Below, in pieces: positions 1-64,000 of a DNA stretch of 64,000 bases; the first letter of the stretch is position 1, and every line of letters begins with the position of its first letter. The position numbers were made by a program, and so were the translations under genes. The notes below the pieces were generated by a model. The model was not told the origin of the DNA. It saw only the letters and a list, made by a program, of their open reading frames with translations, and ran no database searches. The DNA is taken from NCBI GenBank assembly GCA_964016885.1, contig OZ024745.1:37758001-37822000 (forward strand). Reading direction: 5' to 3'. This DNA is from Eledone cirrhosa (taxonomy: Eukaryota).

Positions 1-16739: not shown

Positions 16740-16849
16740 AAGTAAGTCCTTCATCAGTGACCCTCCAACCGTCCCAGGCATTTCATCGCTTTTTAAAGCG
16801 ATGAAATGCCTGGGACGGTTGGAGGGTCACTGATGAAGGACTTACTTTT
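16738..16849. repeat. Perfect palindrome, 55-bp arms with a 2-nt spacer, containing GAAA...CTGATGA
   Basis: aaaagtaagtccttcatcag...cgcttt TT aaagcg...ctgatgaaggacttactttt. Confidence 0.95.
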
Positions 16850-16885
16850 ACATATGCACCCCATTTGCAACGCGCAGCTCATCAT

Positions 16886-16921
<36 letters not shown>

Positions 16922-16924
16922 GTG

Positions 16925-17275
16925 AACGGCAACGCATAAACGAACTAAGGAAAAAATTAGAGATAAGAGGGATCAGATGTTGTTTACTCGAGAGAAGGCT
17001 GCGTTGGTCTGGACACGTGATGCGCATGAAAGTCGATAGCTGTATAACAAAGTGCAGGGCAATACAGATAGACGGTAGCCACGGAATAGGCAGACCTAGA
17101 AAAACCTGGGACGAGCTGATAAACTCCGACCTCACACACTTACACGTCTCCAAGACAATGTCACTGGACCGAGACCTTTGGCGGTACTCAGTAACAGAGA
17201 AGACCCGCCTTACCTAAATCCATAGTAAAACCTACTCCAGCCAGTAGGCATCTCTAACAAAATACACCCCGTCCC
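16925..17275 (+). mobile_element. RTE LINE 3' fragment
   Basis: ELRKKLEIRGIRCCLLERRLRWSGHVMRM..GRPRKTW; near-identical to 40562-40890. Confidence 0.88.
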
Positions 17276-17276
17276 A

Positions 17277-17677
17277 CATATATGTGAAGACAAACATAGA
17301 ATATTCGAAAATATTCTGTATGTTTACAATAAACATTTCGAAGACCCAATCGCTATAGAATAGAATACGTCACGTATTACAATTTGAGATTCTTTCAGAA
17401 GATCCCGTCAAGGGTGAAAGCAGCGATTCTTTGCTTAAACTTTAATCTGTTGTTTTAATAAATATATATATATATATATATAGTATGTATATATATATAT
17501 GTAATCCTGATGATTTCTAATAAGAATGAAACGCGTAGGTTACTTCCCTTGCTTTTATCGAGAATCTCAAATTGTAATACGTGACGTATTCTATTCTATA
17601 GCGATTGGGTCTTCGAAATGTTTATTATAAACATACAGAATATTTTCGAATATTCTATGTTTGTCTTCACATATATA
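17277..17677. repeat. ~117-bp inverted repeat enclosing a hammerhead and an HHR-like motif
   Basis: 17277-17393 is the reverse complement of 17561-17677. Confidence 0.9.
17501..17543 (+). ncRNA. Minimal type I hammerhead ribozyme
   Basis: gtaatc-CTGATGA-tttct aata agaat-GAAA-cgcg-TA-ggttac; palindromic stem III ACGCGU typical of Penelope HHRs. Confidence 0.85.
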
Positions 17678-17697
17678 TCGCTATTTCAGAGCATTAT

Positions 17698-20265
<2,568 letters not shown>

Positions 20266-20266
<1 letters not shown>

Positions 20267-20905
20267 TGAAACTAGTACAGCGTTCCTTTGTCAGTGTTGA
20301 ACAAACGAGCAACGATGGTTGCTAGACACTATGGCTTAATACGGGATGTTTGTTTACAAACAAACCGAGCATTTTAATAAATGTTCGGTGATTCCATACG
20401 TACATGTATATATGTGTGCATATATGTATATATATATACATACTACTGTACGTCTGTATACATATATGTATGTACGTGTACATACTAATATTTAAGTACA
20501 GCCGTACTAAGAGTGGGAAATGAAATTTCGTTTCACTTTTTCCGTTCATCGTTTTCTGTGCACCTGGCCGATTAACCCACTCGATATGCAAATTGGGCTA
20601 CTCAGCCGTTAATATTTCATAAGGTAAGTATATACGTTCAACAATCTGGCAGGAAGGTATACGTTGCTGACGATAGCTAATAAGCTTGAAACTAGTACAG
20701 CGTTCCTCTTTCAGTGTTGAACAAACGAGCAACGATGGTTGCTAGACACTACCGCTTAATACGGGATGTTTGTTTACAAACACACCGAGCATTATAATAA
20801 ATGTTCGGTGAATCCATACGTACATGTATATATGTGTGCATGTATGTATATATATATACATACTACTGTACGTCTGTATACATATATGTATGTACGTGTA
20901 CATAC
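20266..20905 (+). mobile_element. 1.5 x 420-bp retrozyme-like repeat, diverged relative of the 467-bp unit
   Basis: gaaactagtacagcgttcc at 20268 and 20688; collinear similarity to the reverse complement of the 467-bp unit. Confidence 0.85.
20661..20703 (+). ncRNA. Minimal type I hammerhead ribozyme
   Basis: acgttg-CTGACGA-tagct aata agctt-GAAA-ctag-TA-cagcgt. Confidence 0.88.
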
Positions 20906-21606
20906 TTATATATACTATATATATATATATATATATAAATGGCTTCTACGGGGCTAGAATTTTTTCAATCTAATGAAACAGTTCTAGACCTGTAGAAGCC
21001 ATCTCTATATTAAATATTTATACTCTACTATGTATTGAGTACCTTACTTACTGTGGTTATCCGCGATTAAACCCCCGATACCCACACACACACCAACACG
21101 CACACGCACACGTACACACACGCACACACATATTATAGAACTAATCCCACACGGTGTAGTAACTTATTTTATAGTTACAGTATTCTAATAATCGTTTCTA
21201 ATTTTGGCACAAAGCCAGAAATTTGAAGGGAAACGGAAAGTCTATTAGATCGACCTCAGTGCCTCACTGGTACTTTATTATATTTAATGAAAGGCAAAGC
21301 TAACCTTGACGAGATTTGAACTCAGTACCTACAGGACCCTAACTATGTGCCACAAAACATGTTTTCCGACACTGGCACCCCATCGCCGTCACAGTTATGT
21401 AATAAACTAAAATACCATACGATCATACTATAGAATAAATACCACATTATGTAACACTCTAACGTAAATACGACACTGTGACATACTTTGGTATAGCTAT
21501 TACACTATGTACTACTATAGCATTAACGTAGGATTTTATCAACGCACAGATAACGGTCTGGTGTAGTAAAATATAGTTATAAAATATGTAAGAAATTATT
21601 ACTTAC

Positions 21607-21962
21607 CAAGACAAACATTTGAACTCTTCTTCTAAGGTACCGACAAATTCATTTAAGGAACTCCTTTCTTCGTCCATCAGATCCGCAAGGCTCATGCGAC
21701 GCTTTTCACGGCTTATTTGAAATAGGGTGCTACTAATTCCTTTGAAACCGTGAGTAAATTCATCGACACTAATACGACCATCTCCGTCCTTATCCAATTC
21801 TTCGAATACATTTGTCAATTCATCAGTTGACATGTCAGTACATACTGTAGCTAGTTCGGACTGGTCAATATATCCGGAACCATCTAAATCACATGCCCTA
21901 AAAAGCTGTTGCAGGTTTTGCTCACCTTCTCCGCTTTTCTTCTCCATATGTTGTAATGCCAT
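21607..21962 (-). CDS. RASEF: Coding exon with two EF-hands, similar to the N-terminus of RASEF/Rab45-family (Ras and EF-hand domain) proteins
   Basis: LQQLFRACDLDGSGYIDQSEL and VFEELDKDGDGRISVDEFTHGF loops; acceptor tacag|CCTGATG at 21966, donor TG|gtaagt at 21607. The exon is solid; the symbol is tentative (CRACR2A/Rab44 paralogues are possible). Confidence 0.8.
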
Positions 21963-23499
21963 CAGGCTGTATACCGACGCCGAAGTGAAATCAGTAAAGC
22001 AGACGATAAGATAATTAAAAAGTAGTTATTTAGTTATGTGTAAAGTAAGTGATAAAGACGCGTAGCTCAGTGGTTAGCGTGTTCGGGTCACGATCGTAGG
22101 GCTGTGTGTTCGATCCCCTACGGCGTGTTATGACCTTGAGCAAGACACTTTATTTCGTTAATCCAGTTCATTCAACAAGAAAAATATTAGTTGTACATGT
22201 TATTCAAATAGACAACCAGGCTGTATTTCTCTAATAACTGCTGTTAAAGGTACACGTGTCTCTGGAATGCTCAGCCACTTACACGTTAATTTCACGAGAA
22301 AGTTGTTCCTTTGATCGAAGTATTTGAAGCACTCGTTGTCGGAACAGATGTTTTAACAACAAAATAAATGATGAACTTTTGCCTTTCCTGCAAATATATT
22401 TTATTTTCCTTTCTTTTTCTTTCCTTTCTTTTCACTTTTTTTTAATCAATCATTATCTATATTGCATAAAATTCTTATCACCTCGAGAAAACCTTGTTTG
22501 GGTTTTTCCTTTGTATTATTTTATTTTATCCTAATTTTTGTCTCGTTACGTTTATCACATTACTATTTGCTTTCATGAAACTTTCAGTTATTTTTCTTTC
22601 GTAATTCTTGTTTCACTTTTTCCTTCCTTTTCTCACCTCTCTCTTTTCTCTCTCTCGCCCTTTCCTGCTCTCTCTCCCTTTCTTGCTATCTCTCTGTTTC
22701 ACTAGTAATTCTATATTTTATTATATTATCTATCAATGTTGCTGAATCTGTTTCAATTCAAAATAATCTCAAAACAATAGGAAATCACAGATTTGACATT
22801 TGTTTTACCCCGTTGGGTAGAACCATGGATTGTCTCGGAACATCATTGTCGCCAGATGCCTGTAAAAATAAGAGAACGAATAACAAAAATAATCTAATAC
22901 ATTGTTCAAAAATTTTGTTACGGAACCTTCTGAAATCGCTTTTTAAACAACTGTGTATTTTAAAGTGCCTATATTATCTAAATATCTTCCATCATAAATT
23001 CATGTAAGAACCTTTGTTTAAAAGATATGTTCAAAACTCCAGCTTGATAGCGAGGAAGTTATGTAACTAAATCCCTTCAAATTCTTGATTTTCATTAAAA
23101 ATATGGTAACAAAAAGGTTACTAATCTATTCAGGGGTGGGAGGCCAAACTCATGCTCGTTTTCAGGGCCGCCGAGACTAATGATAGGAACGAAAGGTAGG
23201 AGAATATTATTCTCACAATTCTAAGACGTGGATTAAATGCTTACAACCCATGCCAGCATGGAAACGCATATGTTAAAACGATCATGATGGTGATGGTGGG
23301 TGTTGATTGTGGAGTTTGTGGTGACGGTGGCAGTGTTGTTGTTGCCATTGTTAATGACGGTTCCAGACGAGTGGGTGTTGTTTTTGTTATTGTTCGTGGT
23401 AGTAATAGTGGTGGTAGTTATATGGGTGCTGAACCGAGTGATGGATTAAGTCTACCTCCCAGAAACCAGAGGAACGTTACATCCCAACGTCTTCGGTAC

Positions 23500-23700
23500 A
23501 ATTTCTGTGTAGGCACAAGGCCAGCAATTTTGGGGGGAGGGAAAAGTCGATGAAATCGACCCCAGTGCGTGACTGGTACTTTATTTTATTGACCCCGTAA
23601 GGATGAAAGGCAAAGTTAACCTCGGAATGAAAGGGCCGTAACTCTATGCGGCAAAGCATGGCGTCCGACCCTCTACCGATACTGCCAATCCATCGCCCTA
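23500..23700 (-). mobile_element. tRNA-derived SINE, family A (Meta-domain-like core)
   Basis: A box tggcagtatcgg; core aactttgcctttcatccttacggggtcaataaaataaagtaccag. Confidence 0.85.
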
Positions 23701-24089
23701 TTTCATACTTAAATAATTATGTCTAATGTAGGCACAAGGCCAATACAGTGGAGGAAACTCGATTAAATCGACCCCAGTACTGGAATGGAATTTATTTCAT
23801 AGACATTTGAAAGGATGAAAGCCAGGATTTGAGCTCCGAACGTGAAGGTTTGTAACAAATACCAAAAAGCCTTTGTCTGACGCCCTTCCCTCGCGTAAAA
23901 TATCGAAATATACTTACTCAGTCCAGACTAACAGAAAGATAAAAATCAGGGGCATAAACAGGCTAGACTGAAACCTAGGCGTCCCATAGGAACTAGGGAC
24001 CTGTTATCTTAAAAAAACAAATTCTTGGACACTGTTATAAAATTGAAGCTGATTATGCTGAAACCTAGGTACCCCACAGGCTGTAGAGC

Positions 24090-24275
24090 AGAGTTTTTCA
24101 AACTGCGTGTCCCGACCAATAAATGTGTCATAAAATATATTAAAATCGTCCGCGACATTAAGAAAAAGTAAATCAACAAAAATATAGAAATGATTTATTA
24201 CACGCATACATAAAAGTCACACAAAATGCAGCTCTTGTTGTGGGTCTGAGTAAAGATAATTTTGAAAAGTGTTGG
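24090..24275. mobile_element. Possible hAT/Charlie-like MITE
   Basis: imperfect TIRs cagagtttttcaaa ... tttgaaaagtgttg. Confidence 0.4.
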
Positions 24276-26930
24276 TTTAGGGGTCCATCAACTTTTTTCT
24301 TGCCTTTTTGTGTTTTAGGGCACTGTTACAAAATTAACGTCTTAGAAATTTCTGAAAATCTAAATGTCTGGTCACGGGGTAATACGGTGCAGATTACAAG
24401 GAGAAAAAATAATACATACCTTCAAACTTGAAGTTTATTTATCTTAGTAAGTTCACTTCGTGTAGTATAGATTCGATCTGAAATTAACATAAGATTTTTT
24501 TAATAGAAAAGGCCATGTGTTTCACAATCTGTTTAACAATGGAACAGATGGACATTTTAGAAACTGTTTTACTGTGGTAGTCATCTTAGCATTGATGATA
24601 GTAATGGTGTTGGTTTGGTGGTGGTGATGTGTAGTGGGGAGGTGGCAGCATCTGTTGTCGTGGGGTGTTGTTGTTGTTGTTGTTGTTGGCGAGGGTGGTG
24701 TCGATGATGGTAAAAGGGTCATTGATGTTGCTGCTGCTAGTGGTTGTGGTGGTATGGTGACGATAGCAACGATGGTGGTGGTAATAGAAGAAATAGTGTT
24801 AGTTGTTGTTGTTATTGTGGTGGTGTTAGTGGTGGTGGCAAAAGTGTCGTTAACGCTGCTTTTATCGCTCTTGGTATTGATGTGGCGATGTTTGTAGTGC
24901 TTTTAACGGTGATAGTAGTGATGGTGATAGCAAAAATAGTGTTAATGGTGGTGGTGGTGGTGGCATCAACGGGGTGTGGCAAATAAAATAAGGTGGCAAC
25001 ATATTTTATTTGTTCAGCTTGTTATAGTTTTCCTTTTCTTTGGAATAAAATCGAGTATAAAAAGTAAACAACAGCGCTAAGAAAACGAAGAAGAAAACAC
25101 CAACAACAATAACGAGCGGACATAGATTCACGATCGTAGGGTCACGAATTTGATTCCCGATCGATCGTTATATCCCCGAGGAAGACCCTTTATTTCACAT
25201 TGCTCTAGTTCAACTAGCTCAAGAAATGAATGAGTGTACCTTGAATTCAAAGGACCAGTCTGGTCATGCAGAGTGTCACATTGAAAATCCTTAAAAATGA
25301 TGTTAAGGGTACACGTGTCTGTGGAATGCTGAGCCACATAAATGACAAATTAACGAGCAGGCTGTTCCGTTGACGAAACAACTGGGACACCCGTCGTCGT
25401 AACTGACTAAGGTCCAGCAACACTATATCAAGCGTATCTATGTGGTCACCCATTATACTAGATATATAATCCGCAGCTCCCGCAAATCACAACATATCTT
25501 CTTAGAAAAAAAAGAAGAAAACCTCTTACAAGCTGGTCGAAGATATACAATTAAATGGATTTGGCACCGCTGGGATCGCTGTGATCTTTATAAAATAGAA
25601 GGACTCATTGATTAAAATAGTCCTACATATGAAAACGACAATCAGGTCAAGGTTGAAATGAGGTTCATCATAGGTCTGCTCAATCGGAGCTGATTTGGGG
25701 CTAAATAATATAAACAACAATAGTAACAACAATGGTAACAACAACAATATGTATAACCTAAAAAAAAGAGCAAAATTGATATGGACACAGAGAAGAGAGA
25801 AGGTGAATTAGAGACCTTGGATATATATATACTATCGGGCCCCAAATAATAAGGGGGTGGGGTGGAATAAGTGAGGAAGTTGAAAAATCGGTAAAATTTC
25901 TAAGTTGTCTCCATTGACTTTTTAAAAACCAGAATTACTCGTTTAGTTTACACATTGAGACCCCAACTCATCCTATTTATTTTATAATGTATGAGATTTC
26001 TTGTAATGTTCTTTTTTGCCATGTATAATGTCTTTTAATGTATAAATAAAATTAATTGTCGCGGGAATGTTACCACTTAAAATAATATTTCAGCGGAGAT
26101 AGATTAGCAAAATTTAATAAGCAGGGATTTAATAGCGGAGTGGTTGGAAGTAATCTGAAAAATTAATAAGCGTTTGGTGGGGGATAATTTTTCAAGACCT
26201 GAAAGAAATTGGAGAACTACAACAGTCTCGTACTTTCCTTAATACATTTAACACTATAGGTAAATCAGTTCTAAGTACGAACGGAAAGCGGATTGCGGAA
26301 TTTGCTTCATTGAGGACCCAGCATCAACAACTATAAGAATTCGCTTTTTATTTGTAAAACAAATGAGTTCCACAGCGAAATAATTACTGTAGTGTAAATA
26401 CTCGATAGAGTGCCGAATCGATAGAGCATCAGAAAATGCTTTACAGTATTAGTTTTGATTCTTTAAATTCTAAGTTCAAAATCTATCCGAAATCAACTTT
26501 GCTTTTCATCAGTCTGGGGTCGATAAAATAAAGTACCAGTCACACAAAACAGTCGATATAATTGACTTTCCCTCCCACCAAATTGTTATCTTTGTCTCTG
26601 ACTTATTTGGTTTCCCGAGATGTGAATATGTCGGAAAAATGATTTGTAGTACTCTTTCCGACACTCTGTGTTCAGAATTCAAATCCCGCCAAGGACAACT
26701 TTGTCTTTCATCTGTTCAAGATCGATATAAAAGTACCAAGATAGAACTCGGATTAATTTTCCCTCTATATCTTTTAATTCCTTACTTTCATACCATCATT
26801 TTCCCGGCTATGATTAGAACTGAAGTCGAATGGGCAACATCAGGATTAAAACGCTCCAAACACACCAGTACAGTACCCCCTCTCTCTCATACATATAAAT
26901 ATATATATGTATATATATATATATACTTAT

Positions 26931-27955
26931 ACTAGCATTAAAGCCCGGTGTTGCTCGGGTCAGTAAGTTACCAAAGTTAGGTTGCACCACCCATTTTATG
27001 GCAGCACTTTTTTTTTTGTCTGCCAGGCACTGGGTGAATGAATTGCAGACCTGGATTGCCGAAGCAGGAGCTGCACCAGCAGTGACAATTGTAATTTCGC
27101 CTATGGATATTATCTCTGTGCAAAGAAGTGTTGAAATTTATTGTTTCACAGTACTTGCGCAACACGCGCGTAGACGATGCCAGCCGAACAACAGAGCTGC
27201 GATGGAGTTGTTCTGCATGGTTGTCTAATGTGTGTTTTCTAAATTTAAGACAGTAGGGAGGGTTGTGATATGGGGAGAGTTAGCTGCTGTTTCTAGCAGG
27301 TTTAGTGACCTCATAGAGGATATGTTTTCTAAATTTAAGACAGTAGGGAGGGGTGTGATATGGGGGAGAGTTAGCTGCTGTTTCTAGCAGGTTTAGTGAC
27401 TTCATAGAGGATATTATTGTGTATAGTAAATGAACTGATACTTCTTTCTTCCACGTTCGTTGATAGATGTTTTAAAAAAGATTTATCGCTATTTTTTGTT
27501 GTTGTTGAATACATTTATCTGTTGCTTTTGAATAATTGTCGTTTCGTATGAAATGTAATAAGTTCTCTTTGTCATTGAAGTAAATAAATGTTTGACCGTT
27601 CCACACTCAAAAACAAACGTTCCCTCTCTCTCTCTCTTAAAGTTTGCAAGTTTAATCGTATATAAGAGAAAGTTGCAGCATGTATGTAGTTTTATCGAAT
27701 TTTAAGGGGAGTAGAGAGAGTAAATCTGATTGTATTAGAGGGTAAAGCGTCATGTATTTAGTTTTATTGATTATTTGCATAATTGTGGGTGAGTTTGAAT
27801 GAAATAAATAGTCGTTGACCTAAATTAGACCATTTACAACATTCGTACAGACTTTGAGTCGAATCGGTTTGAAATTGTGCAAATGTTTAAACATGGAACA
27901 TGCACACACACACACACACACACAACAACAACAACAATCTGCCTTTTATAGATAA
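26931..27955 (+). mobile_element. Helentron/DINE-1-like non-autonomous element with an internal ~86-bp tandem duplication (27233-27412)
   Basis: actag...cccggtgttgctcggg hairpin at one end, (CA)n + tctgccttttata at the other; the duplication is seen directly, the class is inferred. Confidence 0.5.
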
Positions 27956-27966
27956 TGATATATATA

Positions 27967-28133
27967 AGTGGCAACACGACAGTTAGTTCACCATACCAAG
28001 ATCAATTGTTTCCTTAGCGGATCTTCAGCTCGTAAGAGCTGAAGATCCGCTAAGGTGAAACAGTACGAGCTGAAGATCCGCTAAGGTGAAACAATTGTTC
28101 TCGGTATGGTGAACTAACTGTTGTGTTACCACT
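27967..28133. repeat. Foldback of a hammerhead-bearing element, with an extra partial HHR copy at the centre
   Basis: 27967-28034 is the reverse complement of ~28064-28133; gagctgaagatccgctaaggtgaaaca occurs twice. Confidence 0.9.
28064..28106 (+). ncRNA. Minimal type I hammerhead ribozyme
   Basis: tacgag-CTGAAGA-tcc gctaa ggt-GAAA-caattg-TT-ctcggta. Confidence 0.8.
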
Positions 28134-31100
28134 TCTACCTAACTCGACCCATGGACTGACTGCTCTACCACTACGGATATTACCTTCTAGTGTTACCTCT
28201 CTCTTTCTATATATATTTTTCACTCCTTCTCTGAGCGAAATTGGCTGGGTTCAGATCTGGAGAGGGATGGACTCTGTCAGGTTTAATGTCCACATGACTC
28301 GCTATATGTCATTGCAAGTTCCTACAAGGATATGCAGGTTCATACATATTTAGTTTCATAAATGTGGCGGATTGACAAAGTCGTTAGAACGTGGATGTGA
28401 TGCTTAGTTGTATTTGTTCCTGTTCTTTACTTTCTGATTTTTAATCCAGCCAAGGACAACTTTGCCTTTTATCCTTCCGATGTCAATAAAATAAAGTAAC
28501 AGTCACGTACTGAGGTCAATATAATGTACTTTCACTTCCCCCACCACGAAAACAAAAAGAAAACATTTGAGCTCTTTTGCCAAAATTAGAAACTATTATG
28601 TGGTTATCTCCCATTACTTCTTGGGTTCATTCCTTATTCAAATCCACCTTGACTTTTTTACCTTCCACAGTTGAAAGGGTAAAAGACAAAGTTGACACCT
28701 GCATGCGTTTAACACAGAATGTAGAAAAGCCGGATGAAATACTACAAATGACATCATCAATGCCCTAGAAAATATTCCCATCCACACCCTTTAAGCCGAT
28801 ATAAGAAAAACTGTTAGGGTGAATGTAAGAGAATCTAACCCTAGAAAAGGTTGTCCCAGCAGCACTGATGAATTTTCCTAGCACAACCGTGACTGTTGAG
28901 AGGGAGGGTATGATGAAAGTAACTTCAAACCAAAGACATACTAGCAACCGAATGGACTCCGTAAAAAGCACCCACGAGCTTGTTGGAGGTATTACTCAGA
29001 GCGATGGATTAAGTATACCACCTACGTATGGTAAGCTAACGAACCTAGCTTTTGACTTCCTTTACTCTGACCACACTAAGATAATTACTATGCTTGCATT
29101 TTCCACAGTACAATCGACATTAACCCATACCAAATCATGTTACATGTCATACTATACGACCCACTTCACCGTTTTGGATATATAGAGATTTATATATTGA
29201 TAAGAGGAAATCATTATATATTCATTTTAATTATACAGATTTGTATAAAACTGTGATCCTTTAAAGTTCAGTGATGCGCCTCTCTGAGGTCTGTATCATA
29301 AGTGGCTGCCTAGTTGGTCTGATGGTAGCGCTGACTCTGGATAAACTACTTATGGTTGGACACTGGATCACATAATGTTAGCTACTACGGTTCTGATCCA
29401 CCAACTTGTGACAGATGATGACGCCTCGCCACGGTGACTGCCACGACGACCGTGATTACGCAAAATGTCCAGGCTAATGTGACAGCATGTATCCTAGTAG
29501 TTACGGAGTAGGACTCACAATTATGAGGTCGTGAGTTAGATTCCTTGACCGGGTGGTGTGTTGATTTCTTGAAGAAGTCAATTCATTTCACGTTGCTTTT
29601 CATGATAGAATTGGAGCATCTATCATTAAAACACCTACGAAACTTGTTATGAGACACAGCCTGTTAGGATGCCAACTAAATGTACATATGTGTGAGCTAT
29701 AAATGTCATTTTCATTTCATGTCGAACCAATAAAGTACATCTACGTGGTTAATCGACCCACTAATTATAGCAGTCATATCTACGTCAAATCATACAAGAT
29801 TTTTAGAAAATAATAACACATTAGACATGATCCATGTTGCTTTGTGCCTGGAAAACAGAGGAGATGGTTACGACTGGAAAACGTTTATTCAATAAAGGCT
29901 GACCTTGAGTAAACAACACTTTTGGAAAACAACACTTTAATCATGTTCTAGAGATGGTCAAATTTTCCTATAAGGGGGGGGGGGGGGCGATTGACATAAA
30001 CTGGACGATAAGAGAACTAAAGAATAAGTTGGATAATCCTTATTGATGATAGCACGAAATCAGCCAGATCTGATGAGTAAATTTTACAGTTGTAATGGTA
30101 TAAAAAATTACATGATCAGATAGCACCGCTTCGAACCAGGAATAAAAACACTCATCTAGGGATAGGATTTAGAAATGTAAACTGGCAAAGCGAAAACTGG
30201 AATTCGTTACAACAGTAATCCTTTTTTTTTTCGGGCAAAAGAATAATGTTTTTAAGTTCTTATGTGAAACACAAACTGTGAATACGCGTTACTTAGTTGT
30301 TAGGGTATTCGTCTTCCGATGATCGTAAGGTCGTTTGTTCGATTCTCGGCAGCGTGTTGTTTCACCGAGCAAGGCGTTTTATTTCACGTTGCTCCAGTCT
30401 ACTCAGGTGGAAAAGAATGAGTTGCACCAGCTATGTCAAACACTGTGTCATGCTGAATGAGAGAATTGCGTTATAGGTACACTTGTCTGTGGAATGCATA
30501 GCTACTGGTACGTTAAAATCACAAGCAGGTTGTTTCAATGTTCGAACTAATGGAACAGATCTCGACAGAACTGTAAACACAAAGCATTGCTTCAATCATT
30601 AGAAATTGTCTCCCCCACTAGAAAAAAAAAAAAAAAAAAGAAAAGGAAAATTAAAATTGCAGGAAACAAGACCAATCGACTGGGTGTCTTAATAACCACC
30701 TAGTTTAAGGATTTGAACAATTCAAAGACGAAAGACAGTTGACAAGAGGTTGGGGAAATTAACGTTTGAAATTAATGCTTCAGTGGCCAGACTGTCAAAA
30801 TATATACTTACCAGTGAACAAAGTAGAAAGAGAAATCAATTGGCTGACGGATTGAGGCTCCTATAGAAGGGGCAGGGGTGGTTACAGTAAACCCCTGTCT
30901 CGAAAAAAGTTTAGATTCGAAATGGCTTATTTGAACTGACTCTATATGGTTCTCCCATGGGAGCAGTGTGAAGTTAGCGGCACGACAACTGGATAGTTAA
31001 ACTGTTGAGGAAACAACAACAAAAAACAAAACTTTTTCTAAATGACCGTCCTATCAGAAAAGAAATATTTTTAGCAAGATTTGATCTTAATAGATAGATG

Positions 31101-44604: not shown

Positions 44605-45957
44605 ATCACTGACAACTCATCTCATAAGTAACACTGAGTAAAGCTGAGTATTACATAAATCGGATGCACGACGCAAATGAGAATATTGCTATGGTACAGA
44701 CACTTAATACGGATGGATGATGCGTGACGAAGTGCCAGGAATTGCGATTCCAAGACCAGATGATGTGTTATGCTCTTGAGCAAGACATTTTATTTCATGT
44801 TACTCATTCTGCTTGATGTTCCGACCAATGGAAATATTGTTTCCGTGGTCCATCTTGACGTGTTCCACTTCGCTTGGTAAGAGAATGAGGTCGGGGGTTT
44901 GTCGGTCGATTTAAAAAAAAGTGCTGCCTTGTGTGCTTGATTTTGCAATGAGGTATATTTTAAGTCATAAACTAGTAATGTATTGCTTCTATAATATTTC
45001 CCCCTAATCTTTCTTCTGTTTGTGTGTTTTGTGGTTTGTCTATTCCACTAATCCATGTTTATTATCAAGTCTGTATTTTGTATAATTTCTATGTTGCTTT
45101 ATCTGGTAGACGATTGATTGTCTTACATAAACCCAACATGTTTAAACCTTTCCTTGTGTCATTTTTCAAATTCAAATCATATATTAATTCTTCTAGTGAA
45201 TTCATATATTGTCTGCAGTAGTTTTTTCTACTTATTTAACATTTGCATCGTACAACTTACAAATATCATCTATACATAACAGATGATTCATTATCCTCCA
45301 TAATTTCCACCTTGGTCTAACACGATGGTTTTAAATATGTAAGCGCCAGGCAGAAAAGCGACGAGAAAGGAAACGATGTACATTTGGAATATTTCATTTC
45401 TAATATCTTTGTTTTCACAGGAACCTTTCTATTTGTGTCGTCAAAACTGCCTGCCATTCATTGTTGAGATGCTCTGCTCTTATAGTTGGAGCTGGTAATG
45501 GATAATATTTTTAGACTCCATGAATGAAGAACAATGTTAAAAGTCTTCTGGTAGGCAACACCTCTGTCCACTAATTTCCATAAATGTTTCACCAGAGTAC
45601 TCGAAGACTTCATTTCAAGGTGTCTTAGAGTCGAAACATGCAATTAAAACTTCTGCTAAAACTTATCTTCTAACAGACTCACATATGATTACCCACCCAC
45701 TACGTGGTTCTCAGGTGTAACCTTTGCTGTGTATGCAATCGGCTTTATGTTCGAAGCACTTTGCAGTAAGCATTCATCTTTTTTCTGCATGAACATCCGG
45801 GTTTTTCCCTTTCGGCTATCATTAACTTCATGGTAGGGTCACATGAATAACTGTTTATAACTAGGTAGGCAGTAGAATGACTGTGTGAATAAGGAGCCTC
45901 TTTTGTAGCTACATGTATTTCAACAAAACGCATATGCACAGACATATTTTTGTATGT

Positions 45958-46036
<79 letters not shown>

Positions 46037-46315
46037 GGTGGGTGAGCGAGCATGTGTTTGTGTGTCTGCATTTCTTCATCTGTACGGTTACAAACGTGAA
46101 ACTCAGGTTTAGGATTCAAGAAGCATCGTCACCTCAAAATACACTATGTAATGAGTAATTTTTTCACCGTTTGTAAAGCCACATTCTCACCCATCCATGC
46201 ATCCATCTATATATGCATACAGACATCCATACACGTACGTAAGTGTATATGAAAGTATGCACACACAAATACACACACACACTGATTCTCAACAGAGAAT
46301 AAGCCCAGTAATATA

Positions 46316-46503
46316 ATTGTTTCTACTTTTGGCACAAGGCCAGCAATTATCACAGTGTATTACTGGTACTTTATTTAATCGATCCCGTAAGGATGAAAAA
46401 CAAAGTTAACCTCGGCGGGATTTGAACTCAGAGCATAAAGGGCCGTAACTCTTTGCTGCAAAGCATGGCGTCCGACCCTCTACCGATACTGCCAATCCAC
46501 CGC
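46316..46503 (-). mobile_element. SINE family A
   Basis: matches the 35338 copy. Confidence 0.88.
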
Positions 46504-46619
46504 TGTACTATAATATATAAATATTATATTCTACTTTTATCACAAGGACTTGGCAAATCAGAATATGTATAAGAGTGTGTGGGCATATATAATATTATAT
46601 ATTCATTAAGGCTAAATGT

Positions 46620-46840
46620 TGAGAAAAGAATACTCAACACCGTAAAATGTTAATATTCATTTTATTAAAGCTAAATATTGAATCTTGTTTCTCCGGAGTT
46701 TCACCTGTTTATAAAAAGATCATATTGGTGGCTGACCTTGTGATAATATGGCGAAACTCCAGAGTAACAAGACTCAATATTTAGCCTTCATTAAATGAAT
46801 ATTAAAACTTAACTTCGGTATTGAGTACTCCTTTCTCTCA
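46620..46840. repeat. Diverged foldback containing a hammerhead 3' half
   Basis: left arm ends cttgtttctccggagtttcacc; right arm begins ggcGAAActccagagTAacaag. Confidence 0.75.
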
Positions 46841-46890
46841 GCCGTCAACCATAAGGATATGTTTGTACACAACCACACACATTTTACCCC

Positions 46891-46947
<57 letters not shown>

Positions 46948-47024
46948 TGTTAAACTTGGGGAGGGTCATATTGTTATAATATTGCCAGAAATAATGAGAG
47001 AGAGAGGGGGAGAGAGAGAGAGAG

Positions 47025-47086
<62 letters not shown>

Positions 47087-47740
47087 GAGAGAGATGCATG
47101 TATGTATAAATGTTTGTATGTAAGTATGTTGTCTAATATATATGTGTATTCATGTATTATATTTTATATAGAAGCATGTGCCTCAGATTATGATACAAAG
47201 CTAAAATCAAACCAAACTTACCTGAAAGCTGTCCAACTTTGCCTATATAGTTATAAAAACTTACAAACACATAGATAACATGATATAATAAAAATCCTCA
47301 CAGCAGCGCCTGCTGCTGTTGTTATCTTGGCGTTTCTCTTCCTCTCTCTCTTACCCACTTATTCTTTCTATCTCTCCAACACACCCTCTCTCGCATACTC
47401 CCTATCTCATAAACTTCCCCTGTCACTCACACGCGTACTCTCTATCTCCGTCGCTCCCTCTCTCCTTCTCTCTCATTCCTTTTGACTGTCCAACATTCTC
47501 AGCGGTATAATAATGGTTTCTAATTCAGGCTCAATGTCAGCAATTTGAAGTGAATGGGAAAAGTCGATTAATTCCATCAGAGTACTTGACTGATACTTTA
47601 TTTTATCGACCTTGGAAAAATGACAAGTAAAGTTGAAGCTGGCGGAATTTGAACATAGGGTATAAAGAACAGGAAGAAATGTCCCAAGTCAATTTGTCTG
47701 ACGCTCTAACACTTCTACCATTTCACTACTTTTACCATCA

Positions 47741-47915
47741 TAATTGTTTCTACTTTTGGCACAAGGCCAGCAAGTACCCAGTGCATTACTGGTACTTTAT
47801 TTTATCGATCACGTAATGATGAAAGGCAAAGTTAACCTCGGCTGGATTTGAACTCAGAATGGTAAGCGCCGTAACTCTTGCGACCCTCCACCGATACTGC
47901 CAACCCACCGCCCTT
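47741..47915 (-). mobile_element. SINE family A (within a cluster of 3-4 older copies, 47515-48220)
   Basis: matches the 35338 copy. Confidence 0.85.
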
Positions 47916-48459
47916 CATTTAAATAATTATAACAATAGTTTTTTAATTCAGACACTAGGCCACCGATCCGGGGTAGGTGAAAGTCGTATAAATCGACACC
48001 AGTACTTGATTGGTATTATGTTTTATCGACCTGGGAAGGATGAAAACTCAAATTTTCTTCGGTGATAATTGAGACCAGAACGCAGAAGGCCACAAGAAAG
48101 TATTGCAATGCATTTTATCTGATCTACTAACACCCTGTCAATTATATCAAAGATATAACAATGGTTTCTGATTTAGGCACAAGGCCAACAATTTTTTGGG
48201 AGGCGAAGGTCGATTAAAGGACCGCCCGGTTCATGAATCGAATTCAGGATATTACGATTTTGAGCCCAACAACTTAACCACTAAGGTTCCATAAATGCAG
48301 TTATAAGATGTCCATCGTGACAGTCGGTGTGTCGGGGACATTTTTATACATAGCAAAGCCCATCCCTCTCCGAACTTGATCATAGCCGATATATATAAAT
48401 ATATGCGTAGGTTTTACGTGTTGCTGTGTCAGTGCCTATTTAAACCGATCTAAAAACTA

Positions 48460-48528
<69 letters not shown>

Positions 48529-48535
<7 letters not shown>

Positions 48536-48980
48536 ATAATAAAATTGAAGACTAAAATCCAAAGAGGGCTCGATAAGGATAAATATATATCAAATATATA
48601 AGAACCGTAGAGCAAATATTTATTAAAATAACAGATTAAAGTTTAAGCAAAGAATCGATGCTTTCACCCTTTCAGAAGATCCCGTTAAGGGTGTAAGCAG
48701 CGATTTTTTGCTCAAAGTTTAATGTGTTATTTTAATAAATATTTGCTCTACGGTTCTTATATATTTGATATATATTTATCCTTATCGAGCCCTCTTTGAA
48801 TTTTAGTCTTCAATTTTATTATTACTATATATATATATATATATATATATAGTAATAATTATAAATTTGAAGACTAAAATCCAAAGAGGGCTCGATTGAT
48901 TTTTTTAGTTTTAGAAGATCCCGTTAAGGGTGAAAGCACCAATTTTTGCTTAAACTTTAATCTGTTATTTTAATAAATAA
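48529..48980. repeat. ~140-bp-arm foldback plus rearranged copies of an HHR-like element (also at 17394-17462 and 41630-41752)
   Basis: 48529-48669 is the reverse complement of ~48689-48829; the centre reads cagaagatcccgttaagggtg(a/t)aagc. Confidence 0.88.
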
Positions 48981-49198
48981 ATATATATATATATAAATAT
49001 GCATACATACATATATATATATACATAAATATACATACATACATACATATATATATACATAAATACATATATATATATACATTACATAAATATACATAGA
49101 TGTGTGTGTGTGTGTGTACGATAGGCTTCTACCAATTTTCCGTCCTCCATATTCCACTCATATAGCATTGACTAAACTATGTCTACATCTACCCGTAT

Positions 49199-49316
<118 letters not shown>

Positions 49317-49700
49317 CATAGGCTAATAAAAAATCCTTCGATCATGAATGACCATGTGATTTGTACCTAGAATGTTTCCCTCCCAGTCACAAGACCGGGC
49401 AAGGTTGTTTGCAGAATACCACCAGTCGCCCTTGCATACCAGTCTCCCCTCTCCACACCACCGATGTTGTCCAAGAGAAAGACAAAAGCCAATACAACAT
49501 GGCACCAGTGACGTCAGTAAATTATAACTTATACTATTTTCTCCTTGGTTACTCACTTGCATGTGCCATTGTTCCGAGGTCCCCCTTCTATTCGGTATGT
49601 TTACTTCGTTTTTTCCTTTTCCCTTTTTTTCTTTCTTCCTCTCTCTTCACTATAGTTTCTTTCCCTCATGGCCTTTTGATGGATAAAAGGCCTCGGGCGC

Positions 49701-49770
49701 GCTGCGGATCGATGTCCTGTTTTAAGTGCCGAAATATCTATGATCCGCAGTAAACAGCTGAGGAAGGGCA
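49701..49770 (+). ncRNA. Candidate hammerhead ribozyme with non-canonical strand order
   Basis: gatGTC|ctgttt..tgccGAAAtatc..aaacagCTGAGGAagggca; stems I, II and III can each be paired. Confidence 0.55.
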
Positions 49771-51074
49771 ACTTTTCTTCTGTTGTTTACCTCTCCATTA
49801 CTATCACACACTTACAGTAACCACACATCCTGCCTCTCTTTTTACCTGTATTTATATATATATATACACACACACATTTATTTATATATATATATATACA
49901 CATATGTATGTGTATATATATATATATATATATATCTATATATCTATATATATATATATATACATATATATACAGAGAGAGAGAGAGAGAGAAAGAGAAA
50001 GAGAGAGAGAATAACTATGACGCTATAATTGAGCAAAAGAAAGTTTCTCATTCGCTACACCTGTCTGAATAGGTGCATTGATTTGTTTGTTTTTCAAAAT
50101 TTTTCTTTGTTATTGTTGTTTTGTAATTATTACTGTTTTTTTCTTTCTTGCTGTCATTCTTGTTGGTGTTGTTGTTGCTCCTGTATTTGTTGTTTTTGTT
50201 CTTTTTATTTTCGAGTAATTCCATCCATGTCATGTGTGATCCACCATACCTATGATCTATATGTATTAACCCAAGGACAGCGTTACTATTAAGCTCAACT
50301 AAGCAGCCGTCAGTGGCACAAACATTGGAGCGGCACATTACTGAACATTAAAGGGTCACAGTTTTCTACATATTTACATAATTAATTAAAATATATAATC
50401 ATTTCCTTCGATCAATAAAAAAAAAAATCACTAAACATCTGTGCCGTAAAGCAGGGCTGTAAAAATGTTGAAAGCGGTGGAATGTGTCGTATGGTGTTAT
50501 ATCCGGTCATATGGTATGGCATGGGTGAACTGAAACATTCACATCGTCGTAAGTGTCCGAGATCCCACACATAACACTATTAATTTAAAATGCGGTGGAT
50601 TGACAGAATAGTTAGCGTCGGACAAAATGGTTTGCAGTGTTTATTTCGAGTCTTCTCTCTTCAAATCCGCCCCTTACTTATATCAAGTATCGATAAAATA
50701 AAGTACCAGTCAAGCATTAGGGCTGTTGAAATAAACTACCAATCATGTACTTGGGTCAATTTAATCTATTAACCCAAATTGTACCTATAATACAAATAGC
50801 TATTTTAAGATATACGACCACCCCTCACATAATGATTTCATTTAACACACAATTACGACCATAAATTTCTTTTTCGGTAATTTTTCCATGGTACATATTT
50901 TTGTATTCATGGAGAAGCAAATAATTTACCTTGTAGTGTGAAAGGCACTTGCCATTTTTGTTAGAGCTTATCACTACGCCTCTCCATTAGTATTTAAGTC
51001 TGGATCGCTTTTCCTTTGAATCACTCATTTCCATATTAGGTGGTCAGTGCCAATATGTGTATCGAAGTCGCTGA

Positions 51075-51420
51075 TTAGCGACACCAACAGAGCAACACCA
51101 ACAGAGACCTTTCTTTCAGCTTAAGTTTCAAGAAACAAATTCTCCCTCTCGATGGGATACAGTCCATAACACATTCTGACAGCTCAGGGCTTGTAAGTGT
51201 CGCCACACACGCCTGTGCAGTCATGTCTGTTGTCAGACCTGAATAGAGGAGTTTCCTTTTTCTATCCAAATCTTCAGTACCAGAGTCACGAAACTTTGTT
51301 GAGGAATCCCCTACAATATCTAGCCGGAAGCATTTTAACTTCTCCATTAGTTCCTGCTCCTTACCTGTATGAGTTGTAACGTTCCACTTGCAAATTGGAC
51401 ACTAGGGATACGCAGCCTGG
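51075..51420 (-). mobile_element. RTE LINE APE-endonuclease fragment
   Basis: WNVTT..GKEQELMEKLKCFRLDIVG.SSTK...LLYSG...RICFLKLKL. Confidence 0.8.
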
Positions 51421-51884
51421 GAGGCGTCCAGCCCACACCGCCTAGGACAGGTATAAAGCCCATTGTCAGTGCTTGCAGCGTTGGATGGAGACAGCGATAT
51501 ATTTTTCGAGGAGGCTCCTCTACATAAGGCCTGAATGCGTCCCTTGTTATCTAACGATATAAATGCCATTATTTTTTCTTATCATACTGCAATGTTTTGG
51601 TGACCTTATTCACACCAGTCAGTAATTTCGTGCGTTTCTCAGAGCCTTGAAGTCTAGGCCTTTTTAGAGGCGGCCTTTACTCGCCTCGTTGCAGTTACAT
51701 AACTGGGTTGTGATTGTTATCTTGGGAGCGAACCGTGTCATCCATTGCTCCAATTCCCTTTGTACTTTATCGCTGTTGGTTCGGGGCAGCTCATTCGATC
51801 ATCAGGAGGCCACTTATATCGTGATCCGTTCTCTAGAAAACAGTTATGCGGATATATACTTGATAGGAATGTTGCCAAGTGCTA

Positions 51885-52510
51885 CAAAACAAAAATGCTG
51901 CGAAGACTGAGACAGTCTATTCACTGCACGTTACATGTGAAAGAAGCTCCACTGAAGCAGGTAGAGATATTCTAGTATCTTTTGGCGGTGTTCACGAGTG
52001 ATGGAAGGTAGGAGGCTAAATTAAGTGCAATAACTGCAGGAGCTGGTGCAGTAAAGTGCCAGTTTCAGTATTCGGAAACCAGAAAAAGGTAGGTAGGTGT
52101 AAAAGCCAAACTTCAATTTGATATTCGTGTCACCTATTATCTATATATCTTTGGTAATGACTGAAAAAATACGATCACAAATACAGGCGGCCAAAATGTG
52201 TTCCTCCGAAGGGTTTTTGGAATAACGTTACTCGAAAGAGTGCATAGCTCGGATATCAGAGAGTTGCTCATCATAGGACCGCTACTTCTGCGAATTGAGA
52301 GAACACAGCTTGGATACGATGGACATGTGATCAGAATGTCTCAGGAAACAATCGCTGGACAGATTTTACAGGCAAAACAAACTGACAGGAGAACCAAGAG
52401 TAGCCCTCCTAGCAAGATGGTTGGATAATATCCACGAGTTCGGCTGGTCTCGTTTGTGGAAGGCACGCTTGAAGCCTGTGGTCCCACGACCCTCCCGGAA
52501 AGAAGAAGAA
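51885..52510 (+). mobile_element. RTE LINE RT C-terminal fragment
   Basis: LKQVE.F.YL...FTSDG, IQAAKM.FLRRVFGITLLERVHSSDIRE..LLLRIERTQL..GHVIRM; (gaa)n tail. Confidence 0.85.
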
Positions 52511-53439
52511 AGATATGGAGGAGGTAACGAATCTTAGTATGGACGCCTACCACAATGTTTAACAATAAACAGTTAACATTTATTGAATATCTGCAAAACA
52601 TCAGTTCAAACAACATCTGGTCTGGGTTATACCTCTCACACACACACACACACACACACATTATACATACGCTCCCTATATATATTTATTATTACTAATA
52701 TATATATATATATATATATAATATGTGTATGCGTGCGTGTGTATGTGTGAGGACGCGTGTTTGTGTCAAGTTTAAGAAAACCATACTGTAAACAATATTC
52801 TTTGTGTTTTAATCAATTTATTATCTTTTTGAAGTAGAGTTGGATTTCCCTATAAAGTTGTTAAATATATTGTTTTCAATATCAACATTGTTTTTGGACG
52901 TGGACATGTATATTGCATATATTGTTACGATCTAAGCGGCGAAGTGGCAGAGTTGTAAAAATGGTGAAGCTGATTGATGACGAGTGGTCCAAGTGACGTT
53001 GACTCGATGTCAAGGAAAGGATGGAACCTTCCCCATCATCGTGATTCCAATTGTGAGTGGCTCAAAACAGAAAACTTTGTTACAGTCTTGTGGGCTGTTT
53101 GAGTTAAGCGCCTTACCAACACCAATAGCGCTTCGGACGCGAAAGTCCACCCCTGCATCTGGATCAACCTGTGGTGTCGATAGCTTAAGCATGGTGGCAA
53201 GTGACATCGATACAAAGATTTTGATGTGTGCCGGGTGAGTGTAACATTGCTCAAATTCCTGTAGGGCGGGTGTTGTTTAGGAGCCTCGGCCATGCTCAAA
53301 CCTGGGGTGAGTGATGTGGCTGGATTTAGGGACCATGTGGCGTTGAAGGTCGAGTCTATATATCCCAGCGATACATCGACGCGGGAGAAATTGCTACTTT
53401 CTTCTGTATTTGAACGAAACGTTCGTAAATCTATTAAAT

Positions 53440-53618
53440 AATTGTTTCTACTTTTGGCACAAGGCCAGCAATTATCCCATTGTATTACTGGTACTTTATT
53501 TCATCGACCCCGTAAGGATGAAAGGCAAAGTTAACCTTAGCGGGATTTGAACTCAGACCATAAAGGGCCGTAAGCTGCAAAGTATGGCGTCCGACCCTCT
53601 ACCGATACTGCCAATCCA
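53440..53618 (-). mobile_element. SINE family A
   Basis: matches the 35338 copy. Confidence 0.88.
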
Positions 53619-53647
53619 ATGTAACTAAACCCTGGTTATTTTATCCT

Positions 53648-53706
<59 letters not shown>

Positions 53707-53721
53707 ATATATATATATATG

Positions 53722-53764
<43 letters not shown>

Positions 53765-53765
53765 G

Positions 53766-53806
<41 letters not shown>

Positions 53807-53895
53807 ATATATATATATATATGTATGTATATATATATATATATATGTATGTATATATATATATATATATATGTATGTATATATATATATATGTA

Positions 53896-53959
<64 letters not shown>

Positions 53960-53965
<6 letters not shown>

Positions 53966-54275
53966 TTAAAACAATGAAATAAAAAATCAAGTCATTAGAG
54001 ATATACTTCACTGCTTTACGATCGTTTCTAGATGGGGATAATACATTGTGTCTATACTCTGTTATTGATCTATGTAAGTTTACAAACTATCAGCTTTTGA
54101 AAACAGCTGGTGATATGCATGTAAGTAAATATTCTCTCTATCTGATAATTTGTAAACTTACATAGATCAATAACTGAGTATAGATACAATGTATTATCAC
54201 CATGTAGAAACGATCGTAAAGCAGTGAAGTATATCTCTAATGACTTGATTTTTTATTTCATTGTTTTAACTTATA
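53960..54275. repeat. ~133-bp-arm foldback containing a hammerhead 3' half (GAAACGATCGTA), next to (TA)n
   Basis: 53960-54092 is the reverse complement of 54142-54275. Confidence 0.9.
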
Positions 54276-54403
54276 TCATGACTCTGTTTTCCTTTTAATG
54301 TTTTATTGTTTTCTGAGATTTATCTTAACCTACAACATTTTCAACAAATGGTTCAACGTTGAGTCCTTCAGTCAGAATAGACCCCACAACTTACAGTGGA
54401 TAC

Positions 54404-54451
<48 letters not shown>

Positions 54452-54862
54452 TCACGCATGGACACACTGTGCTTGCATTGATTAAATGTGAAACGGGTGA
54501 TATAATAGCTTGTGTTTCTCAGTTATTTCCATTAGAAAGTATAGCTGTAATGTCTGGTTAATAACATGCAAGAGTTACTTCCCATGTATTTTATAGTTTC
54601 TAAAGTAGCCTCCCTTGTAATTCTTTTAGAACAAACAAAATGATGATTTCTGAGTTAGGAACAAGGCCAAAATTTGGTGGGAGGGTGAAAGTCGCTTAAA
54701 TCGACCTCAGTGCATTACTGGTACTTTATTTTATCGACGCTTTAAGGATGAAAGATAAAGTTAACCTCGGCGTGATTAGAAATCAGAACGTAAAGATTCG
54801 TAATTATATGCTACACAGCATGTTGTGCGACGCTCTACTGATACTGCCAACCCCCGCCCTAC

Positions 54863-55060
54863 GTGAAGCTTAGGCTGAAAGATAGGTGTCTGTGGAAGGT
54901 GCAAGTTTATGCGCCAAACAAGGAGTCCGAATACAGGTCCTTCGTTGATGATGTCACTGCAGCATTAGATGTAGTTAAGAGTGAGTCATACATCCTGATG
55001 GGAGACTACAATGAACATTTAGGCACTGACTACCTGGCATGGAAAGAAGAAGAAGAAGAA
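54863..55060 (+). mobile_element. RTE endonuclease fragment
   Basis: VQVYAPNKESEY..F...ILMGDYNEHLG. Confidence 0.8.
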
Positions 55061-55288
55061 ACCGCTTCTAGTTATACTTTTGAATATTTCTCGTACACTC
55101 ACACCACGTTGAAACGATCTTTTCTTTTTTCTGTTTTGAAATTTTTTTTTCTTATTTATTTATTCATGTATTTATTTATTTACTTATGATATTTAAACAA
55201 ATACATAGAAAAATATAACGCATGCAATGCGATACAGAAATGAATATCATTATGAAAAACGAACCGAAAATAGAATTGCTTAGCTGAA

Positions 55289-55471
55289 ATTGGCAGTATC
55301 GGTAGAGGGTCGGATATGCTTTCCAGCATAGTTACGTCCCTTTACGATCTGAGTTCAAATCCCGCCGAGGTTAACTTTGCCTTTCATCCATACAGAGGTC
55401 GATAAAATAAAGTACCAGTAATGTACTGGGTAATGGGTAATTGCTGGCTTTGTACCAAAAGTAGAAACAAT
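55289..55471 (+). mobile_element. SINE family A
   Basis: matches the 35338 copy. Confidence 0.88.
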
Positions 55472-55519
55472 TACTATTCCTTTATCGGCCTCTAGAGCCG
55501 AAACATAAAGGACAATACA

Positions 55520-56760
55520 ATAGAACAGTGAGTGGGGTTTTACATAAAATGTGTAAAAAAACAAAAACAGGTGACAATTAAAATTTCTCAATAGGAGTAA
55601 ACATCACCCAGGGGTAGCTTAGCAACACCACAGATACGAAACCACATTAATCACCAAGAGTACCCTAGGAAAGTACTCTTCACGCTGAATTCTCTAGCCT
55701 ATAGGGGAATGTTCAAAATTGGCCCATCCCCTCGGGCAACCCTCCTACATTCACCCACCATTTAGCAGATGTACTATTTGGGGGGAGTTGCACTTCCCTC
55801 ACAAATTTGGTGAACGGTGAAGGGGGGGGGGGAGACACAAATATCAAGCGGAAGCGATGTAAGCGTTCTCCACTTCCACCCGATCTTTCTGTGAGAGCTT
55901 CCCCTTGGACCACTTCTGTGTAAGTCACCAACCTGCTCGTAACCACATTTCAGTTCCTGTCCATCTGGAGGTCTGGCCCAAACAAAATCCCTAACAAATT
56001 CGGCTGGTCTGTCCGTCCAGCGTCCGACGGCGCTGTTGAACGGCATAGATTTGCCTCTCCAGGTACCGAGTTACAAACCCACTGACTTATCCTGGTTGAC
56101 TTTTGTTCCCGGCAAAGTTTTAAATTCGTCCAAGAATTGCACGACCACCTCGATTTCTGAAGTGTTCGACACCATCACGGTGAAGTTGTCCGCCGCATAT
56201 GCTTACACACCAACTCTGCGTCTCAGTTTTAGCGGGATACCCTGCAACAGCTCCAACCCCGATAACTAGCACACACAGAATAAAGGAGAGAGAGAGCACC
56301 ATTGACGTTGAGACCGCGTGGAACAGTTCCGATATGTGGCCATTTTTTCTGACCAACAAGCAGATGCCGCTGTGCATTGTAGGGATTCAGCCTCTGAAGT
56401 CGGGACCAAAACAGGTTGCCTTGAGGACAGTCTCTAGGTATGGATGCTGGATCCTATGGAATGTTTTCGATTGATCTAATTTAATCAGTGACCCACCGAA
56501 GCGTGGCTTATTCCCTACCCTCTTTGTTTCGTATAGCATGAGGATGTGTTGGGGGGGGGGGGGGGGTTTGTCGTGTATAGAGTTGTTCTAGATTGTTCAC
56601 ATTTGCACTTCCCCTACCAGACCTTTGAGGGTAACAGCCCGATTGGCCGAGGGAGGGCTGTGAGCGATTGAAGACATTCCAATTTCCTGGTGTGGCTCAG
56701 AAATAGTTGAAAACCCTCCCTAAGATTATGTGGTATTTTTGCTTGGAACTATCAGGGGCG
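55520..56760 (-). mobile_element. Older, internally deleted Tx1-clade LINE copy
   Basis: LIKLDQSKTF, SAYAADNFTVMV, NQDKSVGL.LGTWRGKSMPFNSAVGRWTDRP, paralleling 58075-59064. Confidence 0.8.
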
Positions 56761-56989
56761 ACAATGCCTCCAATAATAACAAAAATTAAGTGGTGGTGGT
56801 GGTGGTGGGAGATGATTAGTCAAGACTTGAGAATACTTGATGAAGAGAGGGGGATTGAGAGTGATTGTTGTATGATAGATATATAGATGAGGAAAGTGTA
56901 GTAGCGATTGGTATAGAGAAGGGCGTTGAGAGAGACAGTGTCGTGGTAGACATAAAGAGGGGGAGAGTTTAGTGTTAATTGATATAAAT

Positions 56990-59900
56990 TTCTATTTATT
57001 TGCCACCAGAGCATCAAAGATTGGGACAAATACAAAGGGGGGAGTTTACATACATTTAAAAAGACGTGTAAAAAACATATAACAAATTAAATTTAACAAT
57101 CGATGTCCTCAATAGAGAGGGGCGTTGACATGGGTCGCACACACCCCGAAAAAATGTGCAACCCTCCTCTTCAGGAGCACAAAGAGCGGGTGCTTCCTTC
57201 CTCTTCTCATTCTTCTCCTCTCTCACCTACAGGCTGATATAGAGAGAAAGCCATTCTCGCTACTTTCACCCACCTTTCATAAAACTTGCTGGGGTAGAGC
57301 ATCTCTCTCTCCATTCTGATCCTTCTTCTAAAGTGGTACTTGAAAAAAAAGACCAGTTGTTGGCCGGAGAGAAAGGTGTCTGACCTCAGCCCTTTCAACC
57401 TTGTCCACCATACAACTTCTTTCGCCATGGCTATCACACAGAGGAAAACCGCCTCTCCTTCGTTTTTGAAAGGGGGAGGCGGTTTGATCGTGACAATGTT
57501 CTCGGTGGTCAACCGGATTGGTCCCACCCGCGACAGTAGTCGTTCCACATATCCCCACAGGTCAGCAACGCCCGGGTAGTGTACGAATGCGTGTGCGACG
57601 GTTTCCTCGTCACGCACGCATCTCGGACAGATCTTCTTCGAGGGGTCCCTACCCGGGCGCCGGTGTCTGTAGAGCTTGTCCCGAACGGGTAGAGCTCCTC
57701 GGTAACATTGCCAAGCCAGGGACTTTTGGAAGTTGTCAATCGGTCCCGGGCCAAACCTCCTACCGAACAGACTGGCCAGCTCGTCTTCCTCCATGCCCAG
57801 AGCCTGTCCGAGTGCGTCGTCGCACTTACTGCGCACCAACCCTCTATAGAATGTTGAGGTTGAGTCTCCACTGATTGCCGGATCCGCTTGCCAGAGGGCC
57901 GTGAGCGACTGCGCACATTCAATGTGCCAGTCGCCCACTTTTCTCGGTCTTTGCTTGACCCAGGATTGCAGCTCGGTGAGTGAGACGAGTCTCGGAAAGG
58001 CTCGCCTCACAAACAGGGCCCACACCGGCTGACCGGTGAGGAATATCTGGAGGTGCCGTAGCCTTAATGCGTGTCTACCCATCGTCAGCCACGGCATCCT
58101 GAGCCCTCCGTTCGAAGGGTGTTGACAGCAGATGGATCTTCTCACCAAAGGAGCCCGCTTCTTCCAAAGAAATCGGAAGAGCGCGCGCTCCAATTTTGGC
58201 GAGTGTTTTCTCTGGGCAAGGCACGACGGTCAAGCGGTAGTAGATGATGGACGCTATATAAGCGTTCGCCACCTCCGCTCGACCTTTCAGGGATAGTTTG
58301 CTCTCGGCCCACTTCTGGGCGAGTGCAAACACCTTGCCCGTTACCTCGTCCCAGCTTTTCTCCACCTGGAGGTCAGGTCCGAACCAGATCCCGAGCAGCT
58401 TCACCGGTCCCTCCGTCCAGCGTCCGACGATGCCGTCGGAGGGCATCGTTTTGCCCCTCCACGTCCCGAGTTGCAAACCGACGGACTTGTCCCGGTTCAG
58501 CTTGGCTCCTGTGAACCTTTCATATTCCTCCAGTAAGGTGCCGATCTGCCCGTTTTCCGATGCGCACGACACCATTACTGTCACGTCATCGGCGTAAGCC
58601 GACACCGCTTTCCGCAATCCCGGTTCCAAGGGGATGCCCTGCAACATCTCCAGCTTCCGCAGTAGTGGCTCGAGAGCCTGCACATATAGGAGGGAGGAGA
58701 GAGAGCATCCCTGTCGGATGGATCGCGTGATTTGGAACGGCTCCGAGAGGTAGCCGTTCACCTTGACCCTCGAGCAGGTGTTGCTGCTGTGCATTGCAGC
58801 AATCCAGCCCCTGAAAACGGGTCCGAAGCCTGCCGCCGCGAGCACCGCTTCCAGGTACCGATGGTCAACCCTATCGAACGCCTTAGATTGATCCAAGTTG
58901 ATCAGGGCCCCACCAAAGCCGGGTTCGTTCCCTACCCTCTCTACGATGTATCGCATGAGGTGGAAGTTGTCGTGTATGGACCTGGACGGGATTGGGCATG
59001 TCTGCGCTTCTCCCACCAGGTTCCCGACGACAAGCGCCAACCTCTTCGCTAACACCTTGGCCAAAATCTTTAACTGTGTTTAGCAGAGTTATGGGCCTGA
59101 AGTTATCTATATCATCCACCTTGTTCTCGTTCTTTCCTCACCAGCGTGAATACGCCCTTGGTCACAGAACTGGGAATTCTCCCGTTCTGTTGCCAGTTGC
59201 AGTAGACCGCCTCGAGGAGACCGGAGAACAAGCCCGGCATCGCTACATAAAGTTCGTATGGTAGACCATCGAGACCCGGAAATTTGCGTTTGCCGCATTA
59301 GCTCAGCGCTTCCCCTATTTCAGCGGCTGAAATCGGCCTCTCGCAGGACTTCGCCTCCCCGCCCGAGAGCTGCGCCAAACCGTCGAGGTATGGACCGAAA
59401 TCCATGGCCCCACCCGGCCCGGCGCCCCTCCCGAACAGTCGTGAAAAGCGCCGTTGAAAGGCCGCGCTCATCCGCTCAGGTTCAATGATCACGCGTGCAT
59501 TCTGGTCCTTCAAAGACCGAATCGTGGACTTGTTTCCACTTTTTGCCTCTGTCACTCGGGGCCAGCTAACAGCTTTGGCTCCCTCGTTACCCAGAGCACG
59601 TATTTTACTCCTGACAACGCAGCCCTCGTGCTTCGCATCAAAGAACTGGTCTAGGGCAGTTCTTGACGCCAGCACGCCGGCCACGTTGCCACTCTTAATC
59701 GCCTCTTCTACTCTATTTGTTAATTACCTTTCAGTTCTATTCCTATCTGATGCTAATTCCCGACTAAAACCTATCGATTCTATTCTAATTTCTCTCTTGT
59801 GAGAGACCCACCACCTGCTGTTGACAATTGCCCCCGTCAAACGCTGCTTAACTAGTGTGGTAATCCGCTTACTGTAAGCTTTGTTTGTCGGTAAAGACAA

Positions 59901-61270
59901 GTTTAGCTTCCAGTAACCGGGTCCCTGTCTATAACTTCTATCAAGGTTGACCACTCCGGTCAACAACTTGTGATCCGAATAGTCAACCATGAACATTCGT
60001 GGACAGCTTAATATGTCCCTATCCTTATTTCTAACTAGGAACCTATCTAGGTACGACCTAGATGTTCCGCTGCGATTAGTCTACGCCCACAGTGGCACAA
60101 TCGGAAAATCTAGTCGATATCTATCGGCCAGATCAAATCGGCCGATTAATCGTTTGAGGCTGTTACACCCCCTCTATCGGGACATTCCCCTACATAGTCC
60201 CAACGTGCATCCAGGATACCATTCCAGTCCCACACTAAAAGCAAGGAGCGAGACGTTCCCAGGAAATTCTCCAGGCGTCGGAAGAAGTCCGGTCGCGGTG
60301 TCCCAGATGGGGCATACGCTGCCACCAGCCTGAAAGCTCCACCTTCACCACCGCCGACGTCTAAAACCACCAGTCGACCCTCCGGGTCCAGGTGTACCTT
60401 CTGTGTGGCAAGACCCAGGTATTTTTGAAGCAGAACGACAACCCCACCCCCACCCCTCGGCTGACAGAGAGATGCGTAGATCTGAAAGTCGTCGAAGATG
60501 GGGGCCAGTTGGCGCTCGCTGCTGATCCTGGACTCGCAAATAACCATTACATACACTCTGTGCGACCTGAGGTCATTTAAGAGTTTGTCCTGTTTCAAGG
60601 ACATCCCCAGGCCGCGTGCATTCACACATCCAACTCGTATATTGGCCATGTTGGTGCTGAAGAGTTAAAAAGGAAGAGGAAAGGAAATTACTTACATCTT
60701 CGTCTCCTGGGGACCAGGCTGCACAATTTCCATGGGGGTGTTGGAAGGGTTGTTTGGTGGGGTAAGGACATCAGTATGTGGTGTGATTAGGGTATTTGAT
60801 GGGGTGTGGATGTCTGGTGTGGGGGTGGGGAAACATCTCAATAGGACGTGGTTAAGTGGTTTGGTGCAGATGGTCCCCACATCCATTGGATGGTTCTTTT
60901 TCAAAGTTATATAGGTTTCCGTTGGGACCCTAATCATCATTAGGTGCGGTTTGTTCGCTGCGTAGGTGAAAGTGATCCCTTCGGTTTCCACCGAAGGGTT
61001 ATTTTCTACTGTTTTCATCAACGTTTTATTGTTCTTGTTAATGTATGTATAGAGTTTTTGTTGTGTTGTGTTTGTTTTTGTTTGTTATTCTTGTGCGTGT
61101 TTGCGTTTTGTAGTATGTGTTATGTTTTGGGGAGGGGTGGGTTTTTTTATTTGTGATGTTTGTTCTGTTTGTGCTGGTGGTTGTGTGTTTGTGGCATTTT
61201 TGTTAATGTGGTGCGTTTTTTTTCCTTTTCACCTGTTAAAAGGGTTCTCCCTCGTCGTCACTGGGTGACG
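56990..61270 (-). mobile_element. Tx1-clade (L1 group) LINE, probably near full length
   Basis: complete EN-RT-Zn ORF2 with a 3' UTR; 5' boundary uncertain. Confidence 0.85.
57207..60649 (-). pseudogene. Tx1 ORF2 (APE endonuclease + RT + zf-RVT), broken by several frameshifts and stops
   Basis: GCVNARGL, AYAP, DWN, YSDHK, GPGYWKLN, NFRPITLLN, LDQSKAFDRVDH, RQGCSLS, AYADD, CPRC..ETVAHAF. Confidence 0.93.
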
Positions 61271-63795
61271 CGGATTAGATATAGTGATGCGGATTAGAAG
61301 AGAGTTCCGTGTAGTAGATATAGAGAGGGAGGAGTTTAGTATTATTTGATATAGAGAGGGGTATTGGAAGAGATTTCCGTATTGTAGATATAGAGAGCCG
61401 GATTGGGATAGAGTGTTGTATGGTTGATTTAGCGAGGAGGAGATAGTGATAGGGCATACGCTGCCACCAGCCTGAAAGCTCCACCTAAAGGGAGGGGTAT
61501 TGGAAGAGAGTTCAGGGTAGTAGATATATAGAGAGGGATTGGGAGAGGGTTTTGTATGGTTGACGTAGCGAGGGCCATAGTTTGGTGGTAATGAATAGAG
61601 GGAGAAGATTGATAGAGATATGTATTTATAGATATAGAGAGAAAGAGTGTTTGGTAATGATGGATAGAGTGAGAGGTAATGATAGAGAATGTTGTATGGT
61701 AGATATAGAGAGAGGGTTAGTTTAGTGGTAATTGGTATATAGAGGGGTATTGTGAAAGAGTGTCGTTTAGTAGATATAGATAGGAATAGATCTCAATGCT
61801 TGTAGATATAATGAGGTGGTTAAGAGAGATACATATTGCTAAATATATAGCGGGGATTGGGAAAGGCACTGTCTTAAAAGATATAGAGTGAGGAGTTTAG
61901 TGGTGATGGACAGAGCACGAAATTGACCAAATTTGCCCCCTAACCAGAAATGATCCAATGCCTTTGAATATATACTCATTCAATTGTACACTGTACACAC
62001 TCAGAAATGCACACGAACACTCACCCACATACATTTATATACATTTCATGTACACACAAACACACAGATTGTTATGCACGTACAGTCATGTATTTAGACA
62101 TATACTCACACACAGATTGAAATAAACACACTTACGCATTCGTACATTCTCACATATGCGTACACGCGTACACTGACACACGTATAGTCATATATATACC
62201 TTGTATTCAAATATATTCACAGATACTTACGCATATACACACAAATGCTCTCATATATGCACTCATACACAGAGTTAATCGTGCACATATTCACATACAC
62301 GCTCACATACACACTCACGCACTCACATATACACACATACTCCATGTGCGTTGAAACACATTCAGAAACTCAGGCAGAAATGCAGTGATGCCTTTACACA
62401 CATTCACAGAGATTCATATTAACATACTTTCCCTTTCCCACACACGTGCCCACGCATACGTTAACACTCATACGCCCACACACACTAACGCACGCACCCA
62501 CACATACGCATATATACAGTGCTAAGTAATAAATGACAATAAAAAAACAGCCTGTAGACCGTAAAAACTAAAATGGCTATTTACTTTTTGTCTGAGGACA
62601 AACTTGTAGATATATAATGAAACTGAATAATCTTCTGGGGCACAGTAAGTCGGTGACATAGCTAGAGGCATTATGAGAACCTCACGCTGAACAATAGACA
62701 TACTCTTACCATTCTAACAAAGTAAATAAATTGAAATTTATCAGTCTTCAGGGCAGATTTTTTTTCTTTATGTAAATAATACTTGAATGATCAATATCGA
62801 TACAGATGCTAATGCACATACAGTCATGCATTCACACATACATTCAAACACACATTGAGTCAGGTACACATTGATACACACAGTCTTAAATGTGTACACA
62901 CATGTACAATCACCTACACACATTCATACACTCCACGTAAACTCAAACATACTCATAGATACTTACGCCTCAAAACGAAGAACAAATCACATAAATGACT
63001 TTTGTAGTATTTTTCAGACAGTTGAGATCAATGAGACGAATGTATTACGAGTAGCAGAGCCAAAGAAGGATTTTTAAGGTTCATTTTCCCAGACTGATAA
63101 ATGTGATGTGAATGGTACCTCAGAATAACGGACAGTACCCATGCATAACCATTGTAGTAGCTTCTCCCAAACTTGTAATATTGATATGATGGGTATCATA
63201 GAAAAAGGTATGTATGGTCCTGTAACTCCCGAGGGTGTAGTTGCGCGCAGCAGTGTCATACAGCGTTTCTAGGGTATTTTGAAATGTAGCCGAGCATATC
63301 TCCTCTTCAGGTCTTTTGCAGTCCCGCTACCCATATTTGTATGATGACACCTCAGAATAAATGATAATACTCATGAACGATTTTCATAGTTCATTATTCC
63401 AAACTGGTAAGATTAAGATTGATTTAAGTGATGCTTGAGGAGAGAGAGATAGAGTTTGTATCTGTTTTTGCTCTTCCTACGGCTCACACCTGTGTAGGTT
63501 TGGTTAAAATTCTATGAGGCTGCATTTCATTTTAGATTTAATCCTATCATGTCACTATTGTATCATCTCATGCCACTATTTTTCTGCGACAGAAGGCGAG
63601 ATTTGAACTTTTGTGATAACAACCTCTAACAATTTTGCATATCTCCAGTTCTGAACTGGCACTTTATTTATCTTTCCCAAAATGATGAAAGTCAAATTTG
63701 ACATCTGTGGGATTTGAAATCAATTTGCTGTGTGTCGGAAAAAATACCATAATGCATTAATGACGTTCTAACGGCTCTGCCAATTCAAGATACAT

Positions 63796-63965
63796 AATTG
63801 TTTCTACTTTAGGCACAAGGCCAGCACTTGTACTTTATTTTATCGACCCCGTAAGGATGAAAGGCAAAGTCAATCTCGGCGGGATTTGAACTCAGATCGT
63901 AAAGGGACATGCTGGAAAGCATGGCGTCCAACCCTCTACCGATACTGCCAATCCACCGCCCTTTT
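63796..63965 (-). mobile_element. SINE family A with target-site duplication, nested at the end of an older copy
   Basis: ttcaagatacataat flanks both sides (63784-63798, 63971-63985). Confidence 0.9.
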
Positions 63966-64000
63966 CAAGATTCAAGATACATAATGACCGTTATTCAAGA

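Follow-up and report, generated by a model that had tools for sequence, protein, structure and literature searches.

How did a 420-nucleotide repeat with a hammerhead ribozyme come to lie in this part of the Eledone cirrhosa genome, and how is it related to the 467-bp hammerhead array on the opposite strand nearby? Both occur in the 64,000-nucleotide stretch of DNA analysed here, which we call the window. A first-pass annotation had taken them for sisters in an old family of replicating non-coding RNAs kept by selection. On the evidence of sequence comparison, the insertion at 20267–20910 is a genuine member of a diverged sister subfamily of non-LTR retrozymes, with putative cleavage and expression. 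In the literature, cited throughout from the parts of each source available to us, the transcription and the copying agent of animal retrozymes are open questions, and non-LTR retrozymes seem to lack promoters and any motif pointing to a partner (PMC7761336). By itself the window copy is unremarkable, and its value lies in comparison across its family. This clan offers genomic footprints of Penelope-type integration, a candidate promoter and five versions showing which helices matter.

The copy in the window

Repeat comparison places the whole insertion at 20267–20910 on the plus strand, the strand of all features below unless another is given. It comprises 1.53 units of subfamily A, is truncated at the 5' side and stops at the short one of two fixed 3' ends. 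The direct repeat has a period of 420, with 219 of 229 positions identical between 20266–20685 and 20686–20914. Both ends of the insertion grade into (TA)n, the 5' junction lying within a (TA)n-rich microsatellite at 17703–20266. The first hammerhead (20267–20283) consists of a 3' half, with GAAA, the stem III palindrome, GUA and the 3' strand of stem I, and is without the stem I 5' strand, the core and stem II. One monomer extends from cut site to cut site (20278–20697, 420 nt).

The second hammerhead (20656–20706) is a complete, canonical type I ribozyme by sequence and stem comparison. It has a 6-bp stem I (acgttg at 20661–20666, cagcgt at 20698–20703), the core CUGACGA (20667–20673), a 4-bp stem II (agct at 20675–20678 and again at 20683–20686) with a U.U base, and a 2-bp stem III with a palindrome. 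The stem changes, core and GUA site described earlier are thus found at 20661–20703, and the predicted cut after 20697 agrees with the GUA triplet at 20695–20697. Around the ribozyme, an extended stem I rod spans 20636–20722, with substitutions private to the window copy at 20708 and 20710. The word atttcata is a variant form in this copy, most others having atatgcata. Neither a frame of at least 150 aa nor an ORF combining reverse transcriptase with GIY-YIG was seen in the window copy. Rfam gave it no hammerhead match at gathering scores, and in E-value mode returned only microsatellite-driven microRNA matches.

The 467-bp array, of sister subfamily D, occupies 8965–12011 on the minus strand. 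It has 6.5 units, stops at its own long 3' end and carries six ribozymes, two of them with a core substitution. As the annotation had it, the window copy amounts to about 1.5 units in the opposite orientation, and its motifs are collinear with those of the array in pairwise alignment. Homology is full-length, with 279 of 406 ungapped columns identical (69%) and a global alignment score of 137, against −57 ± 13 for 300 dinucleotide shuffles. Similarity outside the hammerhead, on which the proposed kinship depended, exceeds shuffled controls upstream of the ribozyme (z = 13.1; 0 of 1000 shuffles as high), downstream of it (z = 4.7; 1 of 1000) and in the microsatellite hairpin (z = 4.9; 0 of 1000). 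Core position 7 is C in the window copy and U in the 467-bp unit. We also observed that unit variants alternate along the array (stem II G-U-U or G-U-C).

The window copy is probably a dead end. Lacking the first promoter and the first half of a ribozyme, it could not yield a monomer from its own promoter. Its single complete ribozyme falls short of the two or more by which Li et al. define an 'active' element, a number that many other copies of the family have.

An apparent 1.3-kb tandem duplication (17673–19000 and 19001–20305) adjoins the insertion. The first 40 nt of the insertion are repeated at 18961–19000, and the 30 nt after this repeat are identical to those ahead of the microsatellite at about 17673. 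This may be a local duplication or an assembly artefact. About 200 N occur at 1496–1694 of the window, and neighbouring microsatellites may be imperfectly assembled.

Abundance and subfamilies

Across the 3.0-Gb genome the core pattern has 40,693 matches, compared with 43 for reversed controls. Subfamilies A and B together account for 25,847 motif matches, and a mostly-C pattern for 1,715, against 25 in controls. Rare variants of the pattern (L166, L177, L191–L193) look like chance matches. A DNA search of the genome with the unit returned 2,265 candidates, and among the 40 of these scored, full-unit matches are 90–96% identical on many contigs. We extracted 123 distinct cut-to-cut monomers of 368–580 nt.

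The monomers fall into subfamilies of about 420–433 nt (A, which includes the window copy), 456–538 nt (B), 404–509 nt (C) and 465–469 nt (D). Identity among representatives of A, B and C is about 81–89%, and between these and D it is 67–74%, divergence that bears out the description of the family as old. A fifth subfamily, E (431–438 nt; 3,020 candidates, 40 of them scored), is without the microsatellite hairpin, which in the window copy is found at 20396–20485 and again at 20816–20905, and has a 3-bp stem III with a tetraloop. It looks older, at 88–92% identity to the query, and in L124 and L203–L226 it carries three tandem octamer-like words that fold into a long hairpin. The longest arrays reach up to 31 units, with 31+1 motifs at G000:C1:5738327-5752443.

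These repeats share the features of non-LTR retrozymes. They are tandem units of a few hundred bases, each with a type I hammerhead of canonical geometry (6-bp helix I, 4-bp helix II, 1–2 bp helix III, palindromic loop), subfamily E differing in this respect. They are non-coding with a GC content below 50% (0.35–0.38 per unit), and no LTR-type structure was seen in the insertions read for their ends. A literature search found no paper on this clan; PMC7229834 and bioRxiv supplements may list related invertebrate repeats.

Compensatory change and folding

The two units of the window alone make a single comparison, and one comparison gives no significant test of covariation. We therefore compared 245 ribozymes of six lineages (A, B, C, D, D' and E), placing their stems at fixed offsets. 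Across these lineages 60 of 60 majority pairs in stems I and II are canonical, and changes on both sides occurred at 7 of the 10 positions. One double change lies inside subfamily E, where U-A occurs in 15 and G-C in 4 of 23 sequences. The basal pair of stem II varies, being U.U, C.A, G-C or A.A.

Evidence for the remainder of the unit is weaker. In a 13-sequence alignment of A–D, 30 named pairs, picked with the sequences already known, form in 94.9% of cells, as opposed to 36–51% for slid partners. Double changes are found in 11 of the 30, five of which lie outside the ribozyme; the total of 11 is not above column shuffles of the same alignment (137 of 500). Among the outer helices, a hairpin at 20728–20743 is retained in subfamily D with double changes (C-G to G-C and C-G to A-U), and two more hairpins at 20767–20808 have homologous positions across subfamilies. 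A strict blind column test, which took its pairs from a single subfamily and its alignment from sequence alone, was not significant either for the ribozyme (p 0.08–1.0) or outside it (p 0.08–0.29). A register-tolerant blind test outside the ribozyme, which allowed shifts of 2 nt and used 100 permutations for each comparison, was positive. Pairs of A were kept in D (44 of 73, null mean 10.7, p 0.01), those of D in A (59 of 103, null mean 16.4, p 0.02) and those of C in D' (36 of 72, null mean 11.2, p 0.01). Only five or six independent lineages underlie the covariation. We consider the ribozyme stems well supported and the outer helices moderately so. The claim that covariation backs the fold thus stands for the hammerhead, through its compensatory changes, and in part for the rest of the unit, where the register-tolerant test agrees with it and the strict test does not reach significance.

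Folded as circles, all seven monomers examined are far more stable than shuffles (z of −4.7 to −10.8; −6.2 against 40 shuffles for the window monomer), and the folds are branched. The ribozyme of the monomer is predicted to misfold via invariant bases, the CUG of the core pairing with the palindrome. This prediction fits cutting as a dimer and proves nothing.

Inserted copies tell us where selection may act. In 111 segments (L001–L030), distinct variants per site number 0.75 in the core, 1.21 in the stems and 1.12 elsewhere. Since the decay of inserted copies is fairly even, the source copies are the most plausible target of selection. Selection on the ribozyme and the rest of the unit, as first proposed, is consistent with the compensatory changes, and it seems to exclude the inserted copies, which are decaying unit-wide.

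Insertion ends

We distinguished 102 insertions, which comprise 52 inversions, 47 copies with a single arm and 3 complex cases. Leaving out the complex ones, 99 insertions provide 151 3' ends. The loci are top matches, not a random sample, and the end windows were defined after the data had been seen; within them, 124 of the 151 ends fall at two sites, 65 short and 59 long. The two sites are homologous across A–D, at +217 and +272 from the cut in A, +228 and +279 in C, +251 and +310 in B, and +229–234 and +303 in D. In the window copy they enclose a 55-nt 'tail' (20495–20549, from about +217 to +272), which contains a hairpin (20517–20534) and a T5 run (20537–20541).

The two ends are strikingly paired. 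Thirty-five inversions combine a short and a long end, one has two short ends and none has two long ends, so that 35 of the 36 inversions with both ends classifiable have one of each; the other 16 have an end at neither site. The flanks are (TA)n targets, in which a target-site duplication is unreadable. Opposite arms of one insertion are alike, with 1.2 differences per 165 nt in subfamily A versus 6.3 between insertions, and 2.3 versus 5.2 in subfamily D. The 5' ends are spread over the unit, with 3 of the 151 no more than 4 nt from the cut; since these data contain artefact clusters (D at −205, C near +100), we used the broad spread only. Given that the arms are alike and the 5' ends spread, it is likely that the arrays arose during insertion, by copying of a template spanning the ribozyme site. 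That template was likely a circle or an uncut multimer. No strand excess of A-to-G editing scars was seen among distinct site-variants in A, C, D and E, the comparison in A being 31 versus 33.

A one-sided tail, an inverted layout and (TA)n targets have all been described for Penelope-like elements in the available text of PMC8557442. The ends suggest that Penelope-type jumping genes insert the copies. Judged by these sequence footprints, the family works like a Penelope-dependent non-autonomous retroelement, that is, by retrotransposition.

Promoter-like motifs

Upstream of the ribozyme, all five subfamilies retain an octamer-like word that is also present at −77 to −79 in three U6 promoters and one U6atac promoter of the host. 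A matrix built from these four promoters, which were chosen after the motif had been seen, has its best plus-strand site at a homologous place in 8 of 8 units, with scores of 10.2–18.3 bits and p ≤ 0.013 in 7 of the 8. The true promoters score 13.6–19.2 bits when left out one at a time, ten U1/U2 upstream regions at most 6.5, and 19 other U6-type copies at most 8.6. In the window copy this PSE-like motif lies at 20585–20602 (13.5 bits; p 0.013). Scores above 12 bits occur at eight places in the 64-kb window, namely six D units, the window copy (20585) and one other, so that 7 of the 8 are within these hammerhead repeats. Host U1 and U2 promoters lack a match to the octamer-like word, and a matrix built from them was not above shuffles on the plus strand (p 0.05–0.99).

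A TATA-like box follows at 20629–20634, 44 nt past the PSE-like motif, with a predicted start at about 20659. The distance between the two motifs is 43–44 nt in A–D and 41 in E versus 47–49 in host U6/U6atac, placing the box of A–D 4–5 nt closer than at host spacing. Thirty nucleotides past the box there is a pyrimidine–purine step just before or inside the ribozyme rod (20659 in A). Runs of T4–T6 within the unit would terminate polymerase III transcription short of a complete monomer. The U6-like motif is a candidate internal promoter that would likely let copies switch themselves on, which we regard as a lead and not a proof.

Among the host snRNA promoters (L227–L256, L270), those of U1/U2 have TCAGT at −56 to −58 in common. 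U6 and U6atac promoters have the octamer-like PSE at −77 to −79 and a TATA box at −30, and both groups have a pyrimidine-rich word near −260. At L274 (G000:C19:7531494) a U6atac-like copy directly adjoins an inverted piece of the promoter-like region of subfamily E.

Search for a partner element

Intact Penelope-type ORFs are abundant in the genome. Unit homology was absent from the 3' UTRs of two Penelope families, both taken from the window (30 loci each, 60 in total), and no autonomous partner was found in these families or in the flanks of the loci read. Other Penelope families were represented by fragments, and Penelope fragments that adjoin units look like separate insertions into the same microsatellite. 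In the supplement of PMC8557442, as far as it was available, the core motif appears twice, both times apparently in coding sequence.

Discussion

The homology, copy number, compensatory stems, two fixed 3' ends, inverted two-armed insertions and PSE- and TATA-like motifs are all read from the sequences themselves. They make it probable, in our judgement, that the window holds a dispersed non-LTR retrozyme copy, likely written into (TA)n by a Penelope-like reverse transcriptase and endonuclease.

We suggest the following cycle. A U6-type promoter inside one unit of a source array would start RNA polymerase III just upstream of the ribozyme, and read-through would give multimers. The ribozymes would cut them, probably as dimers via the stem III palindrome; in Xenopus, according to the available part of 10.64898/2026.07.22.740005, 8 of 9 retrozyme dimers did not cleave in vitro. 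The monomers would probably be circularised. Penelope enzymes would prime at the two fixed sites, 51–74 nt apart, and copying would cross the ribozyme junction and stop at random, often proceeding from both sides of a break. Since only copyable RNAs would multiply, changes that keep the fold would survive. We offer tentatively, and with less than even confidence, the full version of this, a self-promoted clan that captured a U6-type promoter and whose polymerase III transcript is cut and circularised, with copying around the circle starting on both flanks of a Penelope-made break. If this is true, the five subfamilies would serve as a natural series of mutants that maps promoter, ribozyme rod and priming signal, and would answer two points left open by PMC7761336 in its available text, the promoter and the partner motif.

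Alternatively, the same Penelope enzymes may copy a linear multimer that is transcribed from a source array and left mostly uncut, the long 3' end lying near a polymerase III stop. A linear uncut multimer accounts for junction-crossing copies as well as a circle does, the ribozyme of the monomer is predicted to misfold, and long homogeneous source arrays such as the one with 31+1 motifs exist. In A, B, C and D, the long end has a T4–T6 run no more than about 12 nt away. Three observations speak against this reading: the long end of A, B and C falls 7–9 nt beyond a T5–T7 run; the predicted start shows no cluster of 5' ends, with 6 of 151 between −52 and −36; and in coral, mussel and axolotl retrozymes build up in circular form (PMC7229834, as available). 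We regard the linear template as possible, if somewhat unlikely.

Under a proposal in 10.64898/2026.07.22.740005, the units would be pseudo-LTRs orphaned from an autonomous Penelope-like element and later multiplied in place by unequal crossover. The tail, the inversions and the (TA)n targets are all characteristic of pseudo-LTRs, and in two old arrays (L008, L018) units differ from each other as much as from other loci. Yet in the loci read no unit is the terminal repeat of a Penelope ORF, nor is any Penelope ORF joined to a unit in that way, and the ribozyme geometry is canonical and not of the minimal Penelope type (PMC4209133, as available). Local crossover does not predict near-identical units in both arms or the pairing of short and long ends, and we consider this origin improbable.

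The 'replicating RNA' of the first-pass annotation, understood as RNA-to-RNA copying, finds no support in these data. A viroid-like RNA that is integrated only occasionally could draw on the circular folds, which beat shuffles in all seven units. However, scanning the unit's minus strand revealed no hammerhead, other ribozyme classes had no Rfam match, and the folds are branched, not rod-like. The copies form genomic subfamilies with retrotransposon ends, which indicate reverse transcription and integration, and we think viroid-like replication very improbable. A neutral satellite with a chance ribozyme-like motif, to which the partly microsatellite-like unit and its want of an Rfam hammerhead match might point, is refuted, as the annotation had held, by the compensatory stems and fixed ends, the excess of motifs over controls and homology above shuffles, and we give it almost no credence.

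Compared with other metazoan non-LTR retrozymes, returning to the reading of a Penelope-written copy that we prefer, the Eledone units share tandem non-coding organization, a length of a few hundred bases, low GC and one canonical type I hammerhead per unit, and sister families occur within one genome (PMC7229834, PMC7761336, 10.64898/2026.07.22.740005). The U.U at the base of stem II is shared with axolotl HHR_Amex2. In contrast to those retrozymes, as the available texts describe them, the Eledone units have a U6-like motif, two fixed 3' ends, inversions and a tail on one side; in those retrozymes both expression and cleavage have been demonstrated, and in the Eledone units both are putative.

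With EN+ Penelope-like elements and their pseudo-LTRs the units share partial tandems, an inverted 5'-truncated arm, a tail at one end and (TA)n targets (PMC8557442), and with Penelope-like hammerheads a palindromic stem III (PMC4209133). They differ in being without an ORF, in a hammerhead that is canonical rather than minimal, and in tails of 51–74 nt, compared with 30–40 bp in the available text of PMC8557442. No pseudo-LTR in common with the Eledone unit was found in the two families compared. Non-autonomous elements of Chlamys, such as MRC1, have a 3' end resembling that of autonomous partners; unlike the Eledone units, the group is described, in the available text, as being without canonical hammerheads (PMC8557442). 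Newt satellite 2 and Schistosoma Sm-alpha are cited as hammerhead repeats that have a promoter within the unit (PMC2220036, PMC6765202), and so are precedents for an internal promoter. The newt promoter is cited in the available sources as snRNA-type and transcribed by polymerase II; the Eledone motif matches the PSE of host U6/U6atac instead.

Other elements in the window and flanks

The 3' parts of two young Penelope-like families lie at 316–1326 and 2800–4920 of the window, both on the minus strand. Their relatives, at 95–99% identity, have open frames of 887 and 784 aa. Each family seems to terminate at either of two 3' ends in (TA)n, and the 3' UTR of the 887-aa one contains a degenerate hammerhead-like motif.

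Locus flanks (L004–L221, about 226 loci) contain about 25 more hammerhead motifs, which are of several designs and in many cases lie beside (TA)n; in L078 and L085 they stand ahead of Penelope-type frames. By eye, these other flank families look unrelated to the unit. A fold-back remnant at 20937–21005 resembles another hammerhead-tipped family with a long stem III, of which a member with an intact core is found near 15083 (minus strand). At 17490–17700 an inverted short element, also present in L020, holds another type I hammerhead, whose stem III palindrome is a different one and whose stem II has a U.U base.

Follow-up and report, generated by a model that had tools for sequence, protein, structure and literature searches.

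The window, a 64,000-nt stretch of the Eledone cirrhosa genome, carries at positions 49701..49770 of the plus strand all three conserved segments of a hammerhead ribozyme together with complementary arms, arranged in the strand order A-C-B. This raises the question of how such a chain could build a hammerhead core, and of what it would do in the repeat that carries it. A reading made from the letters of the DNA (the sequence-only reading) had placed this order outside the circular types I, II and III. This placement holds, and yet the order is not new, since Eckert et al. (2023, PMC10085705), who divided the hammerhead into the blocks S, G and C, named it type SGC. We consider it likely that the locus encodes a self-cleaving hammerhead of a non-autonomous Penelope-like repeat, with a predicted cut after C49716 and a chain that opens in the core just after A9. 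The observations behind this reading are the sequence parts, four complementary helices, covariation across families, constant spacing and the insertion pattern.

Parts of the motif and covariation of its helices

Block S (49711..49722, plus strand, GAUGUC|CUGUUU) holds the 5′ strand of stem III, the GUC triplet and the 5′ strand of stem I. Block G (49726..49738, plus strand) holds the 3′ strand of stem II, GAAA at 49731-34 and the 3′ strand of stem III, and its letters at 49727-38 read UGCC-GAAA-UAUC in the window copy. Further downstream, 49752..49766 (plus strand) comprises the 3′ strand of stem I (AAACAG), the core CUGAGGA (49758-64) and the dinucleotide AG. This AG is kept directly 3′ of the core both in the repeat family of the window copy (family 1) and in a second family (family 2), and its G is able to pair with position 11.1. 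Stem I (cuguuu/aaacag) forms six Watson–Crick pairs and stem III (gaugu/auauc) five pairs, one of them G.U, as the sequence-only reading had drawn them; we likewise agree with its short linker connecting the distal ends of stems I and II and with its predicted cut site at 49716/17, a position assigned by analogy with hammerheads. The extension of stem III that it had noticed consists of nine Watson–Crick pairs (49702-10/49742-50, here P4). The 5′ strand of P4 (49702..49710, plus strand) shows pair probabilities of 0.67-1.0 and covariation, and its 3′ strand is preceded by a 3-nt bulge (UAU), the two spanning 49739..49750 on the plus strand. The 5′ strand of stem II, GGCGC, lies upstream of the whole motif (49696..49700, plus strand), with all five positions pairing with 49726-30. 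The window copy thereby retains all four helices and the core, and CUGANGA, GAAA and UH with A15.1-U16.1 are all present in the sequence.

Just 5′ of the motif, fold and alignment indicate an 8-bp hairpin (49670..49692, plus strand) that is kept in family 1. On the other side, a pyrimidine-rich tail (49774..49791, plus strand) is predicted to trap the 3′ strand of stem I and the core in a competing hairpin. For the window copy this hairpin was calculated at -19.3 kcal/mol, the strongest of 54 family-1 instances (median -10.0), and the folding model suggests that in its native context the window copy is probably held off by it. A three-block descriptor matched the 64-kb window once, at the motif itself. 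With a four-helix descriptor we obtained 90 matches (39 distinct) in the window and the fetched family loci and 2 matches in 7.68 Mb of block-shuffled window sequence. A search of the whole window with Rfam returned no match at gathering score, and among 40 weak, microsatellite-driven matches at 47-52 kb there was no hammerhead.

For the analysis of covariation we used an alignment (A2) of 27 hand-picked copies from family 2 and from older families, set gapless at fixed offsets from the core. The 27 rows were taken from 31, which came from 26 chosen loci, after leaving out two truncated and two near-duplicate rows; family 1 is not represented because its linker is shorter, and a MAFFT alignment of family 1 with family 2 was mis-registered and therefore left out. 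We observed that the four-helix structure pairs 87.7% of the cells, with 166 double changes and a covariation of 0.659. None of 500 shuffles reached these three values, while 21 of 500 did so for the pair count and 101 of 500 for the pair types; as the rows are kin by descent and represent about three independent families, kinship inflates these shuffle results. Slid-register controls gave 27-47% paired cells. Stems I and III were paired in 87.0% and 91.9% of the cells, respectively, with double changes in five of six and four of five pairs, and GAAA was invariant, the rows having been chosen on the core. The sequence-only reading had let strand B enter as a pseudoknot if the extension melts, or in trans from a second copy. 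The extension is no passing helix that has to melt; it behaves as a conserved fourth helix: in the 31 of 91 old copies that have an intact site block, 142 of 186 P4 positions are paired, which was reached in 0 of 5000 shuffles.

Stem II requires a separate look, as the sequence-only reading had paired UGCC with a GGCA downstream of the core. These four pairs can be drawn in the window copy, yet they are neither conserved nor covarying: on A2 the downstream strand is paired in 48.1% of the cells, its covariation was matched by 337 of 500 shuffles, and no slid register exceeded 45%. The upstream strand, by comparison, is paired in 81.5% with 21 double changes, and its covariation was reached in 0 of 500 shuffles. 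In families 1 and 2 together the upstream strand pairs in 95-97% at positions 11.2-11.5; this value comes from 84 of 121 core-spaced instances, 37 having been dropped for failing a family anchor that partly overlaps the upstream stem II strand. Between the two families G-C is exchanged for U-A. The downstream strand fails in these families at offsets 0, 1 and 2 except at position 11.1, which pairs with the G two bases 3′ of the core in 97-98% of the 84 parsed copies; the base that faces 11.1 on the upstream strand is mismatched in family 2, and the source of position 10.1 (upstream strand or G after the core) differs by family. In the old copies with an intact site block the upstream stem II lies weakly above the shuffled level (64 of 124 paired; 198 of 5000 shuffles), and in 27 unfiltered old rows it does not rise above it (438 of 2000). 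A helix II closing the core next to G12 is thus provided by the upstream strand and is weak in old single copies. Taken together, covariation favours pairing of the strand before GAAA with the upstream strand (49696-700) and not with the strand after CUGANGA.

Strand topology and possible closure of the fold

P4 starts 1 nt 3′ of the 5′ strand of stem II and stops 1 nt 5′ of the 3′ strand of stem I. The chain runs through the 5′ strands of stem II and P4, blocks S and G, the 3′ strand of P4, and finally the 3′ strand of stem I with CUGANGA. Of the six helix pairs, five cross and just one, P4 with stem III, is nested, so that the motif is neither a circular permutation nor the nested three-way junction of types I, II and III. 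Since the partner of stem II lies upstream, the chain likely opens just after A9, inside the catalytic core. Closing it between A9 and position 10 gives the cycle of types SGC and CSG, from which we infer that the motif is this cycle opened in the core. The first step would be a hairpin of P4 and stem III, with the 5′ strand of stem I, the 3′ strand of stem II and GAA in its loop. The arms at the open end of P4 would then base-pair into this loop, forming stems II and I as two pseudoknots and completing a normal core, with P4 taking the place of the helix that makes the contact between stems I and II in SGC and CSG ribozymes.

Whether a single copy could close in this way may depend on the joint between stem III and P4. 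In a standard kink-turn (Huang and Lilley 2016, PMC5061560), a bulge of 3 nt precedes a GA that faces another GA. We found this sequence between the two helices in family 2, in older families (15 of the 31 old copies) and in the octopus Naiad ends described below. Family 1, in contrast, including the window copy, has a plain 3-nt bulge or, alternatively, a 6-nt insert or larger loop, and the UC of its non-bulged strand pairs normally, which does not correspond to a standard kink-turn. A two-rod geometry estimate gave a gap of 28 A at a 50-degree bend and of 44-54 A at 90-120 degrees; in this model, self-closure looks easy with a kink-turn and strained without one. With the kink-turn, P4 would fold back against stem III in most families, so that one copy could close on itself, whereas family 1 may need fraying, a protein or a second tandem copy.

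The last of these options leads to a different reading of the same strands, in which the active site would form only between two copies: the loop of a P4-stem III rod would be completed by the arms of its tandem neighbor, and only tandem transcripts would be cut. Copies are indeed often tandem, minimal Penelope-like hammerheads have been reported to cleave as dimers (PMC4209133), family 1 and the coral Naiad ends are without the kink-turn and have their long helices joined by 0-3 nt, and the rough geometry disfavors self-closure. The kink-turn sequence and the identical 23-nt and 15-nt spacings of family 2, the older families and two octopus Naiad ends, however, fit a compact single-copy fold, and single SGC and CSG constructs were cleaved during transcription (PMC10085705). 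We therefore regard assembly from two copies as a serious possibility, if not the one we would choose. The distance from GAAA to CUGA is 23 nt in all families parsed, which is partly so by construction.

Repeat families, Naiad elements and the predicted cleavage site

The motif lies near the 3′ end of its repeat. The window copy of family 1 is a 5′-truncated, non-coding Penelope-like repeat at 49514..49850 of the plus strand (homology starts at about 49514), adjoined by (TA)n at 49849-49972. Its full unit measures about 700-760 nt and is pyrimidine-rich; we saw no ORF and no coding remnant in it. In this 3.0-Gb, microsatellite-rich genome a first look gave 910 candidates of the family, of which 40, besides the window copy itself, were scored at 89-93% identity, and an 18-nt core anchor has 54 exact matches. 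Partial tandems and inverted copies were seen in five fetched loci (L003, L005, L008, L018 and L020). Partial tandems, inverted 5′-truncated copies and microsatellite ((TA)n) targets are the pattern described for Penelope-like elements (PMC8557442), and family 1 displays all three. In four loci (L114, L137, L138 and L194) family-1 copies carry internal deletions that end, on their downstream side, at or right next to the predicted cleavage site, a pattern expected from template jumps. A short inverted repeat around a (TA)n center at 48784-48897 of the window has kin beside (TA)n in several fetched loci.

The sequence-only reading had suspected a family from a similar layout at 16.8 kb. The motif does belong to a family, and its layout recurs in several repeat families of the genome. 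The 16.8-kb site itself shares the GAAA-to-CUGANGA spacing and represents family 2, although strand A is missing there, because the site (16737..16850) is a fold-back pair of family-2 copies, each of which begins some 7 nt 3′ of the predicted cut. The full four-helix motif is present in intact family-2 copies at other sites. Family 2 is younger than family 1 (666 exact matches of a 25-nt anchor in the genome) and has almost no sequence in common with it outside the core. A pattern of spacings only, built so that it passes over the main forms of families 1 and 2, matched 217 times and its control 4 times. The older families are 13-28% diverged and their majorities do pair at the upstream stem II; the cluster majorities of two such families form this helix with 5 bp, in one of them with the register displaced by 1 nt, as judged by eye.

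The element that mobilizes these repeats was sought among the Naiads, which Craig et al. (2021, PMC8557442) describe as having no canonical hammerheads, several being flagged ‘HHR_half_core’. We parsed by eye the last 330-600 nt of 53 of the 54 consensus sequences in the supplement of that paper and found the layout of the motif in 9 of the 53 ends: one from a ctenophore, five from cnidarians and three from cephalopods (Bfor, Chem-3, Amil, Aacu, Anas, Movir-2, Obim, Ovul and Esco). By eye, the helix sequences differ among these ends, three coral ends and two octopus ends each being near-identical; in the cephalopod Esco four of five stem II positions pair, and in the ctenophore Bfor only two positions of stem I do. 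Eight nematode ends appear as clean type CSG with a long P4. In the remaining 36 of 53 neither layout was seen in the stretch shown, which holds other motifs or none. The Naiads of oyster, ark-shell, pearl-oyster and acorn-worm in that supplement carry a different GC-rich conserved motif right after the ORF, which is not hammerhead-like.

Our repeats resemble Naiads in their (TA)n targets, partial tandems and inverted 5′ copies (PMC8557442), and by eye the two octopus ends appear to match families of the E. cirrhosa genome in spacing and helices. They differ in that the family 1 unit lacks the Naiad ORF, in which an N-terminal GIY-YIG is combined with a C-terminal reverse transcriptase; nor did we find in the genome a sequence link to such an ORF. 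We found none among the 150 GIY-YIG candidates scored out of 10,597: the 30 top loci and 19 of 20 long-frame regions are of types with a C-terminal endonuclease, one region being left unassigned. The 3′ regions of these elements, as far as read, hold canonical or degenerate type-I motifs or none. Family-2 copies near these GIY-YIG ORFs are separate (TA)n insertions. Two exact motif patterns from the octopus Naiad ends had 0 matches in the genome, and a related Naiad-like 14-nt stretch had 3, with no ORF upstream in any of the three loci (including L371). As no Naiad ORF was found in the genome, the mobilizing partner is put forward here by inference. The motif would likely serve to divide tandem transcripts into the units that a Penelope-like reverse transcriptase, most likely of the Naiad type, works on. 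Among the long GIY-YIG elements, several loci between L171 and L190 hold C-terminal GIY-YIG Penelope-like ORFs with open frames of 844-1096 codons; two families of these end in a degenerate type-I-like core lacking CUGANGA, and another in an intact minimal one.

The idea that 5′ ends of the copies mark the cut found no support in the anchor-based samples, which show no one-sided edge. Family 1 (54 anchors) has 12 junctions at +1..+13 and 10 at -10..-2, so that they flank the site on either side; some of them are accounted for by TA microhomology and by a palindrome at -9..-4. In family 2 most of the 89 anchors read through the site, and 3 of about 37 true junctions fall at +1..+12, where about 1.6 are expected. 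A subset of family 2 flanked by TA had seemed to speak for the idea, with starts at +1..+12 in 24 of its 33 distinct loci, but this is a hand count over the first 100 of 157 rows that TA microhomology confounds. The proposal that site-spanning copies derive from templates with a broken stem II was rejected (p = 0.26 and 0.48).

Such junctions would also suit a fold that mainly serves the reverse transcriptase as a protein-binding signal at the element end, with cleavage slow, protein-dependent or vestigial: most family-2 copies read through the site, family-1 junctions gather 5′ and 3′ of it in the manner expected of a template-switch hotspot, and many Naiads (36 of 53 ends) end in other motifs or none. 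In an active Poseidon element the hammerhead is protein-assisted and dispensable for insertion in vitro, mutants being without effect on insertion (PMC11167929). We nevertheless judge this reading unlikely, since UH, GAAA, CUGANGA and A15.1-U16.1 are kept while the helices turn over across phyla, and a purely structural signal needs none of them.

Relation to published hammerheads

Among known hammerheads, the self-cleaving fold proposed here stands closest to type SGC (HRIMA-1 and variants), of which Eckert et al. predicted 583 examples from metatranscriptomes and found none in genomes of known organisms (PMC10085705). SGC and CSG RNAs cleave in vitro, with rates of 0.007-0.19 per min for SGC. 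Like type SGC, the motif has the S-G-C order, a short linker between stems I and II, a conserved core and a fourth helix beside the distal ends of stems I and II, formed by bases before the 3′ strand of stem I with bases after the 5′ strand of stem II. The two differ in block C. The published scheme treats CUGANGA as inseparable from its stem II strand, and its descriptor requires stem II right after CUGAUGA, with the chain opening between the fourth helix and stem III. In the motif, however, the chain opens in the core, the 5′ strand of stem II being upstream and P4 joined to stem III by two closed links; moreover, SGC examples are metatranscriptome RNAs, while the motif belongs to an animal retroelement. 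Type CSG, known from two metagenomic sequences, has the same cyclic strand order, but its block C is intact whereas ours is split.

A second group of relatives comprises the minimal type-I hammerheads of Penelope-like elements and animal non-LTR retrozymes (PMC4209133; bioRxiv 10.64898/2026.07.22.740005). Their core, too, sits in a terminal repeat of tandem units that are short and non-autonomous, and an extra nucleotide between A9 and 10.1 is known from them (PMC4209133). Unlike the motif, with its units of about 650-760 nt and its stable stem III, they are circular permutations that lack P4 and whose palindromic stem III is short. In the mostly open literature that we searched on SGC, non-circular permutation, Naiads and kink-turns with hammerheads, no retroelement was described with this layout, and we likewise met neither the in-core break nor the closed arm of P4 and stem III with its kink-turn nor the animal retroelement setting.

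On another reading, the motif would be an ordinary SGC ribozyme whose stem II is built from nucleotides after CUGANGA, the upstream match being an alternative fold. The window copy can form the four UGCC/GGCA pairs mentioned above; the G two bases 3′ of the core is the partner of position 11.1 in 97% of 84 copies, and in family 2 the upstream strand offers a mismatch at 11.1. Beyond 11.1, however, no pairing with the downstream strand holds at offset 0, 1 or 2; with 48.1% paired, that strand shows no covariation and no slid register above 45%; in addition, by eye, the Naiad ends of four cnidarian and ctenophore genera lack that G and have a full upstream partner. This makes an ordinary SGC ribozyme quite improbable. 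A chance arrangement of short motifs in a decayed repeat is scarcely credible, for although the spacing pattern alone also matches an unrelated canonical type-I hammerhead array in the window (5 of 8 matches), the descriptor null (2 in 7.68 Mb), the covariation in four helices and the 217 versus 4 control matches speak against it.

We lean, on balance, towards regarding the split-core hammerhead as a seventh natural topology outside the six of Eckert et al., with a chain open between A9 and position 10 that is caged by a fourth helix and often by a kink-turn. Together with type CSG it would be the missing ribozyme of many Naiads (ctenophores, cnidarians, nematodes and cephalopods), spread in the present genome by several non-coding passenger families. 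If it cleaves, the motif breaks the explicit classification assumption that block C is uninterruptible, brings non-circular permutations out of anonymous environmental RNA and into animal genomes, where their copy number is high, and accounts for the verdict of descriptor searches that Naiads are free of hammerheads. One strand cycle opened at three points (SGC, CSG and in-core) within one retroelement clade would offer a testable route for the evolution of permutations.

Several other elements share the window. The type-I array occupies 8965-12011 of the minus strand inside (TA)n and consists of 6.5 tandem copies of a 467-bp unit at 98% identity, every unit carrying a minimal type-I hammerhead of canonical form, in which stem I has 7 bp, stem II has 4 bp and stem III is palindromic; it is an ordinary young non-LTR retrozyme. 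A Penelope-like ORF fragment at 313-1326 (minus strand) comprises a reverse-transcriptase end together with a C-terminal GIY-YIG, just under the Pfam cut-offs. Finally, a frameshifted LINE-type element at 57207-60664 (minus strand) shows endonuclease/phosphatase, RVT_1 and zf-RVT matches in three frames.
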